Shown one piece after another: positions 1 to 64,000 of a stretch of 64,000 bases of DNA. A model generated the notes under the pieces. It did not search any database. It saw only the letters and a list, made by a program, of their open reading frames with translations, and was not told the DNA's origin. Within the stretch, counting starts at the first letter, position 1, and each line of letters begins with the position of its first letter. This DNA is from Candidatus Heimdallarchaeota archaeon. Its GTDB lineage: Archaea > Asgardarchaeota > Heimdallarchaeia > Heimdallarchaeales > Heimdallarchaeaceae. The stretch spans positions 1-64,000 of the forward strand of contig JAAFKI010000094.1 of NCBI GenBank assembly GCA_021399345.1, read 5' to 3'. The position numbers and the translations under genes were made by a program.

Positions 1-2
1 CT

Positions 3-491
3 AAGCCTGTTTATTGTCGAGAATGTTTTCAAGATCAAAAACCACAAGATAGATCTAGACAAGAAAGAAGATCTCCTAGTCGTTCTGGGAGTAAACCAAG
101 TTATCGGTCGTCTAACAGGTCTTCAGCAAGAACTGGAGATAGAAACAGAAGATCATCTGACAGAAGATCATCAGAGAGAGGGAACGTTGAACTTCATACT
201 GCAATTTGTGCTAAGTGCAAGAAAGAAACTCAGGTACCTTTCAAGCCCACAGGGACTAAGCCTGTTTTCTGCCGAGAGTGTTTTCAAAACCAAATGCTAG
301 AAGTTGAATCTGAACAGGTAACTAATGGTGAAGTTGTTGAAAGATTTGGAGATAGACCAGGTCCATATAGAACAAACAAAAGGATGCATCAAACTACCTG
401 TAGGACATGTAATAAGGAGATATTGATACCTTTCAAGCCAAAAACTAACAAACCTATATATTGTCCAGATTGTTACAAGAAAATAGAGTAA
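3..491 (+). CDS. 5'-partial CxxC-x17-CxxC repeat (zinc-ribbon) protein with Arg/Ser-rich linker
   Basis: Frame is open from base 3: KPVYCRECF...CAKCKKETQVPFKPTGTKPVFCRECF...CRTCNKEILIPFKPKTNKPIYCPDCY. The ORF track shows only the last 65 aa. Confidence 0.9.
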   Translation, partial: KPVYCRECFQDQKPQDRSRQERRSPSRSGSKPSYRSSNRSSARTGDRNRRSSDRRSSERGNVELHTAICAKCKKETQVPFKPTGTKPVFCRECFQNQMLEVESEQVTNGEVVERFGDRPGPYRTNKRMHQTTCRTCNKEILIPFKPKTNKPIYCPDCYKKIE

Positions 492-520
492 TAGATAAGA
501 ATCCAATAAGAGTTACTCAC

Positions 521-534
521 TTTCTCTTTTTTTA
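521..534 (+). terminator. oligo-T terminator
   Basis: TTTCTCTTTTTTTT about 30 nt after the stop at 491. Confidence 0.5.
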
Positions 535-588
535 TGGTTTTCATAGGAAAAATTATTATTTTGAACATCACTCTAGTCTTTTGAAATT

Positions 589-1773
589 ATGACCAGACTT
601 CTAATTGATGAAGGATTACAGCAAAAAGCTGAAGAAGATCTTCTGAAATTGTTGATTGGAGAGAATCTGCAACCAGAATCCTTCTACTACTCTCCTTATA
701 TTCTTAGAATAATCAATGAGAAGTTATTGAAAACTGGCATAAGTATAGGACTTGGAGAAAAAACTGATAGAAACCTAATCGATACTTACTGGAAAGATCT
801 AACACTTCCTATAGATGTTGATGTAATCATACGAAGAATTGACGGTATTAAAGTAAACTCTTCTCTTGAGTTAATTGTTTTAATAAAGGATGATACAACA
901 AGATCATTAATCTGGGATGATTTGTACAGTTTAAAAAAAATGAAACCAAGAAACGAAAGAGTTTTTCGAGGAACGTTTTCACAATTTGGAGATATTCTAG
1001 TTGACGAAATTCTTAATCAGTTATATGAGATTTTAGAGAAAAATTCCCTAAATTTCAAAGTAGAAAATTATATTCTAAAAAGAGAACAAGCATTAAAGGA
1101 CAATATATTGTTTGAATCTATGTTTTCATCAAATGTCAGTTTTTCTTGCTTGTTCTGCAATCTTTGTGAATTGCCTAGTAACTACTCAGTTAACCCTATA
1201 CCAAATAAAAATGAGCAACCCTTCCAAGAATTATTTACTGCAAAAAGGATATGCTTTCCTTCAAATTTAGTTTCTCTCTCTCTAGAAGAAGGAATCGAGA
1301 TTTCATCTGTAGTTAACAAAAGAATCGAAGAGTTTTGTTATCCTATAATTTATCTAAAGAATAAATCAGGAGATATTATTGATTTTCAACTTGCTCTAAG
1401 GCAAAAAAAAGGAGTCTGTGTTTTTCAAGATAATAAAAAAGGTAAATGTACAATCCATGAAAGTAAACCTCTAAGCTGTTTTAGTTACCCTTTTATGATA
1501 CATAAGGTATCTAACAATCATTTTACTATTGAAGTAGATTTCTCCTGTCCAGGAATAAGAGAAGAAAGTCAGCTTCCAGAAAATCATTTTATGGACGAAA
1601 TACATAGAAGAATAGCTGAAAAAAAAATTACCGATTTAAGCTTTAAGGAAATTCTGTCTTTGAAATGGGATCTATCAGAATATTACAGAGATAGAGAAAG
1701 AGTCTTGCAAGATGAGATTAGTGAAGCTTACAATCTCATTAGTGAAGAATATAGTTCAATGAATGAACAATAG
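589..1773 (+). CDS. YkgJ-family cysteine-cluster (putative Zn/Fe-S) protein with long N-terminal extension
   Basis: FSCLFCNLC, CVFQDNKKGKCTIHESKPLSCFSYPF and DFSCPGI motifs. Confidence 0.75.
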   Translation: MTRLLIDEGLQQKAEEDLLKLLIGENLQPESFYYSPYILRIINEKLLKTGISIGLGEKTDRNLIDTYWKDLTLPIDVDVIIRRIDGIKVNSSLELIVLIKDDTTRSLIWDDLYSLKKMKPRNERVFRGTFSQFGDILVDEILNQLYEILEKNSLNFKVENYILKREQALKDNILFESMFSSNVSFSCLFCNLCELPSNYSVNPIPNKNEQPFQELFTAKRICFPSNLVSLSLEEGIEISSVVNKRIEEFCYPIIYLKNKSGDIIDFQLALRQKKGVCVFQDNKKGKCTIHESKPLSCFSYPFMIHKVSNNHFTIEVDFSCPGIREESQLPENHFMDEIHRRIAEKKITDLSFKEILSLKWDLSEYYRDRERVLQDEISEAYNLISEEYSSMNEQ

Positions 1774-1898
1774 AGTTCAGATTCTTTTAACGTATATTCG
1801 CAAAAACTATTTATAGATAGAAGATTCAGATTCTAGGGTAAACAATAGATTCAAGTCTTAGAAAAAAGCTAGCTGAAGAATCTATTTCAACAAAAAAG

Positions 1899-2294
1899 GT
1901 GGATAAATCTCCAGCTAGTAGAAAAGATGTTACATATTTTTTTATTGCTGGTATTGTATGGTCTATAGTTTATCTCTTAATTCCTCTAATTGTGTGGCTT
2001 GTTACTAGAGACTGGATAGGTACACTTTCACTTTGTGGGAAAATAGGAATAGGTATGATAGCACTCAGCCTTTTTCTTCTAGCAGGTAGAGATAAACTTG
2101 GTGCTGCTACTGCAGGTAGATATATTCCTACTGCGAAAAGCTCTGCAGATAGTCGAGTATCTGAAACTGAACGTGAAGCAGCTAGAGAGAGTCTAGTTCT
2201 ACAAATAATGGCACCTATAGGTGTTTGGCTGCTATTATGGGGGATAATATTTGTCATACCTTTTGCGTTTGGAGTACCTTTCTTAATGAATTAA
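1899..2294 (+). CDS. small three-TM membrane protein; start uncertain
   Basis: Three hydrophobic segments; frame is open upstream to 1842. Confidence 0.65.
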   Translation: MDKSPASRKDVTYFFIAGIVWSIVYLLIPLIVWLVTRDWIGTLSLCGKIGIGMIALSLFLLAGRDKLGAATAGRYIPTAKSSADSRVSETEREAARESLVLQIMAPIGVWLLLWGIIFVIPFAFGVPFLMN

Positions 2295-2312
2295 AAAATG
2301 AGGAATCAACCT

Positions 2313-3704
2313 CTATTTTTCTATTTTATTAGCCGATATTTCTGTTGTTTTCTCCACCCAATGTTCAGGAGTAACATTAATTACTCTACCTTTCACATCC
2401 AAGAAGTCACCAAATAGTTTTGGTTTATCTTTCAGCTTCCGTTGAGAAGGTCTTTTCAAAATTAATGCGAACAGCCATTCTAAAGATAAATTAAAGTTCC
2501 ACTTTTCCCATAGCCACATTATTCCGAACCACACAGAGATTTCAATTCCAATAAGCAGAAATGTCATCCCCGTACTTAATCCCCACATAGTTCTAAATCC
2601 TTGATTTGGAAAGATATAGTGTAATATGACCCTAAGTACAGCTTGTAATGATGCAAAGGAATAAACTGATAGAGACAAAAATCCCACTCTTCTGCTGAAT
2701 CGTGACCATTTCAATCTCCTTTCCCAGTTAACTCCTTCATTATATTCATGTCCATGCATCAATCCAATTACTACAAACATTAACATTCCAATCGTTACAA
2801 AAACAAACCAAGTTGGATGAGCATGAAAAATAACTAAATCAAATGGATTAGCTGGAATCTTATCTACTGCGAATAACCAGATAACACCAAAGACAATAGA
2901 AGCACCTGCAAGCCCATAACCCCATAAAAGAAATTTATCTTTCTTAGGTTTCTTATCCTGAGAGATGTAGATTCCTAGGATTGAACCTACTACACTATAT
3001 CCAAAATGAGGCATCAATGGTGATTCCGTTGCTAGAAAATTATTTCCTAACATGCGAAGAATATAATCCCACCATCCTTTATCACCAATTTTGCTCAGAC
3101 GACCTCCTCCATGTAAATCAACTCCCCAGAAAATATTTCCAGCTTCATAAGCTGCTGGTGCAGGGAAGATAAACAAACATCCAACTATTGCAAATACAAT
3201 TGACATCACTAATGGTTTCTTTGTTTTCTCATTTGAGGTTAGGAAGTAAAATAATACTGCTGATATCATTATTGCCCAGGCGATATTTGCAAATTGATCT
3301 GCGTGATAGATATTTTGCCATTCAATGGAAGAAGTACCAGTTTCAACCCATTCCTTTGATAACTGCCATTGTGCAAGAAAAACATAAAAGAACATTGCCC
3401 ATAACCAAAGAAGCATCCCTTTCATAAGTTCTTGAACTAAAATCACCTCTCTTTTTATCCCTCTTCTGAGCTTCATGTTCATAATTAGCATATGAACGCA
3501 TGCACTAATTAACAGAAACAATCCTCTCCAATGACCAAAAACAATGATTAAGCCCATCATAATGTATCCTGAGGTATCCAATAACTCGGGGGTTTTTTCT
3601 GCTATACCTTCAACTTGACTTACTAACATGAAAGTATGAACCATTAAATTTCCAATTATTGCCCACCCTCTAAGGATATCAAAAGAGATGATTCTACTAG
3701 CCAT
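2313..3704 (-). CDS. multi-pass membrane acyltransferase-like protein (HGSNAT/DUF1624-like)
   Basis: N-terminal RIISFDILRGWAIIGNLMVH motif, ~10 TM segments, late GFLSLSVY and SLEWLF motifs. Confidence 0.7.
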   Translation of the reverse strand: MASRIISFDILRGWAIIGNLMVHTFMLVSQVEGIAEKTPELLDTSGYIMMGLIIVFGHWRGLFLLISACVHMLIMNMKLRRGIKREVILVQELMKGMLLWLWAMFFYVFLAQWQLSKEWVETGTSSIEWQNIYHADQFANIAWAIMISAVLFYFLTSNEKTKKPLVMSIVFAIVGCLFIFPAPAAYEAGNIFWGVDLHGGGRLSKIGDKGWWDYILRMLGNNFLATESPLMPHFGYSVVGSILGIYISQDKKPKKDKFLLWGYGLAGASIVFGVIWLFAVDKIPANPFDLVIFHAHPTWFVFVTIGMLMFVVIGLMHGHEYNEGVNWERRLKWSRFSRRVGFLSLSVYSFASLQAVLRVILHYIFPNQGFRTMWGLSTGMTFLLIGIEISVWFGIMWLWEKWNFNLSLEWLFALILKRPSQRKLKDKPKLFGDFLDVKGRVINVTPEHWVEKTTEISANKIEK

Positions 3705-3868
3705 AATGATTTGGTTTTGGAATAGTATAAAACTATTTTGTGACTTTCAGCTTAAACTTAAGAAACATCTTGAAAAATTAAGATATTTAATACAGTCCAG
3801 CATCACAATTCAGAAATATCTAATTTAGAAAAAAAAGAAGTTGAGTAGTATGAAAAAACTTGTTTACA

Positions 3869-4693
3869 TTACTCACTTTCTTCTGCTCTCCAGACATAGA
3901 AGGGTAATTCACAAACTTTTTCAAAACCATTTTTAGCTGCTATTGGTGCAGAAGTTCCTTCTTTAGCTTGAACAATTAGATGTTCAACCCCTTCAGTTTT
4001 AGCTTGATTATATCTCATTTTCAAAAATGCAGAGTAGATACCTTTTTTTCTATATTCTGGTAAAGTTGCTGCTCCACTTAAAAGAGCACAATTTGAATTA
4101 GGTATAGATAGTAGTGATCCAAATGCTACAGGTTTGTTGTCATTTTTTTCATAAGCTACATAGAGAGTGTAATCTAAACCTAAGAACATACTTCCCATTA
4201 GATTGAAAAGCTGACCTGAACCCTCTGGAGCTCCATAAGCCTTCTCGTAAACCTTTTGTATTTCAGGTGATTGTATTAATTCAGCAATTTTTTCATGTTT
4301 GAAAGATTTAAATTCAAATTCATCTGTTATTTCGATATCAAGTTGTTCAGAGAGTGGTCGTACCATCCCCAGTATAGGTATTTCATTTTTGAAACCAGAG
4401 TTCTCTAGTTTTTCTTTTAGATTAGAAGGTTCTGATTGAGGGGAAAGAATCCATCCAATTGACTTAAGTCCTAAGGAACTATAACTAGCTATTACCTCTT
4501 TGATTGTTTCTTCAGTTTGATCTTCCGGTAAACGTGACATACCTACACGATTTAATTCCTCAAAGTCTACCATTGGACAAATATAACCTTTCAATGATTC
4601 ATGTTTATATTTATCAATAACTCCTTCTACTCCTGGAGACATAAATAGCGAATATTCGATAGCATCCAGTATTTCTTTATCTTTTTGTGACAT
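3869..4693 (-). CDS. GNAT N-acetyltransferase
   Basis: ATLPEYRKKGIY acetyl-CoA motif A and KNGFEKV; start moved to MSQKDKE (4693) to remove the overlap. Confidence 0.85.
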   Translation of the reverse strand: MSQKDKEILDAIEYSLFMSPGVEGVIDKYKHESLKGYICPMVDFEELNRVGMSRLPEDQTEETIKEVIASYSSLGLKSIGWILSPQSEPSNLKEKLENSGFKNEIPILGMVRPLSEQLDIEITDEFEFKSFKHEKIAELIQSPEIQKVYEKAYGAPEGSGQLFNLMGSMFLGLDYTLYVAYEKNDNKPVAFGSLLSIPNSNCALLSGAATLPEYRKKGIYSAFLKMRYNQAKTEGVEHLIVQAKEGTSAPIAAKNGFEKVCELPFYVWRAEESE

Positions 4694-4751
4694 AGAATCA
4701 CTACATGTAACAATCATATTAAGGTTAAAAGCATTTGCCAAAAGAAAGAAG

Positions 4752-5204
4752 CTAATTATCTTCATTTAAAGCTTGAATTGCTAGATTGTAGAAATAATTA
4801 TCATAAACCTCAACATCATCACTGAAAGTAAGATAAACCCCTCCAGTACTGTGGCCAATAATTGTGTTGTTGTATATTTTACCTGTTCCAGCTTCCACAT
4901 TACTTAATCTAATTCCATTATACAGATTTTCAACCAGTCGATTATTTCTTATTACAAAATAATTTTTAGTATTAGAGATTGATATGCCTCTTTTCACTTG
5001 ATTTTCAATCACTAGATTCTCAATCACAAAGGGATCTTCTGCTGAACCTGTTCCCTTAAATTTATAGTTGTTGAAATCTTTATCAGACTCGATTTCAATA
5101 TAATTGTGGTCACCTCTCATTAGAACTAAAGGTAAGACAACACCTAGACCTATTAGTAGAAGAAAAACGGTGGACCCAATTAAACTATTAATTCTCTTTC
5201 TCAC
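4752..5204 (-). pseudogene. truncated membrane-anchored parallel beta-helix (NosD-like) surface protein
   Basis: N-terminal TM, HNYIEIESDKDF..GTGSAEDPFVIE cap and about four NN-containing rungs, then an early stop. Confidence 0.5.
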
Positions 5205-5305
5205 AGTTCAGTTCTGTACATTGAACAATTTTAATATTTCTAAATTACACATTTCGCATTGCATTCATGCTTAAAGTTAAAACTTTGTATGAGAATAATA
5301 TTTTG

Positions 5306-6766
5306 ATGAGGAATCTTAGTTCTATAATAGCCGGTTTTTCTCTAGTAATTGCCATTATACCTATTTTCCTCGAACCAATCGTTAAATACCACTTCATGCC
5401 AATTTTTAAGATATCTATGCTGATTATTGCAGTAACTATTGCCTTAATTCTGATAACTAAAAAAGAAAGATTAGACCGAAAATACCTGATTCCTTTGACG
5501 ATAACTCTTTTTCTTTTTATGGTGGCAGAGACTTTGGCTTTTCTTCATATTTTAGACTCAAATTTAGCATATATTACAATTACCAATACTCTTCTATTGG
5601 ATATTTTCATTCACATTATATCTATTATTGCAATAATTCCTTTGTATGTCTTGTTAATCAGTCAGATCAGAAAAGCTGAGAAACATATACCAAGAAGAGT
5701 AAAATTATCAAGTATCTTTGTTACAATTTTTTTAATTATAGTTGTTTCTCCTTTAATTACAGCATACAGTGCAGCAATGATAGCAGCAAAGGATTATTTC
5801 AGCTTAGTATTTGGGATAGTGTTTATAATAATTGACCTAGATATCTTAGCAATAGCTTTAACTTTCATTTACTTAAACTGGAAAGTGCGTTCACCTCTTT
5901 TTTGGATAACTGTAGGAGCAGCATGGTTCTTTAAATTAGCTGGGGATTCGACCAAAAGTTACTTTTTAGCAAAAGGTATATATGATATTGGAACAGTTCC
6001 TGATCTTTTCATTAATGTGTGTTATGCGTTGTTTGTTGTTGGAATTATCACAATGATAGAACAATATGAAAAACCTTTAACGATTTCAGAAATAGAGAAA
6101 GAACGTAAACAATATCAAACTTTGTATGAGGAAATGAACATTTTTGCTAAAGATTTAGTCACAGTAACTTCGTTATTACGTCATGATTTGTTAAATGATC
6201 TGGTTGTAATTCAGAGTGGAATAGAACTGTTTGAAGAAACTAATAAACACGAATTTCTAGAAAGAGCTGTGAGTAGAGTTGATACAGTAGCTGAAAGGTT
6301 AGATCTTCTCAAATCTGAATCAAAATTACTAGAATCTCTTAAAATTCAACCAATAGAAATTAGTATAATTAACAATGTAGCTGAATCTTTTGACAATGTT
6401 ACAATCCATTCATATCCTTCTAACATAAAAGTTAATGCAAATAGATTACTTTACCCGATATTGTTTAACTTCATACAAAATGCATTCCAGCATGCAGGTA
6501 AAGGGATAGATGTTGAAGTAAAGATTGAGGAGCAAAACGATGAGATTGTTATTTCTGTTAGTGATAATGGAAAAGGAATATCTGAAGAAGATAAGAAGCA
6601 AATCTTTCAACAAGGATACAGAGGAACAGATAAGGGAGTAAGTGGGATGGGATTGTTTTTAGCAAAAATTGTTATTGAAACCTATGGAGGCTCCATAAAA
6701 GTCAAAGATAATAAACCCAAAGGTACTATTTTCGAAATCAAGCTAAAAAAAGTCAAAAAGGAATAA
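5306..6766 (+). CDS. membrane-bound sensor histidine kinase
   Basis: ~8 TM N-terminus; H-box LRHDLLNDL, N-box NFIQNAFQH, DNGKGI, GMGLFL, GTIF. Alternative start at 5267. Confidence 0.93.
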   Translation: MRNLSSIIAGFSLVIAIIPIFLEPIVKYHFMPIFKISMLIIAVTIALILITKKERLDRKYLIPLTITLFLFMVAETLAFLHILDSNLAYITITNTLLLDIFIHIISIIAIIPLYVLLISQIRKAEKHIPRRVKLSSIFVTIFLIIVVSPLITAYSAAMIAAKDYFSLVFGIVFIIIDLDILAIALTFIYLNWKVRSPLFWITVGAAWFFKLAGDSTKSYFLAKGIYDIGTVPDLFINVCYALFVVGIITMIEQYEKPLTISEIEKERKQYQTLYEEMNIFAKDLVTVTSLLRHDLLNDLVVIQSGIELFEETNKHEFLERAVSRVDTVAERLDLLKSESKLLESLKIQPIEISIINNVAESFDNVTIHSYPSNIKVNANRLLYPILFNFIQNAFQHAGKGIDVEVKIEEQNDEIVISVSDNGKGISEEDKKQIFQQGYRGTDKGVSGMGLFLAKIVIETYGGSIKVKDNKPKGTIFEIKLKKVKKE

Positions 6767-6868
6767 AAATTGTGAATTTCCTCAAAATAATGGTTGATTT
6801 CTCAATCTGTTTATTTAATGACTTATGACGACAATCTTTAAGTATTATGAACTGTTAAAATTAATATT

Positions 6869-7693
6869 ATGAGAAAAATAATCGCACTCACATGTATTAT
6901 ATTTCTTTTTGTATTATTTACTCCAAAGGATACTATATCTATGGAAGAAATTGGTGTAATTGTACAACCTAATGCTATCGATGTCATAGATTTTTCTGCT
7001 CCTTCAATAGTTCTAAACGTGTCGTCATATAATGCAACAGGTGAACTTTTTGGTTCAATCATTGAAGATGATTCAAACATAGAAAGTTACCAAATTTTGC
7101 TGAATGGTACTGATATAACAGACACTGTACTAGATTCATCTTCCTCCCATCTTGTTACCTTTTCTTTTAATGCGAACGATATTTTTAATCATGTAACAGG
7201 TTTACATAATTATTTAGAAATTATTGCTGCTAACGATGGTATAGCTCCATCTCCATTTCCAACCTTCAAACAAGGTGGTGCTGGTGGAGGAGGAGGATTC
7301 TTATTCTGTGACGATCAAGAGTGTTGGGGACCATTACCGTTACATCCGGACTCCTCTAATAAAGAACATCCTGAAATAGATACACTTGTAAATGATACAA
7401 CTGCGCCTTTTGGGTTTTTTGATTTATCTAATTTTCCATGTTGTGGAAATATTGTTTATTTAAATCATACCGATTATGAATCTTCAGTCAATTATACTAG
7501 TACAATCACAACTTTAGATACTAAATCATATTATGCAAATAATTCTGAAGGAATTTCCCAAAGAATAAATATAACTTGGATAGCTGAAGAAACAATTCCA
7601 ACTCCAACCCCTACTTCCTATTTTGCCTTTAGTAGTCTCTTATTCATTGTTATAATTGCAGTATATGTGAAAAGAAAGAAATTTAGAACATAG
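6869..7693 (+). CDS. secreted or cell-surface protein with C-terminal TM anchor and basic tail
   Basis: Signal-like N-terminus; PTPTPT linker, hydrophobic stretch and KRKKFRT end. Confidence 0.75.
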   Translation: MRKIIALTCIIFLFVLFTPKDTISMEEIGVIVQPNAIDVIDFSAPSIVLNVSSYNATGELFGSIIEDDSNIESYQILLNGTDITDTVLDSSSSHLVTFSFNANDIFNHVTGLHNYLEIIAANDGIAPSPFPTFKQGGAGGGGGFLFCDDQECWGPLPLHPDSSNKEHPEIDTLVNDTTAPFGFFDLSNFPCCGNIVYLNHTDYESSVNYTSTITTLDTKSYYANNSEGISQRINITWIAEETIPTPTPTSYFAFSSLLFIVIIAVYVKRKKFRT

Positions 7694-7695
7694 AA

Positions 7696-7706
7696 TTTTT
7701 TTTTTT
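7696..7706 (+). terminator. oligo-T terminator
   Basis: Run of 11 T two bases after the stop at 7693. Confidence 0.6.
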
Positions 7707-7728
7707 ACAATTAAATATTGAGTGCTAA

Positions 7729-10029
7729 TCAATTGCTGAAAATTTCTTCAATGTAGCTTGATAAACTAGTTCTTTCTTCAGAATTTAGCGATTGATTGCT
7801 TCGAATAGCATTTTCAATCATTTTTTTAATATCTTTATTTGAATCAACAATCTCAATAAATTTGTTTAATTTTTTGATCCCATTGTAAGATTTACCTATG
7901 AAAATATAACTAACATAAATTTTGTTTACTTCATCAATTAAAAATGTAAATTCCTTATTCTTTACTCTCACCTGCTTCTTATCTACTGAAGGAGAGAAAG
8001 TATTCTTGATTGTTAATAGTACTTCATCGTATATTCTTTCCCCCAAATTCTCGTCAAAATATCCAGAATAAAGGATTATTCCATCTTGTGATTGCATGAG
8101 AAACATTACTGGAAGTTCAGATTCACTTTCGACTTCAGGTCCTAAGGCAGATCTTCTTCCTACTATTTGTTTTAGTCTATCTTCAATATGTGATAATTCT
8201 AATTTCTCTGCTATTGTGGGCAATTTCATTGTGAAGTCCTCCCACAAATCTATTTGATCTAACAGGTTATCATGCTCATTCGAGATTTTTATTGCTATTT
8301 TTATAATACCCTTTTCTTCTGCTATTTCTAGTGCTTCTGTTAAAATATTTTGAGCTTCGTCTACTTTAAGTTCAACAAGAGCAAATTCAGCTTGAAGAAG
8401 CATTACTTCAACAAGTAAAGCGAAAGAATTTTGTCTTTTAGCTATACTTTCAAGGTTATTGAGGTGATCACTAACCTCTTCTAGAAGACTCTCTTCACCA
8501 GTTTTACACATCTCCCAAATTAGGATTTCGGTTAGATTAAGTAAAGATTCAATTGTAATCATGTAGTCTACTACTTCTTCTTTTGCTAATTGTTCAAGAA
8601 ATACTGCAGACTTTTGGATTTCTCTTTCATTTCCTGTTCTTTTTAGAAATAAGGCTTCTGATAATCTGTATAATTGTGCAATATTCTGGTTCTCAGTTTC
8701 CTTTGATAGAGTAAGTAATTTTTTCAGAAATCCTTCGGCTATTTTATTTAGTTTTAAGTCTAGATTGATCTGAATCAAACTCTTAAGTGAATATGAGACA
8801 AGATATACCTTCTTTATCTGTTCTCTTAATTGTAAACTTTGAAGAAAGGATTTTGATGAACCTTCCAGATCACCTTTTTGTTGTGATAGATTTCCAAGAG
8901 CATAATATAAATTACTTAGAGTTTCCAATCTTTCATATTCAATAGCAATCGGTAATGCTTTTCTGTAATTTTCCTCTGCTTCATCTAATTCACCTTTGAG
9001 GGAATATATTTTTCCAGTTTCGTACAAAGCTATTGCTATAGCATTTTGATCATTATGTTCTTCCTTAATTCGATAATATTCTTTCAAATTTTTCAGTGAA
9101 ACTTCGTAATCTCCCATATCACGATTTATTCCTGAAATATCAAGAATGGCTTTTGCTTCTTCGTGAACTAAATTCTTGCGTTCATAAATCGTCTTGCTCT
9201 TTAAATAATTTTCAAGGGCTTTTTCTTGGTTCCCTGAATGTTTGTAGATGTAGCCCATTCTATGGTGTACTAAGGCAAGTGAGGCTTCATCTTCTAATTC
9301 TTCAAATATTAACAGAGATTTACTTACTGTTTCTAAAGCTTGACTTAAAATTCCCTGATTGTAGAACATTCCTGCTTTACTCACATAATATTCTGCAAGA
9401 GGACGTTTATATCCCAAATCAGTAAATATTTCAAAACTTTGATCCCAAAAACTATTAGCAGTATCATATTCTCCTAAGTTGAAAAGTGCTTTTCCAGTCC
9501 ATAAAAGACTATCAGCGATTCCATATAAATCTGGAATTTTTCTGTTCTCCTTTAAACTCTCTTCAAAGAAATCAATTGATTCAAAGAATTTGCTAGTTAA
9601 GACATAGTGAATACCCTTAACCATATTAAACTGGGCATTTCTTCTAATATAGTTCTCACTACCTCCTCGTTTGAATAGCGTTAATGCTTCTTCTACCTGA
9701 GCTAGATTATCATCACAGAGTTCACTTTGTCTGATATTACTGCAAATTAGTGCTTTTTCTAAAAGAATATCAATATGGTAAAAGCTAATATCAAGTTCTT
9801 CGATATCTTCCAGCAGTTGTTCACATAGTAATTGGGCACCATCAAATTCTTTAGCTGCAACTAGAATTGACAGTTTTTTAATGTTGAACTTTAAAATCTC
9901 CTCTGGATTAAAATTTTCATGCCAAAGATTTTCTAGAGTATCTTCTATTCTCTCTAGTGCAGCTGCAAATCTTCCGTCTTTATAGAGATTTTCCACCTCT
10001 TCAAGAATTTCGTCTGTACCCTCTGACAT
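7729..10029 (-). CDS. tetratricopeptide-repeat protein with C-terminal longin-like domain
   Basis: Many TPRs (e.g. LALVHHRMGYIYKHSGNQEKALENYLKS); C-terminal PVMFLMQSQDGIILYS..FTFLIDE..YVSYIFIGKSY. Start MSEG at 10029. Confidence 0.85.
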   Translation of the reverse strand: MSEGTDEILEEVENLYKDGRFAAALERIEDTLENLWHENFNPEEILKFNIKKLSILVAAKEFDGAQLLCEQLLEDIEELDISFYHIDILLEKALICSNIRQSELCDDNLAQVEEALTLFKRGGSENYIRRNAQFNMVKGIHYVLTSKFFESIDFFEESLKENRKIPDLYGIADSLLWTGKALFNLGEYDTANSFWDQSFEIFTDLGYKRPLAEYYVSKAGMFYNQGILSQALETVSKSLLIFEELEDEASLALVHHRMGYIYKHSGNQEKALENYLKSKTIYERKNLVHEEAKAILDISGINRDMGDYEVSLKNLKEYYRIKEEHNDQNAIAIALYETGKIYSLKGELDEAEENYRKALPIAIEYERLETLSNLYYALGNLSQQKGDLEGSSKSFLQSLQLREQIKKVYLVSYSLKSLIQINLDLKLNKIAEGFLKKLLTLSKETENQNIAQLYRLSEALFLKRTGNEREIQKSAVFLEQLAKEEVVDYMITIESLLNLTEILIWEMCKTGEESLLEEVSDHLNNLESIAKRQNSFALLVEVMLLQAEFALVELKVDEAQNILTEALEIAEEKGIIKIAIKISNEHDNLLDQIDLWEDFTMKLPTIAEKLELSHIEDRLKQIVGRRSALGPEVESESELPVMFLMQSQDGIILYSGYFDENLGERIYDEVLLTIKNTFSPSVDKKQVRVKNKEFTFLIDEVNKIYVSYIFIGKSYNGIKKLNKFIEIVDSNKDIKKMIENAIRSNQSLNSEERTSLSSYIEEIFSN

Positions 10030-10187
10030 ACAGTTAGCCCTCAAACAAAAATGTATTTCTCATTCTTAAATATAAAATGTTACCTTCATATTATATACTA
10101 AATATATAAACGGGGGAATCTCTTTATATAGGTGTTGTAAAAAACATAATATTGTCGGTTCAACCTTTATCCTAAGCAGGAATTATC

Positions 10188-10886
10188 ATGAGTGTAGATA
10201 AATATATAGAGAAATTTGAAAATACTGGCGATGTTCTTTCTCTTATTTCTGAGCTAAAGAACAAGAATCCCAGAATTATTTCAAAAACAGTCAATGCTCT
10301 TATCAAGATTGGTGAACCAATTATTGATCCATTGATTACTGCACTCAAAGATGAGGATAAAGATATCCGTTTTGTTGCTTCTAAAGCTCTAGCAAAGATT
10401 GGCTCTAATGCTGTTCCACAACTAATTGCTGAATTGGGCAATTCTCAGAGCAAGGTTAGAGTCTGCGCAGTTGAAACTCTTGGAAAAATAGGTAACAAAC
10501 GCGCTATAGAACCTCTGATAAACACACTCAAAGATGAAAAAGAAGACGTAATCGTCAGAGAATATGCTGTTTATGCTCTAGAAAAAATAGGTGAACCTGC
10601 TGCAAAATTTTTGATTACAGCTCTAAGGGAACTTAAAGATCCTGAAGCTATTACTCCTCTAACTGCTGCTCTACATTATAATAAGCAAGAAGTAAGAGAA
10701 GCGGCTAATGAGGTTGTACTAAATTTCGGATTTTCATACCAAGGTTATAGAGATGTTAAGTCAATAATTCAACGTGATGCCGATGGCATTCCCTCAACTC
10801 CTGAGAAAGCTGAAGGGATATTATGGAGTAAGATAGGGAATGAATATAGACGTTATAGACAAAAAAGAATAACTGACTTCTTCTAA
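10188..10886 (+). CDS. HEAT (PBS-lyase-type) repeat protein with C-terminal PIP-box
   Basis: Repeats such as PLITALKDEDKDIRFVASKALAKIG; ends QKRITDFF. Confidence 0.9.
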   Translation: MSVDKYIEKFENTGDVLSLISELKNKNPRIISKTVNALIKIGEPIIDPLITALKDEDKDIRFVASKALAKIGSNAVPQLIAELGNSQSKVRVCAVETLGKIGNKRAIEPLINTLKDEKEDVIVREYAVYALEKIGEPAAKFLITALRELKDPEAITPLTAALHYNKQEVREAANEVVLNFGFSYQGYRDVKSIIQRDADGIPSTPEKAEGILWSKIGNEYRRYRQKRITDFF

Positions 10887-10963
10887 TATAAGCTGTTGAT
10901 GACTTTTTAGAATTTAGAATCTTTGATTTGCAAATTCAATGATTGCAGTGATTGGTGATAAAA

Positions 10964-12118
10964 ATGATTAAAGAATTAGAGAAAAAGGATTACAAGAAAA
11001 TTAGGCATCTATTTGAAGATAGAGATTATGTTAATAGTTTTAGAAGTCATCTTGAAAGAACGCCTATAACAAAAAGAGTTCTAGTTGATGATACCAATGA
11101 CCCACAAACTGCAGTTATTGTTGTACCACCTAGATTATTTGTTGGAGGAAGAGCTGACAACGAAGAATTTAATCAAGGACTTAGAAATTACATTCATGAA
11201 GTACTAATTTCTGAATATAAGAAGAGAAATTTCAGTGAAGTTGATTTCTATTTTAGCAACGATCAGTGGGAATTAAACTTACCGATGATGTTGGAAGATT
11301 CATTCCATTATGACAGATATTATTATGAGATAAAAAAACTTAAGCAGGAAGATTGGAAGAATCTTATTCCTGAAGGCTACTCAGTAGAGCCTGTTGATTT
11401 AACTCTTCTAAGAAAAACTTATCTCAAAAACTTTGATTGGTTGATAGGAGAAATTCTAGAAAACTGGGAACCCTTAGAAGAAGGTTTGAAGGAAAATAGG
11501 GGTTTTTATTTAGTAAAAGAGGATGATGAAATAGTTGCATGGTGTACAACCGAATATCTTACAGAAACAAATGATATTGAAGTAGGTATAGCTACAAAGT
11601 CAGAATATCAAAGAAGGGGTTTTGCATCCATTGTTGGATCAGCTACAGCTGAATATTGTCTTGCAAGATACAAGTCTGTGGGATGGCATTGTACACAAAG
11701 AAATGTTGGGTCATTTAAGACAGCTGAAAAAATCGGTTTTGAAAGAATAATGGAATACAGAAAAGCTTCATATGTGTTTAACAAAGTAGATCTTTGGGTT
11801 ATCAAAGCTTATTTTGCTAGAATGGATGAAAATTATCCTGAAGCAATTGATTTTTACAATCAAATCATTGAAGCTTCTCACGATTAGACAGTTGATTTTA
11901 AAGAGTCTTATTATATTAATAGTGATTTTCCCATTAAACGTGTATATTTTAGGATAAGTAGCTGTTATGCAGCTATTGAAAACAAAGAAAAATCTACAGA
12001 ATTTCTAGAAAAGGCTATATCTAATGGATATAAAGATAAAGAACAGTTTCTAGATAGTGAATTTTTAACCAAAATATTAGAAGAAAATGAAAAGGTAAAA
12101 TATTTAGAATCTATGTAG
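10964..12118 (+). CDS. GNAT acetyltransferase with C-terminal TPR, interrupted by an in-frame TAG at 11885-11887
   Basis: IATKSEYQRRGFA and SFKTAEKIGF; after the TAG the frame continues 76 aa (YFRISSCYAAIENKEKSTEFLEKAISNGYKD). GGTGA SD precedes ATG 10964. Confidence 0.8.
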
Positions 12119-12142
12119 AGGGTTCTTTCAAAACTTATTTTT

Positions 12143-13240
12143 TCAATCTAGCGTTTTTTCCTTCTTTCTGCTTAATAAATCAACAAAAGCTTCCAATCTT
12201 GTTTGAAATCCTGTTTCCCCTGTATGTTCATCAACAACCAACGATAAGAAAGGCATATCATACTCCCTGCTAACTTGAGGAGCTATACTTCGAGTAATTA
12301 TTTCAGGCATACAAGTAAAGGGGTATAGGTGAACCAATCCATCCCATTTTTTCTTCTTGTAGAGAATTATATCTCCTATATTTTCTTGAGCTTCTCCTCC
12401 ACATCTTTGTCCAATATATGGTTTAGCTACTCTTCGAGCTTTTTGATAAGGCAAGGTTATAAATGGATTGATTTTTCGTTCAAAATCTATAAGCATTCCA
12501 AAAGAAACACAGTTTTTAGTAATTACTCCTAATTCATTTAGTTTTCTATGAACATCTAGATTTAAAGTAGGTTCTAGAGCTACATATATCTCTCCACATA
12601 CACCAATCTTTAAGGCAGCTTTCTTTTTTTCCTGATCGATTTCAATAGTTTTATCGAATAACTCGGGAAGTTTTCTACCATATTTCCTTAAATTTCTTAA
12701 TCCTTGTATTTCAACAATCTTTCTGTGAGCTTCTTCTGCGAGCTTATCTGCTTGATTCTTTTCCATTTCTAAGGTCCTATATTTGAAATGTAGCTTGTCG
12801 ACCAACTCAATGAATCTAGTCTTGATCCAGGTGGTTCTAAAAGCTTTAATTGTTTCCCAAACGGTACAATTGTTGCTTGCAGCTTGTAATGTTTTAACAA
12901 GCCCAAGTGGTTTATCATAAATTGGAATAGGAACAAATTTGAAATCATAACCTAGGTCTTCTAAAATGAGTCTCTGAACAGGCCAATAAAGACCAAAACG
13001 ACAATACATATTCCCCCCTCCAATTCCGAGTTCATCAGCGCCTAAATCTAGCATCTCTATATAAGTTCCAAGAGTTAACTTGAAGGGTGTACAAACGAAT
13101 TCTGGTGAATATCGTGATCCGAGTTCAGAAGTCTTCCTACTTGGTTTTTTTGGAACCATAATGTCTGTTCTTCCAAGTTCTCTAAGAAGTATTTCGAAAA
13201 CATATGTTAAAGATCCAAAGTGGGGATAAGTAAAAGGCAA
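12143..13240 (-). CDS. 2-hydroxyacyl-CoA dehydratase / CoA-activase-associated protein
   Basis: TYPHFG, SPEFVCTPFK, CRFGLY, PFTCMPE, DEHTGETGFQTRLEAF; TTG start preceded by AGGAGG. Confidence 0.85.
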   Translation of the reverse strand: MPFTYPHFGSLTYVFEILLRELGRTDIMVPKKPSRKTSELGSRYSPEFVCTPFKLTLGTYIEMLDLGADELGIGGGNMYCRFGLYWPVQRLILEDLGYDFKFVPIPIYDKPLGLVKTLQAASNNCTVWETIKAFRTTWIKTRFIELVDKLHFKYRTLEMEKNQADKLAEEAHRKIVEIQGLRNLRKYGRKLPELFDKTIEIDQEKKKAALKIGVCGEIYVALEPTLNLDVHRKLNELGVITKNCVSFGMLIDFERKINPFITLPYQKARRVAKPYIGQRCGGEAQENIGDIILYKKKKWDGLVHLYPFTCMPEIITRSIAPQVSREYDMPFLSLVVDEHTGETGFQTRLEAFVDLLSRKKEKTLD

Positions 13241-13241
13241 T

Positions 13242-14228
13242 TTAATTCCTCCTATCGATCATATCAAGAAATGCTTCTATTCGTGTACTAAATCCTACTT
13301 CAGATGATAGTTCATCTATAACTAATTGTAATAATGGAGTCTCAGGTTGTCTTCTTGAGTATCTCGAAGCTAGTTCTAAAACAATTGAATCTGGACCACA
13401 ACTAAACACAGCTAGTTGCAATATTCCATCTATTGTATTGTTTTCTAGAAAATACATTATTGTTCCAAGAATCTCTCTTTCATAACTAAAATACAAATTA
13501 TAATCAAGTTTTTCCATTTGATTTTCAATTGTAATTCTAGGCATCTGTAGAGAAGTGATAATATCTACACCCCTTTGTGATAAACTTTCTCTGATATCTA
13601 AATTAGACAAACTATCATTTAAAACATAGGGATGACCTACTAAAGCAATTTTCATTGGTTTTTTTCTCTTTTCCAGATTTGGTTTTTCATTGAGAATAAT
13701 TTTAGACTTTATCCAATTTTCTAACTGTTGCTCAGAAATATGCAATTGTTCTTCATACACTCTTTGAGCCTTAATAGCTCTTATTCCAGCTTTAAGAATT
13801 TTTAGAGGACTGTAAGTAAATTTGAATCCAACTTGGAAGATAATTCTAAGAAGTCTTCTCTTTCCGTGGTTTGCTTTGGCTTGTGAATAATAGGGCATAA
13901 TAATCTCAGGAAAATCAGGGAAAAGAGATTCTAAGACCTGGGCAAGACCAATGAATTTAGGACAACCAACATTAACTTCATGATCACTACCAAATCTTGG
14001 TATGAAGAAATAATCTACTTTATCTTTAAGATAGATGAAATGTCCAAAATATAATTTTGTGGAATAACAATCTTCATCAGGAGCATATCTAACTGCTAAA
14101 TCTTTGATAGTTTTAGTTGTTTCAGGAGAAACAATGACCTCTGCTCCAAGTTCCTCAAAAAACGTTTTCCACATCGCTTCAAATTTGTAATAAAGCAATG
14201 CTCTTGGAATTCCAACTCTCTTCTTCAT
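13242..14228 (-). CDS. acyl-CoA dehydratase activase-related protein (DUF2229-like)
   Basis: VGIPRALLYY, GCPKFIGL, VGHPY, FSCGPDS, TRIEAFLDM. Confidence 0.85.
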   Translation of the reverse strand: MKKRVGIPRALLYYKFEAMWKTFFEELGAEVIVSPETTKTIKDLAVRYAPDEDCYSTKLYFGHFIYLKDKVDYFFIPRFGSDHEVNVGCPKFIGLAQVLESLFPDFPEIIMPYYSQAKANHGKRRLLRIIFQVGFKFTYSPLKILKAGIRAIKAQRVYEEQLHISEQQLENWIKSKIILNEKPNLEKRKKPMKIALVGHPYVLNDSLSNLDIRESLSQRGVDIITSLQMPRITIENQMEKLDYNLYFSYEREILGTIMYFLENNTIDGILQLAVFSCGPDSIVLELASRYSRRQPETPLLQLVIDELSSEVGFSTRIEAFLDMIDRRN

Positions 14229-14554
14229 TTTTTTCCTATACCCGTTAGATATTTATTTTAGTTGATTTTATAGAGAATATACTCTGCTAATTTTGATTCA
14301 TGTAACTACTAATAATCATCTCTTAAAAATATAAACTTTTTTGCTAAATACAAAAAATTCATGATTTGTATATCTTTCAAATCTTTCAAATAGTATTCAC
14401 CAAGGCTATACACTAATTCTAAACAATCTATTTTCTTCTCATTCCCAAACAAAATGTATTTCCAGTGATATATAAATTTGTTCTACAAAGTTTTATAAAT
14501 AACTTCGAAGTAATTATTGAGTGAGATATTTTATCTCTAAAATGGTGATAAAAA

Positions 14555-14737
14555 ATGGTTAAATTATTAGATTTCTTATTAGCCTTCTTTCTAGGAGAAT
14601 TCGGTATTTATCGGTTCTATAAAGGATACATGTTAACAGGTCTTATATGGCTATGTACTGGTGGACTTCTTGGAATAGGATGGCTAGTTGATTGGGTGTG
14701 GGTTCTTCTTGGTAAGAAACTCGAATATCCTAAATAA
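14555..14737 (+). CDS. TM2-domain small membrane protein
   Basis: FFLGEFGIYRFYKG..TGLIWLCTGGLLGIGWLVD; GGTGA SD. Confidence 0.9.
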   Translation: MVKLLDFLLAFFLGEFGIYRFYKGYMLTGLIWLCTGGLLGIGWLVDWVWVLLGKKLEYPK

Positions 14738-14756
14738 ATGAGCATTTTTACAACTC

Positions 14757-14769
14757 TTTTTTTTTTTTT
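14757..14769 (+). terminator. oligo-T terminator
   Basis: Run of 13 T 20 nt after the TM2 gene. Confidence 0.6.
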
Positions 14770-14789
14770 CAAATTAATCTAATTACTGT

Positions 14790-14887
14790 TTAATTCTTAG
14801 CTTTAAAACCATCCAAAACAGCTTTTGCAATTTGAATATCTAGGTTTCTATGTCAGTTAAATCCACTTCTGCTAGTTCTTTATCAGA
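14790..14887 (-). pseudogene. frameshifted remnant of the 3' end of an ornithine cyclodeaminase gene
   Basis: Reads SDKELAEVDLT..(1-nt deletion)..DIQIAKAVLDGFKAKN*, versus SDEEITVVDLTGVAVQDIQIAKAIWNGYSNEN* at the end of 21569..22528. Confidence 0.85.
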
Positions 14888-14932
14888 ATGGAAAATGAGA
14901 GTTTGATGCTTTCTTCTGATTTTTAGAACTTC

Positions 14933-16705
14933 TTATTCTATTTCCACATTGAAGTATTCTTCAACAATTTCCTTTAGATTATCTTTACTTACTCTAAAGT
15001 CGTCTACTATACTTCCATCTTCAAGCTTTATAACTCTGAAACCAATTCTAACTAAAGAGAGATCGTGAGTACTCATAAGAATAGTTGTGTTTTGAAATTG
15101 GTTAATTTCCATCAACAACGAAACAATATTTCGAGCTATCCTACTGTCAACATTAGCTGTTGGTTCATCAGTAAATAATAGAGGATTTCTTCTTGATAAT
15201 GCTACTGCTAGAGCTGCCCTTTGAGTTTCTCCCCCTGAAAGCTCAACAGGATAGTGATTGACTTTATGTTTGATCTCGCAATCTTCCATGAGATACAAAT
15301 CTGTTTCTTCTAGTCTGTTCTTTTTCTTACTAAATATCTTTGGAATAATAATATTATCTGCAACAGAGTACTGACTATATAAATTGTTCATCTGAGATAT
15401 CATTGAAATATTATTAAATCTAAAATCTGAAACATTAGATCTCTTCATTTCTGAAACATCCGCACCATCAATGATTATAGATCCAGAATCATGCGTTTCA
15501 ACACCTGAGATAACATTCAGCAAAGTAGTCTTTCCAACACCGCTTTTACCAGCAATAATAACAAAATCACCTCTTCTAATGCTGAAAGATATTTTGTGTA
15601 AGACGTGTTGGACCTTATTATCAAATGAGAAAGCTTTAGATAATCTCTTAACTTCAATGATGTTAGGAAGAGTCTTCTTTGGAGGTAGGAATTCTTTTTC
15701 GAATAGAAAGCTTACTTGATCGAAAGTAATTTTTCTACCTTTCTCTTCTATTGGTTCTGAAATTGTTTCATCATCTTCATCATCATAGAAACTGTCAGAT
15801 CTTCGGAGAACTTTATGAACTTCATCTTTTGAAATAGCTTGTGGGTTGTACATAACTGCAAATCTCTTCGATGGATGCATGCTGAATTCAGCTAAGGAGC
15901 TAATTCCTGTATCAGTGATAATTGACATTGGAATTCTAAGAAAATGAAATCTATCAAGTGTTGATTGAAGAGTTGAATCAATTGGTTTCAGAAGAAAGTC
16001 CAGCTCTGCTCGTTCTATATCTTGATTAATACCTACAAGTCTACCATCACGAAGTATATAGCTTTTGCGAAAAGCATTTCGAAAACGAAGATCATGAGTT
16101 ACAACGAGAATTGTTGTCCCTAGATCTTTGTTTAATTCTTTGAATGTTTCAATCACAAGATTTGTATTATCTGTATCAAGTTGTCCTGTTGGTTCATCCG
16201 CCAGAATTATTTCTGGTTTTTGAGCTAATAGCGCACCAATACTTGTTCTAATTGCTTCTCCTCCTGAGATTTTTGTAACTTTTTTGTCACCTTGTTCCAA
16301 GATATTTAAATTCTTCATTATTTCTTTTGTTTCTTGTTTAGCTTTTTCTAACCCCCTTTTTCTCATCCTCATAGGTAGAAGAATGTGTTGTTTGACTGTC
16401 AGGTGAGGGATCAAATTACTATTCAAATACTGATTAAGTATGCCTATTTTCCCAAATCTAAGGTTTTGCATCTCCCTTTCACTTAAATCATTCAGATTTT
16501 TTCCATGTAGTAAAACTGTTCCACTTGTGGGAACTTCTAAACCTGAGAGTATTTTGATGAGTGTCGATTTTCCAGCTCCTGATGGTCCAACGATTGAAGC
16601 AATTTCTCCTTTTTTTACCTCTATATCTATTCCTCTGAGTGCAATTACACTTACTTCTGTAATTGGATCTGAGTAGATTTTCGCAAGATCATTACATATT
16701 ATCAT
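14933..16705 (-). CDS. ABC transporter ATP-binding protein with two LolD/MacB-type ATPase domains
   Basis: GPSGAGKST/ISGGE/LADEPT and GKSGVGKTT/LSGGE/FTDEPT; start MIICNDL at 16705. Confidence 0.92.
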   Translation of the reverse strand: MIICNDLAKIYSDPITEVSVIALRGIDIEVKKGEIASIVGPSGAGKSTLIKILSGLEVPTSGTVLLHGKNLNDLSEREMQNLRFGKIGILNQYLNSNLIPHLTVKQHILLPMRMRKRGLEKAKQETKEIMKNLNILEQGDKKVTKISGGEAIRTSIGALLAQKPEIILADEPTGQLDTDNTNLVIETFKELNKDLGTTILVVTHDLRFRNAFRKSYILRDGRLVGINQDIERAELDFLLKPIDSTLQSTLDRFHFLRIPMSIITDTGISSLAEFSMHPSKRFAVMYNPQAISKDEVHKVLRRSDSFYDDEDDETISEPIEEKGRKITFDQVSFLFEKEFLPPKKTLPNIIEVKRLSKAFSFDNKVQHVLHKISFSIRRGDFVIIAGKSGVGKTTLLNVISGVETHDSGSIIIDGADVSEMKRSNVSDFRFNNISMISQMNNLYSQYSVADNIIIPKIFSKKKNRLEETDLYLMEDCEIKHKVNHYPVELSGGETQRAALAVALSRRNPLLFTDEPTANVDSRIARNIVSLLMEINQFQNTTILMSTHDLSLVRIGFRVIKLEDGSIVDDFRVSKDNLKEIVEEYFNVEIE

Positions 16706-16709
16706 TTTA

Positions 16710-19700
16710 TCACTCCATTTGTGTTGGTGCATATCTTCTGAATTCTCTTCTTAGATTCCAGTTTAAGCTCAAATACAATGTAAACGGTATTAGCAAAAAG
16801 AAAATAATGAGAGCCGTTCCTGGATAAATAATTGTATATGTTGAATATGGTTCTGCCGCATATGATAATAATGAGAATAATCTATTCAACACTGAGAAAC
16901 CTATAATGGCTCCAATACCTAATCCTGGAATTAGGGCTGCTAAACTACATTCAGCTAAAGTTAGATTGACAATCGTGTTTGTTTTTATACCAATTTTCTT
17001 CATCAATTCATGCTTAATTACTCTTTTCTCTATTACTTTTGTAGCTGTTGTATAGCTTGAAAAAATAAAAATCACACACGCTACTCCCAAAGATAGAAAG
17101 ATTTCGATAATAAAGATGTTATAGAGAGGAGTTGCTAGAGTTTCTCTAACATCAATGTAAGAAACCACTCTATTCTGACTCATTGTAAATAACAATTCCT
17201 TCATCTCGTCCACATCTTTTATGTCCTCTAAACGAACTAGTAATACATCAGCTGTTAGCACCAAGCCTAAAATAAATGATTCAACTATATCAAAACATTC
17301 ACTAGATAACACAATAAGTGTATTATTTATTGCTCTATCTTTCTCATTGTGAAAAACTGGAAATAATTCAAAAGAGCTAATTATCGAAACATTGTATGAA
17401 ACCACAATCCAATCAACTATTCTTGTTAGTAAGAGTTCTTCTCCAGGATAGATTTTAAATTTTTCAACAAAAGTATTCGAAAGAATGATCGAATTATTAT
17501 CCAATTTTGGTAAATCGGTCCAATTAAATCCTACAACATCCTGAGTTGGTTGATATGCCGTACTCAAAAAATCTGACGTATTGATAACTAATATTTGTAC
17601 ATTGGATAGAGCTCCAAAAATAACTGAATAAAGTCTTAAATGTGTGGAATTTTTCACTTTTACTAAGCTATTAATTTCTTCTTGACTTACATTTTCTGCT
17701 TCATACCAATTTGAAATCATTAGATCTGAACCGTTTTGAAATAGTGCTTGTTGAGTTAGTATTTCTTCCTTTGTGGATGGTATCACAACAGATGGGATGA
17801 TAATTAGTATAACAAGTAAGAAGATCACAGTAATATTTTCAAAGTATCTGATGTCCTTGCTTATTTCTGCAAAAATGTAACTGAATTTGTTTTTTCTACT
17901 TTTCCAGAAGACATAACCTAGCAATCTCCATGCAATTGAAAGAACTTTTATAAAAATAGGCAGACCTCCCACTATCAGAAATAATGCACCTAGCATTGTT
18001 AGAATGAGATATGGAATATAATTTGAAACATTTTGTGTAAAAAACGCAATATATGTTCTATTGTAGAATATTTGAAAAAGCATTATTCCTAGAATAAGAA
18101 ATGATAAATCTCTCCAAGGTAGTTTTTTGAAAAGATTTGATCCTTTTTTTGGATCCTTTTCATGTTTTCGTTTTGCAGATGCAATTGATATAATCTTAGG
18201 AATTGAAATAGTGATCAATACAGCAAAAACTATCAACATTTTTACAATTATGTTACTTAACATTAATTCCGTTTCTTGATTTGTAAATCTTAAGAAACCA
18301 TCTATTTTAATAAGAGGAATTGCGGTTAGAACTGCAATTCCAAAGCTTACTAATGTTGCAGATATTGCTTCGACAATTCTTACAGAAAGATACAATTTAG
18401 CGATTTTTCCTCTTCTAATTCCCTTTTTCCTTAGAATGTCAACTTCTTGTTCGTAACTAGTTGAGAATAAATCTGAAGATTCAACTATCATGAAAATTGA
18501 GAGTAATAATGCAGGAAATGCAAAAATCAAAATTCTAGCCATGTTTTGCAAATAATAGTTGTTGAAAGATCCAAACAACCACAGCATCTCATTTGAGATA
18601 GTAATAGAAGAATAACTATCGAATGTAAAAGTAAATGTCTTGTTTACAATTGTCCTTTGTTCATCTAGTAGAATGATTCTGTCTTTCATTCTAAAATCAG
18701 CAAAGTCAAATTCAATATGAAAATATCCCCGAATCAGCAAATCAAATTTCTGACTAGAAGAAAATATTTGAAACAGATTGTCATTTATGGTAAGCAGAGC
18801 AGACATTCTTATTTTTCTGAAAAGATCATAAGGTTGTTCCTGATAGTCAGTAATTATTTTAAGTTCAGAAGATTTAGGTGGATCATAAAATCCTACAGCG
18901 GAAACTTCTACAGTGAAATTATCTGGAATTTCTTCATAAAGAAAAACTGATGATATTGTTAAATTGAAACTATCGTTGAGATTTAAGCTTAACCGATTTT
19001 TAATGGCGGTTGAAACAACAACTTCATTTGGATGTATAGGAGCTCTCCCTTCCTTTAGAAGCATAGTAATAACGTCAGATGTATCATTTGGAAATGAAGC
19101 AATTAAATATTGAGTAGGTATTATCCCCGCAGCAATCTGTACAAAATATGAAGATTTAATAGATTCTGTGTATTTACCTAGCTCAAAATCTGAATAAATT
19201 TCTGCTATTTCTTCCTCTGCAAGTTCATGATAATAAGGCGTAAATCCTGAAGGAGTATCTTCTAGATGCTCTATTGTGGAAGTAAACTCTGCTGTAACCA
19301 TTCGGTTATCTGATAAATCTTGAGATTGATAAAATGCATTAATCATTGCAGGTTGTTGTGATTCAGAAATTATAAGTATAGAATTTAACAGAAAACCTGT
19401 AATCAACAAGCTAAATATCGTAAGAATAGTTCTTTTTCTGTTGGTAAACCCAATAATTTTAAAAGTTTCAAAGATATTCCTAAAGTATCTCAAAAGATTT
19501 TTCCTTATTATAGTTTTTAATGGATGCTTTCCTACTTCTTCTGTGTCTATTAAGAACTTCTTAACTTTGGGAATTTTTCTTATTATGTAGTAGATAATGG
19601 ACGATGTGATACCCACTAAAGCTACAATTAATAGAATGAAAAGTGTAGAATTTTGTGAGTACCAGTTTTGAAAAATATTAAAGATCTCGACATTGTCGAA

Positions 19701-20924
19701 GATTGGGTCTACTTTGACACTTACTGAAGAGATACTCATTAAGACCATTAGATTCTCTTGCCGATAATCAAATCCTTTTGGTCTTTCCACTAAACTTGAA
19801 GGAATTATCGAAACATATTGAAAAACAATATGCTCATTATTTATATTGAATCCATATTTATTTTCCAAAACCTGAAATTGTGTAGGAACTGAAGTAAATT
19901 CCCATTTCAAAGTAATACCGTTATAATTTCCTTCATAGAGATAGACGAAACCGCTAATAGGAAGTCTTGTAATTAGACAAAGTTTGTATGTGTTTTCGTT
20001 CTTTCTAAGAAGAAAATTATCGAAGAGATAGTTTGTTTTCAGCTCTTGAGTGCTATAACTAATAGATGTTCCATTAAATGAACCATAAAACATAGTGTTG
20101 GAATGAAAGAATAATATACTGAAAATATCTTTGTTTTCTACAAATGCTTCAATTTTAGCAACTTGAAGAAAAATACCCTCAAATGAGAAATTTGTAACAA
20201 AAGTTAAACCTTGGTTTTGTAATAATCCAATTCCAAGATTTCTGAAAATGCCAAAGTGATTGGGTGCAGCCCACTCTTGAAAAAGGTACCATATACTGTC
20301 ATCCTTGTCAAGAATTATATCAATAATCTCTCTTTGTAAAGGATCTGCAACAAAAAATTCTTCCCTAGTAAAATTAGTAAGTCCAGAATAGTGAGTTACA
20401 TTAAAGTGCATTAATTCAAAACCATATCTGTGAGTATTAAAGAAATGAAATGTACCATTAGCAAAAAATGACTGTGTATAATCTATAGTTAATAGTTCCA
20501 TATCATCAAAAGAAGAGATTATTGTTGTAGATTCTGATTCATTTGACCATCTAAAAAGCTTGTAATGTTTTAAACTTGAGATAGTATATTCACTATAAAA
20601 AAGATACAAACTACCATTAAACAAGAAGCTTTCAATAAACTCAATCTCTATAAAATTAATTGCAAATGTAGATTGGAGTGTAGCATTATCCTTTACATAG
20701 TGATGAATAATTTTATTTTTGTCAGTACGAAGATGAATAAATGAATGCAGAATGTTCTCATCATCTATTATTGGATAGCTTCTTAGTATGCCACTATCAT
20801 CAGTTACTTCAGTATAGATCAGAGGAAACTCTGAAATCTGAGCTCTTACAGGGAGTACAGAGACAACACAGAGAAATATAAAAGATATTAATAACATTCT
20901 CTTCTTGAGTTTCAATCTAATCAC
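16710..20924 (-). CDS. giant FtsX/MacB-type ABC permease with N-terminal extracellular domain
   Basis: Signal peptide, ~400 aa beta-rich region, then two MacB-like units (EGRAPIHPNEVVVS, EVDILRKKGI, ELMKKIGI); adjacent to the ATPase. Confidence 0.8.
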   Translation of the reverse strand: MIRLKLKKRMLLISFIFLCVVSVLPVRAQISEFPLIYTEVTDDSGILRSYPIIDDENILHSFIHLRTDKNKIIHHYVKDNATLQSTFAINFIEIEFIESFLFNGSLYLFYSEYTISSLKHYKLFRWSNESESTTIISSFDDMELLTIDYTQSFFANGTFHFFNTHRYGFELMHFNVTHYSGLTNFTREEFFVADPLQREIIDIILDKDDSIWYLFQEWAAPNHFGIFRNLGIGLLQNQGLTFVTNFSFEGIFLQVAKIEAFVENKDIFSILFFHSNTMFYGSFNGTSISYSTQELKTNYLFDNFLLRKNENTYKLCLITRLPISGFVYLYEGNYNGITLKWEFTSVPTQFQVLENKYGFNINNEHIVFQYVSIIPSSLVERPKGFDYRQENLMVLMSISSVSVKVDPIFDNVEIFNIFQNWYSQNSTLFILLIVALVGITSSIIYYIIRKIPKVKKFLIDTEEVGKHPLKTIIRKNLLRYFRNIFETFKIIGFTNRKRTILTIFSLLITGFLLNSILIISESQQPAMINAFYQSQDLSDNRMVTAEFTSTIEHLEDTPSGFTPYYHELAEEEIAEIYSDFELGKYTESIKSSYFVQIAAGIIPTQYLIASFPNDTSDVITMLLKEGRAPIHPNEVVVSTAIKNRLSLNLNDSFNLTISSVFLYEEIPDNFTVEVSAVGFYDPPKSSELKIITDYQEQPYDLFRKIRMSALLTINDNLFQIFSSSQKFDLLIRGYFHIEFDFADFRMKDRIILLDEQRTIVNKTFTFTFDSYSSITISNEMLWLFGSFNNYYLQNMARILIFAFPALLLSIFMIVESSDLFSTSYEQEVDILRKKGIRRGKIAKLYLSVRIVEAISATLVSFGIAVLTAIPLIKIDGFLRFTNQETELMLSNIIVKMLIVFAVLITISIPKIISIASAKRKHEKDPKKGSNLFKKLPWRDLSFLILGIMLFQIFYNRTYIAFFTQNVSNYIPYLILTMLGALFLIVGGLPIFIKVLSIAWRLLGYVFWKSRKNKFSYIFAEISKDIRYFENITVIFLLVILIIIPSVVIPSTKEEILTQQALFQNGSDLMISNWYEAENVSQEEINSLVKVKNSTHLRLYSVIFGALSNVQILVINTSDFLSTAYQPTQDVVGFNWTDLPKLDNNSIILSNTFVEKFKIYPGEELLLTRIVDWIVVSYNVSIISSFELFPVFHNEKDRAINNTLIVLSSECFDIVESFILGLVLTADVLLVRLEDIKDVDEMKELLFTMSQNRVVSYIDVRETLATPLYNIFIIEIFLSLGVACVIFIFSSYTTATKVIEKRVIKHELMKKIGIKTNTIVNLTLAECSLAALIPGLGIGAIIGFSVLNRLFSLLSYAAEPYSTYTIIYPGTALIIFFLLIPFTLYLSLNWNLRREFRRYAPTQME

Positions 20925-21198
20925 TTTGTTTTTTTATTAAAGAAAGAGATTTTTACAAGGTTTCTTAGGTACTAGTGAAATTGCATATTTAGGTTCTAGT
21001 TTTATTCTCTTCCAATGAATTATACTAAATAACGAAGTCAAAGATATTTATATAAATTGTGGGTAAGAAATATTGGCTTTATTTGTCTTCATTGAAAATC
21101 TAGTTGAAACTTTCTTGATACTTCATAAAACTTAGCTTCTTTAAAGACTATTTCATCACTAAAATTCTACTAATTATTATTGGAAACAGATTTTTCCA

Positions 21199-21471
21199 TT
21201 ACTTTTCTTTAAATTCAATTTGATCGGGACTTATAATCTCATCAGTAAAATATGGAACAACGGTTATTTTTTCTTCCGCTGAAAAATCTTTAAGCAGAAT
21301 CCTATAATACTCTGTCCAATTATGCCAACATACATCTTTACAAACAAGGGTTAAATGGACTATTTGAAAGAATTTATCATTATCTAGATGAAAAGTTTCT
21401 TTCTTCTCAAGTACACTTGCACCTTCAGTAAAACAGTTAGGACAGATGTATTGATCAGAAATTCCAGTCAT
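21199..21471 (-). CDS. small zinc-ribbon-like protein
   Basis: CPNC...CKDVC. Confidence 0.6.
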   Translation of the reverse strand: MTGISDQYICPNCFTEGASVLEKKETFHLDNDKFFQIVHLTLVCKDVCWHNWTEYYRILLKDFSAEEKITVVPYFTDEIISPDQIEFKEK

Positions 21472-21568
21472 TATTTAGTTTATATATTTCTAAAATAAAA
21501 GACTAGTTACAAAGGCAATTAGTTTTGTTATGTCTATCCTCATGTTTAATGCATAATAATAAGTCAGA

Positions 21569-22528
21569 TTAATTTTCATTTGAATAACCATTCCAGATAG
21601 CTTTAGCAATCTGAATATCTTGAACTGCTACACCAGTTAGGTCAACCACAGTAATTTCTTCATCAGATGCTCTTTGAAGCTTCTTATTAACTATTACTTT
21701 GCCGAATTCAACCATTTTTTCCTTTGTAATCAGACCATTAGTAATTGCTTTGAAACTCTCTCCTCTTTCAAGACATTGTCCAATGCTGTCTACTACTAAT
21801 CGGTCTGCTTTCTTGAGAATCGCAGAATCTAGTTCCTGTTTTTCTGAAGTATCTGAACCTATAGCTGTAATATGAGTTCCAGCTCTAATCTGATCTGCAA
21901 AGATTAAAGGTTCTTTTGAAGGAGTACAAGTTACTATAAGATTACATGATGAAGTGATATCCTCTGGGTTTTGAGTGGTTTCAACATTAAATCCTAGTTC
22001 TTTCATATCTTTTTCATAAATGTCTAATTCCTCTTGATTAATACCCCAAGTGATGATATTTTCACAATCTAGAACTTTCTGTAAATAAATTGGTTGTAAT
22101 CGTCCATGAACTCCTGCTCCAAATATACCTATCCTATCGACTTTACTTGGAGCCATATATTTGGCTGCTATAGCTCCAGCTGTTGCAGTTCTAACGTTTG
22201 TTAAATGACCTTCATCTAGTAAAATAGAAATTAACTCCCCAGTTTTTTGACTGAAAAGAAGCATCAAACCACCACTGGAAGATAAACCTAGTTTAGGATT
22301 ATCATAGAAACCAGAGGCGACTTTGATAACATAGTAATCGTCATTCTTAATATATCCATATTTGATATGACACTCTCCAGGAGGATTATCGAAGATCATC
22401 TCTCCAACAGGAGGAACAGTAACCTTTCCTTCTGAATAAGCTATAAAACCTTCTTCAATTATCTTAATTGGATCTAAAGTCTTTAGAATCTCTTTGATTT
22501 CATCTAACCTAATTGTAACTGTCATCAA
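21569..22528 (-). CDS. ornithine cyclodeaminase / mu-crystallin family protein
   Basis: HIKYG, LTNVRTA, GIFGAG, HITAIGSD, DLTGVAVQD. Confidence 0.93.
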   Translation of the reverse strand: MMTVTIRLDEIKEILKTLDPIKIIEEGFIAYSEGKVTVPPVGEMIFDNPPGECHIKYGYIKNDDYYVIKVASGFYDNPKLGLSSSGGLMLLFSQKTGELISILLDEGHLTNVRTATAGAIAAKYMAPSKVDRIGIFGAGVHGRLQPIYLQKVLDCENIITWGINQEELDIYEKDMKELGFNVETTQNPEDITSSCNLIVTCTPSKEPLIFADQIRAGTHITAIGSDTSEKQELDSAILKKADRLVVDSIGQCLERGESFKAITNGLITKEKMVEFGKVIVNKKLQRASDEEITVVDLTGVAVQDIQIAKAIWNGYSNEN

Positions 22529-22630
22529 TTGTCTTGAAAGTTTATACTTATTTACTTTTTTGAGTTTTGGAATTATTTCTGATATTTTACGAGTAAGTTT
22601 TATATTAAGGAGATCTTTTTCTCTTCAAAG

Positions 22631-23221
22631 GTGACAATTCTGAAAGCAGTGATTTTCAATGGTGCTTTGGCTAATAAGAATCAACAAATGACTTTTCAAA
22701 AGATAATAGAAGAAGAATTGACAAATGTCGGAATGGACACCGAATCTCTAATAATGAATCAGATTGAGATTAAAACATGCATAGGTTGTTTCAAATGCTG
22801 GGATACAACTCCAGGAATATGTTCTGGAGTTAAAGGAGATCGCGGAGAGGAGATTAAGAAGAAGGTTATAAACAGTGATTTACTTGTATTTCTAACTCCA
22901 CTGACTTTTGGTGGATATTCTTCAGAATTGAAAAAGATTTTAGAACGATTGCTTGGAACACTTCAACCTGGTGTGTTTAGAAAGAATGGAGAGTCACATC
23001 ATCTCAAACGATATGAAAAGTATCCTTCAATTTTGGCAATAGCTACAACAGAAAAAAGAGATGAAAAAGAAGCTAAATTATTTAAGCATCTCATAGAAAG
23101 ACATAGTCTTAATTTTCACCCTCCAAAACATGAAGCAGAAGTTTTCCTAATAAATGAAAAAGAGAATCAATTCAGATCAAACATTAAACAGCTTTTAGCT
23201 AAAATGGAGATGAGCTTATGA
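22631..23221 (+). CDS. flavodoxin-fold iron-sulfur flavoprotein-like protein
   Basis: CIGCFKCW..PGIC and TPLTFGGYSSELK. Confidence 0.85.
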   Translation: MTILKAVIFNGALANKNQQMTFQKIIEEELTNVGMDTESLIMNQIEIKTCIGCFKCWDTTPGICSGVKGDRGEEIKKKVINSDLLVFLTPLTFGGYSSELKKILERLLGTLQPGVFRKNGESHHLKRYEKYPSILAIATTEKRDEKEAKLFKHLIERHSLNFHPPKHEAEVFLINEKENQFRSNIKQLLAKMEMSL

Positions 23222-23898
23222 GTAAAGTATTAATTCTGAATGGAAGTCCAAGAGGTAAGAAAAGTTCATCAGCAAGTCTAGCGGATTATATGAAGAGATT
23301 ATTTGAAGCAGAAGGAATAGAATCTGAAATAATTTTAATTCTTACGCAACTCAATAAGGAAGAACGAGTTAAAGAAATGGTTGAAAAAATCAAATCCGCA
23401 GACTTTGTAGTACTATTTGCACCACTTTATGATGACTGTCAGCCATCTATTGTTACAAAAACAATGGAGATTATAGCTGAAGAGAAGATGAATCTATCAA
23501 ATAAAACTTTCATACCAATCATCAATTGCGGTTTACCAGAACCCGAACAAATCTCAGAAGGTGTAATTCCTATATACAATCAGTTTGCAACAACTGTAGG
23601 ATTCAAATGGGGAGGAAGTCTAGCTATAGGAGGGGGAGAAGGCATCCAAGGAAGATTTGGAAAACAACTTGATGAAATAGGTTCATTTGCTAAAAATATT
23701 ATAGAAGCACTGAATGACATAGTACAGTCATTGGTATCAGAAATTCAATATCCTAATGTGGAAATAATCCTAGTTCCAAAGATTTTCTACAAATGGCCAC
23801 TAGTCAATCTAATGACATCGATAAACACTAGATCTTGGAAGAAAATGGCAGAAGAGAAAGGAGAAAAAGTTGACGCTCAGCCATACTTAGAAGAATAA
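23218..23898 (+). CDS. NAD(P)H-dependent FMN reductase / flavodoxin-fold protein
   Basis: ILNGSPRGKKSSS, APLYDD, NCGLPE; 4-nt overlap with the upstream gene. Confidence 0.85.
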   Translation: MSKVLILNGSPRGKKSSSASLADYMKRLFEAEGIESEIILILTQLNKEERVKEMVEKIKSADFVVLFAPLYDDCQPSIVTKTMEIIAEEKMNLSNKTFIPIINCGLPEPEQISEGVIPIYNQFATTVGFKWGGSLAIGGGEGIQGRFGKQLDEIGSFAKNIIEALNDIVQSLVSEIQYPNVEIILVPKIFYKWPLVNLMTSINTRSWKKMAEEKGEKVDAQPYLEE

Positions 23899-23908
23899 AA
23901 AAGAAGGT

Positions 23909-23937
23909 TGATTAGAAAGGAATCTTCTTTCTAATCA
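23909..23937. terminator. 11-bp perfect stem-loop after the flavoprotein pair
   Basis: TGATTAGAAAG-gaatctt-CTTTCTAATCA. Confidence 0.5.
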
Positions 23938-24121
23938 CATAAATCATTGTTACATATCATTTATTCACCATTCAAAGCTGTAAAAAGCTTAGTAAATATA
24001 TCATAACCTCTAATGACATATAAATTCTTTGAGAAAACTTTCTATAACTTTTTCTTTTATTAATTGAAATCCCTTCTAGCTGTAAAATTTATAAAGTAAG
24101 CATCTTTCTGTTATCTTGTTT

Positions 24122-25240
24122 ATGAAGATTAAAACATTTGAACTTGAAAGAAGACAGTCTCTTTGGGAAAATCTTGTTGAATATAATCTTACAGAGAGTG
24201 GTATTCACCCGTTTACATTAGAAGAATTATTAGATCCTGAACAGCTTAAAGAGTTGCTCAATATTCGCATTGGTTATGGTCAAACAAATGGTTCCATTGA
24301 TTTGCGAGATGCAGTAAGTAGACTCTATCCAACTTCTACTAGAGAGAATGTACTTGTTACAAATGGTTCAGCAGAAGCTAACTTCATCTCCATTTGGAGT
24401 ATTTTAGACAAGGGTGATGAATATGTTCTTATGCTCCCTAACTATATGCAAACTTGGGGATTAGCAAAGTTTTTTGGTGCAAATGTAAAACCATTTTACT
24501 TGGAAGAAGAACTCAACTGGCAACCTGATCTTGAGAAGCTGAAAGACATAGTTACTAAGAACACTAAGATGATTTCTGTTTGCAATCCTAATAATCCTAC
24601 AGGTTCAATCTTATGCGAAGAAGCTGTAAATTGCATAATAGATCTTGCTGAAGAAGCTGATGCTTTCATTCATAGTGATGAAGTTTACAGAGGAGCTGAG
24701 CTTGATGGAAAAGAAATTGACACATTCTATGGTAAATATGATAAAGTCTTAGCTATTGCTGGACTTTCTAAAGCTTACAGTTTACCTGGCTTGAGGATGG
24801 GGTGGGTTGTAGCTCCTGAAGATATTGCAGCAAAGGCTTGGGCTTATCACGACTATACTACTATCTCTCCTAGTGTACTTAGTCAACAGATTGCTGAATG
24901 GGCTCTTCAACCAGAGAAAAGGGCAATGATTTTATCTAGGAATAGAAAATTGCTAAATGATAACCTTGAATTTTTCTTGGAATGGCTTGAAACCAGAAAA
25001 CACCTATTTAGTTTCATTCCTCAAAAAGCTGGAGCTATGTCTTTTATTCGATATAACATTGACATCAATTCTACTGAACTAACAGATAGGTTACGAAAGG
25101 AGAAGAGTTTACTGATAGTTGCTGGAGATTGTTTTGGTATGGATAAATATCTTAGAATAGGTATAGGATCCGAAAAAGATTATCTCCTTAAAGGTTTAGA
25201 AAGATTTGAAGAGATGTTAGAGGATCTCATAGATGCCTAA
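24122..25240 (+). CDS. class I/II PLP-dependent aminotransferase
   Basis: CNPNNPTG, SDEVY, GLSKAYSLPGLRMGW. Confidence 0.93.
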   Translation: MKIKTFELERRQSLWENLVEYNLTESGIHPFTLEELLDPEQLKELLNIRIGYGQTNGSIDLRDAVSRLYPTSTRENVLVTNGSAEANFISIWSILDKGDEYVLMLPNYMQTWGLAKFFGANVKPFYLEEELNWQPDLEKLKDIVTKNTKMISVCNPNNPTGSILCEEAVNCIIDLAEEADAFIHSDEVYRGAELDGKEIDTFYGKYDKVLAIAGLSKAYSLPGLRMGWVVAPEDIAAKAWAYHDYTTISPSVLSQQIAEWALQPEKRAMILSRNRKLLNDNLEFFLEWLETRKHLFSFIPQKAGAMSFIRYNIDINSTELTDRLRKEKSLLIVAGDCFGMDKYLRIGIGSEKDYLLKGLERFEEMLEDLIDA

Positions 25241-25528
25241 CTCTTCATCATCAAAAGCATCTTTTTCTATGTTTATCATATCATCTTTATATTCAAACTT
25301 AACATTAAGTTCTTTTCTAGGTAGCCATTCTAACTCCCAATGAATCATCTCATCTATAGTTTTGAAACCAAGCTCATCAAGTACTACTTGAGTTGGGATG
25401 AAATACCCAAACTTGTCAATTAAAGATTTTATTTTATCGTAGATTTTCTTAGCTCTTTCCCTTTCTTTTCTGGAGATTTCCTGTAAAGCTCTCCATGCAC
25501 TTTGAGAAGATTTTTCATTTTCATTCAA
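25217..25528 (-). CDS. hypothetical protein, possible winged-helix
   Basis: 103 aa ORF with TTG start; overlaps the aminotransferase end by 24 nt. Confidence 0.55.
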   Translation of the reverse strand: MNENEKSSQSAWRALQEISRKERERAKKIYDKIKSLIDKFGYFIPTQVVLDELGFKTIDEMIHWELEWLPRKELNVKFEYKDDMINIEKDAFDDEELGIYEIL

Positions 25529-25636
25529 ATGATTTCACTCTCAGACACTTATTTAATGAAGATTGTCTAATTATTAATAAGAATAATGAAATAAAAAGAT
25601 TTGTAGCACTTTGAAAGGAAACGTTGTGAATAAATT

Positions 25637-26935
25637 TTAATGTTCATTGTACAATTCTAATCTTTTGAAATAATTTACTGTTTGTTCCTCTAACTTAAGA
25701 GGGATACTTACAGAAAACTCAACCTCTGCCATTAGCTCGAGTCTATTGATTAGTTTAACCAAATATTGTCCCAGTAATTTAAGAGGTTCTTCATCTAAAC
25801 CTTCAGAAGTGTCTAAAGCTGTATGATTGATTCCTGCATCTGTGGAACCCTTGAACATATGCATAATTGAAGGAATACCTTCATGAGCAAATGCCATATT
25901 ATCTCCGCTATTAGGTGTATTGTTAATAGTTAATGCTGGGTATTCATTAATTTGACTTATTTCTTTCACTATTTTAAAGAGATCTTCATCTCCTGCAACA
26001 ATTGAGGCAACAAACCCTGGAAGTGATTCAACACCATCAATATTTAAGCATAGTATAACATCTGATAAATTGTTGTTCTCAATGAACTTCCAAACACCAT
26101 CTAAACCTTGTTCTTCGCCACCTATTGTTAGAAAAATATAGCTATAGTTGTTTTTAGTTCTAGTTATTATACTGGCTAATTCTAAAAGTATTCCAATTCC
26201 TGAAGCGTTATCTCTTGCTCCAGGGCTATATTCAACTGTATCATGATGCGCACATACTATTATTGTTTCTTTTCTAGCTCCTTCATGTTTAAAAAGGACA
26301 TTGTTTAGTTTTCCCTCTTCTGTCATTCCTTTGATTTTTAGAATGTATTTTCCTGAAAAATTGTGATCTTTATGCTTGCTAAAAAAGTTCGCTGGTACTA
26401 TCATTGTCGGAATCTGTGCAAATATAGATTGATCTTCAATGAATGGATCTGATCTTGTTGCTTTTGAATTATAATTACTAAGTATAACAACCCCACAAGG
26501 CTTTAATCTATAGAGTTTTTTCAAATCTGTAAAAATCTCTGGTTCTAGAAAATCTCTAGAGAAAAAAATAAAAACAATTTTATCTTGAACAGCTATTAAA
26601 GGGATCTCATCTATTTGATTGACGGATCCTAAGTAGAAACCATTACCTTCTATTCCCTCACCAGGAGTAGATTTTGTCATCCACATGGGTTTTCCATGAA
26701 TTGGAGTCCCATCAGGTAACTTAGCTACTGAAGCTTCTTTACCTGAATAGAATTTGTGAGAATAAGTATTAATTGACGATTTATTTTTACTATATTCATC
26801 AAATTTACTTAAAATATATTTAGCAGCTTTATCTTCTTGAGATGATCCTGTAACCCTTGGTCCTATTTCATCGCTTAAAAATTTCAAAATACTGAAAGCT
26901 TCTTTTCCTTCAAATATATCTTTATCAAATTCCAT
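25637..26935 (-). CDS. M28-family zinc aminopeptidase with PA-like insert
   Basis: IGPRVTGS, AHHDT, GARDNASG, GEEQGL, NHTALDT. Confidence 0.9.
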   Translation of the reverse strand: MEFDKDIFEGKEAFSILKFLSDEIGPRVTGSSQEDKAAKYILSKFDEYSKNKSSINTYSHKFYSGKEASVAKLPDGTPIHGKPMWMTKSTPGEGIEGNGFYLGSVNQIDEIPLIAVQDKIVFIFFSRDFLEPEIFTDLKKLYRLKPCGVVILSNYNSKATRSDPFIEDQSIFAQIPTMIVPANFFSKHKDHNFSGKYILKIKGMTEEGKLNNVLFKHEGARKETIIVCAHHDTVEYSPGARDNASGIGILLELASIITRTKNNYSYIFLTIGGEEQGLDGVWKFIENNNLSDVILCLNIDGVESLPGFVASIVAGDEDLFKIVKEISQINEYPALTINNTPNSGDNMAFAHEGIPSIMHMFKGSTDAGINHTALDTSEGLDEEPLKLLGQYLVKLINRLELMAEVEFSVSIPLKLEEQTVNYFKRLELYNEH

Positions 26936-26942
26936 CTAATCA

Positions 26943-27872
26943 CTATCCTATAGTATAAAACTCTAATTTTTCTAAATTTATAAAACCAAAAGATACCAAG
27001 ATACTTACAACAGATATGAAATATGGAAATCCTTGAATCTGTGAGATTTTCTCTCTTATATTTTCAAAAACATTCATCAGAGTTTGTTGTTCATTCTTAA
27101 AACATGCTTCCATAATTGTTTTGTACATACGATAACTGACTATATTCAACTCTGGAAAAAGTTCATTCACGTGCTCTTCAAATATTGAGATGTGCTCCTC
27201 TGTAGAGTGGGGGATTGCTTTTGTGGAATGAAGAAGCAAGTTTAATTCTAGGAGTTCCCTTTCTTTGGGTCTAGAAGTAATCATATAATCCAGATAGATG
27301 CCTAAATAGCTCAAGAGATTCTCATCTAAAAATACCAGGGATTCTAATGTGTTTGCTATACTAATCAACCATTCTTGTGTAAATTCTTCAGTCGTATCTT
27401 CAGATACTTTGGCTTTGATTTCAATGAACCCTAATGGAGATATAGAACTTACTATCTTCCCTTCTTTTTCTGTTTTAAGAGTATATTTTCGTTGTCTTAA
27501 TTTATCTTTGATCTCTAAACAAAAAAGATTATACCCACCAAAATCTTTAGTTGGTTCAATTATTTCAGTAAGGAATTCAGTTTTCTTGGGAACAGGAATA
27601 CTTAAACCAGACATCTCTGTAATTCCAGGGATTTCAGTTTTTGGTTTACTCTCCACAGTCACCTGTGTTCTTACATCATAATTAGTATCAACAAAGAGCT
27701 TTATCGCCTGTAATTCATTATCTTTACAAATATGAACATCAGCATATTCAGTATAACCGTGAGATTCAACCTTTTCACTCTGAAGAGCAGAAGCTATAAA
27801 GAGAATCCTTTGTTTACCACAATTGTTACATTGGTATTCGATTTTTTGACGAATATTAGACTTTAAGCTCAC
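26943..27872 (-). CDS. hypothetical protein with N-terminal CxxC..HxC zinc domain
   Basis: QCNNCGK...HICK...LFVDTNYDVR. Confidence 0.7.
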   Translation of the reverse strand: MSLKSNIRQKIEYQCNNCGKQRILFIASALQSEKVESHGYTEYADVHICKDNELQAIKLFVDTNYDVRTQVTVESKPKTEIPGITEMSGLSIPVPKKTEFLTEIIEPTKDFGGYNLFCLEIKDKLRQRKYTLKTEKEGKIVSSISPLGFIEIKAKVSEDTTEEFTQEWLISIANTLESLVFLDENLLSYLGIYLDYMITSRPKERELLELNLLLHSTKAIPHSTEEHISIFEEHVNELFPELNIVSYRMYKTIMEACFKNEQQTLMNVFENIREKISQIQGFPYFISVVSILVSFGFINLEKLEFYTIG

Positions 27873-27938
27873 AAATATCCCTTGCTCTTCAATAATATAA
27901 AGGAAGCTGAATCATTATATCTTTTGTTATACTATTAT

Positions 27939-28586
27939 CTAAAGAACCGCTTCGAGAATTGTACTATAATGAACTGAAGCTCCAACTATAATCAAAACAT
28001 GAAAGATATCATGAAATACAAACACTCCAGGGAATGGTTTTTGTTTGTTCAATGCATGAAAAATTGCTCCTACAGTATACGCTATACCTCCAAACAGAAC
28101 AAGTAGAAAGATTCTAAGTGGAAAAGCTTCAAACATATAATCCAACCTAATTACAATCATCCACCCCATTACTAAATATATTCCAACATCTATCCAAATA
28201 GGAACTTTAATGTAAAGTATTTTGAGAATAGTTCCTACAATAACAAATCCCCATTGCAGTCCTATAATTGTCCACCTAAAATTGCCGTCAGTATATATAT
28301 AAGATATAGCAGTATAAGACCCTGCTATCATAAAATAAATGGCTATATGATCAACCTTTCTCCAAACTGATTCCTCGAAATCTTCTCTTTTCACGGTGTG
28401 ATAAAGAGCACTTGCTCCAAACATAAAACATAAACAAAGCGAGTAGACAATTGTGGTAATTAACAAACCAATATTTTCTCTTGCCAGGACAATCAAGTAA
28501 ATAGACCCTATAATAGCAAAAATTAGTGCAGTAGCATGTGAATATGCAGCAAACGTTTCATTTGGTTTTGGAGCTCGATTATTCAT
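27939..28586 (-). CDS. hemolysin III / PAQR family membrane protein
   Basis: SALYH, KVDHIAIYFMIAGSYT, FHDIFH. Confidence 0.93.
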   Translation of the reverse strand: MNNRAPKPNETFAAYSHATALIFAIIGSIYLIVLARENIGLLITTIVYSLCLCFMFGASALYHTVKREDFEESVWRKVDHIAIYFMIAGSYTAISYIYTDGNFRWTIIGLQWGFVIVGTILKILYIKVPIWIDVGIYLVMGWMIVIRLDYMFEAFPLRIFLLVLFGGIAYTVGAIFHALNKQKPFPGVFVFHDIFHVLIIVGASVHYSTILEAVL

Positions 28587-28697
28587 TTGAATGAGGTCTA
28601 AATATCCTTGTATAATAAAACTCTTTTGTCAGGTGTCAGCTTAGTATTTTTTCGGATTTAAAATCAGAATTCGATGTGAAGACAATCTAGATATTTT

Positions 28698-30323
28698 CTA
28701 CTCTTCTTCATCATCATTTGCTAATGGACTACCTAAATCTTTCAACCGCTGTTTGAAGTCAAAATCCTTGTAATCCATAACACTATCCTGTCTCTGTCTA
28801 GTCATATGTTCTTCTATTCTGTCAAGGCTATCAAAGTTTGCTCGTTTTTTCTCCACTCTTTGTTTTTCTTTTTGAAGTTCTTCAGCTCTTGCTTTAAAAT
28901 CAAATCTGTATTTTATGTACTCTCGAATATTCATATCGGTAGCTTTGACCTTAAATCTGAAAATCAGTGAAATTGCTAATATAGAAATGGCGATACTTAA
29001 TATCCAAAGAATTATCTGAAATGGGAAAACAGCTTCTGTGAGCTTAGATAGAGTTAGTACTGCAAAGTAAGCTAAGATAGTAGCCAAAATCGGTATAATG
29101 ATTAACATGAATGCTATATCGCTTAGAAGTGTTGTTACTGCGAATCCTCTACCTACGAAAAATAGAATAATATAATTTACGATCAAGTAAGTTGCAAAGA
29201 GAGCAATAACAACCCACGCATAGATAATTAGCGATAAATCACCTGAAATAAATGCATAAGTAACGAAAGCAATTAGGAATGTAGCAATTGTTACTTGTTG
29301 TAGTATTTTTTCTTTCTTTGGAGATAAAATCCTTCTAGCAGAAAGAGCAATAGTTTCTTTTTGAGAACCACTCTTTCTTTTCGATAATTCAGGTAGTTTT
29401 TCTCCACAATTCATACAGTGGTCAATATATTTGTCAGTCCTTTCTTGACAATTAGGACATATAGTAAAAGTAGTTTTTGTTTTCTTTTTAGGTTTGTCCA
29501 GTTTAGAAATTTGAGCAACTTTAACAGTTTTAGCTTTAGGTTTCATCCTTTCAATTCTTGCTGTTCTAGCTTGAGTTTTCTCCTGTAATCGTTCAATTTG
29601 AGAAGTAGATTGAAAATGTGTTTTAGTTGTTTGTAGAACAGGTGTTTCTGATCTATCTCTTGTCAAAAATGCTTTCTTTGCTGAATATGGTTGTATGTTA
29701 GAAGTTTCTACAAATTTCTTAATTCTTGTAATATCTATTATTAGTCTTACTCCTACAATTATCATTAAAAGAGATTCAATAGAACCATCAAAAAATCTCA
29801 GAAAGATCTCAAAAGTTACATCATTTGCATAGCTAGATAATGCACCAAGAACTGAAATTATAATTGCAAAGAAAGCAAAAAGAATATAGAAAAAACTTCC
29901 GATTTTTAGACCAAAAATACGGTTAATTTTCACAAAAAGCTTGTTTATTTTTAGATATGCAATTACTCTACCAAATATAAGAGCTAATCCTACAAAACCT
30001 GCAGTTAATGGAAAACCAAATGTTAGCATATCAAATAGAATTGAACCTGCATAGAAAAAAATCCATTTAGCTGTTTGTTGTCCCGCTTTTGTTATATGAT
30101 CAACAAAGTAAATATCTGTTATCTCTCTTAATCCCCAAGCAATAGGGAGTAAACTCACACAAGTTAAGCTGATAAAAATATAACCTATGATTTGATTTCG
30201 AGCTGATAGATACCATACTAATTGATCTGCAAGGTTAATAAAACCCATGAGAAGAAACATTACTGAACCATAAATCACATAATTTGTGTACCGTTTTATA
30301 GGTGTTTTCTCTTTTAGAGCCAT
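28698..30323 (-). CDS. membrane protein with central zinc ribbon
   Basis: ~6 TM, Lys-rich linker, CPNC..CMNCG, 4 more TM, coiled-coil tail. Confidence 0.75.
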   Translation of the reverse strand: MALKEKTPIKRYTNYVIYGSVMFLLMGFINLADQLVWYLSARNQIIGYIFISLTCVSLLPIAWGLREITDIYFVDHITKAGQQTAKWIFFYAGSILFDMLTFGFPLTAGFVGLALIFGRVIAYLKINKLFVKINRIFGLKIGSFFYILFAFFAIIISVLGALSSYANDVTFEIFLRFFDGSIESLLMIIVGVRLIIDITRIKKFVETSNIQPYSAKKAFLTRDRSETPVLQTTKTHFQSTSQIERLQEKTQARTARIERMKPKAKTVKVAQISKLDKPKKKTKTTFTICPNCQERTDKYIDHCMNCGEKLPELSKRKSGSQKETIALSARRILSPKKEKILQQVTIATFLIAFVTYAFISGDLSLIIYAWVVIALFATYLIVNYIILFFVGRGFAVTTLLSDIAFMLIIIPILATILAYFAVLTLSKLTEAVFPFQIILWILSIAISILAISLIFRFKVKATDMNIREYIKYRFDFKARAEELQKEKQRVEKKRANFDSLDRIEEHMTRQRQDSVMDYKDFDFKQRLKDLGSPLANDDEEE

Positions 30324-30564
30324 CTTCAAAACCTTTCAGTTTTATCTCAATATAAAGCTAATCAATTGGGATATCTAATTAAAAATTGAAATTCTTATAA
30401 ACCATTCTACTTAGTTATGAGAAGTAAGGCTAACTAGCAGAATCTTTTCAAAAAATCGTTTTGGAGTTACTCATTTTATAAGTTTATTTATGAAACAATC
30501 GATTCCCCTTAATAGGATACGAAGCCTTAAAACGGTTTTTAATCAAGAAATAACATAATTTAGC

Positions 30565-32946
30565 ATGGGGGTCCAAATGAAATTCGTTGAAAAATATTCT
30601 AACTTCCTTAAGAAATACAAATTATTTATTATTATTGCTTGGGTTATAATTATTGGCTTCAGTGTGTGGCTAGCTCCAAAATTTATTTCTGAGACTAGTT
30701 CTGATTTTAATGTTCCAGAAGACACTCCTTCTTTCATTGCAAATACTATTCTCAAAGAAGAATTTCCTAACATAGATACAGAAACAACTATTGTTTTAGT
30801 AATTCAGAATCCCAATGGTACAGTTCTTAATACAGATATTGAAGATTTCAGTAATAGCTTTAACACTTCGCTTAAACTTTCAGAATACGCAGATCTGTTA
30901 GTAAGTCTTAATGGTTATTATTTCTTAGTTGGTGGAGGTTTGGGAGATGCAGCTATGGGATATGTTAGTGATTCAAATAATACTATGATAATTGAAATCA
31001 ACGTTAATTCAGTTTCTGATGAAGAATTAAACGCATTTATTGATTTTTTGGACTTGACCATAGATGAACTAGAACCTGATGGTTATACTATTTTGCTTAC
31101 TGGATCACATATTCTATTTGAAGACATGAAAGAAGCTTCAGAAAAAGACATTATAGTGATGGATTCCATTGTACTTCCTATAGCTCTTATCGTTTTAGCA
31201 TTGGTGTTGAAAAGTTTCAAATTAATGATTATCCCTATTGTAAGTGTTGCATTTTCAATTGGAACATCATTTTTCTTAATGTATCCTATTGCAAAAGCAA
31301 TGCCTGTGTTTAGTTTTGTACCAAGCGTGATGATGTCACTAGTAATAGCATTGTCATTTGATTATGCTCTTTTCTTACTCTCACGTTATAAAGAAGAATT
31401 AATCAGAGGGAGAGAAAATTTCTCAGCTGTTACATTGATGCTAGAGCATGCAGGTCACACTATTGGTGTTTCAGGAATTACTTTAGCAATTTGCTTCATT
31501 GGACTTGTATTCTTTCCTATAGGCCTTTTAGCGACAATAGGGTTAGGTGCAGCTGTTTGTATATTGACTACTTTATTAATCAACCTCACACTGGTACCAG
31601 CATTATTGTTGCAGTTTAGTAACTTCTTTTCTAAATTTAGATTACTGAAGAAGAAGCAAGAAGAAAAGCCTAAGACAGAAGAGGAACGAAAAGAAAGAGA
31701 ACTTCAGAATCAGATGAAAAGTATTTGGTTCAAAATAGGTAAGTTTGCAACCAAATATTCTCTCCCAATAATTGTAGTAACTCTCATCGTAGCCATACCT
31801 ATGTCAATTCAGATGTTGAAAATGAGTACATCAATAGGTGACGTGCATATCCTTCCTAGACAAGCTGAATCTACCATGGCATTCGATATTCTCAAAGATG
31901 AATTTCAACCTGGTGTTCTTGCTCCCATGTACATCCTTATAGAAACAAATCAAACTGATGGGATTATTAATCCTGCATTCTTTACACTAACTCAAACGTT
32001 AATCAGAGATATAGCCAATCAAACGGATATCACAGAACAATCTTTCATCACGATTTCGTGGGGACAAGGATTCTCTATTCCTTTCTTCGTAGCTTATCCT
32101 TTCATAAATAATGTAAATGATACAACATACTACTCTGAAAGTGCAATCTTGTATAGAGAAATGATTTTCAATAGATATACTAACGGAGACAATTCCACAG
32201 TTATGATTGATGTACAACCAAGTTTCGATCCATTTGGAAGTTATGTAGAAGATTGGATAAAAGCTACAAGAGAAATAATGACTGATTATGAAGATTCTTC
32301 TGGGTTTAAATTCCATCTAGCAGGATCAAGTACTGAAATAGTTGATTCAGTAGATTTAGTTTACGAAATGTTTCCCTTGATGATTGGAATTATTGTAATC
32401 ATAGTTTATGTTATAATAGCATTAATGTTTAAATCGGTCTTTATACCACTTCGTCTGATAATAACAATAGGATTAACACTTTCTTGGATTTATGGTTTAA
32501 CGGCATTAATCTTTGATGTAGGAATATTTGATGGCATTATTCCTGTTTTACAAGACATCAACCATCTCTACTGGGCAACACCTGTAATGTCATTTTCAAT
32601 TCTTATAGGCCTAGGTTTAGACTATGACATCTTCCTCTTATCCAGGGTGTCAGAATATCGAAATAATGGTTATACTGAAAGAGCATCTGTAATTAAAGGA
32701 TTGTACAGAACAGGTGGAATCATAAGTATGGCTGGTGTAATTATGGCAATTGCATTTAGTGGGATGATTTTCAGCAGCGTAATGATTCTAAATGAATTTG
32801 GATTTATATTAGCATTAGCAGTTCTTGTTGATACTTTCATTATTAGAACTATTTTAGTTCCAGCAATTATGAGTTTAGCCTCTAAATGGAATTGGTGGCC
32901 GAGGAAACTTAAACCACCTACGAAAGATCTCAATGATATTGAGTAG
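30565..32946 (+). CDS. MMPL family (RND superfamily) transporter
   Basis: SFDYALFLLSRYKEE, GLGLDYDIFLLSRVSE, DTFIIRTILVPA, NWWP. Confidence 0.95.
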   Translation: MGVQMKFVEKYSNFLKKYKLFIIIAWVIIIGFSVWLAPKFISETSSDFNVPEDTPSFIANTILKEEFPNIDTETTIVLVIQNPNGTVLNTDIEDFSNSFNTSLKLSEYADLLVSLNGYYFLVGGGLGDAAMGYVSDSNNTMIIEINVNSVSDEELNAFIDFLDLTIDELEPDGYTILLTGSHILFEDMKEASEKDIIVMDSIVLPIALIVLALVLKSFKLMIIPIVSVAFSIGTSFFLMYPIAKAMPVFSFVPSVMMSLVIALSFDYALFLLSRYKEELIRGRENFSAVTLMLEHAGHTIGVSGITLAICFIGLVFFPIGLLATIGLGAAVCILTTLLINLTLVPALLLQFSNFFSKFRLLKKKQEEKPKTEEERKERELQNQMKSIWFKIGKFATKYSLPIIVVTLIVAIPMSIQMLKMSTSIGDVHILPRQAESTMAFDILKDEFQPGVLAPMYILIETNQTDGIINPAFFTLTQTLIRDIANQTDITEQSFITISWGQGFSIPFFVAYPFINNVNDTTYYSESAILYREMIFNRYTNGDNSTVMIDVQPSFDPFGSYVEDWIKATREIMTDYEDSSGFKFHLAGSSTEIVDSVDLVYEMFPLMIGIIVIIVYVIIALMFKSVFIPLRLIITIGLTLSWIYGLTALIFDVGIFDGIIPVLQDINHLYWATPVMSFSILIGLGLDYDIFLLSRVSEYRNNGYTERASVIKGLYRTGGIISMAGVIMAIAFSGMIFSSVMILNEFGFILALAVLVDTFIIRTILVPAIMSLASKWNWWPRKLKPPTKDLNDIE

Positions 32947-32950
32947 AGAC

Positions 32951-32973
32951 TTTTCTTTCTTTTTCTTCTTTTT
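32951..32973 (+). terminator. T-rich terminator
   Basis: TTTTCTTTCTTTTTCTTCTTTTT just after the MMPL stop. Confidence 0.55.
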
Positions 32974-33163
32974 CACTAATAATCTAGACTTCAATAAAAT
33001 AGTACGTAAAGTGATTGTAAAATTTTGAAGAAATATTCATTCCAATATAAAAAAATCATTTGTCTTATTTAATACTTCAAGAAAATTTATTAGTCATTAA
33101 AACTTACTTTACCATAACATTCTAGGAAAGGAAGTCATATTTCTCTATTAGTGGTGATTAACT

Positions 33164-33844
33164 ATGTTCGGAGTATATCTTGATGGGTTGAGACAAGCGG
33201 AGGATTTGTTTGGGAAAGGGGATTATGATGAAGCAATGAACCAGCTTAATTTGTTGGAAAAAGGTGTTGAGTTAAACGATATAGAAAAACTAGCTGCTAT
33301 GTTGCTAAATTGTCAGATCATGATTAAGAAAGGAGATTATGAAAAAAGTTTCCTTCTTGCTAAAACAGCCTTTAGAAAAAGCATGGCAATTTCTCATCCA
33401 CTTCTTGTTATTGATTCAACTATCACATTCTTAGATGCAATAAATGGGTTAGGACTGCTTTATGATGCTTCAAATAAAGACCAAAAAGAATTTGTTCAAA
33501 TGATTAATCAAAGTGAAGATATTCTAAAAACCATTACAGATCTAAGTAAGAAGAATAAGGATATTAGGACTGAACATTTAGGAAGAATAAAAGGAATTAT
33601 TGAGTATACCAAAATTAAAACAGTTCCAGTGAAAAAAGATAAAACAAAAGCTAAAATTGCAAGTTTTCCAATTGAGAAAGTGAAAGGAGTTGGTCAAAAA
33701 GCTGTAGAACTAAGGAAAGAAGGTTTCAAGGATGCGAGTCAACTGGCACTTGCAAAAGTAGAAGAACTTACTCCAATAAAAGGTATAGGACCAGCTTCAG
33801 CGAAAAAACTCATTGAAAGTGCTAAAGAACTTCTCAATAAATAA
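33164..33844 (+). CDS. TPR-like N-terminus fused to tandem helix-hairpin-helix domain
   Basis: VKGVGQK and IKGIGPASAKKLI HhH motifs; GGTGA SD. Confidence 0.8.
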   Translation: MFGVYLDGLRQAEDLFGKGDYDEAMNQLNLLEKGVELNDIEKLAAMLLNCQIMIKKGDYEKSFLLAKTAFRKSMAISHPLLVIDSTITFLDAINGLGLLYDASNKDQKEFVQMINQSEDILKTITDLSKKNKDIRTEHLGRIKGIIEYTKIKTVPVKKDKTKAKIASFPIEKVKGVGQKAVELRKEGFKDASQLALAKVEELTPIKGIGPASAKKLIESAKELLNK

Positions 33845-33945
33845 AAATTTCTCTCTTTTTTATCTTCTATCAAAAATTGGTGTAGTATCAGCAAAAAAAA
33901 GATATACTGATACACATAATCAACTTAAGAAGTTAGGTAAGAAAG

Positions 33946-36744
33946 ATGAAAGAAGAGAAAAGAGAAGTTTTTATTGTTCCTCATGCACATTGGGATCGTG
34001 AATGGTATCTCCCATTTCAGAGTTTCAGAGTTCAGTTAGTCAAACTTATTGATGATTTGCTTGAAATAACTAAGAAGAAAGATTATTTTTTCATGCTTGA
34101 TGGTCAAACGGTAGTTTTAGAAGATTATTTTGAAATTCGTCCTGAGAAAAAAGATGAGCTTCTAGACTTGATTAGAGAAGGTAAAATTGCTCTTGGTCCA
34201 TGGTATTTACTTCCTGACGAATGGTTGATAGGTCAAGAAAGTTTCATTCGTAATTTAGAAATAAGTATTGATTTAGCTAAGGAATTAAACATACCTTTAA
34301 TGCAGATTGGATATCTTCCAGATCAATTTGGACATACAAGAGCCATTCCTCAAATCCTTTCAAATCTTACTTCGTTCAAAGCAGCTGTTATTTGGAGAGG
34401 GGTAGGTCCTGAAATAATTACTGTGCCTTTCAAATGGAAAAGTGATTATTACTCTCACGATTCAATTCTTGGAGTGTACATGCCAAAAGGTTATGGTAAT
34501 GCTGCAGACTTACCTGATAATGAAACTGATCTAAAAGATTCAATTGTTAACAAAATAGAACAATTAAAGCAATTTTCCCCTGTTCCTTTGTATCTCCTTA
34601 TGTATGGAACTGATCATCAGTTTCCTAATCCAAATATGAATATCTTAACAAAACTTGTAGATATTGAAAACACTGAAATCAACCTCAGTTTGTTAGATAA
34701 TTATGTTACAGAATTGCAAGATTCACTTCAAAGAACAAACTATTTAATACCTGAATATTCTGGTGAATTTCGCTCATCTGCAAGGGCTCATCTTCTTCAA
34801 GATACCTATTCCATGAGGATGTGGATAAAACAGTGGAACCAGAAAATTGAAGATTTACTTGTTCACTATGTGGAACCTTTAATCACTTATTTTTGGTTAT
34901 TCAACAACTATGATTATCCAACATCCTATCTGAATCTAGCATGGAAATGGTTATTGAAAAACCAAACCCATGATGGTATTTGTGGTTGTTCAATAGATCA
35001 AACACATGAAGAAATGAAATCAAGGTTTTATTGGGCTGAAAGCATAGGAGAATCTCAGTTAAATGAATTAAAGGAAGAGTTAGATAAGCTTGAAATTGAG
35101 GGAGATGAATCAAAACTATATGTTTTTAATCCAACTAATAATTCTGACAATCTATCTTTCTTTGATTTCTCTACCCCTGCAAAACAACCGATAGTTGGAT
35201 TACAGGATAGTTTAGGTAACAATTATATGGTTCAATCCTTAAATCCCTCTGAGGAAATTTTGTTTGAAAACACCTTTTCCCCTCTTGTGCTAAAATCAGG
35301 TTTCAGATTGTTACCTGGAAGAAAGATTCTAGATTATTACCTTAACGAGGTATATATCTCTGATAATATTAATCCTGAGATATGTGATGTAACTCTTTTA
35401 TGTGGAAATGTTCCTCTTGGAGATTTCGATGTAGATGAATTTAAGGAGCAAGCAGCTGAAATAATAAACAGTAAGAAATACAAAAAGTATCATGTTAAAG
35501 CATCCTTAGGGTCAAAACAAAACTATGGTGTTCTAGCACCTCTCAATAGTTGGAATTTCAACGAATTTACACTTCTAGAAAAAATGGATTATCTAGAAAA
35601 TGATGCTGAATTCTTATCATCGAAAAATAAGATTACAACCAAATTTTATGAGCTTAAATTTAATTCAGATGGGACTTTCAATTACTTAGATAAAAGAACG
35701 AATACAGAATTTACTCAGCTTCATAAATTTGAAGATTATGGTGATAAGGGAGATGAATATACTTTTGGAAGAATAGGTCCTGAAATTGTAAAAATAAAGA
35801 AAGTGAAAAGAAAACTAACTATTAAAGGACCTCTATTCAGCGAAATTGTACAGGATATGACACTAGAACTTTTTGAACATTTAAATGAGAATCGAGATAA
35901 AAGGGCAGGTAAAGTTACTATTCCTGTTAAAACAGTTTTTCGATTTTATAGAGATATTCCAAGAATAGATATACAAACAACTTTGACCAATTATGCAAAA
36001 GATCACCGTTTGAGAATATGTTTTGACTTACCTTATTCCTCTTTGGAAACACTTACTTCAACACATTTTGGAGTAGTAAAACGTAAAAGTGATCCTATTA
36101 GTTATGATAGTTATGAAGAACAACCTTCTGGTATTCAAGCTCAGAAGAGATTTATTAGAATAGAAGATAGCAGCTCAGATATAGCTTTCTCACTAATGAA
36201 TAAAGGGTTACCTGAAGTTGAACTAGCTAATAATTCCAGAGTAGCGTTAACACTTTTAAGATGTGTAGGTTTTCTTTCCAGAGCAGATTATGATGAAAGA
36301 CCAATGCATGCTGGACCATTTTTAGAGACACCTGGAGCTCAAGAAATTGGTGAAAAATATACCTTTGAATATGGTTTTGTCATTCATTCTAGAGAAGAAC
36401 CTATGTATGAAAGTGATAATCATTCTGAATCATTCTGCTTAAAACCTTGGTCTATCTTAATTCGGAATAGGAATCTTCAGAAACAAATATCTGAATCAAT
36501 TTTACATGTTGTTAATCCATGGATAAGAATCTCTTCAATGCGGAAAAGAAATGACAAGTTATGTATAACTTTCTACAATTTGAACTCAGAGAGTGAATCA
36601 TCAACTTTTCAAGTAAATTCTATATTTACAAAGTTTGAGCAACTCAAAATAGATGGTAAAATAATAGAAAAAGATGATATAAAAGACAATCAGTTTGAAA
36701 TGAGCTTCAAACCTTATGAGATAAAAATGTGTTTCTTCTCCTAA
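33946..36744 (+). CDS. glycoside hydrolase family 38 (alpha-mannosidase / MngB-like)
   Basis: HAHWDREWY, LDGQT, PDQFGH, GTDH, QTHDGICGCS. Confidence 0.95.
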   Translation: MKEEKREVFIVPHAHWDREWYLPFQSFRVQLVKLIDDLLEITKKKDYFFMLDGQTVVLEDYFEIRPEKKDELLDLIREGKIALGPWYLLPDEWLIGQESFIRNLEISIDLAKELNIPLMQIGYLPDQFGHTRAIPQILSNLTSFKAAVIWRGVGPEIITVPFKWKSDYYSHDSILGVYMPKGYGNAADLPDNETDLKDSIVNKIEQLKQFSPVPLYLLMYGTDHQFPNPNMNILTKLVDIENTEINLSLLDNYVTELQDSLQRTNYLIPEYSGEFRSSARAHLLQDTYSMRMWIKQWNQKIEDLLVHYVEPLITYFWLFNNYDYPTSYLNLAWKWLLKNQTHDGICGCSIDQTHEEMKSRFYWAESIGESQLNELKEELDKLEIEGDESKLYVFNPTNNSDNLSFFDFSTPAKQPIVGLQDSLGNNYMVQSLNPSEEILFENTFSPLVLKSGFRLLPGRKILDYYLNEVYISDNINPEICDVTLLCGNVPLGDFDVDEFKEQAAEIINSKKYKKYHVKASLGSKQNYGVLAPLNSWNFNEFTLLEKMDYLENDAEFLSSKNKITTKFYELKFNSDGTFNYLDKRTNTEFTQLHKFEDYGDKGDEYTFGRIGPEIVKIKKVKRKLTIKGPLFSEIVQDMTLELFEHLNENRDKRAGKVTIPVKTVFRFYRDIPRIDIQTTLTNYAKDHRLRICFDLPYSSLETLTSTHFGVVKRKSDPISYDSYEEQPSGIQAQKRFIRIEDSSSDIAFSLMNKGLPEVELANNSRVALTLLRCVGFLSRADYDERPMHAGPFLETPGAQEIGEKYTFEYGFVIHSREEPMYESDNHSESFCLKPWSILIRNRNLQKQISESILHVVNPWIRISSMRKRNDKLCITFYNLNSESESSTFQVNSIFTKFEQLKIDGKIIEKDDIKDNQFEMSFKPYEIKMCFFS

Positions 36745-36755
36745 CCAGTTCATCT

Positions 36756-37307
36756 TTATCTTTTATCTTCAGGATTTCCGACTAGGTATAATTCATTTTT
36801 TGGTTCATCACTTACCCATATTTCACAATTACAATCTTTGAGTTTCTCACTATTCATGATCCAAGACCACCCCTTAGGTCCTTGAAGTATTAATGAAAAG
36901 CTTAACTTATCTGTTATGTTTATAAGGGGATAATAAGCAGCGGATAAACCCAATTTAACACCTTTTGCTGTTAAATAGTTAGTTGAACCCGAATCAGGTT
37001 CTATTTGACCAGAATATCTTACTGAAAGCAGCAATTCATCAAGATTTTGCATTTCTTCAGGAAGTTCTACTGACCAAACCTTTACAGACTTGAGAAAGTG
37101 ATTTTCAAGAACAGATTTCTCTTCAGGCGTAAAATAAGTTTTTTTACCTTTAAACTCAGATGTAACCTCCAACCACTGGAGTTCATTATTTATCATTAAA
37201 TCTATGATAGGTGAAGGATTCCTTATTGTTAAAAAAGCTGAAGCATACATGTTTTGCTCCCGGGGGTTCAATTTTAGTTTTAGATCGACTCTTGTGATTT
37301 TCATCAT
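36756..37307 (-). CDS. hypothetical protein resembling the beta-sandwich N-domain of M1 aminopeptidases
   Basis: VRYSGQI, AAYYP, LILQGPKGW pattern; no HExxH. Confidence 0.5.
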   Translation of the reverse strand: MMKITRVDLKLKLNPREQNMYASAFLTIRNPSPIIDLMINNELQWLEVTSEFKGKKTYFTPEEKSVLENHFLKSVKVWSVELPEEMQNLDELLLSVRYSGQIEPDSGSTNYLTAKGVKLGLSAAYYPLINITDKLSFSLILQGPKGWSWIMNSEKLKDCNCEIWVSDEPKNELYLVGNPEDKR

Positions 37308-37320
37308 TACAACATCTCAG

Positions 37321-38058
37321 TTATGAATTTACTTTACCTAAAATTGCGATATAAGATGCTGAACCTTCTTGTTCCTGCAGAATATGTTTAAGCTTCCATC
37401 CAGTCCCTTTAAGAATCTCTTCCATTTCTTCTTGCGATACTAACAACAAATCCATCCAAGAACTTATTAGTTTCCTGAATCTAGTTCTTATAATAACTTG
37501 TCCTCCAATTCTACCTCTAGATATATTCGATTCAATATAATCTAAATGGTCTTTATTTTTAGTGTTATAAGTATTTACAGAGGGCGCAACTATAGCGGCT
37601 TCATCTGAAGTAATTTTGTAAAATATTTTCAAAAGTCTTTTTGCATTTGTAGGATTTCCAAAGAGCCCAAAATTGTTCCCCATCATTATTATTGTATCAA
37701 ACATACCTAAATTTGGTTGAATATCATTTAAAGATAATAATTTGGCATTTTTTGTTCCACGTAACTTACATACTTTTATTGCTTCTGGGGAGTTGTCAAT
37801 TGATAGAACGTTGAACTTGTTTTTTTGGAGGTAAAGACTATGTCTTCCTGCTCCACAACCAACATCTAAAATTTTACCTCCTACATAGTACATAGCTTCT
37901 TTTTCTAAATCTGACCAATCTTTAAATTCTCTAAAATAGAAAGAAGCTGATTCGTATATACTTAGGTAACCATCATCTCTCTCAATGACATGAGCACTAT
38001 CTTCACCTTTATAGTGGGCATACAAAATTTCACCAAACAGGTCTTCTTCATCCATCAT
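37321..38058 (-). CDS. class I SAM-dependent methyltransferase
   Basis: ILDVGCGAGRH, FDTIIMMGNNFG. Confidence 0.92.
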   Translation of the reverse strand: MMDEEDLFGEILYAHYKGEDSAHVIERDDGYLSIYESASFYFREFKDWSDLEKEAMYYVGGKILDVGCGAGRHSLYLQKNKFNVLSIDNSPEAIKVCKLRGTKNAKLLSLNDIQPNLGMFDTIIMMGNNFGLFGNPTNAKRLLKIFYKITSDEAAIVAPSVNTYNTKNKDHLDYIESNISRGRIGGQVIIRTRFRKLISSWMDLLLVSQEEMEEILKGTGWKLKHILQEQEGSASYIAILGKVNS

Positions 38059-38172
38059 ATATGTCCCAGTTTTTGTTATGTTTTACAATTTCATTGAATA
38101 ATAAATAGTTTTCTCGAAAGAATAAATGATTGATTCTGAGAAAAGTTTAAAATACACGATTTCTTTTAGAGC

Positions 38173-38343
38173 ATGATGGAAGAAACTTCTGAAGTAAAAT
38201 TGATTCATAAAATTATTGACATTCTTGGAGGAGGGGCTTTAGGTACAGCTATTATTTTAGGATATATTCTTGCAAGTGTAGGAGTTGTTCTGTTACTGCT
38301 TTATCTAATTAAGTTATTGCATCAGATAATAGTAGGGAGTTAA
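38173..38343 (+). CDS. 56-aa single-pass membrane microprotein, below the ORF-track cutoff
   Basis: MMEETSEVKLIHKIIDILGGGALGTAIILGYILASVGVVLLLLYLIKLLHQIIVGS*; AAAGTTTAAAAT box ~25 nt upstream. Confidence 0.65.
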   Translation: MMEETSEVKLIHKIIDILGGGALGTAIILGYILASVGVVLLLLYLIKLLHQIIVGS

Positions 38344-38582
38344 CTTTCTTCTTTACCCTTATGGAAGTAAAGCAAGGTTCCAATAATTGTTATAATTGCC
38401 ATAAATATTCCGAAAACTATTACCCATTGCCACCAGGCATAACCATTAGCCCAACATAAACAAACAGCGGAAACTGAAAGTGTCATTAGAAATGCAACAG
38501 GAGCAGCTTTTTTAATCACTTCTCCTTCTATACCAACTTTATCAATTACAGCTGCAGCTAAACTCATACAAGAAGAAGAAAT
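38340..38582 (-). pseudogene. C-terminal remnant of an L-lactate permease (LctP family)
   Basis: ISSSCMSLAAAVIDKVGIEGEVIKK resembles the LctP terminal ISPxxIxxAxAxVGxxGxEGxI motif; no upstream body. Confidence 0.6.
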
Positions 38583-38650
38583 GTACTGACTAAAAATTTT
38601 TCAATAATATCGAAAGAAAAGAAAAATATAGAAAAAAAATGAAGAAATAA

Positions 38651-39433
38651 CTACTGTAAAGTAGCACCGCATTCTGGACAAAATTTACTATCTTCACCTA
38701 ATTTGCTTCCACAATTTGGACAAAATATTTCTTCTTTTAGTTCTTCAGTTCCAGTATAATATTTAGCACTAGGTGTATCTGAAGGTACAGTAGTTGGAGC
38801 TATTGTTGCTCCCTCAATATATTTTAGTAGTTTATTTGAATTTAATATTAAGACTATACCCAATGCAAGCATCAGAATGAATGAAAGAATAGTATTTATC
38901 CATAAAAATGCGTATATTAATCCAAAATTTCCTGAAAAACTAAGTATCAAAGCTACTATAAATTCAAATAAGCCAAAACAGCCATAGATTACAAAAACTG
39001 GTGAATCTATCTTATCTGCTGGTGTTAGTAATTCACTAAATCTCTTGAATGCTACATTTAGTGCAACAAAAGCAACTAACTGTGCCACAATTTGCAAGAC
39101 AGCTGTTACTATCGTAGAAACACCTGGTATAATAAATAGACCTCCAATATTTGCTACAAAAAGAATTATCAGGTAGAAGATAAATCCAAATCGTGCGATA
39201 TTGATTGGAGTACTAGCATCTGGCTTTAATTCTAATACGTTTGTTAAGAAAAACACTATAAAACCTATAGCTAATAGAATCAAGACTAAACCTATGATCA
39301 ATAGAGCTAGGAATGCACTTACGTATATCATAAAGGAACCAACAAGTAAAATCAAAGCTGCGAAAATGAACATAAGTCCAGCATATTTCTGTTGGTTAGC
39401 CGTAGTTTCTTTAATTTTGATTTTATTTAACAT
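38651..39433 (-). CDS. 6-TM membrane protein with C-terminal zinc ribbon
   Basis: FCPNCGSKLGEDSKFCPECG; probable start MLNKIK. Confidence 0.8.
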   Translation of the reverse strand: MLNKIKIKETTANQQKYAGLMFIFAALILLVGSFMIYVSAFLALLIIGLVLILLAIGFIVFFLTNVLELKPDASTPINIARFGFIFYLIILFVANIGGLFIIPGVSTIVTAVLQIVAQLVAFVALNVAFKRFSELLTPADKIDSPVFVIYGCFGLFEFIVALILSFSGNFGLIYAFLWINTILSFILMLALGIVLILNSNKLLKYIEGATIAPTTVPSDTPSAKYYTGTEELKEEIFCPNCGSKLGEDSKFCPECGATLQ

Positions 39434-39664
39434 GTGAACTCTCTCCAAAAAGAACGAACACAAGGAGAGTATTTAATGGTTTCTGAATAAGAATCACTTA
39501 TGTTATGAAATTCAATTTGATGAATTGGTGTTCAAAAAATTGACTGCTCAATTGAACATTCAAAAAAGAATCTGATATTCGTACCTTTTTATTGATTCTT
39601 GTGAATATTTATATAATGTTAAGTTAAGGAAATTCCAAGTTTATCCAAACTACTGGTGTAATTA

Positions 39665-40147
39665 ATGAGTGAAAAAGAAAGAATTGAGTTTTTTAAAGAT
39701 CAAATTGAAGTTGAAAAGAAAATCATTGCAGCTGCCCAAAAAGCTGTAAAAGGTCTTAAAAATCCATTAATAAGGGAGATGATTCTTGCTGTAGCTTTAG
39801 ATTCCCAAAAACACGAAACTATGCTGCAAGCTTTACTTGATAGATTAACCGGACCAAGTCCAGCAATTGATGAGAAGGTATCTGAGGAGATTGCTCATGC
39901 AATACACGAACATATGGAACTTGAAGCTCTAGCAATAAAGAAATATAAAGAATATCTAGACGGTCTATGCTGTATTGATAATAAAGAAAAGATTGTAATA
40001 AAAGCAATCTATGAGGATGAACTTAGACATCATGAATTAATGAAGTGGATCTATAAAACTATAGTTGAAAAAGAGACACTCATTGAAGAAGACATCTGGG
40101 ATCATATGTGGAATGATGCCTTTTCACATGGAACACCAGGTGGATAA
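39665..40147 (+). CDS. ferritin-like / rubrerythrin-like di-iron four-helix protein
   Basis: E..DSQKH..E..DELRHH pattern in two similar halves. Confidence 0.8.
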   Translation: MSEKERIEFFKDQIEVEKKIIAAAQKAVKGLKNPLIREMILAVALDSQKHETMLQALLDRLTGPSPAIDEKVSEEIAHAIHEHMELEALAIKKYKEYLDGLCCIDNKEKIVIKAIYEDELRHHELMKWIYKTIVEKETLIEEDIWDHMWNDAFSHGTPGG

Positions 40148-40244
40148 GATTAATTTTCACTAAATAGATTTTAGTTGGTTTTTTATACTTTTATTTGTAG
40201 AAAAATTAAATAATATGCTGGTCATAGCTAGTAGATGATAGAAT

Positions 40245-40940
40245 ATGAAGATTAATCTTGATTCCGATAATGAATGGGGTCATTTTATTGATCCTGATTC
40301 ATTTCAAATTGTAGAAATTACTGATGAAGTTCCAGATAAATCCTTTGTTGTTTTCAAAGAACGTGAGTACATTAGTGACATAGATAGAACAGTCATTCAG
40401 ACCACTTATGGGATAATTGATGGCAATAAGCTACAAACAATGAGTAAAAGAGAACTGAGTAAACTAATGTCAAAAGCTTGTGCAAAATATATTATTGATT
40501 TCGAAAAATTGCCTCCAAAAATAATGGTGGAGAAAAAGCTTATTATTGATAAACCCGCACAATTGGGTTTCATTCTGTCCAATCACGATACATTCCACTT
40601 GAAGATAGACAAAACTGCGTTAGAAGGAGGGAATCCCTTTGAGATTATTAATTCTATCATGGAAAATCAGGACTTTAAAACTACTATGTACGATAGAGAA
40701 GAGAAGTGGAAAATTGAATATGCAAAAAGTAGTCGTGCTAAATGCAGAAAGTGTGGTTCAAATATTGAGAAGGATACAATAAGAATAGGCGAACCTCATT
40801 ATTTTGAAGATCACTTAAACTATAGATGGCATCATGAGAAATGCGTATTCCTTCAAAGATTTGAGAAGAAAAATATTAAGGGACTTGATCTTCTAGAAGA
40901 AAAAGATAGAAAGAGGATAGAAGAGATATTGGATTCTTAA
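40245..40940 (+). CDS. protein with C-terminal PARP-type zinc finger
   Basis: IEYAKSSRAKCRKCGSNIEKDTIRIG...WHHEKC..IKGLDLLEEKDR. Confidence 0.85.
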   Translation: MKINLDSDNEWGHFIDPDSFQIVEITDEVPDKSFVVFKEREYISDIDRTVIQTTYGIIDGNKLQTMSKRELSKLMSKACAKYIIDFEKLPPKIMVEKKLIIDKPAQLGFILSNHDTFHLKIDKTALEGGNPFEIINSIMENQDFKTTMYDREEKWKIEYAKSSRAKCRKCGSNIEKDTIRIGEPHYFEDHLNYRWHHEKCVFLQRFEKKNIKGLDLLEEKDRKRIEEILDS

Positions 40941-40950
40941 ATAAACTCAA

Positions 40951-42663
40951 CTATTTCTTAATGACTTCTTGTTTAATGTCAGGCCCTCTAGTAGTAACTC
41001 TAGAAGTAGTATCAGTTTGTCGTAAATCTTTTCGTGAGACTTTTCCAACAGCAGTTCTTGGTAAATCTTCCTTGTACTCAATAATTGTTGGTATTTTGTA
41101 AGGAGCTAATTTATCTTTGCTGTAAGCTTTGATTTCATCACGAGATAATTCTTTAGATCCTGGTTCAGCAACTAGAAAAGCTTTAACTTTCTCAGTATTT
41201 CCATCTTTGACTTGAACGACTCCAGCCATATTGATATCGGGATGTGCATAAAGAACTTCTTCAACATCACTAGGCCAAACTTTGTAACCAGACACGATAA
41301 TCATATCTTTTGCTCTGTCTACAACTGAGAAGAAACCTTCTTCATCCATAGTAACAATGTCACCAGTTCTTAACCAACCCTTAACTAGAACTGCATCTGA
41401 AGCTTCTTTGTTATTCCAGTATCCTTTCATGACACTAGGACCACGAATCCAAAGTTCTCCTTCCTTACCATGGTCACTGATTTCTTCTTGGGTATCAAGA
41501 TCAACAACCATTGCTAAAGTGTTAGGAATTGGAATACCAATAGCATTAAGCTTACGTAATTCCTTATTTCCAGGATTGACATGAGTTACCGGAGAACTTT
41601 CACTAAGTCCATATCCTTCAATTAATAATCCTTTACTAACTTCTTCAAACTTCTCGCAAGTTGATTTTGGCAGACCTTCACCACCAGAAATACACATGTA
41701 AAGGGATGAAAGGTCATATTTGGCTATATTAGGATGTTCAGCTATTTTTTGATAGAGAATAGGGACAGCAAACATGAAATGAATCTTGTGTTTGGATACG
41801 CTCTGCATAACTTCCTCAAGTTGCCTTGGATCGGGAATGAGATAAAGTAATCCTCCAACGGCTATGGTCCAGAGAAAAGAGGTCGAAAATCCAAAAATAT
41901 GGGACATGGGAAGACAACCAGATATTCGATACTGACCTTCAGGGCGAGAAGGTAACCATATGTCCCAATAAGGTAAAATAGTAGCTTGAGCCATAAGATT
42001 GTAATTTGTGAGCATGGCGCCCTTCATGATTCCAGTAGTACCTCCTGTATACTGGAGCAAAGCTACATCTTCTTTTACATCGATTTTTGTTTCTATTCTC
42101 TTATTTTCTCCTTTCTTAAGAAGATCTTTGTAAACCAGTTCATCTTTTACTTTAGGATTTTTCCTTGCAATTACATTCTTATACAGAAAAGCTGTAATTC
42201 CTGGTAGCTCATCTCCTACCGAAGATACTATGACGTGCTCAAGTTTGGTATCATCTTGTACTTCTCTTATTTTGTCTAGAAAAAGGTCAAGTGTAACTAT
42301 AACTTTTGCTTCACTATCTTGTAGTTGATATCTTATTTCCTTTGGAGTATACAAGGAGCTTATCGCTGTAAATATTGCTCCTAATGTATTTGTTGCGAAA
42401 AATGTCACAATATATTGTGGGCAATTTGGCATCAAACAAGCTACTCTGTCTCCTTTTTTAACTCCTAAATCCTTAAGAGAATTTGCGAACCTATTCACTT
42501 CTTCTTCCATCTCTGAATATTTCTTATATTTTCCCTTAAATTCTGTTAAATCTCTATTAGGAAACTCTTCAGCTGTTTTCCAAAACATTTCTACTACGCT
42601 GGTTAGTGGTACTTCTATCTGATCAGGAATACCTTCACAATAGCTCCATATCTTTTCTGGCAT
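40951..42663 (-). CDS. fadD: long-chain fatty-acid--CoA ligase
   Basis: YTGGTTG, EGYGLSE, GWLRTGD, PRTAVGK. Confidence 0.92.
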   Translation of the reverse strand: MPEKIWSYCEGIPDQIEVPLTSVVEMFWKTAEEFPNRDLTEFKGKYKKYSEMEEEVNRFANSLKDLGVKKGDRVACLMPNCPQYIVTFFATNTLGAIFTAISSLYTPKEIRYQLQDSEAKVIVTLDLFLDKIREVQDDTKLEHVIVSSVGDELPGITAFLYKNVIARKNPKVKDELVYKDLLKKGENKRIETKIDVKEDVALLQYTGGTTGIMKGAMLTNYNLMAQATILPYWDIWLPSRPEGQYRISGCLPMSHIFGFSTSFLWTIAVGGLLYLIPDPRQLEEVMQSVSKHKIHFMFAVPILYQKIAEHPNIAKYDLSSLYMCISGGEGLPKSTCEKFEEVSKGLLIEGYGLSESSPVTHVNPGNKELRKLNAIGIPIPNTLAMVVDLDTQEEISDHGKEGELWIRGPSVMKGYWNNKEASDAVLVKGWLRTGDIVTMDEEGFFSVVDRAKDMIIVSGYKVWPSDVEEVLYAHPDINMAGVVQVKDGNTEKVKAFLVAEPGSKELSRDEIKAYSKDKLAPYKIPTIIEYKEDLPRTAVGKVSRKDLRQTDTTSRVTTRGPDIKQEVIKK

Positions 42664-42893
42664 ATTTCTTCACTACTTTAATTTAGTAAGCTCTGTTAAT
42701 ACTCCTTTAAAATATTTTCTATAAATCAACACTGTTCATTAAAGAAAATTGGAAAAAGCGATTGGAATTAGTCACTAAGTCTTAGTTTAGCTTCTTTACC
42801 CAATCTGGGAATATGTATCCCGAATATCCACAAAGTCTATAATTATTGCTAATATTGGCATTTGATTCCTAATTGATATCCAAACTATTGAGT

Positions 42894-43340
42894 TCACCAA
42901 AATGATTCTTTTATTTTCTTTAGAGCTGAGCTATCTTTAGCTGATTCATCCCATTTTATCATGAGCTCATCTATAATAGTCGTCATCTTTTCTTCTTCCT
43001 CAGCATTTAGTATTCCTGCTTCTGGAAGTTCTTCAAAATTAAAAGTAATCTGTGTTATCACATCTGCAATCATTGCGTTAATTGCTTCTGATTCAAATTC
43101 ATCCTTTATATCTTTTACAAGAGATACAACAAAATTGTTGGTAGCTTCTATATAGACTTCATGGGTTTGAGTTGTAAAGTAATTTGCTTCCCCTGCATCT
43201 AATTCAATCAATGCTGAACGTATTGCAGAAATTACTCCAGAAAATAAAGTAATTTTGGTTACATCATCTTCTTCTGGTATCCTTTCCTTAAAATATAGCG
43301 GAATACCCGTTCTTGAAATAATGTAAACAGCTTGAATCAT
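42894..43340 (-). CDS. stand-alone longin-like domain protein
   Basis: MIQAVYIISRTGIPLY..LFSGVISAIRS: longin beta-beta-alpha start. Confidence 0.75.
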   Translation of the reverse strand: MIQAVYIISRTGIPLYFKERIPEEDDVTKITLFSGVISAIRSALIELDAGEANYFTTQTHEVYIEATNNFVVSLVKDIKDEFESEAINAMIADVITQITFNFEELPEAGILNAEEEEKMTTIIDELMIKWDESAKDSSALKKIKESFW

Positions 43341-43464
43341 TACAAATGACCTTCGTTAATATGATTTTTAAATCTGATGAGACTGACAAAAGAAAACTAT
43401 TAACTTACTTTCCGTTCTTTTTGATTTCAGAAAGATTTTTGTTTAATGAAAATACAATGAAGCT

Positions 43465-43659
43465 ATGCACATTGTAGTAAATTCAAAGCAAGAAAGAGAT
43501 ATTCTTATACAGTTATTCAACAGCTTAGAGAAGAAAGATATGAACTTTTTTTTGGATTTTGAAGATCCTTTATCTCTTCAAATTGAATCAATTTTTGATG
43601 ATCTATGTTCATGCGAGATACTAATAGACAAAGATGAAGAACCGTCCGGTATTGTCTGA
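43465..43659 (+). CDS. small acidic hypothetical protein
   Basis: 64 aa ORF filling the gap between genes. Confidence 0.5.
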   Translation: MHIVVNSKQERDILIQLFNSLEKKDMNFFLDFEDPLSLQIESIFDDLCSCEILIDKDEEPSGIV

Positions 43660-43707
43660 AGAGCAAATACAATACAGTTATAATAGCTTTTTACCTATTA
43701 TTTTTAG

Positions 43708-45051
43708 ATGTGGAAAAAACCAGATAGTTGTCAAGAGTGCGGAAGTTTGCTTATAGGGGATTCATTACGTTGTCCTACTTGTGAGAAACTGCTATCTGTA
43801 ACTCCAATTCGAGGTCCATCTAAATCTGATATTTCTCTCACATCTATGTGGTCATTTAGAGATTTTCTTCCAGAATACCCAAAGCCTATTTCTTTGTATG
43901 AAGGTAACACACCACTTATTGAAGTTAAGAATATAGAGAATCTTGCAGATTTAAGTTTGAAGTTAGAATTCCGAAATCCTACTGGTTCTTTTCGAGATAG
44001 AGCTAGTTCTCTAATCATTTCAGATGTTGTTAAGAAAAAATACTCTCAAGTAATTGGTGCAAGTACAGGATCCTTTAGCATCAGTTTATCTGCTTATGCT
44101 GCAAAAGCAGGAATAAAATCTTTAAGTGTTGTTCCCCAGAATTTGGAACTATCTAAAATTGAACAATTGAAGGTCTATGGTAGTAATGTAATTGAAAAAG
44201 GTGATTCTGTAGAAGAATCTATTGCTGAAGCTGAAAGACTTAGTAAAGAAACCTCTGCTTATCTTGCAACTCCTGAAAATAATCTCTTAGCTATTGAAGG
44301 ACAGAAAACCTTAGGACTAGAAATTGTCTTGCAAAAAGAGTTATTTGATGCTTTAATTGTTCCAAGAGGTTCTGGATCTCTTATTTATTCTATCTATAGA
44401 GGATTAGAAGATGCACTTGCTTCAGGATGGATAGAAGAACTACCCAGAATCTATGCAATATCTTTAGAGAAAACAAAGAGTGCTTACATGGCTGAATCCT
44501 TAGAAATTGAGCAACCCTTTCTTTTGAAGGAAGTACAAGAAACAATTAAGTTTTCTAAAGGAAAAGAGATAGAAATTGATGCTCAACAGATGATTGAGGA
44601 AGCATTGAATCTTTCTAAAAAGGAAGGATTATTTATTGAACCAGCTTCAGCTTCTGTTTTAGCAGCTGCTGATGAGTTGATTAAAGAAGAAGAAATAAAT
44701 CCTCAACATAGTGTTGCGATTCTTTCTGGATCCGGTTTTAATGCACTTAATATATATGCTACTCAATTGAGAGATAAAAGAAAAGTTGTCTGGGGATTAT
44801 CTGAAAGTTCTACAACTAAATTCGAGATATTGAATCTTATTTCAGAAGGTAAAGCAACGTATGGAATTTCTCTATGGGAATCCTTAGGGCGAGCTAAATC
44901 TAAACAATCTATTTATCAGCATCTAAATGAACTTAAAGAGAAAGGGTTGATAGTTTTATCTGAACAAGACACCAAAATTAAGCAGTTCAAAGTAACAAAG
45001 AAAGGTTTTGAAACCTTAGAAAAAATGAGAAATCTCATAGATTTTCTTTAA
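43708..45051 (+). CDS. threonine-synthase-like (fold-type II PLP) protein lacking the catalytic Lys, with C-terminal winged helix
   Basis: Zn ribbon, SLYEGNTPL, NPTGSFRDR (K to R), EGQKT, EPASA; C-terminal EILNLI..YGISLW..SKQSIYQHLNELKEKGLI..VTKKG. Confidence 0.88.
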   Translation: MWKKPDSCQECGSLLIGDSLRCPTCEKLLSVTPIRGPSKSDISLTSMWSFRDFLPEYPKPISLYEGNTPLIEVKNIENLADLSLKLEFRNPTGSFRDRASSLIISDVVKKKYSQVIGASTGSFSISLSAYAAKAGIKSLSVVPQNLELSKIEQLKVYGSNVIEKGDSVEESIAEAERLSKETSAYLATPENNLLAIEGQKTLGLEIVLQKELFDALIVPRGSGSLIYSIYRGLEDALASGWIEELPRIYAISLEKTKSAYMAESLEIEQPFLLKEVQETIKFSKGKEIEIDAQQMIEEALNLSKKEGLFIEPASASVLAAADELIKEEEINPQHSVAILSGSGFNALNIYATQLRDKRKVVWGLSESSTTKFEILNLISEGKATYGISLWESLGRAKSKQSIYQHLNELKEKGLIVLSEQDTKIKQFKVTKKGFETLEKMRNLIDFL

Positions 45052-45122
45052 AAATATTCAATTTTCACTAAAAAGAAACTAAGTGTAAATTTATCAAAAA
45101 AAGTACATAAGTGGATAATGTT

Positions 45123-45425
45123 CTAATCTGAACAGCTTCCATCTTGTAATTTATCTTTAATTCTGTCTCTAATCATGTCTTGAATTTGATCACACAAATT
45201 ATCACAATCGCAATCGCCATCACCATCGCAATCACCATCACAATCCCCTAAACGATTGTTTAGTTGATATCTTTCATGGATTTGCTCATGATCAGTATCT
45301 CCCGAACTGAAGAATGAGAAATATTCGTTACCAGTGCTAACTGTCTGATTTGAGGATGCGAGTTGCATTGTAAAAATCAGAAGAACAGCTAGACTAAAGC
45401 CGATAAATAGGTTCTTTGCCTTCAT
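45123..45425 (-). CDS. small secreted Asp/Cys-rich protein
   Basis: Signal peptide; DCDGDCDGDGDCDCD and RDRIKDKLQDGSC. Confidence 0.7.
   Translation of the reverse strand: MKAKNLFIGFSLAVLLIFTMQLASSNQTVSTGNEYFSFFSSGDTDHEQIHERYQLNNRLGDCDGDCDGDGDCDCDNLCDQIQDMIRDRIKDKLQDGSCSD
45201..45245. repeat. coding hexamer tandem repeat ATC(A/G)C(A/C) x7.5
   Basis: atcaca atcgca atcgcc atcacc atcgca atcacc atcaca atc. Confidence 0.8.
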
Positions 45426-45495
45426 AGATTTCGCCAAGATGCTATGCTGTACGTATTTATTAATACTTAATGCTTTAGAAAACTAAAGTAATCGT

Positions 45496-45516
45496 AAAAA
45501 TCTATTATAGATTTTT
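45496..45516. promoter_or_regulatory. 21-bp palindrome between divergent genes (candidate operator)
   Basis: AAAAATCTA-tta-TAGATTTTT, ~20 nt upstream of AAAAAAGTTATAAT. Confidence 0.45.
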
Positions 45517-45585
45517 TTTAGACTTACTGCGCACCAAAAAAGTTATAATGAGTTATTCAAGTTGTAACTTGAATATACGTTAGAT

Positions 45586-46398
45586 GTGATGATTATGGAG
45601 AAGGAAGCAGGATTAGGAGAAGTCTTCTTGAGAGAAGTTACTTCAATAAGAAATTTAGCATTAATTGTGACTTTTACTGGATTGGTCTTTCTTTCAACTT
45701 CGATATTCTTTATTGCAATTCCAACCTCTAGTGGATTTTTCAATATTGGTGAAGTATTTATCTATCTAGCTGCTTTAATTGGAGGACCAATAACTGGCGC
45801 TATTGCTGGAGGTGTGGGGGCTTCAATGGCCGATTTAGCACTTGGTTATGGTTTCTTTGCACCAGGAACAGCTGTTATAAAATTAGTTGAAGGATTTTTA
45901 GTAGGCTTGATTTTCCATTATGGTCGCAAATTGCCGAGTCAGATGAAAAACTTCTTCATGGGAGTTTCCAGCGGTGTATTAGTTAGTATCTCAGCTTTTT
46001 ATGTGAAAGAGGATTTTGTATTTGGCTTTTCATTTTATACTACTAAAACATTTGAAATAACTGTACCAGGTTATGTTTTTCTAATAATCTCTCTTTTCTT
46101 GAGCATATTAGTTTTGATAGTTATTACTTTTTTAAAAGAGAAAGGGGAAATGGCTCTTGCGTGTATTGTTGGTGGGGCATTTATGGTAATTGGATATTTC
46201 ATATATGAGAGATATATCTTAGGATATCCTATTGGAGCTGCTGCATCCGAAATACCATTCAACATTGCACAAGTAGTACTAAGTGCTTCACTTGTGATTC
46301 CAATTGTATCCTATCTAAGTGATCTAGGAATTTTAAGACGCTCTCTGAAGGTAGATATTGAAGAGGAAATAGTGAGTCTGGATGAAGAAGAAGACTAG
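45586..46398 (+). CDS. ECF transporter S component (PdxU/HmpT-like)
   Basis: GFFNIGEVFIYLAALIGGP..GAIAGGVGASMADL..GY..FAPGT..IK..EG and EIPFNIAQ. Confidence 0.85.
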   Translation: MMIMEKEAGLGEVFLREVTSIRNLALIVTFTGLVFLSTSIFFIAIPTSSGFFNIGEVFIYLAALIGGPITGAIAGGVGASMADLALGYGFFAPGTAVIKLVEGFLVGLIFHYGRKLPSQMKNFFMGVSSGVLVSISAFYVKEDFVFGFSFYTTKTFEITVPGYVFLIISLFLSILVLIVITFLKEKGEMALACIVGGAFMVIGYFIYERYILGYPIGAAASEIPFNIAQVVLSASLVIPIVSYLSDLGILRRSLKVDIEEEIVSLDEEED

Positions 46399-46421
46399 TA
46401 CTCAAACAACTTGGTGCAACA

Positions 46422-48059
46422 ATGCTAAAGATAGAGAATCTAAATGTAAAATATCCAACTAGTAAAGAATATGCTTTGGAAAACATCAATTTAGAAGCTT
46501 CTAGAGGAGAATTCATTGTTGTAGCAGGCCCTAGCGGGAGTGGTAAGAGCACCCTTGCTCAAGTTCTAATGACTTTAATCCCCAATTTCACTGAAGCTAG
46601 GATTTCTGGTGAAATCTCCTATAATGGAATTTCCTTTAAGGAGTTGACAAGAGATAAACTTGTTAGCTTACTAGGTTATGTTCCTCAATATCCAAGTGAT
46701 TTTACAACATCATTATTAGTTGAGGAAGAAATTGTTTTTCTGTTAGAAAATCTTGCTCTAGATTCGGAAGAAATTATATCTAGACTTAATCAAGTTTTGA
46801 CTGAACTTGAAATAAGTTCACTACAAAGAAGAGTAATTCCTGAGCTAAGTTCTGGTGAATTGCAAAGAGTTTTTTTAGCATCTGCTCTAGCCTTTGCTCC
46901 CCCTATCATTATATTAGATGAACCTATAGCAAGGATTGATCCAAAAACAGAAGTCAAACTGGTTGAACTTCTGCGAAAACTGGCTAATAATGGCCATTTA
47001 GTTATTGCATTTGAGCACCGCCTTGATTATATTGTGACAAAAGCTGATAGGTTAGTTATTTTAAAAAAGGGAGAGATAGTTAGTGATGGACATCCATCTA
47101 ATAATATTGATCTGTTAGAAGATATTGACCCACCAGAACTATCTCTGATAGATTTCAAAGATAAAGAAAAAATAATTTCTCTTGAAGATCAAGTAGATTT
47201 GAAAAGAATAATCTCAAGAATTAAAAATATGGATATCTCAAAGCTGTATAAGTTAGATAATGAAACATCTAGTGATACAACCATTTCTTTGAATCAAGTG
47301 AATTTTAGATATAACAACAAAACTAACTGGATATTGAAGGATGTAAATCTTCAATTCAAGAAAGGAGAATCTATAGGATTAATGGGGATAAATGGTTGTG
47401 GTAAATCTACTTTGATGAAGGTCATCTTGGGAATTGAAAAAACAAGAAAAGGTGAAGTCTGGATAAAAGGAAGAAAAATCAAGAATGTCAGAAAGGGAAA
47501 AAAAGATTGCATATATGTTCCTGAAAACGCAAAACTATTTCTAGTTGGACCTACGCCCATAAGAGATTTAGAAAGACAGCTTAGAAATAATGAGGAAGTT
47601 ATAGAAATTTATAACAATTTCAAAATGCAAAAGCTGATGAAAAGGAAACTCTATCATTTGAGTGAAGGAGAGAGGAGACTTTTTGCTTTGATAAATTCAT
47701 TTCACTTTCACAAAGATATTATTTTGTTGGATGAACCTACAATTGCTTTGGACAAAAAGGGTCGAAGAATTCTACTTGAACTAGTTGAAACAGCAAAAGA
47801 AAATGGAAACACTGTCATTCTTGCAACTAATGATCCTAGAATTGTAACATCTTTGGATAGATTGGTTGTTATAGAAAATGGAGATATATGTTTAGATGGG
47901 CTTCCTCGAGATGTTCTATATGAGTTGGAAAAACAAACAAATCTGATACCTAATCAAACTGTAAGATTGATTCAAAAACTGGAAAAAGAAACAGGTATCT
48001 CTCTTCCTAAAATTCTAAATCCCGAAGAATTCAATTTATTACTTAAGGAGGTTGAATAG
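46422..48059 (+). CDS. ECF transporter fused double ATPase (A-A')
   Basis: GPSGSGKST/LSSGE/LDEP and GINGCGKST/LSEGE/LDEPT. Confidence 0.92.
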   Translation: MLKIENLNVKYPTSKEYALENINLEASRGEFIVVAGPSGSGKSTLAQVLMTLIPNFTEARISGEISYNGISFKELTRDKLVSLLGYVPQYPSDFTTSLLVEEEIVFLLENLALDSEEIISRLNQVLTELEISSLQRRVIPELSSGELQRVFLASALAFAPPIIILDEPIARIDPKTEVKLVELLRKLANNGHLVIAFEHRLDYIVTKADRLVILKKGEIVSDGHPSNNIDLLEDIDPPELSLIDFKDKEKIISLEDQVDLKRIISRIKNMDISKLYKLDNETSSDTTISLNQVNFRYNNKTNWILKDVNLQFKKGESIGLMGINGCGKSTLMKVILGIEKTRKGEVWIKGRKIKNVRKGKKDCIYVPENAKLFLVGPTPIRDLERQLRNNEEVIEIYNNFKMQKLMKRKLYHLSEGERRLFALINSFHFHKDIILLDEPTIALDKKGRRILLELVETAKENGNTVILATNDPRIVTSLDRLVVIENGDICLDGLPRDVLYELEKQTNLIPNQTVRLIQKLEKETGISLPKILNPEEFNLLLKEVE

Positions 48060-48785
48060 ATGTCCTTTATGTTAAAGAGAATCTATGATGGTTTTCTGTA
48101 CAAACCTGATAAACTTCAAATTCACCCATTAATTGGAATTATTATCATATCAATTCAATTTGGATTTCTAATTCTAAATAAAAACTGGGTGTTAGCACTT
48201 TTGTTGATATTCATAATTTTTGAAAATGTAATTTTTAGAAATATTAGAGGATCCTTAAGCATTTTATGGGCTCTTTTACCAATTATGATATTTCTAGGAG
48301 GGTTAACTTACCTCTTTGGAGGTTGGGAAATTACATATCGTGTTTTAATGCGTTTGCTTGTTGGTGGTCTAGGTTTTTCCTTTTTCTTTTCTATTATTAA
48401 TCCTTCAGACTTGACAAGAAGTCTTGAAAAATTAAAAATCCCCACCAAAATCGCATTGATTCCTTCTCTAGCTTTAATGATGATTCCTAGAATAGCTAAA
48501 GATGCTGAAGATACTTTTACAACTCTTAAAATTCGAGGTGAAATCAAAGGTTTCTTTCTGAGATGGTTACCAAGAGTATTAGCAATCTTTATTGCTTCAG
48601 TAATCTATAGATCAGAATTTCTAGCACAATCTTTATACTTCAAAGGTTTAGGAATTCAAAAGAGAACTCACTATAGAAAACTTCCATTTAGGTGGGTTGA
48701 TTTTTTTAGATTATTTATCTGGAGTAGCTTTATAGTTTGCTTTATTTTGATAGATAAATATGATTTGTTTTATTTCTTCGTTTAG
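48060..48785 (+). CDS. ecfT: ECF transporter T component
   Basis: NPSDLTRSLEKLKIP, IRG and FKG coupling motifs; operon context. Confidence 0.85.
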   Translation: MSFMLKRIYDGFLYKPDKLQIHPLIGIIIISIQFGFLILNKNWVLALLLIFIIFENVIFRNIRGSLSILWALLPIMIFLGGLTYLFGGWEITYRVLMRLLVGGLGFSFFFSIINPSDLTRSLEKLKIPTKIALIPSLALMMIPRIAKDAEDTFTTLKIRGEIKGFFLRWLPRVLAIFIASVIYRSEFLAQSLYFKGLGIQKRTHYRKLPFRWVDFFRLFIWSSFIVCFILIDKYDLFYFFV

Positions 48786-50281
48786 AATAACTTAGACAGT
48801 TTCTTCCCATGCTTTTCTTCCAATCTTTTACGAGATAAGTCATAGAAGAATATCATAACAAGTATTCCACTAATAAAACAAAATGCAGGTACTCCAACCA
48901 GGAGTATTTTAATTCCTATTTTCGCTAATCTTGTTTGAGTTTCAGCACTTGGATCATACTTTGTAGCTTTTAGTATTATGGAAATTAGATATGATTGAAA
49001 AACAAGTGATATTCTTATCGCGAATCCATAAAAACCATAGAAGACTCCTTCTCTTCTTTTTCCAGTTTCTTTTCTATCTTTATCGATAATTTCTGATATC
49101 AGAACATCCGGAACTAGAAGTAGACCAGAGATTGAAAAACCTACAAAAAACATTACTATTAACACTATCCATTGCCAGCCTTGTTTTGCAAAAATTAATG
49201 GAAACAGAGCTGTAGAGAAAATAATTCCACTGACTATATATACAAACTTTGGTCCTTTTTTTATAGATATTTTTGCCCAAATTATAAACGTCAGTAAACC
49301 TACTCCAAATGCAATTCCATTGAAATACGTTTCAAATTGTGCATCTTCCATTAATATCCATTTGTTAACATATCTAACAACTGCCATTAAGGTAAGAAAA
49401 GCAATTTGAGATAAGCTAAAGGTTACCATAAAAGCTACAAAATTTTTGTTTTTCAGAATTGTAGAGAGAGATTTTCTAAAACTAATTTTTTCATTGTTGA
49501 TTATTTTTTCTATCTCAACATTTTCTTCATCTCTTTTTCTTTTATAATCACGAATTCCATAAATAGAAAAAAGAAAACCTACTAGAGCTACGCCAACTAG
49601 AATCATAATTGGAGTTCGATAAGAATCCACATTTCCATATTCTATTAATAACGGAGGAATAACAAGAGCTACTACTGAACCAAGCATATTGAGTGTTTGT
49701 CGAACAGCAGCAGCATGATTTCTTTGTTTATCTGTTTTAAATTTTTCAGGAAAGAGGGAACTCCATGATACGAATACAATAGTGTAAAGTGTATCAAAAA
49801 TTAAGAGAAAAGATAGCATATAAACAAACAAACTAAGTTGTATTGCTTTATTCAAGAAGGGAGCAAACATCTCGAATGGAGAGTAATGCATCCAAACATC
49901 ATATACAACATCCCTCCAAAATAGTGAAAAATTGTTTTTAGTTACAACTGAAACACTTTGATAGGTTAACGTTAAGGGTTGAGGAAGAAACCAGAGTGCT
50001 ATAAAAGCAGCTAATAGTGGTACAAATCCAAAGAATATATATGGAAATCTTCTCCCCAATTTTGTGTTTGTTCTATCTGAAATAGATCCAAAGAAAGGAT
50101 CATTTAGGGCATTCCAGATTGCATAAATTGTAATAACAATTGGAATGAAAATTATGTCTAGCATCACTTCGTCGGTGTAGAAATTGTAAATATTCACATT
50201 CAGAAAATTGATTAAAATTGCAGCAGACATCGATAATGAACAATAAGAAAACATTCCTAGCAATTTCTTTTCTCGTTTCAA
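48782..50281 (-). CDS. MFS transporter, GPH (MelB-like) family
   Basis: NDPFFGSISDRTNTKLGRRFPY, RREGVFYG. Confidence 0.92.
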   Translation of the reverse strand: MKREKKLLGMFSYCSLSMSAAILINFLNVNIYNFYTDEVMLDIIFIPIVITIYAIWNALNDPFFGSISDRTNTKLGRRFPYIFFGFVPLLAAFIALWFLPQPLTLTYQSVSVVTKNNFSLFWRDVVYDVWMHYSPFEMFAPFLNKAIQLSLFVYMLSFLLIFDTLYTIVFVSWSSLFPEKFKTDKQRNHAAAVRQTLNMLGSVVALVIPPLLIEYGNVDSYRTPIMILVGVALVGFLFSIYGIRDYKRKRDEENVEIEKIINNEKISFRKSLSTILKNKNFVAFMVTFSLSQIAFLTLMAVVRYVNKWILMEDAQFETYFNGIAFGVGLLTFIIWAKISIKKGPKFVYIVSGIIFSTALFPLIFAKQGWQWIVLIVMFFVGFSISGLLLVPDVLISEIIDKDRKETGKRREGVFYGFYGFAIRISLVFQSYLISIILKATKYDPSAETQTRLAKIGIKILLVGVPAFCFISGILVMIFFYDLSRKRLEEKHGKKLSKLF

Positions 50282-50327
50282 GATAATACCATGAATGCTG
50301 TTAGTCGTTTAAAAGTTTTCGAGTAGC

Positions 50328-50786
50328 TTATGTAAGAAGTTTCATCACTTCATCTACAGCTTCATGAATTTCCAATGAAGGTTCTTGCATAAATTCGACT
50401 GATTTAGCTTGAGCACCTATAAACAAGAACTCCTTTTTTTGAATTTCAATTAAATCTTTTATCTGAGGTAAAGGAATTGAATGACTTGTTAAAGGTCTTA
50501 TATACTCTGATATATCAGTTGTTACCAACACTGAACCTGGTTTAGCACCATAATTTATAGCATCAATTATCACTACAGCATCATAGATGTCCTTAACTAT
50601 AATTTCTACAAGAAAAACCGATATGTCTTCAACTTCCTCAGAAAAAACATTCGTTGGATAGAATTTAACTAATTTTTCAGCCACCATCAAACCAAATGCA
50701 TCATCTGCTCTATCCCTATTACCAAAACAAAAAAAAGCAATTTTGGAGAGTTCTATATTATGAAAAAAAGGGTGGGAAGGTGACAA
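50328..50786 (-). CDS. hycI: hydrogenase maturation protease
   Basis: GNRDRADDAFG, IIDA, TSHSIP; TTG start directly after the hydA stop with GGTGA upstream. Confidence 0.88.
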   Translation of the reverse strand: MSPSHPFFHNIELSKIAFFCFGNRDRADDAFGLMVAEKLVKFYPTNVFSEEVEDISVFLVEIIVKDIYDAVVIIDAINYGAKPGSVLVTTDISEYIRPLTSHSIPLPQIKDLIEIQKKEFLFIGAQAKSVEFMQEPSLEIHEAVDEVMKLLT

Positions 50787-52076
50787 CTATTGTTTCACCA
50801 ATTTAACCATATGGCAACTACAAGAAATACATGGATCATATGCACGAGCAATCATTTCTAGTTGTAATTCTGTATCTGGGTTATCTTCAGCTAAAAGTTT
50901 ATCTGCAGCTGTTTTGATGAATTCTTCAACATCATCTAAGAACTGTGCAGTAGGAGTAATAATGTCTGCATGGACTATTTTATGATCCTTAATCTCATAA
51001 GAGTGGTACAAAGTTCCTCTTGGAGCTTCCACAGCAGCTGTTCCTTTACCATCCATTTCATAATCAGTTACAATTTCAGAATCTGGCAAAGCTTTGATTT
51101 GCTCTATCAATCCTGGTATTTGTTCAAAACACCAAAGTGCTTCTATTAATTGAGCCATATTGTTGTATATTGGATTAACTTTCCACTTGTCATTATAGTA
51201 TTTGTCAAACTTCTCTTTTGCTTCTCCAGTAAGTCTATCCCCAATGAGTATTAATCTGGCTAATGCACCAACAGTAAATGGTTTATCTTTGTATTTAGAT
51301 CTCTTAGCATAACTGTGTTCAACAACTCGCTCATTGGTCAGTTTTTTATAATCCTCAACAGGATATTTTTCCCCTGTTGAGATAAGAATTGTTTCTCCTT
51401 CAAAGCCAAATTTGCCATCAGCTGGGTTGCAGCACATGAATTGAGTTTCTCTTTCGCAATAATCAGGGATTGGTAATGTTCCCCAAACATCAATGAAAGC
51501 TGAAATCTTTTCCTTAAATTCAACTGCTTTTTCAGCAAAATAATCTAATTCTTCATCAGTTGGATTTCTTCCAAAACCGCCAATCAGAGCATTTTCTCCA
51601 TGGATTTTTCTTCCATGTAGAAGCTTCATCAACTCAGTTGCGTATTTCTTCATTACTACTGCTTCAACTACTGTGTCTGTGTGAGTAGGAAGCATTGCAA
51701 TAGCAGAAGCTTGTTTAAAGAAATCAGGTAGTGCAAGATAGTATACATGAAGCACATGGCTTTCTATAATTTCTGCATAATGCCAAAGATGTCTAAGTAA
51801 TTGAGTTTTTTCTGGAACTTTTACTTTGAGAGCTTTTTCAATCGCTCTAATTGAAGCATTTCTATGAGATACTGTACAAATTGCACAAATTCTAGCTACT
51901 AAAGAAATGTTTTCATGAATAGTTTTACCTCTAACAAGGGCTTCTATCATTCTTGGTCCCTCGAAAATATTCACAAGAACTTTGTCTACTTTTCCATCTT
52001 TTGAATAAACTTGAATTCCTCCATCCCCTTCAACTCTAGCTAATACATCTACACTAATTGTTTTTTCACCCATCAT
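50787..52076 (-). CDS. hydA: [NiFe] hydrogenase large subunit, group 3b (sulfhydrogenase alpha)
   Basis: ARVEG, RICAIC, EAPRG, AYDPCISCSCH plus short extension. Confidence 0.93.
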   Translation of the reverse strand: MMGEKTISVDVLARVEGDGGIQVYSKDGKVDKVLVNIFEGPRMIEALVRGKTIHENISLVARICAICTVSHRNASIRAIEKALKVKVPEKTQLLRHLWHYAEIIESHVLHVYYLALPDFFKQASAIAMLPTHTDTVVEAVVMKKYATELMKLLHGRKIHGENALIGGFGRNPTDEELDYFAEKAVEFKEKISAFIDVWGTLPIPDYCERETQFMCCNPADGKFGFEGETILISTGEKYPVEDYKKLTNERVVEHSYAKRSKYKDKPFTVGALARLILIGDRLTGEAKEKFDKYYNDKWKVNPIYNNMAQLIEALWCFEQIPGLIEQIKALPDSEIVTDYEMDGKGTAAVEAPRGTLYHSYEIKDHKIVHADIITPTAQFLDDVEEFIKTAADKLLAEDNPDTELQLEMIARAYDPCISCSCHMVKLVKQ

Positions 52077-52867
52077 TTTTCACCCTTTAAAGCTAGCTCT
52101 GTAGCTTTACCTCCAAACATCATCAGCTTCCTTTTCGCATCTTCTTCAGTTAAACCAATTTCAACCAACTTCTCAATCATTGATTCAAAGTTTGCTCCTT
52201 CGTATGCTCCAAAGCATCCAACACAAGGAACTCCAAAGTTAGGACAACATGCATCACAACCTCCAGCTGTAACTGGACCTAAACAGAATTTTCCGTGTAA
52301 CAAGAAGCAATCATTTTCTTGGAATTTGCATTCAACGCATACAGGATAAGGATATTTAGTAGGTTTTAAGCCACTTATTAATTTAGTATATATTGGAATG
52401 AAATTTTCCTTGGCAATTGGACAACCTGGAATAGAATAATCGACTTCTATGAACTTATGGATAGGTTCTGCAGGTATTGGATTTCCAACTAATTCACTGA
52501 ATTCAGGAATCTTTCCATCTTTACCATATACAAGAAGCATCCTTTCTTTGAATTCTTTCTCGTTATCACCAAGATATTGAATTCCGCCATGAGTTGCACA
52601 GGTTCCAAGAGCTACAACAATGTCTGCCTTTTCTCTAATTTTTTTAAGTTCTGCAAGCTGTTTATCAGTGTTAATGCTGCCTTCAACAAGAGCAATATCT
52701 ACATGATCAACCTCTTGATGAGATTGAGCCATATGGAAGAATTTTATATCGGCACTTGTAAAGAAATCAACTAATTCGTCTTCCATGTGAAGAATAGCTA
52801 GTTGATCTCCAGCACAACCTGAAAATCCAAAAACTCCAACAACAGGTTTCTTTTCTCTTTGCCACAT
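52073..52867 (-). CDS. hydD: group 3b hydrogenase small subunit (delta)
   Basis: GCAGDQ, GTCATHGG, PGCP, CVEC, CLGPVT, PCVGC. Confidence 0.9.
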   Translation of the reverse strand: MWQREKKPVVGVFGFSGCAGDQLAILHMEDELVDFFTSADIKFFHMAQSHQEVDHVDIALVEGSINTDKQLAELKKIREKADIVVALGTCATHGGIQYLGDNEKEFKERMLLVYGKDGKIPEFSELVGNPIPAEPIHKFIEVDYSIPGCPIAKENFIPIYTKLISGLKPTKYPYPVCVECKFQENDCFLLHGKFCLGPVTAGGCDACCPNFGVPCVGCFGAYEGANFESMIEKLVEIGLTEEDAKRKLMMFGGKATELALKGEK

Positions 52868-52868
52868 T

Positions 52869-53722
52869 TTAGATCAGCTCCTTTATATGCTGAACATCAT
52901 AAAATGTGAAGACTGGTCCTTCTAAACACGTATATCGACCGCCTATGGCGCAATGCCCACAATGCCCTTGTCCGCATTTCATCCTTCTTTCTAAAGTCAT
53001 CAAAATCTGGTCTTTTGGTATTTTCAGCTTAAGTAACTCTTGAATAACATATTTATACATGATTGGTGGTCCACAAATTATAGCTGTCGTTTTCTCGCTG
53101 ACTACTCTATCTGTAATCTTAGGGAATAATGTAGTTACAACACCTTCATGGTAAGGCCATTCTCCAGTATCATCTTTATCAACAGATAAATGGGATTCTA
53201 TGATCCCTCTTTGAGCCATAGCTATGATATCCTCTCTATATAACATATCAGCTGGACTTCTAGCGCCATTCAAGAAAAATACTTGATTAAATTCTTCTCT
53301 TCTGTCTTCTACGTAAAGAAGCACCGATCTTAATGGAATAGCTCCCAAACCACCTGAAATAATTATCAGATCTCTTCCCCTTAGACTCTCCATGTTAAAT
53401 CCATCTCCATAAGGACCTCGTAAATGGACTAAATCCCCTACTTTTAGTTTGAATAAAGCTTCTGTAAATGAACCTACTTTTCTCACTCCAAATTCAATGA
53501 AATCTGTTCTTGTTGGTGGGGAGGATATTGAAAATACTGCTTCACCAACACCTGGTAAAGACATAATTGCAAATTGTCCTGGTTTGTAATTTTCTTCCAC
53601 AATGCTTTCATCTAAGAATTTAAACTTGAAATATCTTGTATCTTCTGTTAAATCCTTCATAGCAAGAATTTTTGCTGGTTGTGTTACGTAAGAATGATCT
53701 CCTTCTCTAGTTGTTATTGCCA
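52869..53722 (-). CDS. hydG: group 3b hydrogenase FAD/NAD(P) subunit (gamma)
   Basis: PGQF, RGPYG, GGLG, CGPP, MKCGQGHCGHC..C. Confidence 0.9.
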
Positions 53723-54766
53723 TTATTCACAAACCTCCTGATTTTCACATACTTCTTCATACAATGCTTTAGAAACTGTTATCACATTGATATCTACTGG
53801 ACAATAGGTTACACATCTTCCACATCCAACACAGCTTGGTTGTCCCCATCTCCCAATGTATTCTTTCAATTTGTGAGTGTAATATAATTTCAAACGAGAA
53901 GTTCTGTCTGGTCTGAAATCATGTCCACCTGCAACCATAGAATAACAAGGAAGTGTACAACTATCTAGAATTCTTTCTCTAAATCCATCTTCTGTGTTCA
54001 TACTTATTCTATCTTCAACATTGAAGCAATTACATGTTGGACATACTAGACTACATGTTCCACAAGATAGACATTTTTCGCCAAATTGATCCCATACTTT
54101 ACTATCGTAATTCAGATGAATTATGTCCGCTAAGTATTTGAACGAAGGTATTTCGCTCTTGAACATTTCTGACCTCTTTTGTTGCCATCTTACGTATTCC
54201 TGAATCTCTTCTTCTGAAATTTCTTCAGTTAGAATGTCTTCATTTTCGATTGCAATACTAAGACCTTTATCTGATCCTACCCACACAAGATAATGGTCAG
54301 CTAATTCAGTAAAGAACAAATCAAAACCGTCCTCTACCATATCAGTACCTGTTGATTGACAAATGCAATTTTCATCAGGTAAGCACGAATGACCTATTAT
54401 TATCAGATTATTTCTTCGTTTTTCGTAATATGGATCTTTAATGTTCCCTAGGAATAATCTATCCAAGATTTTAATTCCATGAATATCACAGGGATGTACT
54501 CCAATAACTATTTGAGTTTCATCACTGACAAACACATCAGTTTGACCAGACTTATCATAACGAAGAGTTTGATATCTAGGTGGTGTAAGGAATTTTTTTG
54601 GACCTATTACTGTCCTTTGATAATCGAAATCAAGATCTTCAAATTTCTCGATTTCTTCAAAGGAATATTTCCCGTTTCCCTTTACTGGTCCATAGAGCTG
54701 CCCTTTAGTTTTTATTTTCTCAATGAACTCTGGAAACCTATCCTTAGACATCTTATAAGTTTTCAT
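53723..54766 (-). CDS. hydB: group 3b hydrogenase Fe-S subunit (beta)
   Basis: HPCD, CLSCGTCSLVCPTCNC, CVGCGRCVTYCP; start MKTYKM at 54766. Confidence 0.9.
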   Translation of the reverse strand: MKTYKMSKDRFPEFIEKIKTKGQLYGPVKGNGKYSFEEIEKFEDLDFDYQRTVIGPKKFLTPPRYQTLRYDKSGQTDVFVSDETQIVIGVHPCDIHGIKILDRLFLGNIKDPYYEKRRNNLIIIGHSCLPDENCICQSTGTDMVEDGFDLFFTELADHYLVWVGSDKGLSIAIENEDILTEEISEEEIQEYVRWQQKRSEMFKSEIPSFKYLADIIHLNYDSKVWDQFGEKCLSCGTCSLVCPTCNCFNVEDRISMNTEDGFRERILDSCTLPCYSMVAGGHDFRPDRTSRLKLYYTHKLKEYIGRWGQPSCVGCGRCVTYCPVDINVITVSKALYEEVCENQEVCE

Positions 54767-54789
54767 GTCAAGAGAATTTTTAAAATTAT

Positions 54790-54798
54790 ACTTATAAG
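54790..54798 (-). promoter_or_regulatory. TATA box of the hyd operon (probably leaderless)
   Basis: CTTATAAGT about 24 nt upstream of ATG 54766. Confidence 0.5.
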
Positions 54799-55132
54799 GT
54801 AATCTATAGGGATATCTTCTGAAAATGGAGAATTTTAGAGAGATGCAATAAAGTAATTTTGAGTTTAACTCCAAGATTTTTGATATTTGCAAAATTTTCA
54901 AAAAAGTACTTATCTGTGTGAATTTTTGACACATAAATTAATACAAAACTTAGTTATTAGTTGTTTGAAATATGTATTAACAATATGTATGATACCTTGT
55001 ACAATTAGTTTAAAACTACCTTTAACAGCCTATAAGTAACAACAAATGTTTGTTTAATTATTCAAACGTTTTATTTGTAAGAAAAACTTATAACACATTA
55101 TATAGATGATTTATTAATAAAACATTGATAAA

Positions 55133-55262
55133 ATGCTTGAAAGAGCATCCTATACCCACTTTATAATACAAGTCACCTTTGTATTATAAGCCCTATAATT
55201 TCTTTGTTCCTTTGTTACTTCATTAGATTTACTAACCTCTATTACCTCCTAAAGGTGAATAA
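55133..55262 (+). promoter_or_regulatory. structured 5' leader of the mvh-flx-hdr operon
   Basis: GAAA-tetraloop hairpin 55133-55148, 11-bp hairpin 55161-55189, SD AAAGGTGA 55251-55258. Confidence 0.5.
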
Positions 55263-56276
55263 ATGAATAAAAAAGAAATTGAAGAGAATAATAGTTCTAA
55301 TAGTAATAGCAAGTTACAGATAGCATTTTATTGGGCTGCCAGTTGTGGTGGTTGTGAAATCGCTGTACTAGATATAAATGAAAAAATCTTGGATGTTGTT
55401 GCTCTTGCGGACATTCTTTTTTGGCCTGTAGCGTTAGATTTCAAGTATAAAGATGTTGAAGAAATGAAAGATAATCAGATAGATGTCTGTTTCTTCAACG
55501 GATCAGTTAGAACTTCTGAACAAAAATATCTAGCAGAATTACTTAGAAAAAAATCTAAGACTATGGTAGCTTTTGGTTCGTGTGCTGTTGCAGGAGGTAT
55601 TCCAGGTCTAGCTAATTTAACAAGTCGTGAGGAAATATTTCGTGTTGCTTACCTTGAGAATCCTTCTACCGCTAATCCTCAAGGAACCGTACCTAAAACT
55701 GAAGTTGAAGTAAAAGAAGGGATTTTGACTCTTCCTGAATTTTACGATGAGGTTAGGAGTCTCAACCAAGTTATTGATGTTGATTATTATTTGCCGGGGT
55801 GTCCTCCTCATCCTGATTTGATTATGACAGCTATTGAAGCTATAGTAGAAAACAATCTTCCTGAAAAAGGTTCAGTAATTGGGCCATTAAAATCTGTTTG
55901 TGATGAATGTAGATTTGAAAAATCAGAGAAGAAAATAGATTCCATTAAAAGAATTTACGAGCTTGAAACAATAGAAGATAAGTGTCTTCTAGAGCAAGGA
56001 ATTATTTGTTTAGGACCTGCTACACGTGGGGGGTGTGGTGCACAATGTCTAGATGCTAATATGCCCTGTACTGGATGTGGAGGACCAGCTCCTAATTCTA
56101 TTGATCAAGGTGCAAGTATGATGTCTGCTTTGGCTTCTATACTTGGACTAGAAGGAGAAGAGGAAATGAAAGAAGAAGAAGTAGAGAAGCTAATTGAACA
56201 AATAGTAGACCCAGTTGGTACTTTTTACAAATATGGCTTACCAACTGCTATAATCAATAGGAAGGCGAAAGAATGA
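55263..56276 (+). CDS. mvhG: F420-non-reducing hydrogenase small subunit (group 3c)
   Basis: WAASCGGCE, FGSCA, PGCPP, VCDEC, CLGPATRGGC, DPVGTFYKY. Confidence 0.93.
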   Translation: MNKKEIEENNSSNSNSKLQIAFYWAASCGGCEIAVLDINEKILDVVALADILFWPVALDFKYKDVEEMKDNQIDVCFFNGSVRTSEQKYLAELLRKKSKTMVAFGSCAVAGGIPGLANLTSREEIFRVAYLENPSTANPQGTVPKTEVEVKEGILTLPEFYDEVRSLNQVIDVDYYLPGCPPHPDLIMTAIEAIVENNLPEKGSVIGPLKSVCDECRFEKSEKKIDSIKRIYELETIEDKCLLEQGIICLGPATRGGCGAQCLDANMPCTGCGGPAPNSIDQGASMMSALASILGLEGEEEMKEEEVEKLIEQIVDPVGTFYKYGLPTAIINRKAKE

Positions 56277-57742
56277 CAAAAACTATTACAATTGATCCAG
56301 TAACAAGATTAGAGGGACACGGAAAGATAGTTATTTTTCTTACAGAAGAAGGAGATGTTGATAATGTTTATCTACAAATACCTGAGTTAAGAGGATTTGA
56401 ACGTTTTTCACAAGGAAGAAGAGCAGAAGACATGCCACAAATAACCTCTAGAATATGTGGTGTTTGTCCAGTAGCTCATCATTTCGCTTCAGCAAAAGCA
56501 TTAGATAGGGCTTTCAATGTCGACCCTCCTCCAGTTGCTAAAAAACTCAGAGAATTAATGTATTGTGGATATTTTATTTATGATCACATATTGCATTTTT
56601 ACTATTTAGGAGGGCCAGATTTTGTTGTAGGTCCAACTGCTCCAGCTGCTAAGAGAAACATATTAGGAGTCATTGAAAAAGCTGGAATTGAAATTGGGAA
56701 AGAAGTTATTAAACACAGAGCTTATGGACAAAAAATTACTGCTATCTTAGGTGGTAAAGCAACTCACCCAGTCTGTGGTTTGCCTGGAGGTGTATCTAAA
56801 TCACTTTCTTCAGATGAAGTTGCGGAAATCAAAACTATGGTCAAATCTTGTGTAGACTTTGCTCAATTCTCACTGAAACTCTTTGATGATATCGTTCTCA
56901 AAAATGAGGATTATGTTAATCTCATTCTAAGTGATCCTTATACTTTGAAGACTTACAACATGGGTTTGGTAGACGAAAACAACAAAGTAAATTTCTATGA
57001 TGGATTAATTCGTGTAACTGATACTCAAGGAAAAGAGTTTCTCAAATTTGATGTCAATGACTATTTCCAACATATAGACGAACATGTTGAAGAATGGAGT
57101 TATATTAAATTTCCATATCTGAAAAAGATTGGTTGGAATGGTTTCACTGATGGTCAAGAAAGCGGTGTTTATAGAGTAGGACCACTTGGAAGGTTAAATG
57201 CAGCAGATGGAATGGCAACTCCTTTAGCAGAAGCAGAAAACAAAAGGATGTATGAAACTCTAGGAGGAAAACCTATCAATTCTACATTAGCTTTTCATTG
57301 GGCAAGACTAATAGAACTATTATATGCAACAGAAAGAGCTCAAGAGCTGATAAATGAACCAGATATCACTTCCAAAAAAATCAGGAACCCAGTTGGACAA
57401 CCTGGTGAAGGAATAGGAGTAACTGAAGCAGCTCGGGGAACACTTATTCATCATTATAAGCTAGATGAGAAGGCTTTAATCGAAAAAGTAAATCTAGTTG
57501 TAGCTACAACTAATAATGCTGCAGCAATTAGTATGTCTATCAGAGAAGCTGCTAAAGGACTTATCAAGAAAGGGGTAGTCAATGATGGATTACTCAATAT
57601 GGTAGAAATGGCATTTAGGGCATATGATCCTTGTTTTGCATGTGCTACGCATTCACTTCCAGGTCAAATGCCTTTGGAAGTACAGATTTATTCACATGAA
57701 AAAAAATTACTCAAAACCATAAGGAGAGAAGATTCAAAATGA
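56273..57742 (+). CDS. mvhA: F420-non-reducing [NiFe] hydrogenase large subunit (group 3c)
   Basis: TRLEGH, RICGVC, EAARG, AYDPCFACATH plus extension. Confidence 0.93.
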   Translation: MTKTITIDPVTRLEGHGKIVIFLTEEGDVDNVYLQIPELRGFERFSQGRRAEDMPQITSRICGVCPVAHHFASAKALDRAFNVDPPPVAKKLRELMYCGYFIYDHILHFYYLGGPDFVVGPTAPAAKRNILGVIEKAGIEIGKEVIKHRAYGQKITAILGGKATHPVCGLPGGVSKSLSSDEVAEIKTMVKSCVDFAQFSLKLFDDIVLKNEDYVNLILSDPYTLKTYNMGLVDENNKVNFYDGLIRVTDTQGKEFLKFDVNDYFQHIDEHVEEWSYIKFPYLKKIGWNGFTDGQESGVYRVGPLGRLNAADGMATPLAEAENKRMYETLGGKPINSTLAFHWARLIELLYATERAQELINEPDITSKKIRNPVGQPGEGIGVTEAARGTLIHHYKLDEKALIEKVNLVVATTNNAAAISMSIREAAKGLIKKGVVNDGLLNMVEMAFRAYDPCFACATHSLPGQMPLEVQIYSHEKKLLKTIRREDSK

Positions 57743-58191
57743 CCGCAACTGAAACAAAAACTGAAATGGAGGAGTTTGAACCTAATATAATAGGTTTCTT
57801 ATGTAATTGGTGCAGTTATGCTGGAGCTGATTTAGCTGGAACCAGCAGGATACAATATCCCCCCAACATTAAGATTATCAAAGTGATGTGTTCTGGAAGA
57901 GTAAATCCAATGTATGTTGTTAATGCTCTTCAACAAGGAGCTGATGGTGTTTTAATCGGAGGTTGTCATCCTGGTGATTGTCATTATCAACATGGCAACT
58001 TGTTAGCTAGACGACGAATGGCAATTCTGAAGAATCTTCTGGAATTCATTGGGATAGATTCGAGGAGGGTTCGAATGACCTGGGTTAGCGCAGCTGAAGG
58101 TAGGAAATTTGCTGAAGTAATTAAAGAAGTTACTGAGGAGATAAAAAAGATTGGTCCAATGAAAGATATTCAGAGGGTGAATGAATGGTAG
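57739..58191 (+). CDS. mvhD: [2Fe-2S] MvhD/FlxD subunit
   Basis: FLCNWCSYAGAD, MCSGR, GCHPGDCHY. Confidence 0.95.
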   Translation: MTATETKTEMEEFEPNIIGFLCNWCSYAGADLAGTSRIQYPPNIKIIKVMCSGRVNPMYVVNALQQGADGVLIGGCHPGDCHYQHGNLLARRRMAILKNLLEFIGIDSRRVRMTWVSAAEGRKFAEVIKEVTEEIKKIGPMKDIQRVNEW

Positions 58192-59168
58192 ATCAGCAAC
58201 TGCTTATAGAGGAAGTTAAGAAAGTTGTATCACGTGATGATGTTAAATATGTTATTGGCTATAAGAAAGGAACATCTGGTTTTGCAATAAGTCCAGCATT
58301 TGCTTATTCCACTGAATATGCAGATAAATTCATCTTTAACCCCTTATGCAAAAAGAATCTTGCTGCTTATCCCCTCTTAGAAGATAAACTTCCTTTGAAA
58401 CGAGGAGAAGAAGAGGATAAAAGAAAGATAGGCATTGTTGTAAAAGGGTGTGACTCTCGAGCATTGGTTCAGATTATCCAAGAGAAAGGTCTTAAACGTG
58501 AGGACTTAGTTATTATTGGCATTCCGTGTTCAGGTATTATTGATCACAAGAAAATTACAGCAAAATTCCCCAATGAAACATCTTATTCTGCGATAGAAGA
58601 AGAGCAAGGATTTTATAAAATTACTATTAATGGAGAAGTTCATGAAATTGCTAAAGAGGAACTGTTAGCCGATTACTGTACTAGTTGTATTGCTCCTAAT
58701 CCTGTAATTTATGATGTACTTATCGGGGAAGAGGTTGAACCTTGGAATTTAGAAGAGCATAAGAATCTTGATGTTCTAGAAGAAAAAGATGTTGGAGAGA
58801 GATGGGAATACTGGAAAGAACACTTTGATAGATGTATTCGATGCTATGCCTGTAGAGAAGCATGCCCATTGTGTTATTGTAAGGAATGTATGGCTGATCT
58901 TCTTAATCCTCAGTGGATTAGACGATCTGTAAATCTATCAGAAAATACTGCATGGAATATTATGCGAGCATATCATCTAGCAGGACGTTGCGTAGGGTGT
59001 GGAGAGTGTGAATCTGTTTGTCCTGTAAACATCCCTCTTATGGAACTAAACAAAGAGATTGAGAAAGACGTGAAAAATATGTTTGAATATTCTGCAGGTA
59101 TGGACTTGGAAGAAAAACCGTTGTTTGGTACCTTCCGACCTGATGATCCCGAGGAGTTTATTATGTGA
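58185..59168 (+). CDS. flxC: FlxC/FdhB-like 4Fe-4S dicluster protein
   Basis: KGCDSR, CIRCYACREACPLCYC, HLAGRCVGCGECESVCP. Confidence 0.8.
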   Translation: MVDQQLLIEEVKKVVSRDDVKYVIGYKKGTSGFAISPAFAYSTEYADKFIFNPLCKKNLAAYPLLEDKLPLKRGEEEDKRKIGIVVKGCDSRALVQIIQEKGLKREDLVIIGIPCSGIIDHKKITAKFPNETSYSAIEEEQGFYKITINGEVHEIAKEELLADYCTSCIAPNPVIYDVLIGEEVEPWNLEEHKNLDVLEEKDVGERWEYWKEHFDRCIRCYACREACPLCYCKECMADLLNPQWIRRSVNLSENTAWNIMRAYHLAGRCVGCGECESVCPVNIPLMELNKEIEKDVKNMFEYSAGMDLEEKPLFGTFRPDDPEEFIM

Positions 59169-59174
59169 GGTGTT

Positions 59175-60206
59175 ATGATGGAAACATTAATTTTACAAAA
59201 AGACAAACTTACTAAACTGATTGAGAAACTCTCTTCCAGTCATGTTCTATATGGTCCTATTGAAGAAAATGGATTTTCATTGTTCAAGCAAATTAGGGAT
59301 TTCAAGGAACTAAACCTAAAATATCTTCTAACACGTGTCCCTCCAAAATCTCTTATCTTCAAACAGACAGAGACTCTATTCAAGTTTATACCAGGGAGAA
59401 AAGGCACAGTCACTTCGTCAGAAATAAATGAAGAGAAGAGTATAATTTTTGCAATTAGACCTTGTGATGCGCGTAGTTTTAAAATACTTGATCCAGTTTT
59501 CGAAGGGAATTTTGAAGATCCATTTTACATTTCAAAAAGGAAAAATACTGTTCTAATTGGATTAACTTGTAACTCTCCAGAGAAGAATTGTTTCTGCACT
59601 TCATTTGATGATAGTCCCGGTTCAACTGAAAATGTTGACATTCTTTTTACAGATTTAGATGATAAGTTCTTTGTAGAAGTAGTTACAGAAAAGGGTAAAA
59701 ATCTGATAAAATCAATAGAAGATGTATTTGAAAAATCTACAAAAAATGATGAAGATTCAAAGAGAAATATTGTGACCAATTCTGTTGAAAGTATCACAAG
59801 AAAAATGGATCTTGATGGATTAGTCCCTAAACTTGATAAGATGTTTGATCACGAATTATGGCATAATACTGCCCAAAAATGTATTGGATGTGGAATCTGT
59901 ACTTATTTGTGTCCGACATGTCATTGTTTTGATATGCAAGATGAATCTTCTCTGAGAGAAGGAGCAAGAATTCGTGTATGGGATTCGTGTATGTATCCTG
60001 AATACACTCATCATGCCTCAGGACACAATCCAAGAGCAATAAGAATGAGCAGAGTAAGAAATAGGGTTTATCACAAGTTCAGTTATTTCCCTAAGAATGA
60101 AGATATCACGGCTTGTACGGGTTGTGGGAGATGTATTGATTATTGTCCTGTAAATATTGATATAATTGATGTAATAGAAAAAGTGGGGGTCATAGCAAAT
60201 GAGTAA
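59175..60206 (+). CDS. flxB: FlxB/AsrA-like Fe-S subunit
   Basis: RPCD, CFC, CIGCGICTYLCPTCHC, CTGCGRCIDYCP. Confidence 0.8.
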   Translation: MMETLILQKDKLTKLIEKLSSSHVLYGPIEENGFSLFKQIRDFKELNLKYLLTRVPPKSLIFKQTETLFKFIPGRKGTVTSSEINEEKSIIFAIRPCDARSFKILDPVFEGNFEDPFYISKRKNTVLIGLTCNSPEKNCFCTSFDDSPGSTENVDILFTDLDDKFFVEVVTEKGKNLIKSIEDVFEKSTKNDEDSKRNIVTNSVESITRKMDLDGLVPKLDKMFDHELWHNTAQKCIGCGICTYLCPTCHCFDMQDESSLREGARIRVWDSCMYPEYTHHASGHNPRAIRMSRVRNRVYHKFSYFPKNEDITACTGCGRCIDYCPVNIDIIDVIEKVGVIANE

Positions 60207-61038
60207 AAACCCATATAGTCCATGGTTAGCTACAATTTCTGGAATTAAACAAGAAGCTGTTGGTGAGAGACCTATTAAGACTTTCAAATTAGTTTTGGAA
60301 GACGAAGAAATAAGGAATAATTTCTCTTTTATTCCAGGTCAGTGTATTATGGTTAGTCTTTTTGGCACTGGTGAATGTTTCTTTGCTATTTCTTCTTCAC
60401 CAACTCAAAAGGAATACATAGAAGTGAGCGTTCTAAAATTGGGTAAAGTAACAACTGAGTTGCACCAATATGAACCTGGAGATTCAGTAGGATTGAGAGG
60501 TCCTTATGGTAATCACTTCAATGTGAAAGAGTGGGAAGGAAAGAATTTGTTATTTATTGGAGGAGGAATCGGTCAAGCTCCACTTCGTTCAATAATTAAT
60601 TTCGCTCTAGATAAACGAGAAAAATATGCAAATTTAGACATTATTTATGGAGCGAGAAGTACAAATGATTTGTGCTATAAAGAAGAATTCGCAGAATTAG
60701 GAAAGAGAGATGATGTAAATATCCATCTATCTATAGATGTTGAAGAAGAGGGGTGGAATGAATATGTTGGATTTGTTCCTGATAATCTAAAAAGATTGAA
60801 TCCAACTCCAGACAATACTATAGCGATAACGTGCGGACCTCCAATAATGATCAAATATGTAATTCAGAATTTAGAGGATCTTGGATTTGAAGATGACCAA
60901 ATTTTCACGACTCTAGAAATGAGAATGAAATGTGGAATAGGCATTTGTGGAAGATGTAACATAGGCAATCTCTATGTTTGTAAAGATGGTCCAGTATTTT
61001 CATATGGACAACTGAGAAATCTAGAAGGAGATATGTGA
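60199..61038 (+). CDS. flxA: FlxA/AsrB-like FAD/NAD(P)-binding subunit
   Basis: RGPYGN, GGGIG, CGPP, MKCGIGICGRC..C. Confidence 0.8.
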   Translation: MSKNPYSPWLATISGIKQEAVGERPIKTFKLVLEDEEIRNNFSFIPGQCIMVSLFGTGECFFAISSSPTQKEYIEVSVLKLGKVTTELHQYEPGDSVGLRGPYGNHFNVKEWEGKNLLFIGGGIGQAPLRSIINFALDKREKYANLDIIYGARSTNDLCYKEEFAELGKRDDVNIHLSIDVEEEGWNEYVGFVPDNLKRLNPTPDNTIAITCGPPIMIKYVIQNLEDLGFEDDQIFTTLEMRMKCGIGICGRCNIGNLYVCKDGPVFSYGQLRNLEGDM

Positions 61039-61051
61039 AGGTGGTATAATA

Positions 61052-62998
61052 ATGAAGATAGGAGTTTACGTATGCGAATGTGGTATTAATATTAGTGCTA
61101 CAGTAAATGTACCTGAAGTTGTAGAGAGAATTAAAACACTCCCGAATGTAGAAAGCAGCCGTTATAGTAAGTACATTTGTTCTGATTCTGGGCAAGAGTT
61201 AATTAGAAAAGACATTAGAGAGCTGAATCTAGATAGAGTTGTGGTTGCTTCTTGTTCTCCTAGAATGCATGAACCAACATTTAGAGGAGTTGTTGAAGAA
61301 GAAGGAATGAATCCATATTGCCTTGAGATGGTTAATATTAGAGAACATGTTTCATGGGTACATTCTGATAAAGAAAGAGCTACAGAGAAAGCAATAAAAC
61401 TAATTTCTGGTGCTGTTGCTAGAGCACAATTTCTCGAACCATTAGAACGTAAGGAAGTAAGTGTTATTCCCAAATCATTGGTTATTGGTGGAGGTATAGC
61501 GGGTATTCAAGCTGCTTTAGAGATTGCAATTGATGGGTTTCAGGTCTATCTTGTTGATCGAAATCCAAGTATTGGCGGAAGAATGGCTCAATTAGATAAG
61601 ACTTTTCCAACCTTAGATTGTTCAGCATGTATTCTGGCACCTAAAATGGTGGATGCTGCAAGACACCCAAATATAGAACTCCTGACCTATTCAGAAATTG
61701 AGAAAGTTGATGGTTATATTGGTAATTTCAAAGTTACAGTCAAAAAGAAACCAAGATATGTAGATATCGAGAAATGTGTTGGGTGTGGACTCTGCGCTGA
61801 AGCATGTAGATTAAAAGGACGAGTTCTTAATGAATTTGATGAGAACCTAAGTAAAAGAAGCGCAATTTATATCCCATTTCCTCAAGCCGTTCCTTTTGTG
61901 TACACTATAGATCCGGAACGTTGCAATATGTTAAAATTTGGGAAATGTGGAGATGAACTACTTTGTGTTGGTGCTTGTGAACAAAATGCAATTAATTTTG
62001 ATCAGAAAGAAGAATTAGTGGAACTAGATGTTGGAACTATTGTTGTTGCAACAGGTTTTGATAATTTTGATCCATCATCAGAATTGAAGTATGGCTATAA
62101 GGAAAATGCAAGCGTAATAACAGGAATGGAATTTGAGAGAATTGTTAACGCTGCAGGTCCTACTGAAGGACATCTTGAAATTAATGGAAAAGAACCTGAG
62201 AATGTAGTATTTATCCAATGTGTTGGTTCTCGAGATAAAGAAGGACATGAATACTGCTCAAGAGTCTGCTGTATGTATACTGCTAAACAAGCACACATGG
62301 TCAGAGATAAATATCCCGATTCAAAAATAGCAGTTTATTTCACAGATGTTAGAGCTTTTGGTAAAGGGTTTGAGGAATTTTATAATAGAGTTAAAGATGA
62401 AGATGTTGAATACAGAAGAAGAGAATTAGATGATCCAATTCAAGTGGTCGGTAATGAAGGAGGAGTAATTGTTAAAGCTGAAGGTCATCCTGACATTCAT
62501 GCAGACTTGGTTGTGTTAGCAACAGGTTTGGTACCTAGAAAGGATAACAAAGAGCTAGCTAGAAAACTTAATATCAGCTTGAGCGCTGACGGTTTCCTTT
62601 TAGAAGCTCATCCAAAGCTCCGTCCTTTAGATACTTTTACAGATGGAATTTTCATAGCAGGTTGTTGTCAGAGTCCTAAAGACATACCAGATACAGTTGC
62701 ACAAGCAAGTGGAGCAGCAGTTAGAGCAGCAGCTCCTTTAGCTCAAGGTAAAGCTCAAGTTGAGGCCATTACTGCTACGATAAATGATGATTTGTGCAGT
62801 GGATGTCGTATTTGTGAGAAACTATGTGCTTATTCTGCTTTAGAATTTTCCAGTGATGATAAAATCATGAAGATAAATGATGTCTTGTGTAAAGGCTGTG
62901 GTTCATGTGCAGCTGCTTGTCCAACGGGTGCAATAAAAATGAAACACTATAGCAATAAGCAAGTCCTTGCTCAAATCGGGGGTATTTTAGCTAAATAG
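61052..62998 (+). CDS. hdrA: heterodisulfide reductase subunit A
   Basis: VCECG, SCSPRMHE, GGGIAG, KTFPTLDC, QCVGSR..YCSRVCC, inserted and C-terminal ferredoxins. Confidence 0.96.
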   Translation: MKIGVYVCECGINISATVNVPEVVERIKTLPNVESSRYSKYICSDSGQELIRKDIRELNLDRVVVASCSPRMHEPTFRGVVEEEGMNPYCLEMVNIREHVSWVHSDKERATEKAIKLISGAVARAQFLEPLERKEVSVIPKSLVIGGGIAGIQAALEIAIDGFQVYLVDRNPSIGGRMAQLDKTFPTLDCSACILAPKMVDAARHPNIELLTYSEIEKVDGYIGNFKVTVKKKPRYVDIEKCVGCGLCAEACRLKGRVLNEFDENLSKRSAIYIPFPQAVPFVYTIDPERCNMLKFGKCGDELLCVGACEQNAINFDQKEELVELDVGTIVVATGFDNFDPSSELKYGYKENASVITGMEFERIVNAAGPTEGHLEINGKEPENVVFIQCVGSRDKEGHEYCSRVCCMYTAKQAHMVRDKYPDSKIAVYFTDVRAFGKGFEEFYNRVKDEDVEYRRRELDDPIQVVGNEGGVIVKAEGHPDIHADLVVLATGLVPRKDNKELARKLNISLSADGFLLEAHPKLRPLDTFTDGIFIAGCCQSPKDIPDTVAQASGAAVRAAAPLAQGKAQVEAITATINDDLCSGCRICEKLCAYSALEFSSDDKIMKINDVLCKGCGSCAAACPTGAIKMKHYSNKQVLAQIGGILAK

Positions 62999-63010
62999 GA
63001 GAGGAATATT

Positions 63011-64000
63011 ATGAAATTAGGAGTTTACGTATGCGAATGTGGTATTAACATTAGTGCAACAGTTGACGTTGAGAAAGTTGCTGAAGTTGCGAAAGATTTT
63101 CCGAATGTAGAAGTTAGTAGATTTTACAAGTACATGTGTTCAGAACCAGGTCAAGAACTTATCAAACAAGACATTGACAATCTTGGGTTAGATCGTATTG
63201 TAGTAGCTTCTTGTTCTCCTAGAATGCATGAACCAACATTTAGAGCTGTTGTTGAAGAAAAAGGAATGAATCCATATTGCCTTGAAATGGTTAATATTAG
63301 AGAACAAGATTCATGGGTACATAAAGATAAAGAAAAAGGAACGGAGAAAGCAATTTCATTGGTAAGAAGTGGAGTTCTCAAAGCATCTCTTCTAAAACCT
63401 CTGATTAAGAAAAAAGTAGGGGTAACTCCAAATGCTCTTGTTATAGGTGGTGGAATAGCAGGTATTCAAGCTGCTTTAGATATTGGAAATATGGGTTTTC
63501 ACACATATTTAGTCGAAAAAACACCTAGTATTGGAGGAAGAATGGCTCAATTAGATAAGACTTTTCCAACCTTAGATTGTTCAGCATGTATTTTAACACC
63601 AAAAATGGTAGATGTAGCTCGTCATCCAAATGTAGAGCTTATGACCTATTCTGAGATAGAAAAAGTTGAAGGATTTGCAGGTAATTTCAAAGTTTCAGTA
63701 AAAAAGAAGCCACGTTTTGTAGATGTAAACAAATGTACTGCGTGTGGTGACTGTGTAGAAAATTGTCCTGTAATAGAGCTGGATGATTATAATGAAAATA
63801 TGACGACTAGAAAAGCAATCTACATACCTTTTCCTCAAGCTGTTCCTAAGAAATACGTTATTGCTAAATTAGAGGAATACTCTCCATGTAAAGCAACATG
63901 TCCTGCAAGTAATAATGCTCAAGGATACGTTCAGCTTATAGGAGTGGGAAAATTTAAGGAATCTCTAGAAGTAATCCGCGATAAAAATCCCTTTCCCTCA
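63011..64000 (+). CDS. hdrA: second HdrA, 3'-partial, with start of a GltD-like insertion (HdrL-type)
   Basis: MKLGVYVCECG..KTFPTLDC..CTACGDCVENCP..SPCKATCPASNNAQGYVQLIGVGKFKESLEVIRDKNPFPS; absent from the ORF track because the window has no stop. Confidence 0.92.
   Translation, partial: MKLGVYVCECGINISATVDVEKVAEVAKDFPNVEVSRFYKYMCSEPGQELIKQDIDNLGLDRIVVASCSPRMHEPTFRAVVEEKGMNPYCLEMVNIREQDSWVHKDKEKGTEKAISLVRSGVLKASLLKPLIKKKVGVTPNALVIGGGIAGIQAALDIGNMGFHTYLVEKTPSIGGRMAQLDKTFPTLDCSACILTPKMVDVARHPNVELMTYSEIEKVEGFAGNFKVSVKKKPRFVDVNKCTACGDCVENCPVIELDDYNENMTTRKAIYIPFPQAVPKKYVIAKLEEYSPCKATCPASNNAQGYVQLIGVGKFKESLEVIRDKNPFPS

Follow-up and report, generated by a model that had tools for sequence, protein, structure and literature searches.

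A conserved HEAT-repeat protein with a C-terminal PIP-box as a predicted PCNA partner and putative clamp adaptor in a heimdallarchaeial family

The gene, its product and its neighbours

The window analysed here is a stretch of 64,000 nucleotides, positions 1 to 64,000 of contig JAAFKI010000094.1, from a heimdallarchaeial MAG (GCA_021399345.1; 3.27 Mb in 199 contigs, 33% GC, 88.6% complete). According to the open reading frame list and its translation, the gene of interest lies on the forward strand at 10188..10886, where 232 codons, beginning with ATG, are followed by a TAA stop. Its product of 232 aa, referred to in the following as the HEAT-PIP protein, starts with the sequence MSV(D/E)KYI common to the 31 aligned orthologues and is built of four successive parts. 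Residues 13–184 (10224..10739, +) form a HEAT solenoid of the PBS-lyase type, as delineated by Pfam, the AF2 model, structure matches and the orthologue alignment. It comprises about 5.5 repeats of about 31 aa each, of which repeats 2–3 (residues 75–138) are the best conserved in the alignment. Pfam matches over residues ~18–175 were clear for HEAT_2 (87.7 bits, cut-off 27.7), HEAT_PBS (67.7 bits, cut-off 20.9) and HEAT (46.1 bits, cut-off 23.5), and no catalytic family was found among them. The solenoid is followed by a variable linker (residues 185–210; 10740..10817, +), which is probably disordered given its low pLDDT, indels and low column identity, and by a basic flank on the N-terminal side of the PIP-box (residues 211–224, ILWSKIGNEYRRYR; 10818..10859, +), delimited from the model and the orthologue tails and closing with RRYR at residues 221–224. 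The PIP-box itself, QKRITDFF (residues 225–232; 10860..10883, +), is read directly from the sequence; it satisfies Q-x-x-[ILM]-x-x-[FY]-[FY] and occupies the extreme C-terminus, with the stop codon following immediately. An exact C-terminal PIP-box at 10860–10883 behind RRYR had already been reported in a sequence-only reading of this DNA, together with a HEAT fold and no visible catalytic domain. The translation gives the same motif at the same place, and Pfam, Foldseek, a PDB profile search and VIA-align all agree with the assignment of the fold.

Upstream of the gene, the sequence TTTATATA at 10123..10130 (+), 58 nt 5' of the ATG and within a 143-nt divergent intergenic region, is a possible archaeal TATA box as read from the sequence. 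Similarly, a T5 run at 10904..10908 (+), 18 nt past the stop codon, is a possible archaeal oligo-T terminator; a real one would make the gene monocistronic in this genome. Hairpin terminators were not detected, and a scan for sigma-70 promoters and terminators, which is bacterial and does not apply to archaea, yielded nothing above shuffled sequences.

The divergent upstream neighbour at 7729–10044 (−) encodes a TPR protein of 771 aa (TPR_12 and TPR_MalT) and is kept in the closer relatives; the C-terminal ~150 aa of this protein gave no Pfam match. Directly downstream lies a GNAT gene (PF12746) at 10952–11887 (+), the reading frame of which is closed by a TAG behind codon 311. In related genomes, the orthologues are 387–405 aa long (390 aa for one that is 89% identical) and run on into TPR repeats; the copy in the window is therefore either a truncated or misassembled one, or one that is read through. 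Part of the genus retains the arrangement of TPR, HEAT and GNAT genes, and within the genus these genes travel together with those for a DUF2229 protein and an aminotransferase; the neighbours differ around the more distant orthologues. In about 8 of 19 loci, the GNAT-TPR gene is the next gene downstream and has the same orientation; in one, it overlaps with the stop codon of the HEAT gene. It is missing beside the HEAT-PIP genes of the three closest relatives, and it was not found in two genomes whose HEAT protein is 97–98% identical (G094 and G009) or in either genome of the sister genus (g9), all of which have the HEAT-PIP gene. As a required partner, the GNAT-TPR protein was therefore rejected, and it stays a weak lead. 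Among the loci examined, no neighbouring gene was obligately linked and none encoded an SMC or kleisin protein.

Distribution of the gene and conservation of its tail

The distribution of the gene was analyzed in 201 genomes sampled across the phylum. Full-length matches (profile positions 1–236, E 1e-94 to 1e-119) were obtained only within the family to which the window belongs, namely in 13–14 of the 16 genomes of its genus and in both genomes of the sister genus. Outside the family, the search of these genomes returned only generic HEAT matches over the repeats. In addition, the orthologue alignment was used for a profile search against 1.84 billion representative sequences. Here, the matches were giant multi-repeat HEAT proteins and a single orthologue (P0011); since scores add up over repeats, giant proteins come out on top, and this search is uninformative about the distribution of the tail.

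For the analysis of the tail, 31 full-length orthologues (45–95% identity) were aligned with the protein of the window. In all 32 sequences, a motif of the form Q-x-x-[ILM]-x-[DE]-[FY]-[FLVIYW] is found at or near the C-terminus, and Q225 is invariant. Position 8 of the motif is aromatic in 19/32 sequences and L, V or I in the other 13. The position two residues before the glutamine is aromatic throughout except for a leucine in one orthologue, and positions −3 and −4 are basic in most. The TD at motif positions 5–6 is not universal, with NE, VD, AD, SE and others occurring in its place. The sequence leading up to the motif is far more variable: mean column identity is 0.46–0.54 over residues 185–224 and 0.54 in the linker (residues 185–210), which also carries indels, compared with 0.73 in the HEAT part. 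The same search also retrieved 64 HEAT proteins of comparable length that are not orthologues, and not one of them has a PIP-like tail. The retention of the PIP-box while the preceding 40 residues vary argues that the tail is not a product of chance.

An independent view of the motif was obtained from a census of all open reading frames of at least 80 aa (3,715) in the genome using the strict pattern Q..[ILM]..[FYW][FYW]. The internal rate of this pattern was 5.5e-5 per position. Eight reading frames carried it no more than one residue from their end (0.41 expected, an enrichment of about 20-fold), and 13 carried it within the last 18 residues (2.2 expected). Besides the HEAT-PIP protein, the eight terminal carriers are FEN1 (tail QKSLDAFFG), PolB (C110:22838-26728, −; 1,296 aa, tail QKSLDSWFG), a Hel308-type helicase (QKLLDDFFS), a Y-family polymerase (QKTLTQFF), an MBL/beta-CASP protein (C169:213621-214649, +; QTILDSFF), a DUF72 protein (C59:25177-26040, −; QQKLADFFG) and a DUF2797 protein (C115:27102-28010, −; QKSLSEFF). 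The consensus of these other carriers is QK[ST]L[DTSA]xFF, into which QKRITDFF fits. Given the enrichment and the identity of the carriers, a terminal PIP-box singles out DNA-transaction proteins in this genome with high specificity.

From the census, the DUF72 and DUF2797 proteins are probably clamp clients as well, judged by their tails. The MBL/beta-CASP protein, which resembles the ligase-associated DNA-damage-response exonuclease (TIGR04122, 138.6 bits, under the cut-off), and a PD-(D/E)XK protein of 185 aa (a weak match; C169:140112-140669, −), in which QSKIADFF lies five residues short of the end, are candidate PCNA-coupled nucleases. Neither a HEAT gene nor mutS-mutL was found beside the DUF2797 gene, the neighbours of which are sugar-nucleotide, aminotransferase and RNase E/G-like genes. 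The PolB gene contains a LAGLIDADG-type insertion, probably an intein.

These data bear on the reading that this is a generic HEAT protein with a PIP-like ending that has no clamp function and is conserved for another reason, for instance as the helix on which some other partner docks. Motif searches are known to yield false positives, and the flanking context matters (PMC6881253); chance would account for about two of the 13 motifs in the last 18 residues, and the neighbouring genes show no replication theme. On the other hand, such a reading has to accommodate the conservation in 32/32 sequences with an invariant glutamine, a tail that fits the terminal consensus seen in FEN1, PolB, the Y-family polymerase and the Hel308-type helicase of the same genome, a positively charged flank and the docking result described below. 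Altogether, we consider it very improbable.

Predicted docking on PCNA and the surface of the solenoid

The genome encodes a single PCNA (one PCNA_N match) of 261 aa on contig C115. The PCNAs of the genus are only 19–31% identical to those of other families of the same order, and one genome of the genus (G015) contains a second, divergent PCNA-like gene with 23% identity. The PCNA of the window's organism was aligned with 19 relatives and co-folded with residues 190–232 of the HEAT-PIP protein and their orthologue alignment. The median ipSAE was 0.86, compared with 0.52 for the best control, and passes the mark of the tool; the same mark is attained by 58 of 80 solved complexes and by 2 of 110 mismatched pairs. 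Three runs shared at least 81% of their contacts, but the pLDDT of the partner was only 62–66. The contacts on PCNA comprise residue 41, residues 44–48, residues 125–132 in the interdomain connecting loop, residues 231–232 and residues 248–257 in the C-terminal tail, which together make up the canonical PIP site. The pairs with the least expected error join tail residues 224–230 with PCNA residues 44–48, 206, 232 and 248–253, and residues 211–212, 214–217 and 221–224 of the flank also contact PCNA. The score of 0.52 came from a control in which the tail was kept and PCNA was replaced, so the tail is sticky in the model. PIP–PCNA complexes are abundant among solved structures, and the result may therefore partly reflect memory of such complexes. 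The model thus supports the docking mode of QKRITDFF rather than demonstrating it. For the sequence-only reading, which had proposed conservation of the tail among homologues and a co-fold with the organism's own PCNA as checks, both came out in its favour. Taken together, sequence and model make it very likely that the HEAT-PIP protein binds PCNA.

The full-length AF2 model (mean pLDDT 77, pTM 0.73) shows the solenoid over approximately residues 13–180, with pLDDT values of 83–96 over 41–180. Confidence drops to 47–66 in the linker before the motif and below 50 at residues 192–199. DSSP assigned a small beta-hairpin at 211–224 (strands 211–216 and 219–224) and a short helix at 228–231. PIP-boxes form a 3-10 turn, and the modelled helix is as expected. 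In the model, the PIP-box is thus presented at the extreme C-terminus behind a flexible linker.

Comparison of the orthologue profile with the PDB gave alphaReps (E 1e-99 to 1e-20), Mth187 (1e-12), CpcE (5e-10) and DOHH (1e-7). In both Foldseek and VIA-align, alphaReps ranked first, with VIA-align Z scores of 11.6 for CpcF and 11.1 for YibA further down. The repeat register is that of the alphaRep/Mth187 family; Mth187, alphaReps, CpcE/CpcF and YibA share repeat type and register with the HEAT-PIP protein but have no PIP tail and no known link to PCNA. HEAT-like arrays of ~230 aa can be DNA glycosylases, as in the AlkD family, and glycosylases are typical PCNA clients. One alternative is a clamp-tethered enzyme or DNA binder, in which the solenoid would act on DNA or a small molecule in its own right, either as a glycosylase of the AlkD/AlkC/AlkF type or a branched-DNA binder, or else as an enzyme resembling CpcE/F (lyase) or DOHH (hydroxylase). 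VIA-align indeed lists the AlkD-related chain 3zbo_A (Z 8.2, rmsd 5.3, 175 residues aligned) and DOHH (Z 7.9) as well as CpcF, and invariant cysteine, glutamate and two tyrosine residues lie on the concave face. However, 3zbo_A occupies rank 24 among many unrelated solenoids, and its score is within the noise of the tool for helical repeats. PF08713 (DNA_alkylation) gave no match at E<=0.01, and AlkD, AlkC and AlkF chains were absent from both the PDB profile search (E<=1) and the Foldseek top 50. The HEAT part as a whole has a net charge of −1 and a pI of 6.0, which speaks rather against a basic DNA-binding groove as in AlkD. DOHH carries four His-Glu metal-binding motifs on its HEAT repeats; the HEAT-PIP protein has a single histidine (H163) and no His-Glu dipeptide, and the di-iron site is thus absent. 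The NCBIfam lyase models remained far below their cut-offs (CpcF 58.6 bits, cut-off 220; CpcE 43.9 bits, cut-off 330). An AlkD-type glycosylase, DOHH and a phycobilin lyase were each rejected on these grounds, and an enzymatic or DNA-binding role of this general kind seems distinctly unlikely.

The concave surface, in turn, provides information on a possible ligand. In alphaReps, positions 18, 19, 22, 23, 26 and 30 of the 31-residue repeat vary and form the concave binding face (PMC3754942). Of the corresponding positions in the HEAT-PIP protein, nine of about 17 are at least 90% conserved, namely K58, D59, S88, C93, E96, K100, E125, Y126 and Y129. This fraction of ~53% compares with a background of ~35% in the HEAT domain and represents a modest excess. 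A fixed, specific ligand would leave such a pattern, which directs attention to repeats 2–3. As positions that are variable in alphaReps are largely fixed in repeats 1–3, we infer one specific client.

A putative clamp-tethered adaptor and its precedents

Based on sequence and model, the reading we favour is that of a PCNA-tethered, non-enzymatic HEAT adaptor with a putative client, which we consider probable. In the proposed mechanism, QKRITDFF would occupy the hydrophobic pocket beneath the interdomain connecting loop in one of the PCNA subunits, and the basic and aromatic flank RRYR would lie against the acidic C-terminal tail of PCNA (…PRIEESEEIED). Owing to the flexible linker of about 25–40 residues, the HEAT solenoid would be free to swing above the front of the ring and serve there as a scaffold of the alphaRep/Mth187 type that binds peptides or proteins. 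The solenoid would hold one specific conserved client, which would in this way be brought to forks or repair patches where the clamp is loaded on DNA. While bound, the tail would take up the PIP site and thereby compete with other PIP clients. Further points against the adaptor reading are the following: no replication or repair gene was a conserved neighbour in any of the loci examined, and motif position 8 is L, V or I in 13/32 orthologues.

In a further alternative, the protein is a PCNA blocker or regulator: its high-affinity PIP-box would hold the bulky, inert HEAT domain in place on the front of the clamp and thereby exclude polymerases and nucleases, as for p21 in eukaryotes or TIP of the Thermococcales. 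The absence of a catalytic domain would suit such a role. p21 (QTSMTDFY) and Cdt1 (QRRVTDFF) share with QKRITDFF the core Q-x-x-h-T-D-F-[FY] and basic flanks, a combination linked to strong PCNA binding; PIP affinity increases with TD at positions 5–6 and with positive charge in the flanks, both hallmarks of the tightest PIP-boxes (PMC6881253), in agreement with the sequence-only reading, which had taken the TD as a mark of high-affinity motifs and had pointed out the basic stretch. TIP is a non-enzymatic archaeal PCNA binder and proposed inhibitor (PMC4929162), and its distribution is lineage-restricted like that of the HEAT-PIP protein. A blocker, however, needs no conserved concave surface such as that formed by S88, C93, E96, K100, E125, Y126 and Y129. 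Moreover, neither p21 nor TIP is a folded repeat domain, both being small or disordered, and many orthologues end in weaker-looking motifs, for example QKQMTDFV or QKTLVDFI. We therefore regard this alternative as unlikely, though it is the foremost among those considered here. In a PIP-degron (CRL4-Cdt2), the TD is accompanied by a basic residue four positions beyond the motif (+4; PMC6881253); the TD is present in the HEAT-PIP protein, but a +4 residue is impossible here, as the chain ends at F232.

The adaptor reading can be compared with the non-core archaeal PCNA partners NucS, NreA/NreB and TIP (MacNeill 2016, PMC4929162). Like NucS, NreA and TIP, the HEAT-PIP protein is lineage-restricted and attached to the clamp by a C-terminal PIP-box, an attachment that is predicted in its case, and the docking mode is the same in the co-fold. 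It would also share the lack of enzymatic activity with TIP, and NreA has no known activity. In contrast, none of the three is a HEAT or alpha-solenoid protein or has a sequence relationship to the HEAT-PIP protein. TIP is small and a proposed inhibitor, NucS is a nuclease, and NreA, with about 400 aa, is nearly universal in archaea, whereas the HEAT-PIP protein occurs in two genera of one heimdallarchaeial family.

A eukaryotic precedent, which the sequence-only reading had missed, is the cohesin loader Scc2/NIPBL, a HEAT-repeat HAWK protein with an extreme C-terminal PIP-box that is recruited by PCNA (Psakhye et al. 2023, PMC10497406). Both would be HEAT-repeat proteins that lack catalytic activity on DNA and carry a PIP-box on a flexible C-terminus, and in the case of Scc2 the cargo is recruited behind the fork. 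However, Scc2 is a hook-shaped protein of ~1500 aa that acts with Scc4 and cohesin, compared with 232 aa and about 5.5 PBS-type repeats here. The likeness is one of function only, with a generic HEAT fold in common, and no link to SMC or kleisin proteins was detected. By this analogy, Heimdallarchaeia might already couple a HEAT scaffold to the clamp, the HEAT-PIP protein being a counterpart of Scc2/NIPBL-like adaptors by function and conceivably also by descent; we would give this idea only a slim chance. If true, a chromatin, SMC or protein-modifying factor would be brought to newly replicated DNA. A weak candidate for such a cargo is the downstream GNAT-TPR acetyltransferase, which recalls PCNA-bound Eco1.

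Overall, the interpretation given by the sequence-only reading is supported by the computational analysis. That reading also knew of no described archaeal protein of this kind, and our search of the full-text literature, the coverage of which is incomplete, likewise found no description of an archaeal, Asgard or heimdallarchaeial HEAT-repeat PCNA partner. PIP-box clamp partners are a known class, in which the HEAT-PIP protein would represent a new family; unusually, a protein-binding scaffold is all that it carries. The PCNA interactome defines events at archaeal forks and repair sites. Few archaeal PCNA partners other than the core enzymes are known (NucS, NreA and TIP), and we found no description of such partners in Asgard archaea. 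In the organism of the window, the genome-wide PIP-box census flags the DUF72 and DUF2797 proteins and the two nucleases as further putative clamp clients. In eukaryotes, adaptor-mediated clamp layers are common (Scc2, CAF-1, p21). A conserved clamp partner that consists of nothing but a protein-binding solenoid would imply that clamp traffic in the lineage closest to eukaryotes has an indirect layer, mediated by adaptors.

Follow-up and report, generated by a model that had tools for sequence, protein, structure and literature searches.

We describe a protein from Candidatus Heimdallarchaeota (an Asgard genome of the Heimdallarchaeaceae) in which a threonine synthase (ThrC, EC 4.2.3.1) domain without its Schiff-base lysine is fused to a C-terminal winged helix, and which is likely to act as a dimeric one-component repressor with non-covalent sensing of a B6 vitamer, probably PLP. 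The computed evidence consists of the architecture of the protein, the loss of the lysine across its family, a conserved linkage to ECF transporter and pdx genes, and a palindromic site whose occurrence tracks that of the regulator. The window, i.e. the whole stretch of 64,000 nucleotides that was analysed, contains the regulator gene and a complete ECF operon (Table 1), the latter as given in the original prediction; a 104-aa reverse-strand ORF between the two is unrelated.

Table 1. Coordinates of the features in the window
Feature	Position	Strand	Remarks
Regulator gene, 447 aa	43708..45051	+	zinc ribbon, dead threonine-synthase domain and PadR-like winged helix
Cys4 zinc ribbon, residues 8-25	43729..43782	+	common to archaeal Lys-intact ThrC
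Arg96, codon CGA, in NPTGSFRDR	43993..43995	+	Schiff-base lysine position
Gly-rich loop, residues 219-224	44362..44379	+	G221 and G223 invariant
Winged helix-turn-helix, residues 366-447	44803..45048	+	Pfam, structure model, family alignment
BRE-like A-run and TATA box (TTATAA, 45543-45548) of ECF operon	45534..45548	+	promoter role inferred
Candidate operator TTCAAGTTGTAACTTGAA, 18-bp palindrome	45556..45573	.	no binding data
ECF S component, HmpT/PdxU2 type	45586..46398	+	PF07155, E 2e-21
ECF fused AA' ATPase	46422..48059	+	profile matches
ECF T component, CbiQ family	48060..48785	+	Pfam

A lysine-less ThrC domain fused to a winged helix

The central domain of the regulator belongs to the ThrC-like PLP fold type II, both by its match to the Pfam PALP domain (residues 61-341, E 2e-54) and by its structure model, which superimposes on solved ThrC structures (1UIM, 2ZSJ and 6NMX; TM 0.8 by target, rmsd 2.7-3.2 A); identity to ThrC of the short zinc-ribbon type is 28-33%. 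To the original description we add the N-terminal Cys4 zinc ribbon, of which C8, C11 and C25 are present in 91/91 aligned family members and C22 in 88/91. The proposed fusion of a PadR-like winged helix at the C-terminus is borne out by a structure model with four helices plus a wing (pLDDT 75-90), by Pfam matches to PadR (374-438) and HTH_45 (402-445, E 2e-4), both under the Pfam cut-offs, and by a match to RosR (E 1.4e-3). Q400, Y403 and H405, in what is presumed to be the recognition helix, are kept in 93-95 of 96 Arg-type proteins. A dimer model of the regulator scored 0.87 against 0.00 for the best control, a mark reached by 20 of 30 solved pairs and by 1 of 23 single chains, with at least 51% of contacts agreeing between runs and a pLDDT of at least 84; this prediction probably recalls the solved ThrC dimers.

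Arg96 aligns with the Schiff-base Lys61 of Thermus thermophilus ThrC (1UIM), confirming the substitution that the original prediction had read from the codon. Arginine occupies this position in 98/98 close family sequences, which rules out a sequencing error, while all 23 helix-less matches have lysine. In a wider set, 165 of 167 helix-fused homologues, spanning Asgard archaea, Bathyarchaeia, Desulfurococcales, Thermococcales and others, lack the lysine and 75 helix-less relatives retain it; the few cases of arginine without the helix are mostly truncated, and full-length helix-less relatives keep the lysine. The contigs of the two Lys-bearing helix-fused members are too short to show gene context. 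The expected co-occurrence of lysine loss with the helix thus holds across homologues. A quick tree groups 60 of 61 helix-fused rows in a single branch, but support for it is weak (SH-aLRT 83) and a single origin is not shown.

The remaining motifs are those first read from the sequence, namely ASTGS at 118-122, Ala195 in place of the arginine before EGQKT, PRGSGS at 219-224 and EPASA at 311-315. The positions of ThrC Arg160 and Thr88 are lost, and with Ala195 and an STGSF loop in place of STGNT the protein does not have the substrate-phosphate site of ThrC. Residues of the cofactor pocket (G221, G223, G343, E311 and Thr/Ser340) are kept, including the Gly-rich loop, which in ThrC is the cofactor-phosphate loop. 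In the family alignment substrate-site residues vary (120 D/T/N/S; 123 F/M/L), whereas cofactor-site residues are fixed. ThrC Asn87, which contacts the PLP phenol, is serine in the Asgard clade.

That the protein is still catalytic, whether as threonine synthase or in B6 salvage, and whether or not it also moonlights in DNA binding, is hardly credible, given that fold-type II chemistry requires the lost Schiff-base lysine, that this position admits R, I, L, V, T, M and F across the family, that the phosphohomoserine-binding arginine is also lost, and that separate Lys-intact ThrC-like paralogues, anticipated in the original prediction, are present elsewhere in the genome (contigs C192 and C19). 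The idea draws support from the database label, the best model being the NCBIfam equivalog NF004170 (PRK05638) with a cut-off of 421, against which the orthologue carried by T. chitonophagus scores 800 bits; from the lysine in 2/167 helix-fused members; and from a missing salvage step, as no full-length match to a PdxK-type kinase was found in 61 genomes. However, as the NF004170 model spans the helix and Arg-bearing members exceed its cut-off, its 'threonine synthase' appears to describe the regulator family itself.

The ECF transporter

The S component has 4HZU, the HmpT/PdxU2 protein of Lactobacillus brevis, as its nearest solved structure. HmpT was originally named for HMP and has been shown to bind pyridoxamine (PMC4860826). 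Both proteins belong to PF07155 and share four of the six named HmpT pocket residues, with E56, Y204, N226 and Q229 of the S component matching E41, Y120, N140 and Q143 of HmpT. The other two differ: the H84 position is lysine (Lys99) and the Q87 position glutamate, in 40/41 and 39/41 cases, respectively. The archaeal protein is further distinguished by its length of about 270 aa and an extra membrane insert, and its operon is of group I with a fused ATPase. Given the two changed pocket residues and the Asn87 to Ser change in the Asgard regulators, vitamer preference and affinities could differ.

Conserved linkage and a shared candidate operator

In 41 of 81 loci an S component lies at most 8 kb from the regulator gene, in divergent and convergent orders among others. 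At two loci (L048 and L050) pdxS lies directly or nearly downstream of the regulator, in five genomes of family f6 it is divergent to it, and in two Desulfurococcales pdxS, pdxT and the S component form one operon. The ECF link is conserved across phyla and gene orders, and in other genomes pdxST stands where the transporter would be or is divergent to the regulator.

The intergenic gap holds two palindromes with 10-bp arms, at 45496-45516 and 45554-45575. Conservation is confined to the second; the first was dropped as an operator because it is not seen in orthologous leaders. The candidate operator lies 7 bp past the TATA box and 12 bp ahead of the S start codon, and the BRE-like A-run and TATA box occupy the same position in Heimdallarchaeaceae orthologues. 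With a matrix built from the S-component leaders of other genomes alone, the site in the window scored 27.3 bits, the highest value in this genome, the runner-up in 3.27 Mb reaching 17.6 bits. Only 14 of the 2347 genes reach 12 bits; the best leaders after that of the ECF operon score at most 15.8 bits and have no B6 link, and a larger regulon in this genome was dropped. Autoregulation was also rejected, since only 3 of 75 regulator leaders have a site, none of them in this genome, and in two of the three a divergent target accounts, or may account, for the site. A sigma-70 promoter scan, irrelevant to archaea, gave fewer matches than shuffled sequences. The available RNA runs, with only two short contigs and a depth below 4, were uninformative on expression or start site.

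The site is also found in trans. It precedes 23 of 27 S-component genes located away from the regulator; 21 of 25 distant leaders reach a shuffle p of at most 0.02 and four are without a clear site. None of five S-component leaders in regulator-less genomes reaches 12 bits. Likewise, the site stands ahead of pdxS in 9/9 related genomes with the regulator (12.3-25.9 bits) and in 0/14 without it (at most 7.0 bits). Both pdxST-S operons of the Desulfurococcales have tandem sites. In this order the site overlaps the BRE/TATA element, and some of its signal may therefore come from the promoter. These counts are not independent because the genomes are related. Within what sequences can tell, a conserved palindrome thus precedes both synthesis and uptake genes and co-occurs with the regulator, and the link to the ECF operon, which formerly rested on proximity alone, is now much stronger. 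The inferred regulon would be the single ECF importer operon in this genome, and in relatives would be, or include, pdxST. Together, the common site and the linkage meet the expectation for a PdxR-like regulon of pdxST plus a B6 transporter, although binding is not shown.

The regulon also bears on the ligand, for which the original prediction had admitted either PLP/PMP or an amino acid. B6 gains support from pdxST, and the amino-acid option is disfavoured for the Arg subfamily, as in this genome the matrix scan found no site ahead of hom (contig C54) or the ThrC-like genes, on which ground a threonine regulon was also rejected. A regulator with unchanged targets whose ligand is an amino acid, an adduct of PLP with one, or HMP, a thiamine precursor that the transporter would carry, remains conceivable. 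The sensor has its origin in an enzyme of amino-acid metabolism, the first name of HmpT referred to HMP, and one member of the sister clade, which has a hydrophobic residue in place of the lysine, is divergent to an amino-acid permease and an aminotransferase. It is nonetheless unlikely: PLP is the only product of pdxST, which also disfavours HMP, no thiamine genes occur among the recurrent neighbour clusters inspected, and it is the substrate-site residues, not those of the cofactor site, that have been free to vary. Four hydrophobic-clade loci (L144, L145, L290 and L294) gave no sites by the Arg-clade matrix, and a second related-locus scan aimed at this clade returned mostly true ThrC.

Proposed mechanism

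We infer DNA binding, dimerization and the sign of regulation as follows. The regulator would dimerize via its ThrC-like core, and the two winged helices of the dimer would bind the 18-bp palindrome, where the protein, sited between the TATA box and the ECF start, would block initiation; the repressor role is suggested by this very location. A B6 vitamer, most likely PLP, is inferred to bind the dead enzyme domain, and its binding may be reversible because the cofactor pocket is kept while the lysine and the substrate-phosphate site are lost. When B6 is abundant the ligand would act as co-repressor and the uptake and synthesis genes would be shut off, this being the only sensible logic for such targets. 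The substrate of the transporter is inferred too, the scheme as a whole is without binding or expression data, and the exact vitamer cannot be read from sequence.

The same protein, site and targets could operate in the opposite sense, with the apo-protein binding to activate or repress and the vitamer releasing it. There are precedents, in that bacterial apo-PdxR activates pdxST with PLP as anti-activator (PMC5320631), and in archaea RbkR is predicted to activate its targets, with FMN suppressing its binding to DNA (PMC5397151). Yet the sites of RbkR precede the TATA box, whereas in Heimdallarchaeaceae the present site follows it and spans the expected start, which is repressor geometry. Moreover, if B6 released a repressor, high B6 would switch synthesis on. 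We regard this scheme as quite improbable and favor the B6-bound repressor.

A bolder extension, which we offer only tentatively and as rather doubtful, is that the old family of transcription factors hidden under the curated PRK05638 model, pseudo-enzymes of PLP fold type II, is the general B6 regulator of many archaeal lineages, and that the ECF transporter imports PLP itself via the near-invariant Lys99. Direct import of PLP would explain how most Heimdallarchaeaceae live without pdxS, found in 4 of 30, or a recognizable PdxK-type kinase.

We found no prior description of this regulator family or of B6 control in archaea in the searchable literature, which excludes most subscription journals and RegPrecise. 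B6 transporters are poorly studied, with substrates verified for only two (PMC9997740). If true, the family fills the gap in archaeal B6 regulation and represents a second independent route from a PLP enzyme to a PLP sensor. The regulon would identify the PF07155 S components of archaea as importers of B6, their substrate being inferred. It would also put right a database error, as threonine synthase assignments based on PRK05638 may be regulators, which affects calls of amino-acid pathways in Asgard and TACK archaea. With an operator and a target list supplied, cultured Thermococcales offer a direct test.

Relationship to known systems

With ThrC of the short zinc-ribbon type (1UIM, 2ZSJ, 6NMX; NF006050) the regulator shares the fold, the zinc ribbon and the predicted dimer interface, but it has lost the Schiff-base lysine and the substrate-phosphate arginine and gained a winged helix. 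In fusing a helix-turn-helix to a cofactor-binding enzyme domain it follows the design of the archaeal vitamin regulators ThiR and RbkR. The sensor domain of ThiR is inactive. ThiR (Rodionov et al. 2017, J Bacteriol 199:e00743-16, as cited in PMC10746257) joins a thiamine-phosphate-synthase-like domain to the helix, and RbkR is a still active kinase (PMC5397151); both control synthesis plus uptake, using an enzyme domain of the cofactor's own pathway. The regulator described here differs from them in vitamin, fold and helix position, and its sensor is derived from an amino-acid enzyme that uses PLP but lies outside the B6 pathway. The closest functional parallel is the bacterial PdxR of the MocR/GabR subfamily, in which a winged helix is likewise fused to a sensor derived from a PLP enzyme, and which is often divergent to pdxST and has a regulon of pdxST plus a PF07155 B6 transporter (PMC5320631). 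MocR proteins, stated not to occur in Archaea (PMC5320631), combine an N-terminal GntR helix with a class I aminotransferase domain of fold type I. The archaeal regulator has neither, domain and profile comparisons giving no GntR match, and instead bears a C-terminal PadR/HTH_45-like helix on a lysine-less fold type II ThrC domain; the two are convergent, not homologous.

Architecture of the proposed regulator and loss of the catalytic lysine

The proteins of the window have their closest relatives in Candidatus Heimdallarchaeaceae. In the proposed regulator, Pfam profiles detect a PALP domain (residues 61-341) and, both below threshold, PadR and HTH_45 over residues 374-445. An AlphaFold2 model (mean pLDDT 87.8) comprises a zinc ribbon and a ThrC core of two domains, with residues 356-364 as a flexible linker, and a winged helix; threonine synthases occupy the top ranks in Foldseek, and among natural sequences the winged helix is matched best by RosR, a PadR-family protein (E 1.4e-3). 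All the motif changes on which the original prediction of a catalytically dead enzyme relied are found in the sequence. Arg96, encoded by CGA (codon 43993-43995), aligns with Lys61 of Thermus ThrC, the Schiff-base lysine. By two defining features the regulator is not a threonine synthase.

Coordinates of the features discussed
Feature	Coordinates	Strand	Remarks
Protein with PARP-type zinc finger	40245-40940	+	upstream of regulator
Roadblock/longin-like protein	42894-43340	-	weak Robl_LC7; upstream of regulator
Acidic ORF	43465-43659	+	64 aa; no Pfam family
Regulator ORF	43708-45051	+	447 aa
ORF with Cys/Asp repeat	45123-45437	-	104 aa
Candidate operator	45556-45573		perfect 10-bp arms
ECF S component	45586-46398		
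Sulfhydrogenase-type NiFe hydrogenase cluster	50328-54934		

Database proteins that align with the whole regulator, or that represent fragments of full-length matches, number 97; Arg96 is present in 98/98 sequences and the winged helix in 95, the other three being truncated, and the 23 next-ranking matches possess the lysine and lack the helix. Scanning species genomes with a pattern yielded some 580 candidate stretches; 80 were kept, among them stretches from Heimdallarchaeia, Lokiarchaeia, Bathyarchaeia, Desulfurococcales, Thermococcales and Methanomethylicia. A sister group, in which the lysine position is taken by Ile, Leu, Val, Thr or Met, came to light through a profile search. In the resulting, partly redundant set the helix-fused sequences (n=167) have Arg in 96 cases, another residue in 69 and Lys in two. 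The anticipated co-occurrence of lysine loss with the winged helix is thus borne out: 165/167 helix-fused sequences are without Lys, versus 75 helix-less sequences with it. Positions of the cofactor site are constant in Arg-type proteins (G221, G223 and G343 in 96/96, E311 in 95/96, Thr/Ser340 in 92/96) and those of the substrate site drift across the family; as judged from conservation alone, this is the pattern of a pocket retained without chemistry. In a quick tree the Arg group falls into one branch (SH-aLRT 98), within which both Lys-bearing members are nested; this tree does not establish that all helix fusions arose only once.

The regulator gene is present in 28/30 genomes of the family. 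The expectation of a separate canonical thrC is met in part: the window's genome encodes two Lys-intact ThrC-like paralogues (contigs C192 and C19), neither of which has been shown to be a working threonine synthase. The best NCBIfam model for the regulator, NF004170 (PRK05638, 'threonine synthase', equivalog), is matched over its whole length, helix included, with a score of 276 bits (cut-off 421). T. chitonophagus and Thermosphaera have Arg-bearing orthologues that pass this cut-off, at 800 and 423 bits respectively, and the model therefore appears to have been built on this family.

Gene-neighborhoods and vitamin B6 supply

Clustering of all ORFs within 8 kb of the regulator at 81 loci identified the ECF S component as the commonest neighbor (41/81), with the ECF ATPase next (28) and then the T component (24); the gene orders include tandem, divergent (loci L081, L098) and convergent (L107) ones. 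Sister-group regulators also adjoin the same S component (L144, L145, L290, L294). At L048 and L050 pdxS occupies the place of the window's ECF operon, with pdxT also in L050; five genomes of another family have regulator and pdxS in divergent orientation, and two Desulfurococcales have a joint operon of pdxS and the S component, remote from the regulator. The proposal that homologues neighbor ECF or pdx genes accordingly stands, and the B6 reading has support beyond the likeness of the S component to HmpT. Its nearest solved structure is 4HZU (HmpT/PdxU2, E 3e-7), whose substrate has been identified as pyridoxamine (PMC4860826). Four of six named HmpT pocket residues are retained in 37-40 of 41 sequences, and Q87 is replaced by Glu. 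Codon 99 encodes Lys for HmpT His84, as in 40/41 archaeal homologues.

A search detected pdxS in 4/30 family genomes but not in the window's genome (3.27 Mb, 88.6% complete). Across 61 genomes no full-length kinase of the PdxK/ThiD type was detected; the window's genome has two PfkB-family proteins. Lys99, together with the lack of a detected PdxK-type kinase, is a hint that pyridoxal, or PLP as such, is taken up. Either an unrecognized kinase salvages B6, or the transporter imports PLP itself; for genomes without both pathways, uptake of PLP by unknown means or the use of unknown kinases has been noted to be necessary (PMC9997740).

Other associations were also observed. In Thermococcales (L110, L113, L114, L119, L291) the regulator directly follows genes for the proteasome beta subunit and an aCPSF1/FttA-type nuclease, and the candidate operator precedes a distant S component. 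One sister-clade member (L298:1305-5338) stands in divergent orientation to genes for an amino-acid permease and a class V aminotransferase; this single locus suggests that some paralogues control other genes. In the window, the 64-aa ORF has the same orientation as the regulator, ends 48 bp ahead of it and is conserved in 24/29 relative loci (44-100% identity); it may be co-transcribed with the regulator. The 104-aa ORF begins with a signal-peptide-like stretch and has a variable repeat. Many Heimdallarchaeaceae have it inserted between the regulator and the ECF operon, and others lack it (89-bp gap, L040, L041); it probably encodes an exported protein that binds metal and has nothing to do with B6.

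A candidate operator

A palindrome is common to the leaders of S-component genes. In the window it lies 7 bp 3' of a TTATAA box with an A-run upstream, and 12 bp 5' of the start codon. With a matrix derived from 15 Asgard S-component leaders, the window excluded, it scores 27.3 bits; the second-best site in the genome, inside a coding region, scores 17.6. The pdxS leaders of nine relatives with the regulator carry sites of 12.3-25.9 bits in 9/9 cases, often in tandem; those of 14 genomes without it (no helix-fused homologue by protein or profile) reach at most 7.0 bits. Where the S component is remote from the regulator, 21/25 leaders, including four from Thermococcales, have p <= 0.02 against shuffles with a broader matrix, and both pdxST-S operons are headed by tandem sites. 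In five genomes without the regulator, the S-component leaders score 3.9, 11.4, 3.5, 5.9 and -2.1 bits, the 11.4-bit site being absent from its close orthologue. As a background, 14/2347 genes of the window's genome reach 12 bits with the broad matrix, and none of the threonine-pathway genes of the window's genome does. These counts come from genomes that are kin and in several cases incomplete, and in Desulfurococcales the operator overlaps the BRE/TATA element. The core AAG-N6-CTT is conserved and matches what is presumed to be the recognition helix, likewise conserved (Q400, Y403, H405).

Sister-clade regulators, with a hydrophobic residue at the lysine position, often have Pro for Gln400. 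At two loci (L144:5940-5965, L290:4351-4385) such a regulator and the S component are divergent and come with what seems to be a variant palindrome, TATAAG-N6-CTTATA, which the Arg-clade matrix misses. As it is TATA-like and rests on these two loci, it is only a lead to the sister-clade operator.

Proposed mode of action

The palindromic site implies that the regulator would act as a dimer. A homodimer model scored 0.87 versus 0.00 for the best control (contacts agreeing to at least 51%, pLDDT of 84 or more), the mark for a dimer being reached by 20/30 solved pairs and 1/23 single chains. As the modeled interface runs through the ThrC core, the prediction may simply recall solved ThrC dimers. 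From its position between TATA box and start, the bound regulator should block initiation, and we infer a repressor. The target genes serve B6 synthesis and uptake, so the ligand would be expected to strengthen repression. PLP is the likeliest effector by inference, being the product of PdxST and given the retained phosphate loop; without the lysine its binding would be reversible.

Relationship to known regulators

Bacterial PdxR, of the MocR family, has a regulon of pdxST, pdxK and pdxU, and MocR is stated to be absent from Archaea (PMC5320631). The regulator would work alike, yet it fails PdxR membership on both domains. We found no description of this family in the searchable literature, which leaves out most subscription journals. 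Archaeal RbkR (PMC5397151) and ThiR share the design of the regulator but differ from it in fold and vitamin; we regard the regulator as a new family on a known principle.
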